Source of the DNA: a virus
Lineage: Duplodnaviria; Caudoviricetes
IMG/VR virus record: IMGVR_UViG_3300036796_000078
Location: 1 to 43,071 of that record
DNA: 43,071 nt
Reading direction: 5' to 3' (one strand)
Shown: positions 1 to 43,071 of the stretch, piece by piece
How the letters are laid out: each line of letters begins with the position of its first letter
Position numbering within the stretch: position 1 is the first letter of the stretch
Program-made: the position numbers and the translations under genes
Notes under the pieces: generated by a model
Seen by the model: the letters and a program-made list of their open reading frames with translations, nothing else
What the model was told of the DNA's origin: nothing
Database searches by the model: none

Positions 1-94
1 GGAGGCCGTGGCACTTACGCAAACGCCATAGAGCTGTACGCGCCTTGCCAATTTCCTGCATAACTTCCTGCTCGCTCATAAAATCAGTATTCAT
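1..94 (-). CDS. Excisionase/AlpA-like wHTH protein (partial, runs off the window)
   Basis: Read manually: MNTDFMSEQEVMQEIGKARTALWRLRKCHGL...; GGAGG RBS at ~98-102; last gene of the leftward operon, where xis normally sits. Confidence 0.7.
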   Translation of the reverse strand, partial: MNTDFMSEQEVMQEIGKARTALWRLRKCHGL

Positions 95-132
95 TTTTCC
101 TCCACGCTCACCCGCTGCAACGGGTTAATTTA

Positions 133-150
133 GCCGTGACATGTCACGGC
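133..150. repeat. Perfect 18-bp palindrome GCCGTGACATGTCACGGC (core GTGACATGTCAC, copy 1)
   Basis: Direct reading; overlaps the TGA stop of the 144-488 ORF. Confidence 0.9.
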
Positions 151-488
151 AGAATGTTTAATTTCATTTCATGCCAGCCGCGATTAGCCCAGCACGCTGC
201 TTCACCTTTGCATGGACAATCCTGCACCGGCAGTTGATCGCCACACTTACCACACTGCCGCTTACTGATTACCCGAATACGGCCACGCACACGCGCATCA
301 TCCTGGCGAATCAGCAACGCTATGTACTCGGCCATCTCATAGGGTTCGCGACCGGGGCGACGAGCGGCGCAGTTGTGCGCCAGCATCGCTAACTCCTGAC
401 TATCCAGAACCAGCTCCAGTTTCTGCTCGCCGGCAGCGGCCTGACGTGCGCGCTGTTCTGCTTTGCGTTCTGCAGGTGATTTAGGCAT
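144..488 (-). CDS. Conserved phage protein, possible ribbon-helix-helix-like N-terminus plus C-terminal Zn ribbon (CGKC...CPC...C)
   Basis: ORF overlaps the stop of the upstream gene; Cys cluster; fold call is inference. Confidence 0.75.
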   Translation of the reverse strand: MPKSPAERKAEQRARQAAAGEQKLELVLDSQELAMLAHNCAARRPGREPYEMAEYIALLIRQDDARVRGRIRVISKRQCGKCGDQLPVQDCPCKGEAACWANRGWHEMKLNILP

Positions 489-1518
489 GCTGAGCCTCCA
501 TGAATGCCTCTATGAATCCTTTCGCGACTTCCGCGTTGATCGCGTTACCGTAGGCGCGCAATCGTCCCACTCTTTGGGTAGCGCCATGAGCCAGCGGGAA
601 TGAGCCGGGTTCAACTGGCCTCCACTTTCCATCCCGGCAGAGGAGCCAGTCAGAATCTCTCCAAAAGCCGTTAGTCGCTGAGGCTCCGGCATAGGTTTTG
701 TTATGTCGATTCCCGAACCCTGAATCTGCGCACCGCAAAGCGCTGATGTTTTCCTGCTGCTGTCCGTGTTGCCCGCTGCATTGTTGCCGTTTTGTGGTGG
801 AGTCCCCGCCATCGGCGTAGGCCATCCCGCCAACGCAGCAGCCCAGCCTAGTTTGTTCGGCGTGGTCCTTCCGTCTCCACTCATTTGAACCTTGGTGCAA
901 TTGGTTATCATGCTTACCTGATGAGTTGGCCAACCCGCTAACTGTGCTTCCGATTGAAGGTTCATTCCACCCTGACGGCCGCTCGTTCCTGCTCCGGTTC
1001 CGTTGTTCGCTGTCGGAGTTGGCCACCCAGAAGAGTCGCTGCCTGATGTGCGGCGCACCGAAGCCCGCAGCGCAGATATCAAGAGCTGCTGCGGCGTATC
1101 CCGTTCCTTCCAGGTCAGTTTGTACAAGGTCGAACCAAGCAAGTCCGTCTTTGCTCGCAACCTGCTCTCCAAAGACTGTCTCAGGTCGCAGCTTTTCGAT
1201 GAGGTAGTGGAAGTGGGGCCAAAGGTGCCGCTCGTCATCAAACCCAGCACCTTTGCCTGCGTCGCTGAAAGGTTGGCATGGGCAGCTTCCTGTCCAGACA
1301 GGGCGATCGTCACTCCATCCTGACTGGCGGAGCGCGTAACTCCAGACGCCAATTCCGGCGAAGAAGTGACACTGTGTGAAGCCTCGCAAATCTCCGGGTG
1401 TAACATCCTCAATACTCCTTTCATCAACAACGCCAGCGGCGATGTGTCCTGCTTCAATTAAGTTACGCAGCCACTGGGCGGCGTAGGGGTCGATTTCGTT
1501 GTAGTAAGCGGGCATCAT
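481..1518 (-). CDS. DNA cytosine-C5 methyltransferase, large (alpha-like) chain lacking motif IX
   Basis: Motif [45 protein letters not shown]. Confidence 0.9.
510..1238 (-). CDS. Overprinted alternative-frame ORF: putative beta chain of the C5 MTase (3 GWPT repeats plus motif IX); start uncertain, frame open from 1457
   Basis: 315-codon same-strand ORF nested in the MTase; [14 protein letters not shown] resembles motif IX; ATG at 1238 has AAGGTG upstream. Confidence 0.7.
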
Positions 1519-2232
1519 TCACATCTCCACGCGCTTAAACTCAATGACCCACACCCACGGGTTAGCCTGCCATCTACCTTTACCGCTTAGCGACTCCCAC
1601 AGACCACGGAAAGAATTAGATGCAGACATAGTGCAGCGAAGGCCGTTTTTAATACCGACCGGGAAATATTCGTGATACATCTTCGGCAGATCGGGATCAT
1701 GTGGCAAGGGCTCGATCCCCTCGGCGACAGCATCCGATTCACTAATATCCTGCAACCGCTCCACACGAACGCCGGTAATCTCCAGCGTTATGCGGGAAGC
1801 CCAGCGCGGCATGTGGATGGATGGAGTCCAATTTTCAGGCGATACAGGCTTATTGCAATTTACGACTGGCACGCGGTGCGTTTGCTGCGTCCAACTTTGT
1901 CTTTCGCTGGCGCGATACACCAGAGTTGCAACGTCCGTAGCTCTGCTATGAACACGAAACGTCTCACGCACCCACAGGCGATCACCTACTGCACCGAACG
2001 GGCAGCACATGCTGAAGTATTCATGCGCATCAGGCAGATTCGCGCAATTACCAGGAATAAAGTCGGAGACGTGGACCATGCTGCGCGTCTTGTTGCATGA
2101 GAACCAGAAATCACTCTCACGAGTTTTACTCGGCACTGGCTGAACCTTCATGATCCGGCGCGTCTGCGTCTTTCTGCCTTCCAGAACTGCACGAACCATT
2201 TCGGCGTTGAAGATAATTCCGCGCTCACGCAT
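1519..2232 (-). CDS. ASCH/PUA-like phage protein
   Basis: GIIFNAEMVRAVLEGRKTQTRR, GDRLWVRETF and NPWVWVIEF are typical of this phage family. Confidence 0.75.
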   Translation of the reverse strand: MRERGIIFNAEMVRAVLEGRKTQTRRIMKVQPVPSKTRESDFWFSCNKTRSMVHVSDFIPGNCANLPDAHEYFSMCCPFGAVGDRLWVRETFRVHSRATDVATLVYRASERQSWTQQTHRVPVVNCNKPVSPENWTPSIHMPRWASRITLEITGVRVERLQDISESDAVAEGIEPLPHDPDLPKMYHEYFPVGIKNGLRCTMSASNSFRGLWESLSGKGRWQANPWVWVIEFKRVEM

Positions 2233-2644
2233 GGCGTTTCACCTCTGCAATTATTGGCAGAAGCGCTGCTTGCTCACGCACTGCATTGATGGCGTCGTCT
2301 GAATAGCCCCAGATATTGCCGTCACAAATGCTTCTGCGCTCCATGCCGAGGTAATAGGGGTGAATTTGGGTGCCACGAATTATGTACTCACGCATCATTT
2401 CAACGAAGTCACGCAGCGTGCCGCCATGAGTAAAGCCGCGCCACTTATTGGTGAAGCGCGTTTTATGAGTGAAAATTAATTTCCCGCTGTATTCGTCGAG
2501 AAACCAAACCCGCCCACGCCTATCAACCAACATCTCAGCTGTCTTTCCTGTCGCCTCACTGAAGAAAAAGCGGCGGCCGTGTGCTGAAATAACCTGAATG
2601 AGTTGGTTAGCGTGTGCCAAACGTTCTTGTTTGGTAGTCATCAC
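2225..2644 (-). CDS. Hypothetical phage protein
   Basis: Overlapping start/stop coupling with both neighbours. Confidence 0.75.
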   Translation of the reverse strand: MMTTKQERLAHANQLIQVISAHGRRFFFSEATGKTAEMLVDRRGRVWFLDEYSGKLIFTHKTRFTNKWRGFTHGGTLRDFVEMMREYIIRGTQIHPYYLGMERRSICDGNIWGYSDDAINAVREQAALLPIIAEVKRHA

Positions 2645-3435
2645 TCACCATCCTTAGCAGCACGGAGCCAAATGCACACTGCGCCGTCTTCCGTGTCATG
2701 GATAGATGCAACGAACCAACCTTCACCTGCTGGCGCTTCTGGTTGCCAGGAAGAGATGTCATAACCATCAACGTTCGGGTCTATTTCTTCTTCATCGCGG
2801 TACTGGATAGAGCATCTCAATCCCTGCTGTTTCAACCATTCATTGAACTCATCAGCAGCAATGTTTTCGCGTCCATCGCAAAAATTTTCGTAAACTGGAT
2901 GCGTCCAGTAACCGTATTTGTCACGCTCAACCGGTAATGCACTCAGTTGCTGCTGATCGCTATCATTAGATTCATCAGCGATAGGTGCCGCCATAGCTGG
3001 TAGAAGGTCGTAATCACAGATTGAATGAATGTGCTCGCCAAGATGCGTGTCTTCATCCCCACGCGGGCGCTCATTGTTTTTAGTTGCCTGCTGCATCACC
3101 ACACCCCAACAAACGGTTTCAACCTCCTCAGACCATCCGTCGCAGGCATCACCGAGGTAATCATCAATGGCACTTTGTGCGGCATCAGCGGCTTCTTTCG
3201 CACTGTTAAACGTCTCGAAACCGTACTCCGAGCCATAAAAGAAAAAGCCAGCTCCAGACTTCAGTTTCATGTTTTCAACAGACAGAACATCAGCACGCAC
3301 TGTCATAACTTCAAGGCGAGTCGCCAAATCAGAAACTAGCTTGGCAATTTCCGTTAATGGGGCATCGGCACCTTGTGCGATTGCAAAAGCGTGACCTGCT
3401 GCTACCAGTTCTTTGTTTGATTTTTGCTTAGTCAT
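2641..3435 (-). CDS. Ea/Ead-like multi-module early phage protein
   Basis: Coiled-coil N-terminus plus acidic modules (YWTHP...GWFVASIHDTEDG); GAGGG RBS; position in the ea region. Confidence 0.7.
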   Translation of the reverse strand: MTKQKSNKELVAAGHAFAIAQGADAPLTEIAKLVSDLATRLEVMTVRADVLSVENMKLKSGAGFFFYGSEYGFETFNSAKEAADAAQSAIDDYLGDACDGWSEEVETVCWGVVMQQATKNNERPRGDEDTHLGEHIHSICDYDLLPAMAAPIADESNDSDQQQLSALPVERDKYGYWTHPVYENFCDGRENIAADEFNEWLKQQGLRCSIQYRDEEEIDPNVDGYDISSWQPEAPAGEGWFVASIHDTEDGAVCIWLRAAKDGE

Positions 3436-3446
3436 GCTGGTGGCCC

Positions 3447-3608
3447 TCAGTGAACGGTACGGCTAGCGCTGTTGAGGCGCTCGGCAGCTTTCTGGGCTGC
3501 GATTGGGTTACTGATCACTGAGCCGTCAGGCATAATCCAGCCGGCTAAAATGATGCTGTAGGGCAGGGTGACAATGCCCACGGTGATATGGTCCTTCGAA
3601 TGCTGCAT
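3447..3608 (-). CDS. DUF1317-like small protein (lambda orf61-like), 53 aa, not in the ORF track
   Basis: MQHSKDHITVGIVTLPYSIILAGWIMPDGSVISNPIAAQKAAERLN...; GGAGGA RBS. Confidence 0.8.
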   Translation of the reverse strand: MQHSKDHITVGIVTLPYSIILAGWIMPDGSVISNPIAAQKAAERLNSASRTVH

Positions 3609-3734
3609 ACATCCTCCACGCTTTTTTGGTTACGGGAATCCCTTGCCATTGCTGGCAATAAATCACTGAGGGATTCATTTAATTGGCTGACAGGCTCTGC
3701 AAAACCTGTAGCCTCGTTACTCCACGTTGAAAGG

Positions 3735-3872
3735 TATTGCGGTGCCGGGTGCCTCCCGGAGCTCTGGCTGAACTGGCAATAACCAGAGCGGGTTTAGACT
3801 TTGAGCCTCAACCGATCGCGTAATCGTTTGGGCCAGTTCACCACACTCGCACTTGGTGCCATCACCACAATA
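3735..3872 (-). ncRNA. Putative pseudoknotted structured RNA, copy 1
   Basis: Closing stem 3872-3863/3744-3735; CCGGG-AGGCA-CCCGG hairpin; stem 3789-3781/3769-3761 whose loop (3777-3770) is complementary to 3839-3832; same architecture as 37281-37398. Confidence 0.75.
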
Positions 3873-3944
3873 GAAATATCACTGCTAGGAAAGCGGCAGA
3901 TTGGGTTATGAGTCCCGTTACCGCCCAGTGATATTGCTGTTGTG
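3866..3944 (-). other. Long stem, RNase III-like processing site B
   Basis: 19-bp inverted repeat 3866-3884/3926-3944 with 2 differences. Confidence 0.6.
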
Positions 3945-4134
3945 TGCTGACCTCCCAGCCAGCGTGGTTCGGGTAACTGCGCCACCACGCAGCTTACGAA
4001 CTGGCAGACTTTTACGGTGCTGCCCCCGATGTTGTGTTCACAGGCCTATGCGATTCCCCGCCGTTCCATGAGGTCTTGTTGGCCATATTGGCGCTTAGCG
4101 CCGAACTGTTCCGCATTACCTGATCCTCCACAAC
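3939..4134 (-). ncRNA. Putative structured RNA, divergent longer relative of copies 1 and 2
   Basis: GTTGTG/CACAAC ends; stem 3990-3984/3968-3962 with loop complementary to 4120-4112; 3' hairpin GCTG-GGAGGT-CAGC. Confidence 0.5.
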
Positions 4135-4199
4135 GTTGAGAGCACTTGACGCCTCTGTGACGCGGCTCGGTGCGCCCGTCAAATGCTCTCATCGTTGTG
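4129..4199 (-). other. Long stem, RNase III-like processing site A
   Basis: 23-bp inverted repeat 4129-4151/4177-4199 with 2 differences. Confidence 0.65.
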
Positions 4200-4278
4200 A
4201 AAAAGTGGCGGTTAAACCGGTCGAACACTATCTTCCCTCTCCTGATAGGGTTGAAAGCCCCGGAGAAACCGCCAAAAC
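4200..4278 (-). ncRNA. Multibranched hairpin with U-run; ends resemble DicF-type elements
   Basis: Transcript TTTGGCGGTT...AACCGCCACTTTTT with internal hairpins; DicF resemblance is limited to the ends and position. Confidence 0.4.
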
Positions 4279-4287
4279 ACTCAACGT

Positions 4288-4443
4288 TTAAAACACAGAC
4301 TTGTATTCCACATCCACTTCACAGCATTCGAACGTCATGACACCGTTATCTGCATCACAGATGAGTTCGGCATCAGGGAAGAGGTACAGGAAGGTGATCA
4401 AGTCCCGTAAGCTGGTGTCGGCCATTTGCTTGATCATCTTCAC
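4288..4443 (-). CDS. Small acidic protein (51 aa), first gene of the pL transcript, not in the ORF track
   Basis: GTG start with GAGG RBS; MKMIKQMADTSLRDLITFLYLFPDAELICDADNGVMTFECCEVDVEYKSVF. Confidence 0.7.
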   Translation of the reverse strand: MKMIKQMADTSLRDLITFLYLFPDAELICDADNGVMTFECCEVDVEYKSVF

Positions 4444-4475
4444 TGCGTCAACCTCAAGTATCATTCGATGACTAG

Positions 4476-4518
4476 AATATAACTACTTTAAGTAGAGAAT
4501 TGCAACTACAAAAAGTAG
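4476..4518 (-). promoter_or_regulatory. pL promoter with oL operators
   Basis: -35 TTGCAA (4505-4500), -10 TATATT (4481-4476); operators CTACTTTAAGTAG 4483-4495 and CTACAAAAAGTAG 4506-4518. Confidence 0.8.
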
Positions 4519-4570
4519 AAAATATTTGCATCATGCGTCATTAAATACTTATGTGGCTGTTTTCAGGCAT

Positions 4571-4592
4571 AAAAAAACCGGCTTTCGCCGGT
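4571..4592 (-). terminator. Intrinsic terminator downstream of cI
   Basis: ACCGGC-GAAA-GCCGGT followed by a T-run on the minus strand. Confidence 0.85.
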
Positions 4593-4610
4593 CATTTTCT
4601 TTGGAAGTGG

Positions 4611-5291
4611 TTATCCAAAATCGAGCATCTTTAGGGGTAAGCACCTGATAAGTTTGCCGAAGATATGTAAATCCGACATCTCGCACTCTTCGATGTAGAA
4701 AGGGGGATAGTTTTCATTGTCTGACAGCACGGCAAGCTTTCTACCTTTAACCTTCTGTAGCCGCTTAACAAAAGTAGAATCTTCGAAATTGAAAACGTAG
4801 ACGCCGTCGCCGTTAAAGTGATCAATGCTTCTGTCCACAAAAAGCAAATCTCTCGGGCTTAAGGTTGGCATCATACTGTCGCCATCAACGTTGATAAGCT
4901 CAATCCCGTCTAACGTTTTCCGGCCAAATAATTCATAAACGCGTTCATCCGGTATTTCAATCGAGCTGATTACAGTAGGGAACGGCTGGTTTATATATCC
5001 ATGACCTGCAGAGGCATGTAGATCGAACTGTTTGATTCTTACTGTCCCTTTATCTGGCCTATCAAAGCCTTCCATGACTCCGTAATCAAGGTATGCCGGT
5101 GAGACCGACAATTTCTCGGCGATCTTCAACATCTTTTCATCCCTCGGCTTTGCTGTGCCCAGAGTGTAGCGCCGCGCCATCTCATAAGAGACGCCACTCA
5201 ATTCGGATAACTCTTTAACCCCAAACGCCATTATCTGGAGCGACTTGTTAAGCCGATCGGCAAAGTCTTTGTATTTAGCTTCTTCCACCAT
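4611..5291 (-). CDS. cI: CI-like repressor (HTH plus S24 peptidase)
   Basis: HTH N-terminus; ASAG cleavage site, GDSM Ser and FVKRL Lys; start reassigned to ATG 5291 because the longer ORF runs through oR. Confidence 0.93.
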   Translation of the reverse strand: MVEEAKYKDFADRLNKSLQIMAFGVKELSELSGVSYEMARRYTLGTAKPRDEKMLKIAEKLSVSPAYLDYGVMEGFDRPDKGTVRIKQFDLHASAGHGYINQPFPTVISSIEIPDERVYELFGRKTLDGIELINVDGDSMMPTLSPRDLLFVDRSIDHFNGDGVYVFNFEDSTFVKRLQKVKGRKLAVLSDNENYPPFYIEECEMSDLHIFGKLIRCLPLKMLDFG

Positions 5292-5298
5292 GAGTGGA

Positions 5299-5368
5299 AG
5301 ATTAAGCGCACAAAACATAGTTGTCATTTCTATTTTAAGTTGCAATTAATTACTACTTTAAGTAGTAT
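5299..5368. promoter_or_regulatory. oR with divergent pR and pRM
   Basis: Operators 5353-5365 (identical to oL1) and 5330-5342; pR TTGCAA(5340)-17-TAGTAT(5363); pRM ATGACA(5327)-17-TAATCT(5304) on the minus strand. Confidence 0.8.
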
Positions 5369-5398
5369 CAATTTCATCCCATCTATGAGGAAAGAGAG

Positions 5399-5638
5399 AT
5401 GCAAGAAGGCTTCAAGAACGTAAGCGACAAAGCTGTTAAGGCGGTCGGCTCAATGTCAGAGGTTTCACGTCGATTTGGTTTCGGTTCTGTCCAGTCTGTT
5501 GCCAACTGGATTTCTAAAAACCGAGTGCCGCCAGAGCGAGTGATTCCGCTTTGCGAGTGGGGAGGTTGGTCAGTCACCCCACACCAATTAAGGCCTGATA
5601 TTTATCCAAACGCAAAAGATGGCCTGCCAGTTAAGTAA
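5399..5638 (+). CDS. cro: Cro-like repressor (YdaS family)
   Basis: HTH, QSVANW...VPPERV...LRPDIY; divergent from cI. Confidence 0.88.
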   Translation: MQEGFKNVSDKAVKAVGSMSEVSRRFGFGSVQSVANWISKNRVPPERVIPLCEWGGWSVTPHQLRPDIYPNAKDGLPVK

Positions 5639-5688
5639 TCAGGGTAAAAGATGCGCAATTTAAATTTAACTACCGCAGGAAAAGCAAA

Positions 5689-6219
5689 ATGGTAGACACC
5701 ATCAACACAGCAATTCGCCTGATGTGCAAAGCACACCCACACGGTCGTTTGGGTATGGCTGATGACATGGGCATGACCATCGACCAGTTCCACAACCACC
5801 TATACCGCAAGTGCGGCAGTCGCTTTTTCTCGCTGGATGAGCTGCAGCAAATGGAAGACCTGTCGCGCAGCACCTACCTGGCTGAGTACTTCGCTAATCG
5901 CAAAGGCCTGACGCTGGTGGACGTTTCAACCGTTGAAAAAGTGGACAAGGTTGATCTGTATGACATCGAGCTGCGCAACAAAGCCACTGCCGGGAATCTG
6001 GCGATAGCTAAGCAGGAAGCGGTAGCAGACGGTGTTATTGACCAGAAGGAGCTTAAAACGCTGTCTGGATTGTTTCAGCAAAAGATGCGCGGCCAGATTC
6101 ATGGCTTTCTTGGCTTTCTCGCGCTGTACGGCGTTGGCGTGACAGAGCATTCGGTAGACATGTTCATGTCCAACCGCAAAGCAGAAGTGGGCATGCAGAT
6201 TCAGGCACAGGAATTATGA
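5689..6219 (+). CDS. CII-position regulator (YmfL-like)
   Basis: HTH-like N-terminus, ADGVIDQKE motif, follows cro. Confidence 0.75.
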   Translation: MVDTINTAIRLMCKAHPHGRLGMADDMGMTIDQFHNHLYRKCGSRFFSLDELQQMEDLSRSTYLAEYFANRKGLTLVDVSTVEKVDKVDLYDIELRNKATAGNLAIAKQEAVADGVIDQKELKTLSGLFQQKMRGQIHGFLGFLALYGVGVTEHSVDMFMSNRKAEVGMQIQAQEL

Positions 6220-6307
6220 GATGGGTAGAGCAGAAAGGTTGAGCGCCCCAGTTTGCAGACCGGAGCGCTCGGCATCGTCAAATCAACTTGCGTGGAGAAG
6301 TAACGAC

Positions 6308-6649
6308 ATGAACAGCTTAATTCAAACAAGACCTTCAGTGCAATTCCGCTGCCGCGTGGAGGCTGGTCAGTTGCGGTATGAGCAAATATTACGCGTTGCA
6401 GGTCAGGCCGACAACTACCAGTCAGCGGAACCGTTGGTAGTTCAGAACGCCTGGAATGATTTTTATCGTAATCAGGAGCCCGCCAAATGCGAATACTTGA
6501 CCGCTGGTTCACTGATCGTCGGGGCATTCCTGTTCGCGTTATCCGCTGGGAACCAGAATCAAACCGCGTTATTTACCTTCGCACTAATTACGAACATGGC
6601 GAGTGCTTCAGTCCTCTCCTCCAGTTCCAGCGCGACTTTCGGGAAATAG
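6308..6649 (+). CDS. Hypothetical protein; 3' part overlaps the next gene
   Basis: GGAGAAG RBS before ATG 6308; length uncertain. Confidence 0.45.
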   Translation: MNSLIQTRPSVQFRCRVEAGQLRYEQILRVAGQADNYQSAEPLVVQNAWNDFYRNQEPAKCEYLTAGSLIVGAFLFALSAGNQNQTALFTFALITNMASASVLSSSSSATFGK

Positions 6650-6681
6650 AGGCACCGCATGAGTTTACTTCTGAAGGTTAA
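6487..6681 (+). CDS. DUF4222-like small protein
   Basis: DRRGIPVRVIRW...VIYLR...F..DF; AGGAG RBS; precedes the replication gene. Confidence 0.75.
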   Translation: MRILDRWFTDRRGIPVRVIRWEPESNRVIYLRTNYEHGECFSPLLQFQRDFREIEAPHEFTSEG

Positions 6682-7528
6682 GCCGCTGGTAGTTAGCCCT
6701 GTGCTTGCATGCCGTATTGGCCTCAATGAAGCGATCGTGCTTCAGCAGATTTGCTATTGGCTGGAGGACACCACATCGGGTGTTGAGCATGAAGGCCGCC
6801 GCTGGGTTTACAACACCATTGAAGACTGGAATGAGCAATTTCCGTGGTGGTCATCAGACACGGTAAAACGCGCTCTGACATCGCTTAAAAAAAGCGGGCT
6901 TATCTACGTCGAGCAGTTAAAAAAGACGCAGCATGACCGCACGAATTTTTACGCGATTAACCACGCAAACCCACTGTTATCCGATGAGTGCAAATTGCCC
7001 TCATCGAAGGATGCAAATTGCACTCATCGAACAGGGCAAGATGCACCAATCGAACAGGGCAAATTAAACCCATCGATGGGGGCAAATTGCACTCGTCTTA
7101 CAGAGAATACAACAGAGATTACTACAGAGATTACAGGTAAAAACCCTTGTCCGGTTTCTGCGAAACCCGACGATGAACAGGATGAGTTCAGGGTTCTTGA
7201 TCATCTGAATCGGGCTGCTGGCCTGCGCTACCAGAAATCACGGTCATCACTCGGACCAATTCGCGGACGCCTGGCAGAAGATTTTACAGCCGAAGAACTA
7301 ATTCTCGCCGTGGATTACACGATCGCCAAATGGGCTGATGACGCCAAGATGCGCGATTACGTCCGCCCGGAAACAATCTTCCGACAGGGTAAATTTCCCG
7401 CGTACCTCGGCTCGGCTCAGGCATGGGAGCGCGCTGGCCGTCCGCCATGCATCAAGGGCAAGTGGCAGCGCGACACCACACAGGTGGCGAGCATGGATTA
7501 TCAGATTCCTGACGGCTTCCGGGGGTAA
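6659..7528 (+). CDS. Phage replication initiator (O-position)
   Basis: wHTH N-terminus, internal iterons, conserved C-terminal YVRPETIF domain. Confidence 0.85.
   Translation: MSLLLKVKPLVVSPVLACRIGLNEAIVLQQICYWLEDTTSGVEHEGRRWVYNTIEDWNEQFPWWSSDTVKRALTSLKKSGLIYVEQLKKTQHDRTNFYAINHANPLLSDECKLPSSKDANCTHRTGQDAPIEQGKLNPSMGANCTRLTENTTEITTEITGKNPCPVSAKPDDEQDEFRVLDHLNRAAGLRYQKSRSSLGPIRGRLAEDFTAEELILAVDYTIAKWADDAKMRDYVRPETIFRQGKFPAYLGSAQAWERAGRPPCIKGKWQRDTTQVASMDYQIPDGFRG
6990..7135 (+). repeat. Replication origin: five 23-bp iterons plus three 12-bp A-rich repeats
   Basis: GCAAATTG-type units at 6990, 7013, 7036, 7059, 7082; ACAGAGA(A/T)TAC repeats at 7100-7135. Confidence 0.85.
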
Positions 7529-7530
7529 CG

Positions 7531-7941
7531 ATGAACACTGAAACGCTGATCCTTACGCACCTGATGGCCTTTCCCGGACAGACCCCGGCGCAGATCGCCA
7601 GAGCAATCGGGCGCACGCGTAGCACGGTGGTTTCCGCATTGCCGGTGATGACCGCTGTTGGTGATGTCTGGAGCGATGCCGAAGCCCATTACTTCACTGC
7701 AGAGCCAGCTGGCGAAGGCGATGAGAAATACATTGCCCTCTGCGACAAGGCCTACAGCCTTCAGGGGCGCAATCTGTGGAACCGCGCCGCCAATGTCTGG
7801 CAGCAGGCGCAGCAGTCAACCCGCAAGGCTGGTCTTCGTGAGAAAGCGAGAATCCGGGCAAACATGTGTGTTGCGAAGGCGAAAGAGCGTGACCCGAAGC
7901 CGTTACCCGATCCGTTCTGCGTGCGAGGTAAACGCCGATGA
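7531..7941 (+). CDS. HTH plus PerC-like domain protein
   Basis: TPAQIARAIGRTRSTV HTH; LQGRNLWNRAANVW resembles PerC. Confidence 0.7.
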   Translation: MNTETLILTHLMAFPGQTPAQIARAIGRTRSTVVSALPVMTAVGDVWSDAEAHYFTAEPAGEGDEKYIALCDKAYSLQGRNLWNRAANVWQQAQQSTRKAGLREKARIRANMCVAKAKERDPKPLPDPFCVRGKRR

Positions 7942-8060
7942 TGGCAGCTATCAAAGCGCACTACTGGCGCAACGAAGATTACTACCGTGGCATTCGCGCA
8001 GCGGTTCTGATGATTACCGGTTTAGTTATTGCCCTGATATGGGAGTTGAAAACAGCATGA
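7938..8060 (+). CDS. 40-aa single-TM protein, not in the ORF track
   Basis: ATGA overlaps at both ends; MMAAIKAHYWRNEDYYRGIRAAVLMITGLVIALIWELKTA. Confidence 0.65.
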   Translation: MMAAIKAHYWRNEDYYRGIRAAVLMITGLVIALIWELKTA

Positions 8061-8887
8061 GCAATTTGCTTCAGGTTTACAAAAACAAAGACGACAACGA
8101 AACCGACATCACGGTACGTAAAACTTACCTGCTGGGTGTTAGTGAGCTGTATATCGAACCTGGTTACAACGTTCGCGATATCGATCAGGCTCACGTCGAA
8201 GAATTCCGCGATGCGTACATTGCCGGTGAGAACGTTCCACCTCTGACAGTTCAGGTCACAGAGCAGGGTGTGAAGGTGATCGACGGTCACCACCGCCTGC
8301 ATGGCGCGAAGCTGGCACAGGATGCAGGATATGAAATCCGCCTGGAGTGCAAAGACTTCGTAGGCAACGAAGCCGAGCGCATCGCTTTCATGGTGACGAG
8401 CAGTCAGGGCCGCCCACTGGAGCCGCTGGAACGCGCTGCAGCTTATCAGCGTCTGAAAAATCAGGGCTGGGAACCGGCAGAAATCGCGAAGAAGGTTAAG
8501 CGCTCGGTGGCAGACGTCGATCACCATCTGGCGCTACTGACCGTAGGTGATGGCTTAATCGAAATGGTTAAGACCGGCGAAGTCGCGGCCACAACTGCAG
8601 TGGCGATGGTGCGCGAGCATGGCGCGCAGGCTGAGACGGTAGCCAAAACGCAACTTGCAAAAGCGAAAGCCAGCGGCAAGAAGAAACTGACGCGCTCTGC
8701 TGCCATTCCACAATTTAGCCCTCTGCGTGCCAATCGCTTACTTGAATTGCTGGTTAACGTGAAGTTTGACCATGAGCCAGATGGCGAATTGACTATTTAC
8801 GTATCACCAGATTATTCCAAAGAATTCTCAAAAATCATGGGTGAGTTTCAGCAATTTCAGCGGGACCAGAACCCGGAGGGCGCGTAA
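8057..8887 (+). CDS. ParB/Spo0J-like protein (CTPase fold plus HTH)
   Basis: YNVR, VPPLTV, IDGHHRL, HTH EPAEIAKKVKRSVADV; GGGAG RBS before ATG 8057. Confidence 0.85.
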   Translation: MSNLLQVYKNKDDNETDITVRKTYLLGVSELYIEPGYNVRDIDQAHVEEFRDAYIAGENVPPLTVQVTEQGVKVIDGHHRLHGAKLAQDAGYEIRLECKDFVGNEAERIAFMVTSSQGRPLEPLERAAAYQRLKNQGWEPAEIAKKVKRSVADVDHHLALLTVGDGLIEMVKTGEVAATTAVAMVREHGAQAETVAKTQLAKAKASGKKKLTRSAAIPQFSPLRANRLLELLVNVKFDHEPDGELTIYVSPDYSKEFSKIMGEFQQFQRDQNPEGA

Positions 8888-9513
8888 TGCCTTACCAGCT
8901 CATCTACGCCGATCCACCGTGGCAATACAACAACAGCGCCAGCAATGGCGCTGCTGCTGACCACTACAACACCATGACGATGACTGACCTTAAGCGCCTG
9001 CCCGTTTGGGCGCTTGCAGAGGAGAACGCGGTGCTGGCTATGTGGTACACCGGCACACATAACCAAGAGGCTCGCGAACTGGCTGAGTCGTGGGGATTCC
9101 GTGTTCGCACCATGAAGGGGTTCACCTGGGTGAAGATGAACCAGCGTGCAGAAGAGCGCTTCAACCGCGCGCTGACCGAACAGACCATTCACGACTTCAC
9201 TGACCTGCTGGACTTGCTGAACGCAGAAACACGCATGAACGGCGGCAACCACACTCGCAGCAACACAGAGGATGTGCTGATTGCAACGCGCGGCACCGGG
9301 CTGGAACGCGCCAGCGCATCGGTAAAGCAGGTTGTGTATTCATGCCTGGGCGAACACAGCGCGAAGCCGTGGGAAGTGAGAAACCGTCTGGAGCAACTTT
9401 ATGGTGACGTGTCACGCATTGAGCTGTTTGCGCGAACCGCCGCCGATGGCTGGGATTGCTGGGGCAACCAGTGTGACAGCAGCGTGCAACTGATCGCCGG
9501 GAGGGTGGCATGA
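8887..9513 (+). CDS. MT-A70 family N6-adenine DNA methyltransferase
   Basis: IYADPPW, FTWVK, HSAKP, RIELFAR, WDCWGN. Confidence 0.9.
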   Translation: MPYQLIYADPPWQYNNSASNGAAADHYNTMTMTDLKRLPVWALAEENAVLAMWYTGTHNQEARELAESWGFRVRTMKGFTWVKMNQRAEERFNRALTEQTIHDFTDLLDLLNAETRMNGGNHTRSNTEDVLIATRGTGLERASASVKQVVYSCLGEHSAKPWEVRNRLEQLYGDVSRIELFARTAADGWDCWGNQCDSSVQLIAGRVA

Positions 9514-9737
9514 ACAACCTAACCGATAAGCAAGTAGCTGACTGGATTAAGGCTCTCCGCTATGAGAAAGCTCAGGGCTCAATCAGCCTGGCGCATTCAC
9601 GCTTTCTTGAGGTTCTCGATCGCATGGTGACTGCAGAAGCGCGCGTTGCTGAGCTTCAAGAGCAGATTGAAAGTTCAGCGCTGCAAGCCATAGCAGACGC
9701 AGCTGCCGATGACTTTTACCGGAGCGAGGAAAAATGA
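9510..9737 (+). CDS. Hypothetical coiled-coil protein
   Basis: ATGA coupling, RBS. Confidence 0.65.
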   Translation: MNNLTDKQVADWIKALRYEKAQGSISLAHSRFLEVLDRMVTAEARVAELQEQIESSALQAIADAAADDFYRSEEK

Positions 9738-10123
9738 GCAGCAGAGAGCAGTTCGAAGCATGGGCGAAGGCTGAAGGTTTAATAAACGACCCCCTTGGAA
9801 TCCGCTGGGTGAACGAGGAATTTCTTAACGCTTGCTGGAAAGCATGGCAGGCATCACGGCAAGCCATTGAAATTGCCCTGCCAGTTCTGGAGCAGCAGGA
9901 ATCCACAACGGACACCCACTGGCAGATTGAAAATGATGGCTGGATTGAGTGGCATGGTGATTGCGGTCCGTACCACAAACCTGTTGATGGCTGTGTTGAA
10001 GTGAAATTTAAGGGCGGCGGGAAAAACAGAGGTAGCTCAAGCATCTGGAGCTGGAAGCATAACGATTGTGATAGCGACATCATCGCCTACCGGCAGATTG
10101 AAAATGATGGGAGGGAAGGATGA
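9734..10123 (+). CDS. Hypothetical modular nin-region protein
   Basis: REQFEAWA...WKAWQASR module plus GWIEWHG...DIIAYR module. Confidence 0.75.
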   Translation: MSSREQFEAWAKAEGLINDPLGIRWVNEEFLNACWKAWQASRQAIEIALPVLEQQESTTDTHWQIENDGWIEWHGDCGPYHKPVDGCVEVKFKGGGKNRGSSSIWSWKHNDCDSDIIAYRQIENDGREG

Positions 10124-10260
10124 GCGACTTAGCATTGGCGCTACTGGTTGTAGCCCCACTCGGTCTATATCAGCTTCACAGCGAAGGAAAGCTGAACATC
10201 CGTGGCTTACTCATTGAACCGCTAATGACGATTTTGAATCTGTTCCGGGGTGATAAGTGA
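10120..10260 (+). CDS. 46-aa hydrophobic protein, not in the ORF track
   Basis: ATGA and GTGA overlaps with both neighbours; GGAGG RBS. Confidence 0.55.
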   Translation: MSDLALALLVVAPLGLYQLHSEGKLNIRGLLIEPLMTILNLFRGDK

Positions 10261-10457
10261 GCGAAGAACTTAAGCCATGCCCGTTCTGCGGTGGTGATAA
10301 CGTCCAGATCGGTAGCAGCGGGATATGGACGGGCCAGCGCATTAGGCCAACCAAATATTTTATCGATCACATCTGTCATGAGGGTGTGGATGTATCTGCC
10401 TTTGGTATAACCGAAGAGGCGTGCATTGCACGCTGGAACAACCGGGAGGGTTCATGA
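10257..10457 (+). CDS. Lar-family restriction alleviation-like protein
   Basis: ELKPCPFCGG...ARWNNR. Confidence 0.75.
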   Translation: MSEELKPCPFCGGDNVQIGSSGIWTGQRIRPTKYFIDHICHEGVDVSAFGITEEACIARWNNREGS

Positions 10458-10524
10458 CAATCCAAACCAGCGGCGATGATTGCCGTGAAAGTGGAGTGGA
10501 GAAAACCAACAAAGGGAGTGCTGA

Positions 10525-11004
10525 ATGATGCGAGGTTACCAACCAGTGAATCAGCAAGGCACTCCAAATCCGCCGCCCAAGAACCCGAACCAAGTACCGG
10601 TAAGTTCGGCGAATGAGGAAAATCACGCTGGTGGCGCGGTGAAATTCACTCTGCCATTTCCTCCAAGCGTAAACACTTACTGGAGAAACACCTGCAAGGG
10701 GGTATTGATCAGCGCCTCCGGGCGCTGTTTCCGATCCAATGCGATTGCGGCGGTATACAAACAGCTAAAGCGCAAGCCTAAGCCGATTACAGTGAATGTT
10801 GCAGTAACGGTGATGCTGTACCCGCCAGACAAGCGCATGCGTGATTTGGACAACTACCTGAAAGCTGCATTCGATAGCCTGACACATGCTGGCGTGTGGA
10901 TGGATGATAAGCAGATTAAGCGCCTGATAGTTGAATGGGGTCCAGTTACTAAGGGCGGTAAATCCGAGGTTACGATAAGCGAATATCAGGCGGTGGCAGC
11001 ATGA
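10525..11004 (+). CDS. rusA: RusA-family Holliday junction resolvase (core starts at GTG 10639)
   Basis: LPFPPSVNTYWR, RDLDNYLKAAFDSL, DDKQI. Confidence 0.92.
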   Translation: MMRGYQPVNQQGTPNPPPKNPNQVPVSSANEENHAGGAVKFTLPFPPSVNTYWRNTCKGVLISASGRCFRSNAIAAVYKQLKRKPKPITVNVAVTVMLYPPDKRMRDLDNYLKAAFDSLTHAGVWMDDKQIKRLIVEWGPVTKGGKSEVTISEYQAVAA

Positions 11005-12005
11005 GGGCGATACTGACACCTGAAATCGCGCATCAAACTGGCATTGTGCTGCTGAAGCCGGGCCGCGAGCTGCTACCGATGTTTCGTGGCCGCGTTCTGG
11101 TGTGCACCCCATCGGGCGATGTATCGAATCTGCCATCAGGTTTAATCAACGACAGCGCACAGCCATTGCTTGATGAGCCGCTGCTGAAAACCTTCCTCGC
11201 TGATGAACGAGTGATCGATGCTGCTGGTGGATGGGAGGCACACGTCACATGGGTGCAAAAAATTCGCTCCTGTCAGCAACACGAAAAAGATTCTTATCAT
11301 CACCACGATTACACTACGTTGCGGACCGAACGCGGAGCGGTTTGCCTGTGCTATACCCACGATAATTTTTGTCGTGCCAATGGCGCACCGGCAAAGCTGG
11401 AAGAAGTCGCAGCAGGCAACCTTTCCCGCTGGATTATCGAATCAGCATGCATCCAAATGGGATTAGGCGCAGATCACCTGATGACGTTGCCAGAGCTGTG
11501 CTGGTGGGCATGCATCAGGGAAGTTATCGACCTGATACCGGAAGCCCCGGCGCGGCGTGTTCTACGTATGCCGGTGGAGAAGCCAGCAACCGGGCCAATG
11601 CCGGAGGCAGATATCAACCGGGCGCGCGCTGCGCGGGAAGTGATTCAGGAAGCGGTAGAGTCGGTTAAGCAGGTTATGACCATCAAAGCCGACCCGGATT
11701 CGCCGCAGTCGTTTATGGCGAGACCAAAACGGCTGCGTTGGAGCAGTGAAAAATACACGCGTTGGGTCAAGGTACAGCCATGCGCCTGCTGCAATAAACC
11801 AGCAGACGACCCACACCACATAATCGGACACGGGCAGGGAGGAATGGGAACGAAGGCGCATGATTTGTTTGTGATACCGCTTTGCAGGGCGCATCACGAT
11901 GAACTGCACCGGGATATGAGGGCATTCGAAGAAAAATACGGCAGTCAGTTAGACCTGCTGTTCAGGTTCCTTGATCACTCGATTGCAGTCGGCGTGATCG
12001 GGTAA
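11001..12005 (+). CDS. DUF968/YdfU-family protein
   Basis: TLPELCWWA; CACC..ADDPHH..PLCRAHHDELH; lies between rusA and Q. Confidence 0.85.
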   Translation: MRAILTPEIAHQTGIVLLKPGRELLPMFRGRVLVCTPSGDVSNLPSGLINDSAQPLLDEPLLKTFLADERVIDAAGGWEAHVTWVQKIRSCQQHEKDSYHHHDYTTLRTERGAVCLCYTHDNFCRANGAPAKLEEVAAGNLSRWIIESACIQMGLGADHLMTLPELCWWACIREVIDLIPEAPARRVLRMPVEKPATGPMPEADINRARAAREVIQEAVESVKQVMTIKADPDSPQSFMARPKRLRWSSEKYTRWVKVQPCACCNKPADDPHHIIGHGQGGMGTKAHDLFVIPLCRAHHDELHRDMRAFEEKYGSQLDLLFRFLDHSIAVGVIG

Positions 12006-12029
12006 ATTAAAAAGCGTGGAGGAATATTT

Positions 12030-12458
12030 ATGCGTGACATGTCACAGGTATTAGAACGTTGGGCAGGATGGGCGCGCTCTGATCGTAGCGGTGTAGATTA
12101 CTCACCAATTGCGGCTGGGTTCAAAGGGCTGCTACCACAGGATTCAAAAATGACCCTGTCATGCACTGATGATGATGGATTGGTAATTGAGTCATGCTTA
12201 GCCAAACTTCGCGCCCGCCGTCCTGATGAGCACGAGTTAATTGTGTTGCATTACTTTTACAACATATCTAAACGCAAGCTGGCTCAGCGCGCGAAATGCG
12301 ACGAGAAGATGATCCGCATTCAGGTCCAAATGGCTGAAGGTTTTATTGAAGGCTGTCTGGCATGGCTGGATGTTCGGCTTGAAATGGACCCCGAATTAGA
12401 GCCAAGAAAAATTATTCAAAAAACATTAACGCGGTCCGCAAAATCATTGGTAATGTGA
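12030..12458 (+). CDS. Q: Late antiterminator Q
   Basis: MRD..QVLERW.GW...DYSPIAAGFKGLLP...AEGFIEGCL; precedes the lysis genes. Confidence 0.9.
   Translation: MRDMSQVLERWAGWARSDRSGVDYSPIAAGFKGLLPQDSKMTLSCTDDDGLVIESCLAKLRARRPDEHELIVLHYFYNISKRKLAQRAKCDEKMIRIQVQMAEGFIEGCLAWLDVRLEMDPELEPRKIIQKTLTRSAKSLVM
12426..12456 (+). promoter_or_regulatory. Probable late promoter pR'
   Basis: TTAACG...TAATGT at the 3' end of Q; 19-nt spacing is non-canonical. Confidence 0.45.
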
Positions 12459-12523
12459 TAAGAGTCGTTACTACGCAGTACTACTTATCATCAAGAATCA
12501 GTTGCAAATAACGTGAGTGATTT

Positions 12524-12560
12524 AAAGCGCCCGAAGCCTCACCAGCTCTCGGGCGTTTTT
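12524..12560 (+). terminator. tR'-like terminator
   Basis: GCGCCCGA...TCGGGCGT followed by a T-run. Confidence 0.75.
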
Positions 12561-12808
12561 GTTTTCATCTCATGGAAACTCAAATTTGAGTGATTTTGCG
12601 ATTGCTTGAGAACAATTAACCCTGTGGCTGACGGGCCAGGTAACTATCGCGGAATGCGTCAGGGTTCATATTTTAGAGGGTCGCCATAGAGCGGCCTTCT
12701 TTCGTTTTTGCGCCCGCCAATCACTGTTATCCGAAATTTTCACGCCGTGGCGGTGCGCAATTTTTTATTTCGAGACTACCGACGGCACCGACCTATTGGG
12801 AGGTGAGG

Positions 12809-13171
12809 ATGAAACGTATGCCAGATAAAGACCCAGGCTTTTGGGCAGCGCTGCTTGCCTGGCTTTATGCCCACAAGAATGAATCAGGCTATGCCGCTCT
12901 TGCTGGAGTAATGGCGATTCTTCGCGCCACATACATCGGCGTTGACACATGGCCCCGACGTTTGCTGGATGCTGCAATGTGCAGCGTGTTCGCTTTCTTC
13001 CTTCAGCCGACGCTACAAATTCTTGGTTCGGTTTTTAACTGGAACTTCAGCACTGGCTCCACGCAAGTCGCAGCTGTTTTCCTTGGATTCCTTGGCGTTG
13101 ATTATATCTCGTCAAAGTTACGCCGGTTTATCGACAAGCGAGCAGGAGATACGAATGCTGACACCCAGTAA
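12809..13171 (+). CDS. Lambda-family holin with dual-start motif (M-K-R-M)
   Basis: Three TM segments, FLGFLGVD, basic C-terminus; ATGs at 12809 and 12818. Confidence 0.88.
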   Translation: MKRMPDKDPGFWAALLAWLYAHKNESGYAALAGVMAILRATYIGVDTWPRRLLDAAMCSVFAFFLQPTLQILGSVFNWNFSTGSTQVAAVFLGFLGVDYISSKLRRFIDKRAGDTNADTQ

Positions 13172-13799
13172 TTTCCAGCGCGCTACTGGCGTATCTGATG
13201 CGTTGCGCGACAAGTGGTTTCCCCGCATCGCTGCCAGCATGAGCTCATTCGGAATCAATACCCCATTACGTCAGGCACACTTTCTGGCGCAGGTGGGGCA
13301 TGAGTCAGCCGGATTCACGAAAGTGGAAGAGGGGCTGAATTATCGATACGGCGTTCTGCTGGCGATGTTTGGTAACAGAATCAGCCAGGATGCCGCCTTC
13401 AAATATGGGCGAGTCGATGCCGGTCCAGACGCGCACCCTGCAAATCAGAAGATGATTGCAAACATCATTTATGCCAACAGAAACGGCAATGGTGATGTTG
13501 CCTCCGGGGATGGTTATCGCTATCGCGGACGTGGGCTGATTCAGATTACCGGCAAAGCGAACTACAAAGCTATTGCCGGGCAGCTAAGCGCTGATGTGGT
13601 GGCAAACCCTGACCTGCTGACTGAAAACCTTCAAGCGGCGATGTCAGCAGCTGCATGGTGGAAGAATCACGGCTTAAACGAACTGGCAGACCTTGATGAT
13701 GTTACTCGCATCACCAAAGTCATTAACGGTGGCACTAACGGTCTGGAAGACAGGAAATCCCGCTTACTAAAAGCTAAGGGGATTCTATGTTCAACGTAA
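13155..13799 (+). CDS. GH19 family endolysin
   Basis: FLAQVGHES, YRGRGLIQITG..NY, INGGTNGLEDR; AGGAG RBS before ATG 13155. Confidence 0.92.
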   Translation: MLTPSNFQRATGVSDALRDKWFPRIAASMSSFGINTPLRQAHFLAQVGHESAGFTKVEEGLNYRYGVLLAMFGNRISQDAAFKYGRVDAGPDAHPANQKMIANIIYANRNGNGDVASGDGYRYRGRGLIQITGKANYKAIAGQLSADVVANPDLLTENLQAAMSAAAWWKNHGLNELADLDDVTRITKVINGGTNGLEDRKSRLLKAKGILCST

Positions 13800-14260
13800 T
13801 CGGCTTTATCCGAAACTATTCGCACGTAATCATCATTGGTCTTATCTGCATTTGTCTCTGGGGACTGAATGCCCGTAACTCACAGCTGACGGCTACCAAC
13901 GAGCGGCTGGAGCAACTGGCAAACAGCAAAGACGGTCAGATAAACGACCTGCGCTCCAAGAACGACGACTTAGCCGCCAGCGTCAATGACCTGGTGAAGG
14001 CGGTTAACAAGCAAAACGAGGTGATGAGTCAGGTTGCAGAGCAGCGCGCCCTAACAGCAGACCAGAACCGGAAACTTCAGAATGAAATTAAGCAATACCT
14101 TGCAGCTGATAAGAACGCTGCCGCTCCTGTGCCTCCTGATGCTGTTAAGCGGTTGCGAGACGCCGCGAAGTCAGCCAGTGGAGTACAGAACGATAAAGCA
14201 GACCCGGTTAAATCTGCCAGCGGAACTGACCAGCCCGATAAAGGCACCGGAACCCGCTAG
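13787..14260 (+). CDS. i-spanin (Rz-like)
   Basis: N-terminal TM plus coiled coil, follows the endolysin. Confidence 0.85.
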   Translation: MFNVIGFIRNYSHVIIIGLICICLWGLNARNSQLTATNERLEQLANSKDGQINDLRSKNDDLAASVNDLVKAVNKQNEVMSQVAEQRALTADQNRKLQNEIKQYLAADKNAAAPVPPDAVKRLRDAAKSASGVQNDKADPVKSASGTDQPDKGTGTR

Positions 14261-14369
14261 CGCAATGAGCTATGGCGACTCAGTCGAGCTGAACGTAGTG
14301 CTCTATGGCGTAGTTGAGCAATGCAATAACGACAGGGCAGCTATTCGTAAGATAGAGGCGGTGAACTGA
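14082..14369 (+). CDS. o-spanin lipoprotein (Rz1-like)
   Basis: Lipobox LLSGC; overlaps the i-spanin in another frame. Confidence 0.85.
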   Translation: MKLSNTLQLIRTLPLLCLLMLLSGCETPRSQPVEYRTIKQTRLNLPAELTSPIKAPEPASAMSYGDSVELNVVLYGVVEQCNNDRAAIRKIEAVN

Positions 14370-14614
14370 TGGCAGTTTTCTTTGGAAGGGAGAATAAACA
14401 GGATTGGGAGTACACCGGCCTGTTTGCAAACATCGCACCTGTCTATATACGAAACCTTGAATCCGGCGAGCCAGATGTGTGCGCTGCTAACGGTGTGCCC
14501 GAGTGGTTCTTCGACCTGATCACCTTTCTGGCCTGCTATATGCCGCTGCCATATGAAGGTTTCATGTTCACGCACGTAAAACCCATAGTGAAATCAAAAG
14601 AGGCAACGCAATGA
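14369..14614 (+). CDS. Hypothetical protein
   Basis: TGATG coupling to Rz1, GAGG RBS. Confidence 0.65.
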   Translation: MAVFFGRENKQDWEYTGLFANIAPVYIRNLESGEPDVCAANGVPEWFFDLITFLACYMPLPYEGFMFTHVKPIVKSKEATQ

Positions 14615-14892
14615 GCGAAGCAAAGCCGCAGGACGGCACCACTGTTAAGGGTTACCGCACGCTGGGCCCGAAAGAAATTGAAGATATGAATGAGCTGAAA
14701 AAAGTAAGCCGTGAATTCTGTCAGTTGCTGGAAAAGCAAAAGGCGTGGGTGCAGGACGAATTGTCTGCTACTGGTAATCACTCAGCTGAAGCGCATGAAG
14801 CTGGCCGCTGTTTGTCGATTGCTCGCACCAAGATGCAAGAAGCCTGTATGTGGGCATGCCGATCAGTTGCTCGACCTGACGCTGATTGCTAA
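14611..14892 (+). CDS. Acb2/Vs.4-like cyclic-nucleotide sponge (anti-CBASS)
   Basis: VKGYRTL...EIEDMN..K and GRCLSIARTKMQEACMWACRSVARP match the recalled Acb2 termini. Confidence 0.8.
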   Translation: MSEAKPQDGTTVKGYRTLGPKEIEDMNELKKVSREFCQLLEKQKAWVQDELSATGNHSAEAHEAGRCLSIARTKMQEACMWACRSVARPDADC

Positions 14893-14992
14893 AGAATCCT
14901 CCGACAAGGGATAACGGTTAGCCACGCTGTGAAGCGTTGCGAATCTGGGGAAAATTGATTAATACTCTTACCTTCAAGATAAGGAGGTAGGA

Positions 14993-15409
14993 ATGAGTTG
15001 GGCTACGTTTTGGTCTGCCGCTTCGGCTGTATCTGCACTGTTTACAGTCCTTACGGCGATTTGGGCGATGTTTAGATGGAAGAAGCAAGATGAACTGAAA
15101 GCAAAATTAAATTTCAAATTGTATGTTAGTCATTACGCGGCATGTTTAGCATCTATGCCCGAAAAACTTGATACTGCCCATGTCAGAAACTCAGTAGTTG
15201 CAAAATGTGAGGAGCTATCAGCCCATCTCACGGCATGTTTTACGGCTAAGCTCGTATTGGAACATCTATTAGATAAAGAGGAAGAGGTTGGGCAAGCGTG
15301 GGATTTCATCTTCAAGAATAATAAAAACTACTTTTCCGGAGAAATGCCTAAACGGGAAATTGGAGAGAAATGCATGGTCATATTACACCACCCCTTCGTT
15401 TTCAAATAA
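14993..15409 (+). CDS. AT-rich moron protein with N-terminal TM helix
   Basis: TAAGGAGG RBS; candidate promoter TTGCGA(14937)-17-TAATAC(14960). Confidence 0.75.
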   Translation: MSWATFWSAASAVSALFTVLTAIWAMFRWKKQDELKAKLNFKLYVSHYAACLASMPEKLDTAHVRNSVVAKCEELSAHLTACFTAKLVLEHLLDKEEEVGQAWDFIFKNNKNYFSGEMPKREIGEKCMVILHHPFVFK

Positions 15410-15533
15410 TACCCTGCGATATGGAATGTCTTGTAGACAAGCTGTGATGCGTTGCTACATTGTGAGATAAATTCGCTTCTCTCAGATAAATCCTAACGCT
15501 AATGTGTAGGCTCACTTAAGCAAAGGAGGCTTC

Positions 15534-15743
15534 ATGTTAGAGAATTATTTCGGTACTCAAGGCAGCACCCGCGAGCAGAAACAAAGGCTTCTAGCAGTTC
15601 AAGCCGCTCTTGAGATCATCAAGGCTTCTGTTAGCTCATCTTCGGGGCAAGCAAAAGATTTAAAGCTTAGGTATGACATCGACAATTCTGTAGCTGGTAT
15701 TGAGCAACTTGCAGACGCAATACAGAAAGCCTTAGAAAATTGA
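15534..15743 (+). CDS. Small helical moron protein
   Basis: AAGGAGG RBS; followed by a terminator. Confidence 0.75.
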   Translation: MLENYFGTQGSTREQKQRLLAVQAALEIIKASVSSSSGQAKDLKLRYDIDNSVAGIEQLADAIQKALEN

Positions 15744-15746
15744 ACA

Positions 15747-15769
15747 AGCCGCCTTCGGGCGGTTTTTTT
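15747..15769 (+). terminator. Intrinsic terminator
   Basis: AGCCGCC-TTCG-GGCGGTT followed by a T-run. Confidence 0.88.
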
Positions 15770-15883
15770 GTGCTGAAAACTGCATTCACTGAGTTCATTT
15801 TTCAGAATAAAAACAATGATTCATCGGTTGGCGTTATCGTCCTCGCCGAGTGTTATATCTATCTGGCCAGCAGGAAATGCTAA

Positions 15884-17341
15884 ATGGAAGTAGTGATTAA
15901 CGGTGTTCGATACGCACCAATAACTGATCGTGCTTCAAATATCGGCATAGCAATAAGCACCCATAATCGCTATGACGTTTTAGCCCGCGCTATTGAGCAT
16001 CAGCTTAAATATCTCCCAGCCGGTGCGCTGGTGGTTGTCGTTGATGACGGGTCATCTGAAACGGTTGCAGTTCCTGAGGGCGTTAAGCTTATTCGCAGTG
16101 ACATGTCACGCGGAATCGTTGCAGCCAAAAATGCCAGTATCGAAGCACTGATTAATGCTGGGTGTGAGCATCTGTTTTTGTGGGACGATGACGCATGGCC
16201 TATCGCTGGTGGATGGGAACAGCCATACATCGAATCACCTGAGCCACATCTGGCTTATCAGTTTCAGGACTTCGCTACCGGCAAGAAGCTGAATGATATT
16301 GCCGTTCTTTACCGTGATGGTAAGCATGTCGCTTATACCGGTCAGCGTGGCGTGATGTTGTATTACCACCGAAGCGCGATTGAAAAAGTTGGTGGCTTCG
16401 ACTCCATTTATGAACGCGGCATGTATGAGCACTCCGATCTGGCGCTACGCATCCACAACGCCGGGCTCACGAGCTGGGCGTTTGCTGATGTGGTCGGTTC
16501 GGAAAAGCTGATTTATTCGCTTGATGAGCATGAGGCGGTAGAGCGTTCGGTTCCAAAGCCTGACCGTGAGGCGCAGGTTAAACGCAACGTCACCATTCAC
16601 AACAAACGCCGCGATGATGGTTACACCGGTTATGCGGAGTACCGGCAGAAGCAGAGTGTGGTGATTACTACGTTACTAACAAGCCAGCCGGACCCGCAGC
16701 GCGGCAGCAAAATGACTCCATCACCTGACATGCTGGCTAAGTGGTCGGCTTCGTTGCGTGGTTGTGGTCGTATCGTTCTGGCTGATGATCTGGAGACGGC
16801 ACCACCTGATGCTGAGCTATTCCGCGTTCCTGATGTGAAGATGAATGTCTATTTCCGGCGCTGGCTACACATCTGGCAGCACCTTCGCGATCACCCTGAA
16901 TATCACTTCGTCTGGTGCACCGATGGCACTGACGTTGAAATGCTGCGTGAGCCGTGGACAGAGATGGAGCAGGGCAAGATTTACGTTGGCTCCGAACCAA
17001 AGACAAACGCTGATGCGTGGGCTAAGCAGAGCCACCCTGAAGCAATTTATCAGTCGTTCCTCGCAGATCATCAACATGATGTAATGCTCAACGCTGGTTT
17101 GCTCGGGGGCTCTCGCGCTGACGTAATGGCAATAGCTCACGGCATTGTCCGATTGTATTACCAGATTGAATCACTGCGCTTCTGGCAGAAAGAGAAAGCG
17201 GCTGCTGCCGTAGGTGACATGATCGCCTTTGGCATTGTCGCGCATCGATACGCTGACAGGCTGGTGACCGGCCCTCGCGTTCACACAGTCTTTAAGATGG
17301 ATGGCATCGGTAAGGAGTTTGCCTGGTGGAAACACAAGTAA
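15884..17341 (+). CDS. Two-domain glycosyltransferase (GT2-like plus a second GT-A domain)
   Basis: IAISTHNR, VVDDGS, GIVAAKN, LWDDD, VGGFD, EHSD; C-terminal WCTDGTDV and MLNAGLLGG. Confidence 0.85.
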   Translation: MEVVINGVRYAPITDRASNIGIAISTHNRYDVLARAIEHQLKYLPAGALVVVVDDGSSETVAVPEGVKLIRSDMSRGIVAAKNASIEALINAGCEHLFLWDDDAWPIAGGWEQPYIESPEPHLAYQFQDFATGKKLNDIAVLYRDGKHVAYTGQRGVMLYYHRSAIEKVGGFDSIYERGMYEHSDLALRIHNAGLTSWAFADVVGSEKLIYSLDEHEAVERSVPKPDREAQVKRNVTIHNKRRDDGYTGYAEYRQKQSVVITTLLTSQPDPQRGSKMTPSPDMLAKWSASLRGCGRIVLADDLETAPPDAELFRVPDVKMNVYFRRWLHIWQHLRDHPEYHFVWCTDGTDVEMLREPWTEMEQGKIYVGSEPKTNADAWAKQSHPEAIYQSFLADHQHDVMLNAGLLGGSRADVMAIAHGIVRLYYQIESLRFWQKEKAAAAVGDMIAFGIVAHRYADRLVTGPRVHTVFKMDGIGKEFAWWKHK

Positions 17342-17943
17342 AGTTTGCCATCGTGGCGCACGAGTCGCGCTTCGATATGGCGGTATCTCTTGCCGATAAC
17401 CTTCCAAATTATCAAATCTTTGTTGATCGCGAATCGAAGGGTGCAAACGCCAATCACCTGCGCGCATTACGCTGGGCATCCACGCAGGATTGCCGGGTAG
17501 TGATTCTGGAAGATGATGCGCTGCCTGTGCCGAGCTTCACTGACAAAGTGACTGACTGGCTGGCGCGATTCCCTGATGAACTGGTTAGCTTCTATCTGGG
17601 TACCGGCAGGCCGCCGCAGTATCAGCTTGAGATAGCAACAAAGCTGATCGACGCCGACAAGCGGCAGAGTGATTACATCACGATAAACCGGCTTATTCAC
17701 GGCGTCTGTTACAGCGTGCCCGCCAGTAAGTTGGAGCGCGTGTTAAGTCGCTGGAATCATGGTTCACCTGCTGATTATGCAGTGGGTGATGCATGCGGTG
17801 GTGCTGTGGTGTACCCGTGTTATTCACTCGCTGACCATGCTGATGTATCAACGGTCGAGCGCCACCCCGATAACACACCGCGCACAGAACGCCGCCGCGC
17901 ATGGAGGCTTGATGCCGCAACGAATACCGAGAGCCTGCCGTAA
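17326..17943 (+). CDS. GT25-like glycosyltransferase
   Basis: GANANHLRAL...VILEDDA, HGVCYSV, PADY, YPCYSLADH. Confidence 0.7.
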   Translation: METQVKFAIVAHESRFDMAVSLADNLPNYQIFVDRESKGANANHLRALRWASTQDCRVVILEDDALPVPSFTDKVTDWLARFPDELVSFYLGTGRPPQYQLEIATKLIDADKRQSDYITINRLIHGVCYSVPASKLERVLSRWNHGSPADYAVGDACGGAVVYPCYSLADHADVSTVERHPDNTPRTERRRAWRLDAATNTESLP

Positions 17944-18262
17944 GCATGGCTGCGCTAAGACAACGACCGACCGTTCTGGATATTGTGCCGACCATATCAA
18001 CGAAGGATGGCAGCAGCACCAGAATGGTCAAAGCCGCCATCAGCGTGGTTATGGCAGTGAATGGGATGTCAGACGCGCAAGAATACTGAAGCGTGACAAA
18101 CATCTCTGCCAGCAATGCATGAGGGTTGGTCGGGCATCAGCAGCAAAGACTGTTGACCACATCAAAGCTAAGGCTCATGGGGGTACCGATGACGATTCGA
18201 ACCTTGAAGCCCTGTGCTGGCCTTGTCACAAGAGTAAAACAGCGCGCGAAAGGCTCAAGTGA
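17912..18262 (+). CDS. HNH endonuclease, terminase cofactor (HK97 gp74-like)
   Basis: RDKHLCQQC..VDHI..GG.DD.SNLEALCWPCH; GGAGG RBS before ATG 17912. Confidence 0.92.
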   Translation: MPQRIPRACRKHGCAKTTTDRSGYCADHINEGWQQHQNGQSRHQRGYGSEWDVRRARILKRDKHLCQQCMRVGRASAAKTVDHIKAKAHGGTDDDSNLEALCWPCHKSKTARERLK

Positions 18263-18328
18263 TAATCATTCTCATAAATTTATTTGCAATTGCAACCATT
18301 TCTATGTAAATGACAATCATTATCATTT
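18260..18328. promoter_or_regulatory. Two Fur-box-like 7-1-7 palindromes
   Basis: TGATAATCATTCTCA 18260-18274 and TGACAATCATTATCA 18311-18325, each one mismatch from TGATAATnATTATCA. Confidence 0.65.
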
Positions 18329-18329
18329 G

Positions 18330-18440
18330 AGGGGTGGGGCGGGTCAAAAGTTCAGGGCTTTGGCCCCAAAGGACCGACGCCTAACCTTTTTTCACACCGC
18401 CGCAGGTTAGAAAACTTTTTTTTGGGGTTACCCCACCAAG
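18330..18440 (+). other. Probable cos region
   Basis: G-rich GGGGTGGGGCGGGTCAAAA between HNH and terS; exact nick sites not determinable. Confidence 0.65.
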
Positions 18441-18461
18441 AATTAATAGGAGTTTTCGATT

Positions 18462-18959
18462 ATGTCAGGACCGCCGAAAACCCCGACACATCTGGCTTTG
18501 GTTAAGGGGAACCCATCAAAGCGGGCATTAAATAAAAATGAGCCAAAACCCCCTTCAGGGGTCCCCCCAATTCCCAAGCATTTTGATAAGCAGGGGAAGT
18601 ACTGGTTTAAACGCATTGCCGACGAACTGGACGCGATTGGGGTTATCACGCAGCTGGATGCGCGAGCGCTTGAGTTGCTGGTTGAGGCTTACACTGAGTA
18701 CCGCCATCACTGCGATACTCTGGATCGGGAAGGCTATACCTACGCCGTTTTCAGCGAAGAAGAGCCGGATGAAGGTAAGGACAGAGAAATCAGGATGATC
18801 AAACCTCACCCCGCAGCAGTGATGAAAGCTGATGCGTGGAAACGTATTCGGGCAATGCTCGGTGAATTTGGCATGACGCCTGCCAGCCGTACCAAGGTTG
18901 GTGCTAAAGGCGCTGCTGAAGTCGACCCTTTGGATGAATTTCTTAAAAAGCGCAAATGA
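18462..18959 (+). CDS. Terminase small subunit, P27 family
   Basis: GPPKTPT.L..GNPSKR; EFGMTPASR. Confidence 0.93.
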   Translation: MSGPPKTPTHLALVKGNPSKRALNKNEPKPPSGVPPIPKHFDKQGKYWFKRIADELDAIGVITQLDARALELLVEAYTEYRHHCDTLDREGYTYAVFSEEEPDEGKDREIRMIKPHPAAVMKADAWKRIRAMLGEFGMTPASRTKVGAKGAAEVDPLDEFLKKRK

Positions 18960-18962
18960 TGA

Positions 18963-20693
18963 ATGGCAACTGTTCAGGCTGGTATTCAGTACGCCGAAAG
19001 CGTGCTGGCTGGCGAGATCGTTGCTGGCGAACTGGTGCGCCTGGCGTGTCAGCGATTCCTCAATGATTTAGAACACGGGCCGGAACGCGGTATCTACTTC
19101 AGTGAGGACCGCGCTCAGCACATTCTCGACTTCTATAACTTCGTTCCGCACGTTAAGGGTGCTCTGGCGGGCAAGCCGATTGAGCTGATGCCCTGGCACA
19201 TCTTTATCCTGATAAACCTTTTTGGCTTCACCATCCCGCTAATTGATGAATTAAGCGGCGAGCAGGTGCGGGATGATGATGGCGATCCTGTGATGGTACG
19301 CCGGTTCCGCACTGCCTATAACGAAGTGGCGCGTAAAAACGCTAAATCGACAGTTTCATCAGGCATCGGACTATATATGACCGGGGCTGATGGTGAGGGC
19401 GGCGCAGAGGTTTACTCAGCGGCCACAACCCGCGATCAGGCCCGTATAGTTTTCGATGATGCCAAGAACATGATCAAGAAAGCGCCCCGCACGCTCGGTC
19501 GTCTCTTTGGTCATGTGAAGCTGAACATCCATCAGGAACGGACAGCCTCAAAGTTTGAGCCGCTTTCCAGTGACGCAAACAACCTCGACGGCCTGAACAT
19601 CCACTGCGGCATTGTTGATGAGCTGCATGCTCACCGAACCCGTGATGTGTGGGATGTACTTGAGACCGCTACCGGTGCGCGTCTTCAGTCTCTGCTATTC
19701 GCCATCACTACGGCGGGTACTAACAAAGAGGGCATCTGCTTTGAGCAGCGCGACTATGCCATTAAGGTTTTGCGTGGCGTGGTGGACGATGACACTTACT
19801 TTGCTGTCATTTACACGCTGGATGAAGAAGACGATCCCTTTGATGAGGCTAACTGGCCCAAAGCTAACCCCGGTCTCGGCGTCTGCAAGCGCTGGGATGA
19901 TATGCGCCGGCTTGCAAAAAAGGCAAAAGAGCAGGTTGCTGCACGGCCTAACTTCTTCACCAAGCACCTGAACATATGGGTAACAGCCGAAAGCGCCTGG
20001 ATGGACATGGAGCGTTGGACGAGGATGCCGGGCATTGCATCAGATGCGGAACGCAAAAAGTGGCCGATGTGGGTTGGTGTCGACCTTGCCAACAAAATCG
20101 ATATCTGCGCGGCCGTCAAAACGTGGCGTGATCCGTCCGGTGAGACACACTCGGAGCCGCGATTCTGGTTGCCTGAGGGCAGGCTTGAAACAGCACCTGC
20201 GCATATTGCTGAACTTTATAAAAAGTGGTCAGCCGCCGGGTATCTCGAACTGACCGATGGTGACGTTATTGACCACGCCATGATCAAGGCTGACATCGTC
20301 GACTGGGTTAAAGGTGAGAACGTAAAGGAAATTGCTTTCGACCCGTGGAGTGCGGTGCAGTTCAGCCTGGCGCTGGCTGAAGAGGGATTACCTATGGTGG
20401 AGGTGGCTCAGACAGTTAAAAACCTCTCCGAATCAATGAAGTCGGTTCAGGCTGAGATATACGGCAACAAATTCCATCATGATGAAAACCCAGTCATGAC
20501 CTGGATGATGTCTAACGTCACGGTTAAGCCAGATAAAAACGACAATATATTCCCGAATAAGTCTACGCCTGAAAATAAAATTGACGGGCCGGTAGCGCTG
20601 TTTACAGCGAAAAGCCGAATGCTGGTCAATGGCGGAAATGATGGCATGGACCTGACAGGATTCTTAGAAAACCCAATTATGATAGGTGTCTGA
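18963..20693 (+). CDS. Terminase large subunit
   Basis: ARKNAKS Walker A, IVDELH Walker B, GVDLA, KIDG. Confidence 0.96.
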   Translation: MATVQAGIQYAESVLAGEIVAGELVRLACQRFLNDLEHGPERGIYFSEDRAQHILDFYNFVPHVKGALAGKPIELMPWHIFILINLFGFTIPLIDELSGEQVRDDDGDPVMVRRFRTAYNEVARKNAKSTVSSGIGLYMTGADGEGGAEVYSAATTRDQARIVFDDAKNMIKKAPRTLGRLFGHVKLNIHQERTASKFEPLSSDANNLDGLNIHCGIVDELHAHRTRDVWDVLETATGARLQSLLFAITTAGTNKEGICFEQRDYAIKVLRGVVDDDTYFAVIYTLDEEDDPFDEANWPKANPGLGVCKRWDDMRRLAKKAKEQVAARPNFFTKHLNIWVTAESAWMDMERWTRMPGIASDAERKKWPMWVGVDLANKIDICAAVKTWRDPSGETHSEPRFWLPEGRLETAPAHIAELYKKWSAAGYLELTDGDVIDHAMIKADIVDWVKGENVKEIAFDPWSAVQFSLALAEEGLPMVEVAQTVKNLSESMKSVQAEIYGNKFHHDENPVMTWMMSNVTVKPDKNDNIFPNKSTPENKIDGPVALFTAKSRMLVNGGNDGMDLTGFLENPIMIGV

Positions 20694-21997
20694 TGAAAGC
20701 GAATAAACAGCCCGGCAAAGTGAAAAGCGCCTTGCTGAACTGGTTGGGCGTACCAATCGGACTGACTACAGGAACCTTTTGGGAAGAATGGTTTGGTACC
20801 AGCAGTAGCGGTCAGGTAGTCACAGCCGATAAAGCAATGCGACTCTCTGCTGTATGGGCATGCGTTCGACTTCTCAGTGAGTCTGTATCAACCCTGCCAC
20901 TGAAAATATATGAACGTCAGGAGGATGGTTCACGAAAACCTGCAAAAAACCATCCTGCATACGCTGTTTTGTGCCGCCGCCCAAATGCCGAAATGACACC
21001 ATCTCGGTTTATGTTGATGGTGGTTGCCAGTATTTGCTTGAGGGGAAACGCATTCGTAGAAAAGAAATTTATTGGTCAAAAACTTGTCTCGTTAATTCCA
21101 TTGTTACCGCAAAACATGGTTGTAAAGCGTCTTGATAGCGGTTCACTGGAATACACTTATACAGATGGAAAAATAAAGCGCGTTATTCCAGTAAAGAACT
21201 TAATGCACATTCGCGGTTTTGGCCTCGACGGTGTCTGCGGGCTGATGCCGATGATGGCTGGTCGGGATGTTATTGGCTCAGCAATGTCGGTTGAACAATC
21301 AGCTGCAAAAATATTTGAAAACGGTTTGCAGTCATCTGGCTTTCTTTCAGCTGAACAGTCTCTGGATGAGGGACAGCGCGAGCGGCTTCGCAGTTACCTC
21401 GCCAGATTTACTGGTTCTAAAAATGCCGGAAAGCTGATGGTGCTGGAAGGGGGCATGAAGTATCAGGGTGTCACAATGAATCCCGAAGATGCCCAGATGC
21501 TGGAAAGCCGATCTTTCAGCATTGAAGAAATCTGCCGATTTTACCGCGTACCTCCATTTATGGTAGGTCACGCTGACAAGCAAAGCAGTTGGGCATCAAG
21601 TCTTGAAGGTATGAATATGCAGTTTCTTACTCATACACTGCGACCGATGCTGGTAAATATAGAACAGGAGATAGCGCGTTGTTTACTGGACGGTGATGAC
21701 GATGTGTTTGCCGAATTTTCTGTTGAAGGCCTGCTTCGTGCTGACAGCACAGGTAGATCTGCCTATTACACCAGTGCCCTGCAAAATGGCTGGATGTCAC
21801 GCAATGACGTTCGTCGCCTTGAAAACCTGCCTCCAATTGATGGTGGTGATATTTACACGGTGCAGCTGAACCTGACACCACTAAATCAGCTTGGCACGGA
21901 TAATATTGGTGCGCAGGCCAGCAATATAATGAAGCTCCACGCTTTCCTTTTCCCGGACATTCCACCGGAACAGTCACCGCTTAAACGGGCGGCTTAG
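20693..21997 (+). CDS. HK97-family portal protein
   Basis: AVWACVRLLSES, GNAF, EEICRFYRVPP. Confidence 0.95.
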   Translation: MKANKQPGKVKSALLNWLGVPIGLTTGTFWEEWFGTSSSGQVVTADKAMRLSAVWACVRLLSESVSTLPLKIYERQEDGSRKPAKNHPAYAVLCRRPNAEMTPSRFMLMVVASICLRGNAFVEKKFIGQKLVSLIPLLPQNMVVKRLDSGSLEYTYTDGKIKRVIPVKNLMHIRGFGLDGVCGLMPMMAGRDVIGSAMSVEQSAAKIFENGLQSSGFLSAEQSLDEGQRERLRSYLARFTGSKNAGKLMVLEGGMKYQGVTMNPEDAQMLESRSFSIEEICRFYRVPPFMVGHADKQSSWASSLEGMNMQFLTHTLRPMLVNIEQEIARCLLDGDDDVFAEFSVEGLLRADSTGRSAYYTSALQNGWMSRNDVRRLENLPPIDGGDIYTVQLNLTPLNQLGTDNIGAQASNIMKLHAFLFPDIPPEQSPLKRAA

Positions 21998-22005
21998 GAG
22001 AAATA

Positions 22006-22857
22006 ATGAAGAAGTTGAAAAACCTTCCGGCAGCGCCGGAGGGGCGGCTTTTTGCGTCCGGAAAACGTGACTTGCCCGCCGCAGCGATTGAGCGCTGGGA
22101 TGGCAGCATCCGAGCGGCTTCGCAGTCAGGCGAAAATACCATCACCATTTTTGATGTGATTGGTGAGGACTGGTGGGGCGATGGCGTTAGTGCTAACCGT
22201 ATTTCGGCCGCTCTGCGCTCTCTGGGTGGCGGGGATGTGACGGTGCATATCAACTCGCCTGGCGGCGATATGTTTGAAGGTCTCGCGATCTATAACCTGC
22301 TTCGCGAATATCAGGGGAAGGTCACGGTAAAGGTTCTCGGACTGGCTGCTTCAGCGGCCTCGATTATCGCGATGGCGGGTGATGAGGTCCAGATCGGTCG
22401 GGGTGCTTTCCTCATGATCCATAACGCGTGGATTGTTGCTGCCGGAAACCGCAATGATTTCCGCGAATACGCGGACTATCTGGAGCCTTTCGATAAGGCT
22501 ATGGCTGACATCTACGCCGCGCGGTCAGGCATGTCTGTTTCTGATGTCCAGTCCCTTATGGACAAAGAGTCATTTATTGGCGGCAGCGATTCGATTGATA
22601 AGGGCCTGGCTGATGCTTTGCTTTCGTCAGATGAACTGACAAGCGATGAAGAAAGCCCTGCTGCTGCAATCCGCAAAATTGATGCCTTTCTGGCAAAAGG
22701 CGGGATGCCCCGTTCTGAACGCCGTAAACATCTTAAAGCTTTAGGTGGTATGCCGGGCGCTACCACTGAAAAAGACGACAAGCCGGGCGCTGTCGACGAA
22801 GTAAACCCTGAAGTAATCAACTCCCTCAAATCTGCGCTGGCATCGCTCGGCGAATAA
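22006..22857 (+). CDS. ClpP-like head maturation protease
   Basis: INSPGGD, GLAASAAS, LMIHN. Confidence 0.94.
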   Translation: MKKLKNLPAAPEGRLFASGKRDLPAAAIERWDGSIRAASQSGENTITIFDVIGEDWWGDGVSANRISAALRSLGGGDVTVHINSPGGDMFEGLAIYNLLREYQGKVTVKVLGLAASAASIIAMAGDEVQIGRGAFLMIHNAWIVAAGNRNDFREYADYLEPFDKAMADIYAARSGMSVSDVQSLMDKESFIGGSDSIDKGLADALLSSDELTSDEESPAAAIRKIDAFLAKGGMPRSERRKHLKALGGMPGATTEKDDKPGAVDEVNPEVINSLKSALASLGE

Positions 22858-22866
22858 GGAAAGAAC

Positions 22867-24075
22867 ATGTCCGATGTAAATGAGCTCCTGAAAAACGTAT
22901 CAGCAAAACTTGAAAAAGTTTCGGCTGACTTCAGCAAAAAAGCAGAAGATGCGCTTAAAGAGGCGCAAACCTCTGGCCAGTTGTCTACCGAAACGAAAGC
23001 AGCAGTTGATAAAATTGCTACCGAGCATAACGCCCTTAACGAAGCCATGAAGACAATTAAGGCTTCAGTAGGGGAGCTTGAACAGCACGTCGCGGGCATG
23101 AATATCAATGCCGCTAAAGATGTAATTCAGTCTGTTGGCCAGCAGCTTATTTCCGCTGAAGTGATGAAAGATATCCGCTCCAGCATGGAAGGCGGCAAGC
23201 GCATGAGCATTCCGGTTAAGGCCGAACTTACCAGCGTTGATGTACCCGGCCAGATTGTACCTCCAACCCGCCTGCCGGGTATCGACCAGACGCCAAAGCA
23301 GCGTTTGTTCATCCGCGACCTGATCGCTCCGGGCCGTACCCAGTCAAACACGATTTATTACGTGAAACAGACTGGCTTCACCAACAACGCCAGTGTGGTG
23401 CAGGAAAATACCACCAAGCCTTACAGTGATATCGAATTCGCTGAAGAAACCACACCTGTTCGCACCATCGCTCATATGTTCAAAGCTTCTAAACAGATTC
23501 TGGACGATTTTGCCCAGCTCCAGTCTACCGTCGATGCAGAGATGCGTTACGGCCTTAAGTATGTGGAAGAGCAGGAGATTCTTTTTGGTGACGGTACAGG
23601 TGCGCATCTGAAGGGGATTATCCCGCAGGCCGTAGCGTTCAATCCGGCATTCGCCGTTGAGAAGCAAACCGGTATTGACGTGCTGCGTCTGGCAATGCTT
23701 CAGGCTCAGCTGGCTCGCTTCCCGGCATCTGGTCACGTTCTTCACTTTACTGACTGGGCGCGCATTGAACTGACCAAAGATGAGCTTGGTCGTTACATTC
23801 TGGCTAACCCGGCTCAGCTGACCACGCCAACGCTGTGGGGCCTGCCTGTTGTTGCGACCGAAGCGACCCAGTTCCTGGGCAAGTTTCTGACTGGCGCATT
23901 CAACTCAGGTGCTCAGTTGTTCGATCGCGAAGATGCCAACGTGGTTATCTCCACCGAAAACGCCGACGACTTCGAAAAGAACATGATTTCAATTCGTTGT
24001 GAAGAGCGTCTTGCGCTGGCAGTTTACCGTCCTGAAGCGTTCGTGTTTGGCTCTCTGACCGGTTCAGGAAGCTAA
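22867..24075 (+). CDS. Major capsid protein, HK97 family
   Basis: Coiled-coil delta domain, ILDD..QL, TLWGLPVV, EERLAL.VYRPEAF. Confidence 0.96.
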   Translation: MSDVNELLKNVSAKLEKVSADFSKKAEDALKEAQTSGQLSTETKAAVDKIATEHNALNEAMKTIKASVGELEQHVAGMNINAAKDVIQSVGQQLISAEVMKDIRSSMEGGKRMSIPVKAELTSVDVPGQIVPPTRLPGIDQTPKQRLFIRDLIAPGRTQSNTIYYVKQTGFTNNASVVQENTTKPYSDIEFAEETTPVRTIAHMFKASKQILDDFAQLQSTVDAEMRYGLKYVEEQEILFGDGTGAHLKGIIPQAVAFNPAFAVEKQTGIDVLRLAMLQAQLARFPASGHVLHFTDWARIELTKDELGRYILANPAQLTTPTLWGLPVVATEATQFLGKFLTGAFNSGAQLFDREDANVVISTENADDFEKNMISIRCEERLALAVYRPEAFVFGSLTGSGS

Positions 24076-24085
24076 TCAGTAACCC

Positions 24086-24106
24086 AGCGGCCTTCGGGCC
24101 GCTTTT
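24086..24106 (+). terminator. Hairpin terminator after the capsid gene
   Basis: AGCGGCC-TTCG-GGCCGCT followed by TTT. Confidence 0.7.
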
Positions 24107-24125
24107 CATGGTGTCTGCAATGGCG

Positions 24126-24452
24126 ATGATTGAGTTAATTACTGTCAGGGCTCACTGCCGTATCGATGAAGATGACAACAGTGAAGATTCTTTGCTGAGC
24201 ATCTATATCGGTGCCGCGAAGCGTTACGTGGAAACGTGGACCCGCAGAAAGCTGTACGAGACAAACGCCGATCCCGGTTTTGACACTGATGAAGACAGGC
24301 TTTTGCTGGATGACGATGTCAGGACGGCAATGCTTCTGCTGATTGGTCACTGGTTTGCTAATCGGGAAGCCGTGAGTGTTGGCGTCAACGCAAGCGAAGT
24401 GCCTTTGGCAGTGGAAGCGCTTCTTCAACCACATCGTATTTATGGGCTTTGA
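24126..24452 (+). CDS. Head-tail connector (HK97 gp6-like); start uncertain (24108-24126)
   Basis: HCRID, AMLLLIGHWFANRE. Confidence 0.88.
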   Translation: MIELITVRAHCRIDEDDNSEDSLLSIYIGAAKRYVETWTRRKLYETNADPGFDTDEDRLLLDDDVRTAMLLLIGHWFANREAVSVGVNASEVPLAVEALLQPHRIYGL

Positions 24453-24462
24453 GGAGGGGAGC

Positions 24463-24801
24463 ATGCAGGCTGGACGCTTACGCCATAAAGTTAAAATCCA
24501 GAACTTCTCAACCACTCGACTGCCTTCAGGCCAGCCAGACAAAGTCTGGCTTGATGGAATGACGGTGTGGGCGGAAGTCAAAGGAATAAGCGGTCGGGAG
24601 CTAATGTCTTCGGGTGCTGAAAAACCAGAAGCCACGATCAGAGTATGGATTCGTTATCGCACCGATGTTTCGGCATCATCCCGCCTGGTTTGTCTGACGG
24701 GGCCGTTTAAGGGAAAAGTGCTGGAAGTTAACGGTCAGCCAATACCTGATGCGAGAACCAGTCAGCTAGAAATTTTATGCAGGCTGGGGGTGGAAAATTG
24801 A
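24463..24801 (+). CDS. Head closure protein
   Basis: MQAGRLRH, VWAEV..ISGRE, IRYR; GGAGG RBS. Confidence 0.88.
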   Translation: MQAGRLRHKVKIQNFSTTRLPSGQPDKVWLDGMTVWAEVKGISGRELMSSGAEKPEATIRVWIRYRTDVSASSRLVCLTGPFKGKVLEVNGQPIPDARTSQLEILCRLGVEN

Positions 24802-25244
24802 TAACGACCAATCTCGATTTCTCCGGGTTATCCGATATTTCGCGCGATCTTGAATTACTGAGTAAAGCGGAAAACCGTCAGGTGCTGCGTCAGGCAGTAA
24901 GGGCTGGCGCTGAGGTTCTGGCTGATGAAGTTGAAAATAACGCGCCAGAGAAAACAGGAAAGCTGAAGCGAAACATTGTTGTTTTGTTCGGTAAAGGTGC
25001 CCAGGGCACAGCTGTAGCTGGAGTGCATATTCGTGGTGTGAATCCTAAAACGGGGAATAGCGATACCACTACGAAAGCCAGCTCGCCAAACAACGCTTTT
25101 TACTGGCGCTTTATTGAAAATGGCACCTCTAAAATGCCAGCGAAACCGTTTGTGCGTCCGGCATATGATCGTAAGCAGGAGGAAGCATCTGCAGCTTCGT
25201 TTGCAGAAATGCTAAAAGCGATAGATGGGGTGCTAAGCAAATGA
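24798..25244 (+). CDS. HK97 gp10-family tail component
   Basis: APEKTGKLKRNI, FYWRFIENGTSKMPAKPFVRPA; probable TTG start. Confidence 0.88.
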   Translation: MITTNLDFSGLSDISRDLELLSKAENRQVLRQAVRAGAEVLADEVENNAPEKTGKLKRNIVVLFGKGAQGTAVAGVHIRGVNPKTGNSDTTTKASSPNNAFYWRFIENGTSKMPAKPFVRPAYDRKQEEASAASFAEMLKAIDGVLSK

Positions 25245-25588
25245 CCGAATCCGACATCTACCCGCTAATTGGCGGGCTCGCTGGTGGTCAGGTTTATCCC
25301 TACGTGGCCCCACTGAATGCCGAGGGCGAGCCATCAGTCAGACCACCCTGGGTGGTATTCACGATCGTGAGCGAAACACATGGCGATACGTTATGCGGAC
25401 CGGCTGAAGAAAACGGCACGCTGCAGGTTGATGTGTACGCATTGACTACGGATGAGGCCAGAAGCATCCGTGAACAAGCAGTTAACGCTTTGTCTCCTCT
25501 CGACTTCTCGCAGATGAGAAAGGAAAACGGCTACGAGTCGGACACCGGCTTATACCGCGCCACGCTGGAAATTCAGAGCCAGCAATAA
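25241..25588 (+). CDS. Tail terminator (DUF3168-like)
   Basis: VYPYVAP, QVDVYA, YESDTGLYR. Confidence 0.85.
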   Translation: MTESDIYPLIGGLAGGQVYPYVAPLNAEGEPSVRPPWVVFTIVSETHGDTLCGPAEENGTLQVDVYALTTDEARSIREQAVNALSPLDFSQMRKENGYESDTGLYRATLEIQSQQ

Positions 25589-25605
25589 CCAACCCATCAA
25601 TCACG

Positions 25606-25627
25606 ACCGGCATAAGCCGGTTTTTTT
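25606..25627 (+). terminator. Intrinsic terminator
   Basis: ACCGGC-ATAA-GCCGGT followed by a T-run. Confidence 0.8.
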
Positions 25628-25642
25628 ACGCCTGGAGAAAAC

Positions 25643-26113
25643 ATGAGCAGCAAATACGAAGTAACGAAGGGGATGACTTTTGCCGTCTCTGCCGCGCCAG
25701 TGACTGCAGAAGATTTTGCGGCCTCCGGTTTTCCCACTGCCAGCGTTAGCTGGCTGGAAGCCGCCTGCGCCACGAAAGAGATCAGCTACACAGGTGGTCA
25801 GAAAGGTGACATTGACGTTACCACACTTTGCTCCACCGAGCAGGAGCAAACCAACGGTCTCGCCGCTCCGGCTGAAATGAGCATTACGCGTAACTGGGTC
25901 GGTGATGAAGAGGCTCAGCAGGCACTGCAAACCGCCTATGAAAACGATGAGTTGCGCGCGCTGCGCGTTGTTTTCGCATCAGGCAACGGTTTTTATGTGC
26001 TGGTTGAAGTGCGTCAGAGCTCCTGGTCTGCGGCAACATCGTCAGTCGTAGGTGCAACCTACTCGCTGCGCGTGCGTGGCAAGCCGAAGCCAATTATTGC
26101 TTCAGGTTCATAA
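25643..26113 (+). CDS. Major tail tube protein
   Basis: GGQKGDIDVTTLCS; synteny. Confidence 0.88.
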   Translation: MSSKYEVTKGMTFAVSAAPVTAEDFAASGFPTASVSWLEAACATKEISYTGGQKGDIDVTTLCSTEQEQTNGLAAPAEMSITRNWVGDEEAQQALQTAYENDELRALRVVFASGNGFYVLVEVRQSSWSAATSSVVGATYSLRVRGKPKPIIASGS

Positions 26114-26168
26114 GCGGCTCCGGCCGCTTTTCTTTTATCCGCAAAAACCCGCTCACCGAGAATATGAA

Positions 26169-26579
26169 ATGTCGAATACCGAAAAAACCACCGCATCACC
26201 GGCTTCATTACGCGCTCTGGCGCTTGCTCCATCGTCAGGGTTTCGTTCAAAAGTAATTACCGTCCCTGAATGGGATGACGCAAAAGTGATGCTGCGTGAG
26301 CCCTCCGGCGAAGCGTGGATGCGCTTTCGAGAAATTATGTCGCCGGAACTGGCGGAGGGTGAAACAGAACCCAAGCTGACACCGCAGGAAACGTTTCTTC
26401 GTAACAAGAGCGCAGACGTGGTGATGCTCATTGATGTTCTGCTCGATGAGAACGGCGATCGTGTTTTCAATGATGAAGACGAGTCCATTGTTTCCGGAAT
26501 CTATGGTCCGGTGCATACCCGCCTTCTTAATCAGGCGCTGAAGTTGGGCATCTCACAGGAAACCGCAGAGGCAAAGTAA
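26169..26579 (+). CDS. Tail assembly chaperone (G-like)
   Basis: VPEW..V.LREPS; ends GCA AAG TAA. Confidence 0.85.
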   Translation: MSNTEKTTASPASLRALALAPSSGFRSKVITVPEWDDAKVMLREPSGEAWMRFREIMSPELAEGETEPKLTPQETFLRNKSADVVMLIDVLLDENGDRVFNDEDESIVSGIYGPVHTRLLNQALKLGISQETAEAK

Positions 26580-26866
26580 AAGAGCCGCTGACTTTCTTCC
26601 TGATGACTCTGGCGCTGCGACTTGGGCGAACTCTCAAAGAAATTCGCGAAACTCTCAGCGCCAGTGAGCTGAAAATGTGGATCGCCTATGACCGCCTCAG
26701 CCCTATTGGGGACTTTCGCGGTGATATTCAGGCTGCGCAGATTTCCGCTGCCGTACTCAATTCGCAGGGCGCTAAAACAACCATTAGCGATTTGCAGCTG
26801 AAATGGGGCGAAGCAGAAGAAGAGAAAGAAACCAGCGGCCTTGAAGTCTGGATGGCAGGTCTTTAA
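26573..26866 (+). CDS. Tail assembly chaperone T-part, reached by -1 frameshift (GT fusion)
   Basis: The -1 frame from AAA(26573) reads KVKEPLTFFLMTLALRLGRTL... with no stop. Confidence 0.8.
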   Translation, partial: KVKEPLTFFLMTLALRLGRTLKEIRETLSASELKMWIAYDRLSPIGDFRGDIQAAQISAAVLNSQGAKTTISDLQLKWGEAEEEKETSGLEVWMAGL

Positions 26867-26899
26867 TTACCCGCGCCAGCGGGATTTACAGGGTGAACT

Positions 26900-29800
26900 A
26901 TGGCAACGCTGCGCGAACTGATTATCAAAATCTCTGCGAACTCCAGTTCTTTCCAGTCCGAGATTGCGCGTGCCTCACGAATGGGTGCCGATTATTACCG
27001 GACGATGGAACAGGGCGGGCGTCGTGCCGCTGTGGCCGCGCGCGAAAGCCAGCGCGCAATTCAGGAGCTGAACGAGCAGCTGGTTTCCACGAAAGAGACC
27101 GCGCTGGAAATGACGGGCGTCTTTGCCGGTGCGTTTGCAGCCGGTCATCTTATCGAACTGGCCGATAACTGGAATGCGGTAAACGCGCGACTTAAGCAGG
27201 CTTCGCAGTCTACCAGTGAGTTTGCCACCGTACAGAAATCGCTGATGGATATCAGCCAGCGCACCGGCACCGCTTTCGACGACAACGCCAATCTCTACTC
27301 GCGCTCTGCTGCATCGATGCGTGAATTTGGCTACAGCGCACAGGAAGTGCTGAAGGTAACAGAGGCGGTGTCTACCGGCCTGAAACTTTCCGGGGCCAGC
27401 GCAGAGGAGAGTAGCTCCGTTATTACGCAGTTCAGCCAGGCGCTTGCACAGGGCGTGTTGCGCGGCGAAGAATTCAACGCCGTGAACGAGTCCGGCGATC
27501 GCGTTATTCGTGCACTTGCAGCCGGTATGGGCGTCGCGCGAAAAGACCTGAAGGCAATGGCCGATCAGGGTCAGCTTACTATTGATAAAGTAGTTCCTGC
27601 GCTAACCAGCCAGCTTGATAAGCTGCGCGGCGAGTTCTCATCGCTACCTGAATCGGTCTCTGGCTCGGTCACTAAAGTACAGAACGCCTTCCAGCAGTGG
27701 GTAGGTGAGGCGAATACTACCTCCGGCGTCACGGCGTCACTTTCTGGTGTGCTGGAAGGTGTAGCGAAAAATATCGATTCGGTGGCTACGGTTGCCGGTG
27801 CGCTGGTTGCTGTCGGTGCCGCTAAATTCTTTGGCGGTATGGCATCGGGTGCAATCTCTGCTTCTGCCGGTATCGTAACGGCGTATAAGAGCGAAGTAGC
27901 GCTGACGCAGGCTCAAATCCGTGGCACACAGATTTCAACTGCAAGAGCGCGCGCGGCTGTTTATCGTGCGCAGCAGGCGGTTGTTGCAGCGAGAGGAACA
28001 GCGACACAGGAAGCCGCAGAGCGTCGTCTGGCCGCAACGCAGGCTGTGCTTACGCGTAATGTGAATGCGCGAGCCGCCGCACAGGAACGACTGAACAGTA
28101 TTACATCAGTGGGTTCTCGGCTTACCAGCGGCGTGCTGGGTCTGGTAGGCGGCATTCCCGGCCTGCTGATGCTGGGTGCCGGTGCCTGGTACACCATGTA
28201 TCAGCGGCAGGAGCAGGCGCGTGAATCAGCGCGCGCGTATATCGAAACGCTGGATGATGTGAAAAAAGCCGCGCCGGGCATGAGCCTGCCGGAAGTTTCC
28301 GACACGCAGACAAAAACCCGAACGTCGATGACCGAACAGAACCGGCTGATCGACGAGCAGGCCGCAAAGGTTGATAAGCTCAAAACGCAGATTCAGGGCT
28401 ATCAGCAGATAATGGCAAGCCCGGGTCCTTCCGTTGGTGGTTTCCTCATCAACTATCTGACGAGCGTCAGCGAAGTATCAGCGGGCATGCAGCAGGCTAC
28501 TTCTGAACTGGCAGTCGAGCAGGCACGGCTTAACCAGATGCAGGAGAAGTCACAGGAAGTTCAGTCTGTGCTGGAGGTGCTAGAAACACGCCGTGTGGAT
28601 TTAATCAGACAGCAGGCCGCTCAGCAAAACACGGCTTATCAGTCGCTGCTGATGATGAACGGTCAGCACACGGAATTTAACCGCCTGCTTTCGCTCGGCA
28701 ACGAATTGCTTGCCACCCGAACCAATCTGGCAAACGCGCCTTTCCGCATTCCCTCGGCTCAGCTGACGTCAAAGCAGGCTGATTTGCTGCAAAAGTCTGG
28801 GCGTGAAAACGAGCTGGCTGGTCTTTCAGGAGCTGATCGCGTCAGGCGTCAGGCGGAATATTCTGCTGATGATGCCGGGCTGACCAATACGCCGGAATAT
28901 ACCGAGTCGCGGCAGAAATTCATCAGCAACACCGTACAGGCCTGGCAGAAACAGGAAGACCTGAACAAGTCGCTGCGTGAAGGTAAAAAGGCCGTCAGTG
29001 AGCAGGGGAAAGAGGAGCGGGCAGCGGCGCAGCAGTCAGAAAACTATGCACGTAAAATGGCCGACCTCAGCGTTGCCATTGAGGTGCAGAAGGTTCGCGC
29101 CACCGAAGGTGAAAAAGCATCTGAACTCTACGCGGCGTCGCATCAGACGGGTGCTAAATGGACGGAAGAGCAACGCAAAGCTATCCGGGATAACTCGGCA
29201 GAGCTTGCCACCTGGACGCAGCGTGCTGAAGAGAATGTTCGCAAGCAGCGTGAGCAAACCGAAGCGCTTAAAGATTTGACCGATGCCGCCCGTAAATACC
29301 GTGATGACGCCGCGCAGACTACCGACACCGCTGGCATGAGCGATCGCCAGCGGAGCCGATATGACGATCAGCAGCAGGTAGAACGAGTATTCGACAAAAC
29401 GGATAAAGGTTCGGCGGCTATTGCTGCCCGTCAGCAAGCCCTTGATGCGCTCGATAAGAAATATCAGGCGATCGCCGCTTCAGAGTCCAACTGGCTTAAC
29501 GGCGTTTCAAAAGGCTATGAAAACTGGCTTGAAAGCGCAAGAAACGTTTCGGGTGCGGTCTCTTCCGGCGTCACCTCAACGCTTGATAGCGCGATGGATA
29601 ATATGTCCGCCATGCTGGTTGGCAGCAAAGCGGACTGGAAAAGCTGGGGCGTATCAGTTCTTCAGACTATTGCCAAAGTCGCTCTGCAGATGGCGCTGGT
29701 TAATACGGTTAGCGGGATTTTCGGTTCACTTGCCGGAAGCCTCGGTGGTGCCGCTGTAGGCGCAGCGAGCTCTGGCGCTTCGACATCCGGCAGCGTCGGC

Positions 29801-30226
29801 GCGATGGGCATGCCGACAAGCTACACCGCTTATGCTGATGGCGGTTACACCGGCAGCGGCGGCAAGCATGATCCGGCGGGCGTCGTTCACAAGGGTGAAT
29901 TTGTTTTCACCAAAGAAGCGACAGAGCGCATCGGCGTTGCGAATCTTTACGACATGATGCGCGGATATGCAAACGGCGGTTATGTTGGCGAGATGTCGGG
30001 AAATCGCCAGTTTTCATCTGGCGTGAATCGCGCCACCGGTAACGGCAATACGGTCATTCAGGTGGATGCGCCGGTATCCATCATGCAGGGTGACGGTCAG
30101 GCTCAGGCAGGGGCTACCGGCACAGCCGGTGTTGCAACGCAGATGACAGGAATTATCCAGCAGACCATCACCGATCGCCTGAGAAAAGAGATGTCACCGG
30201 GTGGCCTTCTCTACAGAAAAGGATAA
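26900..30226 (+). CDS. Tape measure protein
   Basis: 1108 aa, Ala-rich; QFSQALAQGVLRGEEFN; ADGGYTG..GVVHKGEFV. Confidence 0.96.
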   Translation: MATLRELIIKISANSSSFQSEIARASRMGADYYRTMEQGGRRAAVAARESQRAIQELNEQLVSTKETALEMTGVFAGAFAAGHLIELADNWNAVNARLKQASQSTSEFATVQKSLMDISQRTGTAFDDNANLYSRSAASMREFGYSAQEVLKVTEAVSTGLKLSGASAEESSSVITQFSQALAQGVLRGEEFNAVNESGDRVIRALAAGMGVARKDLKAMADQGQLTIDKVVPALTSQLDKLRGEFSSLPESVSGSVTKVQNAFQQWVGEANTTSGVTASLSGVLEGVAKNIDSVATVAGALVAVGAAKFFGGMASGAISASAGIVTAYKSEVALTQAQIRGTQISTARARAAVYRAQQAVVAARGTATQEAAERRLAATQAVLTRNVNARAAAQERLNSITSVGSRLTSGVLGLVGGIPGLLMLGAGAWYTMYQRQEQARESARAYIETLDDVKKAAPGMSLPEVSDTQTKTRTSMTEQNRLIDEQAAKVDKLKTQIQGYQQIMASPGPSVGGFLINYLTSVSEVSAGMQQATSELAVEQARLNQMQEKSQEVQSVLEVLETRRVDLIRQQAAQQNTAYQSLLMMNGQHTEFNRLLSLGNELLATRTNLANAPFRIPSAQLTSKQADLLQKSGRENELAGLSGADRVRRQAEYSADDAGLTNTPEYTESRQKFISNTVQAWQKQEDLNKSLREGKKAVSEQGKEERAAAQQSENYARKMADLSVAIEVQKVRATEGEKASELYAASHQTGAKWTEEQRKAIRDNSAELATWTQRAEENVRKQREQTEALKDLTDAARKYRDDAAQTTDTAGMSDRQRSRYDDQQQVERVFDKTDKGSAAIAARQQALDALDKKYQAIAASESNWLNGVSKGYENWLESARNVSGAVSSGVTSTLDSAMDNMSAMLVGSKADWKSWGVSVLQTIAKVALQMALVNTVSGIFGSLAGSLGGAAVGAASSGASTSGSVGAMGMPTSYTAYADGGYTGSGGKHDPAGVVHKGEFVFTKEATERIGVANLYDMMRGYANGGYVGEMSGNRQFSSGVNRATGNGNTVIQVDAPVSIMQGDGQAQAGATGTAGVATQMTGIIQQTITDRLRKEMSPGGLLYRKG

Positions 30227-30232
30227 CGCCAC

Positions 30233-30574
30233 ATGGCAATTGATACGTTTAACTGGTGTGTCCGGATCGGGGCCAGCGAGCAAATCACCAAGTCTGTTTA
30301 TCAGGCAAAGTTCGGTGATGGTTATGAGCAAATCGCTGAGAACGGGATTAATAACGACGCTCAATCATGGTCATTATCCTGTAACGGTAAGCTTGAAGAC
30401 ATGTCGCAGGTCCGGGCTTTTCTCAAACAGCACGTTACAAAGTCGTTCTGGTGGACGAATCCGTGGGGTGAAAAAAATCTTTACCGCGTCAAATTCGATT
30501 CGATCAATCCCACCTTTCCGAAGAAAGGATTCTGCGACATTGCTTTCACCTTCGAGCAGGCTTTCGGGCCGTAG
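30233..30574 (+). CDS. Minor tail protein M (distal tail)
   Basis: KFGDGYEQ..NGIN, SFWWTNP. Confidence 0.92.
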   Translation: MAIDTFNWCVRIGASEQITKSVYQAKFGDGYEQIAENGINNDAQSWSLSCNGKLEDMSQVRAFLKQHVTKSFWWTNPWGEKNLYRVKFDSINPTFPKKGFCDIAFTFEQAFGP

Positions 30575-30588
30575 CCATAAACCTTAAC

Positions 30589-30611
30589 AGGGCACTTCGG
30601 TGCCCTTTTTT
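30589..30611 (+). terminator. Intrinsic terminator
   Basis: AGGGCAC-TTCG-GTGCCCT followed by a T-run. Confidence 0.8.
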
Positions 30612-30622
30612 ATGGGCGAAAT

Positions 30623-31360
30623 ATGAGCTTCACTCAGGACATACAGCAACTTGAACCGGGCCAACTGGTTCAGCTCATCGAGATAGACGGCACGGCGTTC
30701 GGGATGGAAAACATCCTGCGATTTCATGCGCACAATATTGCGTCTGATGGCTGGGCTGCATTTGCTGCGGAAAACCTCCCCGCCATCATCTGGCAGGGCA
30801 ACCAGTACGATCCCTATCCCTACGAGCTTAAAGGCATGGAGCTGTCGAGCACCGGCTCGCAGCCCACGCCAACGCTTTCCGTTGGTAACGTGGGGAACTA
30901 CGTTACGGCGCTGTGCCTCCAGTTCGATGATTTGGTTAAAGCGAAGGTGAAGATTCACACGACGCTCGCCAAATATCTGGATGCGGCGAACTGGACCGCT
31001 GGCAATCCTAACGCCAGCCCCAGCGATGAACGCGTGCAGCTCTTCTATGTGAATGCTAAGAGTCAGGAAACGCGCGCGCAGGTTGATTTTGAGCTGTGTT
31101 CACCGTTCGACGTTCAGAGCCTTCAGCTCCCATCCCGGCAAATCACGCCTGTCTGCACCTGGTGCATGCGCGGCTGGTACCGAACCGGCACCGGCTGCGA
31201 TTACGCCGGTAATAAATATTTCCTAAAAGACGGCACGCCAACCGACAACCCCGGACTTGATGTCTGCGGCGGTAAGCTGAGTGACTGCCGTCTTCGCTTT
31301 GGCGCAGAGAGCGCGCTTTCCTTCGGCGGCTTTCCGGCGGCAAACCTGCAGGGCAAATAA
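30623..31360 (+). CDS. Minor tail protein L
   Basis: PTLSVGN, C-terminal Cys cluster, FGGFP. Confidence 0.93.
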   Translation: MSFTQDIQQLEPGQLVQLIEIDGTAFGMENILRFHAHNIASDGWAAFAAENLPAIIWQGNQYDPYPYELKGMELSSTGSQPTPTLSVGNVGNYVTALCLQFDDLVKAKVKIHTTLAKYLDAANWTAGNPNASPSDERVQLFYVNAKSQETRAQVDFELCSPFDVQSLQLPSRQITPVCTWCMRGWYRTGTGCDYAGNKYFLKDGTPTDNPGLDVCGGKLSDCRLRFGAESALSFGGFPAANLQGK

Positions 31361-31362
31361 TC

Positions 31363-32082
31363 ATGCGTAAAAAAATCATGAATGCCATACGTGAGCATGT
31401 AGAGGCTGAATATCCGAGCGAGGCTTGCGGGGTCGTTGTGCAGATTGGTCGTGCTCAGGAGTATTTCCGTTGCCGCAACATTTCAGATACGCCGACAGAA
31501 AGCTTCACGATGGCAGACGACGACCTGCATGCGGCGGAAACGCAGGGTGATGTGCTGATGATTGTTCACTCTCACCCGGATGTTGTGCAGCTCATACCCT
31601 CGGAAATGGACCGCATCCAGTGCGATCACTCCGGTGTTGAGTGGGGGATCATGTCGTGGCCGGAGGGTGATTTCTGCACCATATCGCCGCGCGGTGAAAG
31701 AGAACTGGCGGGTCGGCAGTGGGTACTCGGTCACGCCGACTGCTGGACGCTCGTGATGAATTACTTCCAGCAAACGCATGGCATCACGCTGCGGAACTGG
31801 TCGGTCGATTACGAGTGGTGGATTGATGGCAAAGAAAGCCGCTATGACGACAACTGGCAGGGTGAAGGGTTTACCGAAGTTGATCCGGCATCCATGAAGC
31901 ATGGCGACGTCATCATGATGCGCGTGCAGGCTCCCGTGACAAACCACGCCGCTGTTTATCTTGGTGACAACATTATGCTGCACCACGGCTTTGGCAACCT
32001 CTCCGCGCGCGTTCCCTACGGCAAATATTACCGCGATCGCACCGTGCGCATCGTTCGGCATAAGGATTTATTTGATGCTTAA
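31363..32082 (+). CDS. Tail assembly protein K (JAB plus NlpC/P60)
   Basis: EACG, HSHP, DCWTLV, NHAAVYLG. Confidence 0.93.
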   Translation: MRKKIMNAIREHVEAEYPSEACGVVVQIGRAQEYFRCRNISDTPTESFTMADDDLHAAETQGDVLMIVHSHPDVVQLIPSEMDRIQCDHSGVEWGIMSWPEGDFCTISPRGERELAGRQWVLGHADCWTLVMNYFQQTHGITLRNWSVDYEWWIDGKESRYDDNWQGEGFTEVDPASMKHGDVIMMRVQAPVTNHAAVYLGDNIMLHHGFGNLSARVPYGKYYRDRTVRIVRHKDLFDA

Positions 32083-32692
32083 GAAAATGACGCTCTCTGG
32101 CGGACTGGCTAAAAAGTTCGGCAAGGTTCACCTGTTTCACGTTGCTGACATGCGGGAAATGCTCAGGGCGATGTGCGCATCGGTTCCCGGATTTAAAAAG
32201 TACGTGTCAAACGCGCACCTCAACGGGGTGCGTTTTGCCTTCTACAGCGGCGGTAAAAACATCGGGCTGGAAGAGTTTGACATGTCCAATGGTGCGACTG
32301 AATACCGGATGAGTCAGGTGATCGAAGGAAGCAAGCAGGCGGGCGTTCTGCAAATCGTTATCGGCGCGATCGCGCTGGTGGCCGCGTTCTTTACTGCCGG
32401 TGCGAGTCTCGCTGCATGGGGTGCCGCAATGACTGCTGGTGCTATCGGGGCCACAACCATTTTAACCGGTATCGGCATCAGCATGATGCTGGGTGGCGTG
32501 GTCAGTATGTTAACGCCTCAGCCCAGCTATAACATTGGGTCGGCATCCAGCACGGACAACCAGCCAAACTATGCTTTTGGTGCGCCTGTAAACACTGTCG
32601 CGATGGGTTATCCGGTACCTGTACTTTACGGCCAGCGGGAAATTGGCGGTGCCATCATTAGCGCCGGAATCTTCTCCAGCGACCAGCAATAA
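32075..32692 (+). CDS. Tail assembly protein I
   Basis: Ubiquitin-like N-terminus, G.PVPVLYG..EIGGAIIS. Confidence 0.92.
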   Translation: MLKKMTLSGGLAKKFGKVHLFHVADMREMLRAMCASVPGFKKYVSNAHLNGVRFAFYSGGKNIGLEEFDMSNGATEYRMSQVIEGSKQAGVLQIVIGAIALVAAFFTAGASLAAWGAAMTAGAIGATTILTGIGISMMLGGVVSMLTPQPSYNIGSASSTDNQPNYAFGAPVNTVAMGYPVPVLYGQREIGGAIISAGIFSSDQQ

Positions 32693-32708
32693 GACCTTCT
32701 CGCAATCC

Positions 32709-32732
32709 AGCCACCTCCGGGTGGCTTTTTTT
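32709..32732 (+). terminator. Intrinsic terminator
   Basis: AGCCACC-TCCG-GGTGGCT followed by a T-run. Confidence 0.8.
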
Positions 32733-32743
32733 ATGGGTGCAAT

Positions 32744-35700
32744 ATGCAACTTCTTCAGGGCGCGCGTGTAATTCAGGGATATAAGGGCGGTGGCGGCGGT
32801 AGTGCTCACACGCCAGTAGAAGAGCCGGATGACCTGCTTTCAGTTGCGAAGCTGAAGATGCTTCTGGCGATCTCAGAGGGTGAGATTCAGGGCGACCTGA
32901 CGGCGCAGGAAATTTATATCAATGACACGCCTCTGGCCAACAACAGCGGCGGTTACAATTTTACCGGCGTGAATTGGGATTTTCGCAAGGGCACGCAGGA
33001 TCAGTCTTACATTCAGGGCATGCCGGAGGTTGATAACGAATCTTCTGTAGGCGTTGAGGTGTCTACTACCGCGCCGTGGATTCGCCAGTTCAGCAACCTG
33101 TCTCTCGATGCTGTGCGCATTAAGCTAAGCCTGCCGCTGCATTACCTGTACAAAGATAACGGTGACATGGTCGGAACCGTTACGCAGTATGCGGTTGACC
33201 TTTCGACCGATGGCAGCGCTTATGTTCAGGTTGTAAGCGGCACGTTCGATGGGAAAACCACTTCCGAATATCAGCGCGATCACCGCATTAATTTGCCCAA
33301 AGCCACGACAGGATGGTCAATCCGCGTGCGCAGGATCACCGCCGACTCAACCTCAACGAAGCTGATGAACGCCTTCAAGGTGTTTTCATTCGCTGAGGTA
33401 ATCGACAGCAAATTACGCTACCCGAATACCGCACTGCTATACGTCGAACTGGATTCAAGCCAGTTCAACGGCAGCGCACCGAAAATCACCTGCAAGCCTA
33501 AAGGCAAGCTGATCCGCGTTCCGACCACGTATGACCCAATCAGCCGCACGTATAGCGGGAACTGGCTGGGTGATTTCAAACTTGCGTGGACTGATAACCC
33601 GGCCTGGATATTTTACGATCTGGTGCTGGATGAGATTTACGGCATGGGCAACCGTGTCGATGCCTCCATGATTGATAAGTGGGAACTGTATACTATCGCG
33701 CAGTATTGCGATCAGAAGGTTTCAGATGGGGCTGGCGGCACAGAGCCGCGTTTCACCTGCAACGTATTCATTCAGAGCCAGCAGGACGCTTACACCGTTC
33801 TCAAGGACATTGCGGCGGTGTTTCGCGGCATCACCTTCTGGGGCAACAATCAAATATTCGTGAATGCCGACGTTCCGCAGGATGATGTTGACTGGGTGTA
33901 TCACTGCGCCAATGTCGTTGATGGTCTGTTCACTTACGGCGGTGGTTCTTACAAAAACCGCTATACCTCTTGCCAGGTTAGCTGGTCCGATCCACAAAAC
34001 CACTATTCAGATACCGTTGAAGGCGTTTACGAGCCTGATTTAGTTCAGCGCTATGACGTCAACGAAAGCAAGATCACCGCGATTGGCTGCACCTCACAGA
34101 GCGAGGCACACCGTCGTGGGCGCTGGGCAATTCTCTCCAACGCTAAAGACGGGACCATCTCATTTAACGTTGGTCTGGATGGCTTTATTCCGCTGCCGGC
34201 TAAAATCATCGGCGTGGCAGATGCTTTTCGCGCGGGTAAACAGAATGGCGGACGAATCAGCGCGGTTAGCGGACTCAATATCACGCTGGACAGGCCTATT
34301 GATTACGCTGCCGGCGATCGTCTGGTGCTCAATCTCCCGGACGGCATTGCGCAGACACGAACCATTGCTTCAGTCAGCGCGGATAAAAAAACGGTACGCG
34401 TCAGCACGGCATATAGCCAGACTCCTGTTTCTGGCGCGGTATGGGCGATCGACAGTGACAATCTGGCGATTCAGTATTTCCGTGTAACGTCGATCTCGAC
34501 CAATGATGACGGCACTTTCACCGTTGGCGGCGTTCAACATGACCCAAACAAATACCGCTATATCGATGACGGTGTAAAAATCGACCCGCCGCCCATCACC
34601 GTTACTCCGCCTGGCGTCATGAACAAGCCAGAAAACGTGGTGATTTCTCAGGTTGATTACGTTGAGCAGGGTCTTAATGTTGCCTGCATGCAGGTGACGT
34701 GGGACTCGGCGCCAAACGCTATCAGCTATGTTGCTCAGTGGCGTAAGGATAACGGCGACTGGGTAAACGTCGGCCAACAGAGCGCGAAGGGTTTCACCGT
34801 CGCTGGCATCTATGCCGGTATTTATGACGTGCGTGTTCGCGCCGTCAATGCGGTGGACGTTTCATCACCGTGGGGCTATGCGCAGTCAACAACGCTTTCT
34901 GGCAAGGTTGGCAAGCCGGGAACACCGGTTAGCCTGATCGCGACAAAAGATGTGGTGTGGGCCATCAACATACAGTGGGGCTTCCCGGCTGGCTCTGGTG
35001 ACACGGCTTATACGGAGATTGAAGTAGCGACCACCGCAGATGGCATGAATCCGCTTTTCCTGGCTAACGTTCCCTATCCCGGAGTCAGCTATCAACATGG
35101 CCCGATGCCTGCAGGTATACGCCGCTGGTACCGCGCGCGCCTGATAGACAAAATCGGCAACAAAGGGGACTGGACCGGGTTTGTCGAAGGTTCCAGCAAC
35201 AGCAATGCTAACGACCTGATCGGTGATTCATTCCAGGAGTTTATTGAATCGCCAGACGGTCAGGCACTGCTTGGTCCAATCATCACAGACCCGAAAGCGC
35301 TGGCAGAAGACATTCTCGCTAACTATGAGCATGTCGATCAGCAATGGGCGCACTTCGGTGAAAACTCGGCGGGCATTCTCGAAGCCAAAAACGTTGCAGC
35401 AGATGCTGAGAAATCGGTTGCGGATTTACGCACTGACGTTGTCGCTCAGTTCGATCAGCAGCAGGCGGCAATCTCAGAGAGAATGGTCGCTTATGCAGAT
35501 GCTAATGGCGGTTCAGCAATCTACACGCTGAAGGCGGGCATCAAGTATGGCGGCACCAACTACGACGCAGGCATGTCTGTCGCGGTCACTATTAACGGAA
35601 CCGAAGTGGTCACGCGCTTCGCTGTAAACGCCAATCAGTTTGTTGTGGCAAGCGGCAGCGGTAATAACGTGTTCTCACCATTCATCATCAGAGACGGTCA

Positions 35701-35935
35701 GGTTCTGATTAATCAGGCGTTCATCGGTGAGGGATGGATAACGAATGCCATGATCGGAAGCTTTATTCAGTCTAATAACTACACAGCGGGTTCGGTTGGT
35801 TGGAGATTGGATAAGGCAGGTAATTTCGAAAATAACGGGTCAGACAGTTCTGGCCGCATGACCATGACCAATAATCAAATTAGCGTATATGACGCTAGCG
35901 GCGTTCTTCGTGTAAGAATGGGGAAATTAAGCTAA
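32744..35935 (+). CDS. Central tail fibre / host specificity protein J
   Basis: ISEGEIQG, YPNTAL, WTDNPAW, FN3 repeats, LRVRMGKL C-terminus. Confidence 0.95.
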   Translation: MQLLQGARVIQGYKGGGGGSAHTPVEEPDDLLSVAKLKMLLAISEGEIQGDLTAQEIYINDTPLANNSGGYNFTGVNWDFRKGTQDQSYIQGMPEVDNESSVGVEVSTTAPWIRQFSNLSLDAVRIKLSLPLHYLYKDNGDMVGTVTQYAVDLSTDGSAYVQVVSGTFDGKTTSEYQRDHRINLPKATTGWSIRVRRITADSTSTKLMNAFKVFSFAEVIDSKLRYPNTALLYVELDSSQFNGSAPKITCKPKGKLIRVPTTYDPISRTYSGNWLGDFKLAWTDNPAWIFYDLVLDEIYGMGNRVDASMIDKWELYTIAQYCDQKVSDGAGGTEPRFTCNVFIQSQQDAYTVLKDIAAVFRGITFWGNNQIFVNADVPQDDVDWVYHCANVVDGLFTYGGGSYKNRYTSCQVSWSDPQNHYSDTVEGVYEPDLVQRYDVNESKITAIGCTSQSEAHRRGRWAILSNAKDGTISFNVGLDGFIPLPAKIIGVADAFRAGKQNGGRISAVSGLNITLDRPIDYAAGDRLVLNLPDGIAQTRTIASVSADKKTVRVSTAYSQTPVSGAVWAIDSDNLAIQYFRVTSISTNDDGTFTVGGVQHDPNKYRYIDDGVKIDPPPITVTPPGVMNKPENVVISQVDYVEQGLNVACMQVTWDSAPNAISYVAQWRKDNGDWVNVGQQSAKGFTVAGIYAGIYDVRVRAVNAVDVSSPWGYAQSTTLSGKVGKPGTPVSLIATKDVVWAINIQWGFPAGSGDTAYTEIEVATTADGMNPLFLANVPYPGVSYQHGPMPAGIRRWYRARLIDKIGNKGDWTGFVEGSSNSNANDLIGDSFQEFIESPDGQALLGPIITDPKALAEDILANYEHVDQQWAHFGENSAGILEAKNVAADAEKSVADLRTDVVAQFDQQQAAISERMVAYADANGGSAIYTLKAGIKYGGTNYDAGMSVAVTINGTEVVTRFAVNANQFVVASGSGNNVFSPFIIRDGQVLINQAFIGEGWITNAMIGSFIQSNNYTAGSVGWRLDKAGNFENNGSDSSGRMTMTNNQISVYDASGVLRVRMGKLS

Positions 35936-36243
35936 TGGCATACGGTTTTGGGACATGGGATGCTAACGGAGTCGATAATAATACCGGTCTGGTAAGGATT
36001 AATGCGCTCGGTACGTTATCGATAGACGCTTCCAGCAATTACTCACAGGCATTCAACCTGCCATCTGGATACGTCCTGGACTATCTTTTTCAGCCCAGCG
36101 GGGAACCAAACAGCATTAATGCGAGGAAAAGAATAAGCGTTAGCGGCAATTCAATTGCGGTGACGCAAGTTGCTGGCAGTGATTATTCTAACAACACCTT
36201 CCCTAATGTTCCTGGAACCATATTGGCTTTCGCGAGGTTATAA
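35935..36243 (+). CDS. Tail-tip accessory protein
   Basis: MAYGFGTWDANG; coupled to J. Confidence 0.8.
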   Translation: MAYGFGTWDANGVDNNTGLVRINALGTLSIDASSNYSQAFNLPSGYVLDYLFQPSGEPNSINARKRISVSGNSIAVTQVAGSDYSNNTFPNVPGTILAFARL

Positions 36244-36926
36244 TGGCTTTCGGTACGTTATTAACAGATCAAAATGGTGTTGCTTTTTATATTGGTGAAA
36301 CAATGCCTATCAGCTTGCTTGAAAAAAGAGTTCTGAATGTGCCAGCAGTAGGCGGGGAAGGTAGCGCACAAGATCTTTTTGCCAATGACGGAGCTTTGCG
36401 TTTTGTTTTTGTTAACAGCACAGGCGCACAAGCTGGGGGCAGCTCCACTTGCGAATTCTTAATGCTGAATAGTAGTACAGGTCGCTGGCAGTTAAACTGT
36501 GTAGGCGCAGCACGTACAGTTAACGTATTCATATTTGGCTACCAGTTCCAGCCAGTACCTTCCTGGGGGATACAGATAAACGATGCTCAGGGTCGTTGTA
36601 TTTTAACCAACGAAACCAAAGTCCTGCGAGATGTGCAGAATATCGGAGACCCGAGCAATGTCAGTAATTCAGGCTATAACATAAATCAAACGTTATCAGG
36701 TCAGTGGGCGGTGGCACCAACAATGCTAGGCTATTTTGCTGGCGTAAATAATTCATCAGGGCAACCAATGCCGGTAGTTGCCCGTTTTTGCTCATCTGCC
36801 AGGTTCAATGGAAGCACTACACAGATTGCTAGCGGATATCTCGGCAACATTGATGGGAATGCTTCGAACGCCACTTATACCAACTATAGGAACCGAATTA
36901 CAGCCATAAATGTGGCTAGATATTAG
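36243..36926 (+). CDS. Tail-tip accessory / receptor-binding protein
   Basis: WGIQINDAQG repeat; lies between J and cor. Confidence 0.78.
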   Translation: MAFGTLLTDQNGVAFYIGETMPISLLEKRVLNVPAVGGEGSAQDLFANDGALRFVFVNSTGAQAGGSSTCEFLMLNSSTGRWQLNCVGAARTVNVFIFGYQFQPVPSWGIQINDAQGRCILTNETKVLRDVQNIGDPSNVSNSGYNINQTLSGQWAVAPTMLGYFAGVNNSSGQPMPVVARFCSSARFNGSTTQIASGYLGNIDGNASNATYTNYRNRITAINVARY

Positions 36927-37013
36927 TTTAATTAATCGTATTGATCTCCTAATGGATTTGATACTGTCAGATCGTATGTAATATAAAATCTAAAAATCCA
37001 ATTAGGGATAAAA

Positions 37014-37241
37014 ATGAAAAACATTATTGTTATTGCTTTGGGTATGCTAGCGGCCGGTTGTCAGTCCTTACCTCCGGAGCAGTGCACTGCTAATGCAAGG
37101 ATTGGCGGGCAGGATACTACAGTTTCTGTTTACGGCGTGCGAAAGCAAGCTAATCAGACTCAGTATTATGCAGGAAATCCTTTTGGCTGGAAGTGGGTAA
37201 GCGCCAATAACTTCACAAGCTCAACTTGTGACAAATCTTAA
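37014..37241 (+). CDS. cor: Cor superinfection exclusion lipoprotein
   Basis: Lipobox LAAGC; IGGQDTTV.VYGVRK.ANQTQY.AG.PF.W.WVS.NNF..STC; candidate promoter TTGATA(36958)-18-TATAAA. Confidence 0.88.
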   Translation: MKNIIVIALGMLAAGCQSLPPEQCTANARIGGQDTTVSVYGVRKQANQTQYYAGNPFGWKWVSANNFTSSTCDKS

Positions 37242-37245
37242 TAGG

Positions 37246-37274
37246 TTTACGATTTTATATTTATAAGCTAAATT
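37246..37274 (+). promoter_or_regulatory. Sigma70-like promoter for the ncRNA
   Basis: TTTACG-17-TAAATT; predicted +1 near 37281. Confidence 0.65.
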
Positions 37275-37280
37275 CCATCT

Positions 37281-37398
37281 GCTGCTGTGAATCCCCCTAT
37301 GCGGTGGGGCGACAGTCTATTTCTCTCGAAAGATAGAATACAAACGAGACGCGAACCGACGACTGTAAGGTTCACCGGGAGGCACCCGGCACAGCAGC
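37281..37398 (+). ncRNA. Putative pseudoknotted structured RNA, copy 2
   Basis: Perfect 9-bp closing stem; GAACC/GGTTC stem whose loop GACTGT pairs with ACAGTC (37312-37317); CCGGG-AGGCA-CCCGG hairpin; own promoter and terminator. Confidence 0.8.
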
Positions 37399-37410
37399 TC
37401 AATTATAAAG

Positions 37411-37435
37411 ACCCGGCCATCGCGCCGGGTTTTTT
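37411..37435 (+). terminator. Intrinsic terminator
   Basis: ACCCGGC-CATCGC-GCCGGGT followed by a T-run. Confidence 0.85.
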
Positions 37436-37452
37436 ATTGCCCGGAGAAAACT

Positions 37453-38553
37453 ATGCCAGCAGGCACTATAGCTTTGACCAACGGTTCTAACGCTGTAAGC
37501 GGTACAGGAACCAGCTTTACTACTGAGCTGAAGCAAGGTGATTTCGTTTACGTCACAGTGGGCAGCGCCCCTTACACGCTGGTGGTATCATCCGTCACAT
37601 CAGATACCCAGTTAACTCTTTCAATTGCTTTCGATGGCCCTACGACATCAGGCCTTGCGTGGAATGCTGTTCCGGCATCAATGCAGGTAGCTATAACACA
37701 GAAAATACTGAATGATTTCGCACAGGTTGCGCGTGGACGCATTCTGGACTTCCAGAACTGGCAGAAAATTTATAGCAGCGATCCATCAGTCACCGTTACC
37801 CGCCCTGACCGTACACAGTTCATTGGCCCAAGTTGGGGCTACATGGCAACTCAGTTTGCAAATAAAGCAAATCTTGTGAATGACGTCGTAGAGGTTGTGC
37901 ATGGAGGTACCGGTCAGAAAACTCTATCAGGGGTCATGACGTGGTTAGGGCTTGGAGATGCAGCGTTTAAAAATACTGGCACAACATCAGGGAGCCTTGC
38001 TGCCGGTAATGATGCTAGATTTGTTAATTTTGCTGTTTCAAGTTCCCCAAAAAATATCGTCGTTTCAAACTCATTCAGATGGGATGTGCCTGCAGGATTA
38101 ATTTGTCATGGCGGGGCGAACTCGGCATCTCGCACATCAGTTTTTACGATCGATTGGACTTCAGGTGGCGGCACACACATCTTCATCGACAGTACAGACA
38201 TGGGACAGGTGCAATTCATTACATCAGACGAAAGACTTAAAGAGAAAATTGAGCCTGCAAAATCAGGATTTATTGAACGTGTTAATGCTCAGGAAATCAT
38301 TGAATACCAATGGATTGACCAGAAAATGCGTGGTGATAGTCGCATGCGCGGGTTTATTGCTCAGCGAGTGGGTAAAGTTGATCCAATTCTGATGAATGGC
38401 ACGGAAGATGGGCAATACGGATTAGAGATTATAGGTCTATTGGCTGATGCGTATGGCGCTCTTCAGGAGCAGCATAAATTAATCAAGAATATGGAAGTTA
38501 TTATTTTTGAGTTGCAGGCTCGCATGAAATCAATTGATGGCCTCGATTCATAA
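37453..38553 (+). CDS. Side tail fibre with C-terminal S74 intramolecular chaperone
   Basis: MPAGTI.LTNGS..VSG.GT.F anchor; SDERLKEKI...GFIAQ...coiled coil. Confidence 0.88.
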   Translation: MPAGTIALTNGSNAVSGTGTSFTTELKQGDFVYVTVGSAPYTLVVSSVTSDTQLTLSIAFDGPTTSGLAWNAVPASMQVAITQKILNDFAQVARGRILDFQNWQKIYSSDPSVTVTRPDRTQFIGPSWGYMATQFANKANLVNDVVEVVHGGTGQKTLSGVMTWLGLGDAAFKNTGTTSGSLAAGNDARFVNFAVSSSPKNIVVSNSFRWDVPAGLICHGGANSASRTSVFTIDWTSGGGTHIFIDSTDMGQVQFITSDERLKEKIEPAKSGFIERVNAQEIIEYQWIDQKMRGDSRMRGFIAQRVGKVDPILMNGTEDGQYGLEIIGLLADAYGALQEQHKLIKNMEVIIFELQARMKSIDGLDS

Positions 38554-39087
38554 AAAAGCCCTGCCGACGGGACAGCTTAAGATCGCGTCTATCTTCATGT
38601 AGGGTTAGTTGACTGAAAGTAGATGAAGAACATTGTGAGCCATGCTTATCTGCTAACATGCAAAGAAATCAATTGATGAGATATGGAAATGAAACAAATC
38701 ATCACTCTCTTGGGTGCTCTTGTTTTGGCTGGCTGTGTCAACCCATATGCCTATCGGGAAGAGCAAACTGTGCAAGCCTCTTTCACAACCAAGAAAGGCG
38801 TTGAAGAGACACAGCAATGCATTCTCGCTGCATGGCAACGTGTGCCATTAATGACAGCAATCTCCGCTCAGCAAACAGGGAAATATTACAGCATATTGGC
38901 AATACCTGATGCTGCTGACGTACTGGATGAAAGTGGGCAAACCAGAGTTAACTATTACTCCTTGCGTGGGGCTCTGGACGTTACAAACGGGAAGGAAAAA
39001 CGTATAGCTGGCATCAAGTCATGTCTTTAGTTAATAAAAAAGCCCCGGCGACGGGGCAGCTATAAACCGCGTCCATCTTTATGCAGG
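38551..39087. repeat. Imperfect 53-bp direct repeats (38551-38603, 39035-39087), each with a minus-strand terminator-like end
   Basis: 43/53 identity by manual alignment. Confidence 0.8.
38683..39030 (+). CDS. Lipoprotein moron
   Basis: Lipobox VLAGC; start may be 38689. Confidence 0.8.
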   Translation: MEMKQIITLLGALVLAGCVNPYAYREEQTVQASFTTKKGVEETQQCILAAWQRVPLMTAISAQQTGKYYSILAIPDAADVLDESGQTRVNYYSLRGALDVTNGKEKRIAGIKSCL

Positions 39088-39188
39088 CTGCGGTGTGTGT
39101 GTGGTTAAAGCTTAGTCACTCACTCCAGAGCCGCCCAACTAAATCCCCTTTCTCGCCAATCCCTTCCAAAAATCCTACATCAATCGAC

Positions 39189-39229
39189 TTGATCGAACCT
39201 ACCACTAATATTACTGTATTTATATACAG
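39189..39229 (+). promoter_or_regulatory. LexA-repressed promoter
   Basis: TTGATC-17-TACTGT; SOS box CTGTATTTATATACAG 39214-39229. Confidence 0.85.
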
Positions 39230-39250
39230 TGTTAGTCGGAAGGTTTCTTC

Positions 39251-39490
39251 ATGCCACGTCAAAGCGATATCAATCCATCATTTAACGCAGCCATCACGAT
39301 TGACGCCGGAGGTAGGCGAACCATTACCACCTCAGCATTTGTCAAAGAGCTTGCTGCACATAATCACATCTGGACGCTTAAGCAGGCCAATCGCTGGATT
39401 GAGGAGCAGCAATGCGACTTTAAGGACATCTCAACCGAAGAGGGTGAGCGCCGCACATTCATGATCCGCAATATGGGCAGGGTTCGTTGA
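39251..39490 (+). CDS. Small SOS-inducible hypothetical protein
   Basis: GGAAGG RBS; directly after the SOS box; coupled to the next gene. Confidence 0.75.
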   Translation: MPRQSDINPSFNAAITIDAGGRRTITTSAFVKELAAHNHIWTLKQANRWIEEQQCDFKDISTEEGERRTFMIRNMGRVR

Positions 39491-39813
39491 TGGGCTTTCC
39501 ATCACCGGCGCAGGATTATGTCGAGAGTCGGCTCGACCTTAACGCTTTGATGGTGTTGCGCCCTGCAGCGACGCTTTTCATTCCTACGGTAGAAGGTCTG
39601 GTGCTGGTCGATAAGTCAGTGAGGCCGAAAGAGGGAAATGTCATTTACTTTGAGGCGTGGGGAACATTTCAGATCGGCAGGATGGGTAAGCATCACATTG
39701 TGTGTCGAGATGGGGAGACCATTGAAGGCGAAGCGCTGGAGGATGTGACCATAGTGGGTATTGTTACTTTTGAAGTGCTACATATGCATGATGAAAGCAG
39801 GCCAACGATTTAG
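39490..39813 (+). CDS. UmuD'-like S24-fold protein lacking catalytic residues
   Basis: MGFPSPAQDYVE.RLDLN; no GDSM Ser motif; Lys motif replaced by IGRM. Confidence 0.78.
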   Translation: MGFPSPAQDYVESRLDLNALMVLRPAATLFIPTVEGLVLVDKSVRPKEGNVIYFEAWGTFQIGRMGKHHIVCRDGETIEGEALEDVTIVGIVTFEVLHMHDESRPTI

Positions 39814-39831
39814 CGTTCAATCTAAGTTTTC

Positions 39832-39853
39832 ATGTGTACATTTATGGGTACAT
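39832..39853. repeat. Putative integrase arm-type sites
   Basis: Tandem ATGTGTACAT / ATGGGTACAT about 60 bp inside the att core. Confidence 0.6.
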
Positions 39854-39914
39854 AAAACTTTTTTTACTGCCGAATAAAATCTTTAATAACAGATGATTAA
39901 TGACTTTATTCGGC

Positions 39915-39936
39915 ATATCCATTTAACTAAGGAGAC
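39915..39936 (-). other. argW: attR core region: 5' 22 nt of tRNA-Arg(CCU), truncated
   Basis: Minus strand GTCTCCTTAGTTAAATGGATAT matches the recalled argW 5' end, then diverges; adjacent to yfdC as in E. coli. Confidence 0.82.
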
Positions 39937-39976
39937 GCCGGGCGCGCAGTATAGCGCACCGCGAACCTGATTTTAA
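39937..39976 (-). promoter_or_regulatory. Host tRNA promoter
   Basis: TTAAAA-17-TATACT with GC-rich discriminator GCGCGCCCGGC. Confidence 0.65.
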
Positions 39977-40023
39977 CTATGCAGCGGTTGTTTGCTCAAT
40001 CTATCAGCAATTTAAGACCAGGC

Positions 40024-40938
40024 TTACGCCTGTTTTTGCTTCTCTTTCCGCTTCTGGTCCGCACGCGCTTTGGCTTTCGCCGCTTCACTCATATCGTTAC
40101 GAATCTGCGCATGGCTGATCAATGCAAATATCAGTGTGCCGCCCGTAATGTTGCCAAGCAGCGTAGGCAAGGCAAATGGCCAGAAGAATTCGTACCACGG
40201 CAGCGTGCCCGCAAACACCAAATACAGCACCTCGACCGAACCGACCACGATATGCGCTAAATCCCCTAACGCCACCAGCCAGGTCATCATCACGATCACC
40301 ACAATTTTTGCTGCGCCCGCATACGGGAACATCCACACCATGGTGGCGATAATCCAGCCGGAGATCACCGCATTGGCGAACATTTCGCTGGGGGAATTGA
40401 CCATCACTTTTTCACTGATGGCGGTAAACGCCTGACGCGTCGCATCGTCGAATATCGGCATATGATTAAAAGCTAGCGCGCCCAATGCGGTGCCAATCAG
40501 ATTGCCGAGCAGCACCACGCACCAGAGACGCAACAGCAGCGCAAAGTTGCTGCCGGTCGGTTTGTGCATCACCGGCAAAACGGCGGTAACGGTGTTCTCG
40601 GTGAACAGTTGCTGGCGCGCCATAATCACAATGACAAAGCCAAAGGTATAACCCAGATTTTCGAGTAAAAATGCGCCGGGCACGCCTTTTAGGTGGACCT
40701 GAAAAATGCCTTTCGCCATCAGCGAAGCGCCCATCGACAATCCCGCCGCTACCGCCGACCAAAGCAGCGCCATGCCATCACGCTCAAGCTCTTTTTCACC
40801 GTCCTGACGTATCTCCTCATGAATCGCCGCAGCCTGCGAGGGCAGGGCATCTTCATCGACTTCAATCTCCTTGCCTTGTTCCTTCTCATCACTCTCTACA
40901 TCGTTGTCACTCTTTGAAATCGATGGTGATTGTTTCAT
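40024..40938 (-). CDS. yfdC: Formate/nitrite transporter family protein
   Basis: LFTENT, HIVVGSVE, LLGNITGG; start may be 40938 or 40962. Confidence 0.9.
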   Translation of the reverse strand: MKQSPSISKSDNDVESDEKEQGKEIEVDEDALPSQAAAIHEEIRQDGEKELERDGMALLWSAVAAGLSMGASLMAKGIFQVHLKGVPGAFLLENLGYTFGFVIVIMARQQLFTENTVTAVLPVMHKPTGSNFALLLRLWCVVLLGNLIGTALGALAFNHMPIFDDATRQAFTAISEKVMVNSPSEMFANAVISGWIIATMVWMFPYAGAAKIVVIVMMTWLVALGDLAHIVVGSVEVLYLVFAGTLPWYEFFWPFALPTLLGNITGGTLIFALISHAQIRNDMSEAAKAKARADQKRKEKQKQA

Positions 40939-41181
40939 GTTTCCCTCGGGTGATAATGCCATTGCGTAATAAGCGTAGCTGGTTTTGGCAAGGTCAATTT
41001 GTTACGAAGATTCAATTTAAGAGTAACGAAATTTTAACTGAGTTGGTTTTTTGAACGATTTCTTGATCTGATGCGCACGAATACCCCATTTGGGGTAAGT
41101 GGGAGCCAGCTCACAGACTTCGGCCCACAGATTCAATGTGGTATTATCGCCGCCTCATTCATTGCCGTGATTCTCCCTTCT

Positions 41182-41796
41182 ATGCTCGAAGTCATTAATC
41201 TCTCATGCGTTCGTGATGAGCGAACCTTGTTTCATGGGTTGAGCTTCCGTGTGCAACCGGGTGACATTGTGCAAATCGAAGGGCCAAACGGAGCCGGGAA
41301 AACCTCGCTGCTGCGCCTGCTGGCGGGATTAAGCCGGGCGGAAGAGGGCGAGGTGATGTGGCAGTCACAGCCTATTCGTCAACAGCGCGAAATATGGCAA
41401 CAAAATCTGCTCTATCTCGGCCATCACCCCGGCGTGAAATCGGTACTCTCACCGCTGGAGAACCTGCATTTCTGGCACGGCAGCAGCAATGAAGACGCGA
41501 TTTTTGATGCGCTTGAGCAGGTCGATCTGCTGGGTTTTGAAGAGGTGCCGGTGGCGCAACTCTCTGCCGGACAGCAGCGGCGCGTGGCATTAGCCCGCCT
41601 GTGGCTCAGCCCGGCGTCGGTATGGATCCTCGATGAACCCTTAACCGCCATCGATAAAGGCGGCGTAGAAAAATTAATGGCGCGATTCGCCACCCATGCC
41701 GATAACGGCGGAGCGGTGATTCTGACGACGCATCAGGATCTGCCCGATAACAGCGCGCGCGTGCGTAAAATTCGTCTTACTTCGGAGTGGGCTTGA
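41182..41796 (+). CDS. ccmA: Heme exporter ATP-binding protein
   Basis: [22 protein letters not shown]. Confidence 0.95.
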
Positions 41797-42455
41797 TGTT
41801 AGGCCGGATCATTCAGCGCGAATTAAAAATTGCCTTTCGCAGCGGCGCGGAAGTGATCAATCCGCTGTGGTTTTTCCTGATTGTTATCACGCTGTTTCCG
41901 TTAGGTATCGGACCAGAGCCGCAGCAGCTGGCGCGCATTGCGCCGGGCGTAGCGTGGGTTGCCGCGTTACTGGCCTCATTGCTGGCGCTGGAGCGGCTGT
42001 TTCGTGACGATTTTCTTGATGGTTCGCTTGAGCAACTACTTCTGTTGCCAACGCCGCTGCCAGTCACGGTGCTGGGCAAAGTGATTGCTCACTGGCTGAT
42101 TACCGGGCTACCGCTTATTTTACTGTCGCCGCTGGCGGCTTTGTTGCTGTCGCTGGATTTTGCCGGCTGGCGCGCGATGGCATTAACGCTGCTACTTGGC
42201 ACGCCAACGCTGAGCTTTCTCGGCGCGATTGGTACCGGTTTAACCGTTGGGCTGCGGCGCGGCGGCGTATTACTGAGTTTGCTGGTATTGCCGTTGTCGA
42301 TACCGGTTTTGATATTCGCCAGCGCGGCGATTGATGCCGCCGGGATGGGGTTGCCGATCGGTGGTTATCTGGCGATTCTCGGCGCGATGCTGGCCGTCAG
42401 CGCAACGCTGTCGCCGTTTGCGACAGCAGCGGCCTTACGTATCAGTCTGCATTAA
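41796..42455 (+). CDS. ccmB: Heme exporter protein B
   Basis: NPLWFF, LFRDDFLDGSLEQL, LPLSIPVLIF. Confidence 0.95.
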   Translation: MLGRIIQRELKIAFRSGAEVINPLWFFLIVITLFPLGIGPEPQQLARIAPGVAWVAALLASLLALERLFRDDFLDGSLEQLLLLPTPLPVTVLGKVIAHWLITGLPLILLSPLAALLLSLDFAGWRAMALTLLLGTPTLSFLGAIGTGLTVGLRRGGVLLSLLVLPLSIPVLIFASAAIDAAGMGLPIGGYLAILGAMLAVSATLSPFATAAALRISLH

Positions 42456-42512
42456 TTCGTGTCGCCTCAGAGCGGCCGAAACCTGAATTCTCTTTATTGT
42501 GAGCAATGCAAA

Positions 42513-43071
42513 ATGTGGAAATGGTTACACCAGTGGGCAAAGCCTGAGCGGCTTTACCAACTATGCGGTCGCTTAATTCCGTGGTTCGCGGTGCTGGGTG
42601 TTGGCACGCTGTTACTCGGTTGGGTTTGGGGCTTCGGCTTTGCTCCGGCGGATTATCAGCAGGGCAACAGCTTCCGGATTATGTACATTCACGTGCCTGC
42701 GGCGATGTGGTCGATGGGCGTGTACGCGTCAATGGCTATCGCGGCGTTTATCGGGCTGGTGTGGCAGATGAAAATGGCTGATTTGGTCTCGGCGGCGATG
42801 GCGCCGATTGGCGCGGTGTTCACCTTTATCGCGCTGATCACCGGTTCCGCCTGGGGTAAACCAATGTGGGGAACCTGGTGGATCTGGGATGCCCGCCTGA
42901 CATCCGAGCTGGTGCTGCTGTTCCTCTATATGGGCGTAATTGCGCTCTATCACTCTTTCGAAGACCGCCGCACTGCCGGGCGCGCCGCCGGTATTTTGAT
43001 TCTGGTTGGCGTGGTTAATCTGCCGATCATTCACTTCTCGGTACAATGGTGGAACACGCTGCATCAGGGCT
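42513..43071 (+). CDS. ccmC: Heme exporter protein C (partial)
   Basis: MWKWLHQ..PERLY, DYQQG..FRIMYIHVP, WGKPMWGTWWIWDARLT, WWNTLHQ. Confidence 0.95.
   Translation, partial: MWKWLHQWAKPERLYQLCGRLIPWFAVLGVGTLLLGWVWGFGFAPADYQQGNSFRIMYIHVPAAMWSMGVYASMAIAAFIGLVWQMKMADLVSAAMAPIGAVFTFIALITGSAWGKPMWGTWWIWDARLTSELVLLFLYMGVIALYHSFEDRRTAGRAAGILILVGVVNLPIIHFSVQWWNTLHQG

Follow-up and report, generated by a model that had tools for sequence, protein, structure and literature searches.

An STnc100 RNA domain beside cor in a lambdoid phage, with a divergent second copy and a predicted five-helix, pseudoknotted fold

STnc100, which adjoins stx2 in Shiga-toxin phages, is described as one of the most frequently annotated bacterial small RNAs (PMC9029176). 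Northern sizes have been given for EcOnc06 (about 177 nt) and EcOnc27 (about 235/247 nt) (PMC4104026); EcOnc27 is reported to overlap STnc100 after stx2B, and its overexpression to raise fimZ by a mechanism described as unclear (PMC12711010, PMC7873438). PasD1 and PasD2 are presented as Northern-verified, Hfq-dependent RNAs that start at P1, the closing stem of the domain described below, and pair through their tail (PMC8550237). A preprint terms PasD and STnc100 homologous, and the word "pseudoknot" is absent from its main text, the supplements of which may show more (bioRxiv 10.64898/2026.05.13.724894); PasD2 is also listed as the top CsrA-bound chimera partner (bioRxiv 10.64898/2026.08.12.744399). 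The name EcOnc13 for the PasD homologue rests on a table in PMC8550237, and the EcOnc13 probe gave no match when compared with the Sp3 locus. HnrS (PMC13502914) is by its description a different RNA of 66 nt and was set apart. A literature search, with most subscription journals outside its reach, returned no paper with this fold or with a mechanism for the domain.

The stretch of DNA analyzed here (the window, 43,071 nt from an IMG/VR virus record) has the gene content of a lambdoid temperate phage, including CI, Cro-like, CII, Q, lysis, head and tail genes. Rfam searches placed an element downstream of cor (copy 1; Table 1) in STnc100 (RF02076) with 81.9 bits (E 4e-16, model positions 1-206), above the gathering threshold of 47 bits, and this was the sole gathering-level Rfam match within the window. 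A sequence-only reading had been unable to name a family for the element; copy 1 is a new member of a catalogued family, and the novelty claimed for it is lost. The same reading had pointed to a second copy on the opposite strand, and all of the segments that it quoted were found in the sequence where it had placed them. Copy 2 is a divergent second copy, scoring 16.3 bits against RF02076 (E 0.65, model positions 31-147), which is under the 47-bit threshold, and 52 bits with model R1, of whose training set it is a part. Its homology to STnc100 is accepted because it has the exact 18-mer and the helices of copy 1. The window has two exact occurrences of the 18-mer and no more when three mismatches are allowed, against a chance mean of 0.05, and none of 100 shuffles reached two occurrences. 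No third STnc100-like copy was found in the window with model R1 below E 1.6.

Two other readings of copy 1 were rejected. A 67-codon open reading frame across it has no PHROG match, and in 12 of 12 relatives the frame meets a stop codon after 14-29 codons. ARAGORN predicted no tRNA gene, with no RF00005 match at either copy. Elsewhere in the window, two glycosyltransferase genes and an HNH gene lie between the lysis cassette and the terminase (15884-18262); a UmuD-like gene (39487-39813) at the right end of the phage is followed by host-like genes (an ABC transporter at 41071); and the Q-holin leader (12590-12780) has several hairpins without an STnc100 copy or a gathering-level Rfam match.

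Table 1. Positions of the two STnc100 copies, their parts and their neighbors in the window.
Feature	Position	Strand	Basis
Copy 1, STnc100 core domain, subtype A, 118 nt	37281..37398	+	Rfam RF02076, pair counts
Copy 1 P1, then AAU	37281-89/37390-98	+	
Copy 1 P2, loop UAUGC	37293-308	+	
Copy 1 P3	37309-11/37350-52	+	
Copy 1 pseudoknot, ACAGUC (37312-17) with GACUGU (37361-66, P4 loop)	37312..37366	+	Cognate versus non-cognate partner tests
Copy 1 variable region, between the pseudoknot segments	37318-49	+	
Copy 1 P4, then A37374	37353-57/37369-73	+	
Copy 1 P5, loop AGGCA	37375-89	+	
Predicted sigma-70 promoter, -35 TTTACG, 17 nt, -10 TAAATT	37246..37274	+	8/12 consensus matches
Predicted +1	near 37281	+	
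12-nt tail and intrinsic terminator, cor's own 3' UTR	37399..37435	+	Kept at empty cor sites
Terminator with U tract	37411-37435	+	
cor superinfection-exclusion gene, upstream neighbor of copy 1	37014..37241	+	PHROG 1119, E 1e-24
Tail fibre gene, downstream neighbor of copy 1	37453..38553	+	PHROG 1980
CI-like repressor, fixes the early-left context of copy 2	4611..5345	-	PHROG 4
Promoter-like site, may drive an early-left transcript with copy 2	4476..4505	-	9/12 match, not above regional chance
Copy 2, divergent subtype B domain, early-left leader	3735..3872	-	Exact 18-mer, shared helices
Copy 2 pseudoknot	3839-3832 with 3777-3770	-	
Copy 2 P5	3759-3745	-	

The domain is predicted to be a five-helix junction with a pseudoknot, and covariation supports this fold. 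From 5' to 3' it runs P1, AAU, P2 (loop UNNGC), P3 (2-3 bp), a segment X, a variable region, P3', P4 with a loop that holds X', a single A, P5 (loop AGGCA) and P1'. This is the order of elements described earlier with the addition of P3, which had been overlooked; the loop then given as "TGCG" is actually UNNGC, closed by C-G. Both copies have complementary strands in the closing stem, the pseudoknot and P4, as had been claimed, and the two copies fold better than shuffled sequences (z -3.7 for copy 1 and z -3.5 for copy 2), although for copy 2 the lowest energy belongs to another structure, one without the knot. The covariation read from these two copies extends to their homologs. In a structure-fitted alignment of 78 sequences, 93.8% of cells are paired and both partners vary in 20 of 27 pairs, whereas none of 500 shuffles reached the observed pairing and slid controls gave 40-48%. 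The pseudoknot was assessed in 54 non-redundant elements (52 of 53 cluster representatives plus both window copies, eight matches without the 5' landmark having been dropped), which have 50 different X segments and a mean cognate duplex of 7.4 bp. This duplex is at least 6 bp long in 47 of the 54, compared to 36% of non-cognate pairs (0 of 10,000 permutations). When the test was repeated with a fixed window at other loci, where 41 representatives stood for 57 elements, the corresponding figures were 31 of 41 and 31% (0 of 10,000 permutations), relatedness among elements being left uncorrected in both tests. The P3 dinucleotides among the 54 elements were GC/GC in 42, GG/CC in 7 and GT/AC in 1, as counted by a parser that scored using that pairing and misparsed about four of the remaining elements; GT/AC variants were seen at L041, L115, L306 and L421. 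Fixed sequence is limited to the junction, one loop and P5, and P1-P4 and the pseudoknot vary but keep their pairing. P5 is nearly invariant even without selection for it, the exact 18-mer being present in 76 of 92 elements found through the 5' half alone.

A natural knot-free form was seen at L041 and L115, where X pairs as a plain helix of 8-9 bp (a long P3) and the P4 loop is tiny. A search with a sequence-free descriptor returned many GC-rich false positives and no trustworthy new lineage. Direct kissing between the P2 and P5 loops (L2 and L5) was considered when one divergent subtype looked compensatory, and it was set aside on mixed covariation: at the four loci where L5 is changed to UAAC, L2 is UAGU in two and UAGC in two. 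It is plausible that the two conserved loops are in contact and form one recognized face; PasD has neither of them.

The cor locus exists with and without the element. Among 36 related IMG/VR cor loci, 11 carry it and 25 do not, and the latter keep a homologous tail and terminator; N15 carries the element at cor, and phi80 and Aeromonas phage pAEv1818 do not. The distance from the cor stop to the tail-fibre start is 207-235 nt at filled loci (10 of 11 measured) and 62-64 nt at empty loci (24 of 25 measured), where the terminator lies about 20 nt after the cor stop. The tail and terminator, present at empty sites, are therefore cor's own, and the variable unit is the promoter plus the domain, about 148 nt. 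Consequently, the terminator that had been credited to copy 1, correctly placed 12 nt after it, belongs to cor; the N15 annotation has a terminator in the same position. In the window, the terminator scanner gave only a minus-strand hairpin, and separate scripts placed the hairpin on the plus strand. The description of a stand-alone "moron" needs amending: the element is portable, structured and pseudoknotted, and copy 1 has its own predicted promoter and a patchy presence, but the terminator was there before the element, and neither a promoter nor a terminator of its own accompanies copy 2. On a rough Cor tree, in which some start codons are misassigned, the filled loci are spread over three places, and their element sequences are related, which suggests one origin of the cor-site elements followed by loss or exchange.

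The sigma70-like promoter that had been noticed before the closing stem is present, and its hexamers are conserved (identity 0.88 and 0.89, compared to 0.70 for the spacer, among 11 relatives with L464 left out); at 8/12 it is under the cut-off of a promoter scanner, which reported none. Copy 1 is probably transcribed in the lysogen from this predicted promoter as an RNA of about 155 nt. The earlier proposal of lysogen expression is probable for copy 1, expression in E. coli having been shown for the relatives EcOnc06, EcOnc27 and PasD only. A search of sequencing runs for expression gave small shares only, and soil metatranscriptome contigs that carry cor and the element also carry tail and other structural genes, and so show relatives rather than transcription.

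The order promoter, domain, terminator, gene could also be that of an attenuator, riboswitch-like or a put-like antiterminator, with read-through into the tail fibre or lysis genes, and the location of subtype B in a leader with no N-like gene identified would fit an antiterminator. This is very unlikely for the family, since terminator 5' arms pair with the domain at a median percentile of 0.41 relative to 68 control terminators, 33 of 34 predicted folds retain the terminator, and at cor it occurs without the domain. A subset of E. coli terminators (the GCCCCUCUCCGGAGGGGC type) pairs with P2 at the 3rd percentile, and a local switch is possible there.

Copy 2 sits in the non-coding early-left leader, on the minus strand downstream of cI, and no promoter or terminator adjoining it was found. 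It has a P1 of 10 bp and a GG/CC P3, and it belongs to another subtype than copy 1. In subtype A, a promoter with at least 8/12 matches precedes 34 of 61 elements (in 22, its -10 ends 9-12 nt upstream of GUGAA) and P1 averages 7.0 bp; in subtype B, such a promoter precedes 1 of 13 elements and P1 averages 15.5 bp, the promoter counts having no shuffled control and two B elements being misclassed as A. Because copy 1 is subtype A and copy 2 subtype B, the pair is not a duplication: the "sister copy" of the sequence-only reading is a second copy of the family from the other subtype rather than a recent duplicate. At least two related phage contigs hold both subtypes (L004/L437 and L090/L430).

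The leader around copy 2 is itself structured, positions 3700-4290 folding better than shuffles with z -5.8. Upstream of copy 2 (4290-3880, minus strand) is a chain of more folded units, which includes a terminator-like domain and a stem of more than 20 bp. The chain also has, near 3960-3940, a hairpin similar to P5 that could not be confirmed as a third copy, and GGG-ACTCATAA-CCC near 3915-3900, which resembles the initiator-tRNA anticodon arm.

The element that the sequence-only reading placed after dicF in the E. coli prophage Qin is real and lies between dicF and dicB. Faubladier 1990 and 1994 may already describe the structure in Qin. The P5 of the Qin element has compensatory changes (CCUGG/CCAGG), and its P1 exceeds 20 bp. 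The reported RNase III end of the 72-nt DicF (PMC5069750) maps to L255:17454, inside this long P1, a position placed by arithmetic from the annotation that may be off by a few bases. A cut there would likely shorten P1 of the released domain to 9 bp, as in copy 1. By eye, the 5' part of the 190-nt DicF (L255:17246-17382) and a stretch in a P1 isolate (L401:~1050-1165) resemble a domain without P5, with pseudoknots GUAUGG/CCAUAC and GCAUGG/CCAUGC respectively; model R1 misses both.

These locations raise the question of whether the element acts in cis, either as a site where its transcript is processed or by blocking 3'-5' decay, so that copy 1 would stabilize the cor mRNA and copy 2 would segment the early-left transcript. 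Copy 1 does lie within cor's 3' UTR (in L464 only 16 nt separate the cor stop from P1), subtype B copies do combine a near-absence of promoters with a long P1, and RNase III reportedly cuts in the long P1 of the Qin copy. However, a conserved promoter immediately ahead of P1 suggests that the RNA is transcribed separately, the majority of cor loci dispense with the element, and the P1 of copy 2 is short; overall, a role in cis is improbable.

The 18-mer is present in about 3200 stored IMG/VR stretches, as estimated from 3 of 64 parts. In a genome scan of 9 of 64 parts, 34 of 125 18-mer matches also had the 5' half; 33 of these 34 were from Enterobacterales, one was a 388-base scaffold labelled Prolixibacteraceae, and two further enterobacterial matches were cut by locus ends. 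With 24 candidates scored per genome, which does not imply absence, 0 of 150 other class-level genomes matched, and 150 other order-level genomes gave two strong and two marginal matches. The lambdoid window and the 33 of 34 matches agree with STnc100 being an element of enterobacterial prophages. The contexts were the Q-holin leader, the early-left leader, cor, a tRNA region in a P1 isolate and host-like genes. In G002, which has 11 matches, four domains stand in tandem before a holin; about 10 nt separate two of them, and a single obvious terminator closes the row. A terminator follows within 120 nt in 34 of 73 elements, with tails of 6-59 nt (median about 25).

Copies near host-like genes (L306, L421, L426, L318, L424 and L265) include settings 198 nt before a kdgM porin gene, 169 nt before a flagellin gene, before a GNAT gene, and 33-46 nt before an open reading frame divergent from a LysR gene; domestication of such copies as leaders is possible. 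In the P1 isolate, a full subtype B copy (L401:2402-2526) and a divergent copy with its P5 loop expanded to AGUUCAGCA (L401:2141-2242, E 0.011) follow tRNA-Asn/tRNA-Thr. An RNA-guided system and a protein antitoxin pair were rejected on the lack of a constant neighbor gene among 59 flanking open reading frames scanned of 72 listed.

Theta ribozymes free RNAs beside tRNA genes, and a multi-copy, pseudoknotted element with conserved junction bases that also occurs beside tRNA genes could be a self-cleaving ribozyme by which RNAs are released from phage transcripts. It is highly improbable that STnc100 works in this way, given that no ribozyme covariance model matched in the Rfam searches and that P1 varies from about 5 to 22 bp. 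Furthermore, the EcOnc06 RNA, which was probed inside the domain (the EcOnc27 probe lies in the tail), measures about 177 nt, close to the full length of about 162 nt computed from P1 to the first terminator. EcOnc06 is an expressed full-form relative.

We tentatively prefer the reading that the STnc100 domain is a shape-recognized RNA that binds a host protein in the lysogen rather than pairing with mRNAs, and the fold itself is probably the working part. This follows from the addition of only promoter and domain at cor, the nearly tailless tandem domains and the probable release in Qin. Copy 1, as a 118-nt domain between cor and cor's terminator, would be transcribed in the lysogen from its own predicted promoter and would fold as a five-helix junction locked by the pseudoknot; subtype B copies, copy 2 among them, would be excised from the early-left transcript, with RNase III making the cut in those that, like the Qin copy, have a long P1. 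The L2 and L5 loops would then present one face to the partner. The partner is taken to be a host factor because no phage gene is a constant neighbor, and a tRNA-handling or tRNA-attacking enzyme is one candidate because copies sit among phage tRNA genes. The sequence-only reading had offered a protein decoy, an antitoxin mimic, an anti-defence RNA or a ribozyme; protein binding fits best, the antitoxin, anti-defence and ribozyme roles being conjectural. Counting against protein binding, the studied relatives bind Hfq, PasD pairs with mRNAs through its tail and functions without P5 and the UNNGC loop, most terminator-bearing copies have a longer single-stranded tail that could hold a seed, and most cor loci (25 of 36) are without the element.

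Those same observations bear on whether the domain is instead a scaffold, that is, a protective 5' domain for an Hfq-dependent pairing sRNA or for an mRNA, with the seed in the tail and that of copy 1 vestigial or very short. EcOnc06, EcOnc27 and PasD were all recovered on Hfq; the measured PasD 5' end (741157) is the start of P1, and the motif CUCACA(GG) of PasD targets can pair with the tail, a part of PasD beyond the domain. Furthermore, the 190-nt DicF starts, by eye, with a similar knotted domain lacking P5, and some copies head an open reading frame with no terminator between. At copy 1, however, the tail is cor's 3' UTR: no conserved single-stranded seed was found, the 12-nt tail having its homolog in the 3' UTR of cor loci that lack the element, and since the tail is less conserved than the domain (identity 0.72 vs 0.91) and occurs with the terminator at empty sites too, copy 1 has no seed of its own. 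Tandem domains leave almost no tail for a seed, a double-strand cut in P1 of Qin would part the domain from dicB rather than cap dicB, and a plain hairpin would protect a 5' end, leaving the invariant loops unexplained. A scaffold is, on this evidence, less likely than a protein-binding RNA.

A broader form of the protein-binding reading, which is decidedly doubtful, would make the STnc100 core a free-standing, tRNA-shaped module of temperate enterobacterial phages, made by its own promoter or by RNase III excision and often multicopy, that occupies a host tRNA-recognizing or anti-phage protein and is not primarily an Hfq sRNA; the tails of PasD and the long DicF would be later additions to copies that had lost P5. 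If the fold is a protein decoy, STnc100 would be a widespread RNA-only module for host manipulation or counter-defence. N15 (filled) and phi80 (empty), both harmless laboratory phages with the terminator in the same position, are a natural pair at cor that separates the folded domain from any seed, which makes its function directly testable.

Among known systems, the nearest to copy 1 are STnc100 itself and the EcOnc06 and EcOnc27 (sRNA103) RNAs of E. coli O157 prophages, which have a predicted promoter, domain, tail and terminator in the same order; the EcOnc06 and EcOnc27 loci of Sakai hold the same full domain, at 88 and 85 bits with model R1. Copy 1 differs in its location after cor rather than in the Q-lysis leader, and in its use of cor's terminator with a 12-nt tail. 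The printed Rfam structure of STnc100 is without P3 or the pseudoknot, covariance models being unable to display pseudoknots. PasD1 and PasD2 (EPEC; homologue EcOnc13) have the same core of P1, P2, P3, pseudoknot and P4, and PasD was detected by model R1 at E 7e-7 from outside its training set, but they lack the P5 hairpin and the UNNGC loop and have a tail of about 60 nt with an mRNA-pairing seed.

The nearest relative of copy 2 is the element in the dicF-dicB spacer of E. coli K-12, which has no RNA annotation in the K-12 record. Both are of subtype B with a GG/CC P3, lie in an early-left operon and lack a promoter or terminator of their own; they differ in P1, which in Qin is the longer and has the reported RNase III cut. 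Beyond this family, C4 (P1/P7) and CI (P4) are immunity RNAs processed by RNase P, and like these and tRNA the domain has several arms that meet at a junction, with a terminal stem to close it. P5 lies immediately next to the 3' strand of P1, and the average of 7 + 5 bp would approximate an acceptor-T helix. The copies are nevertheless without a T-loop consensus, a free CCA, or a tRNA or C4 model match, and, in contrast to tRNA, C4 and CI, their loops are constant or paired internally rather than with outside targets.
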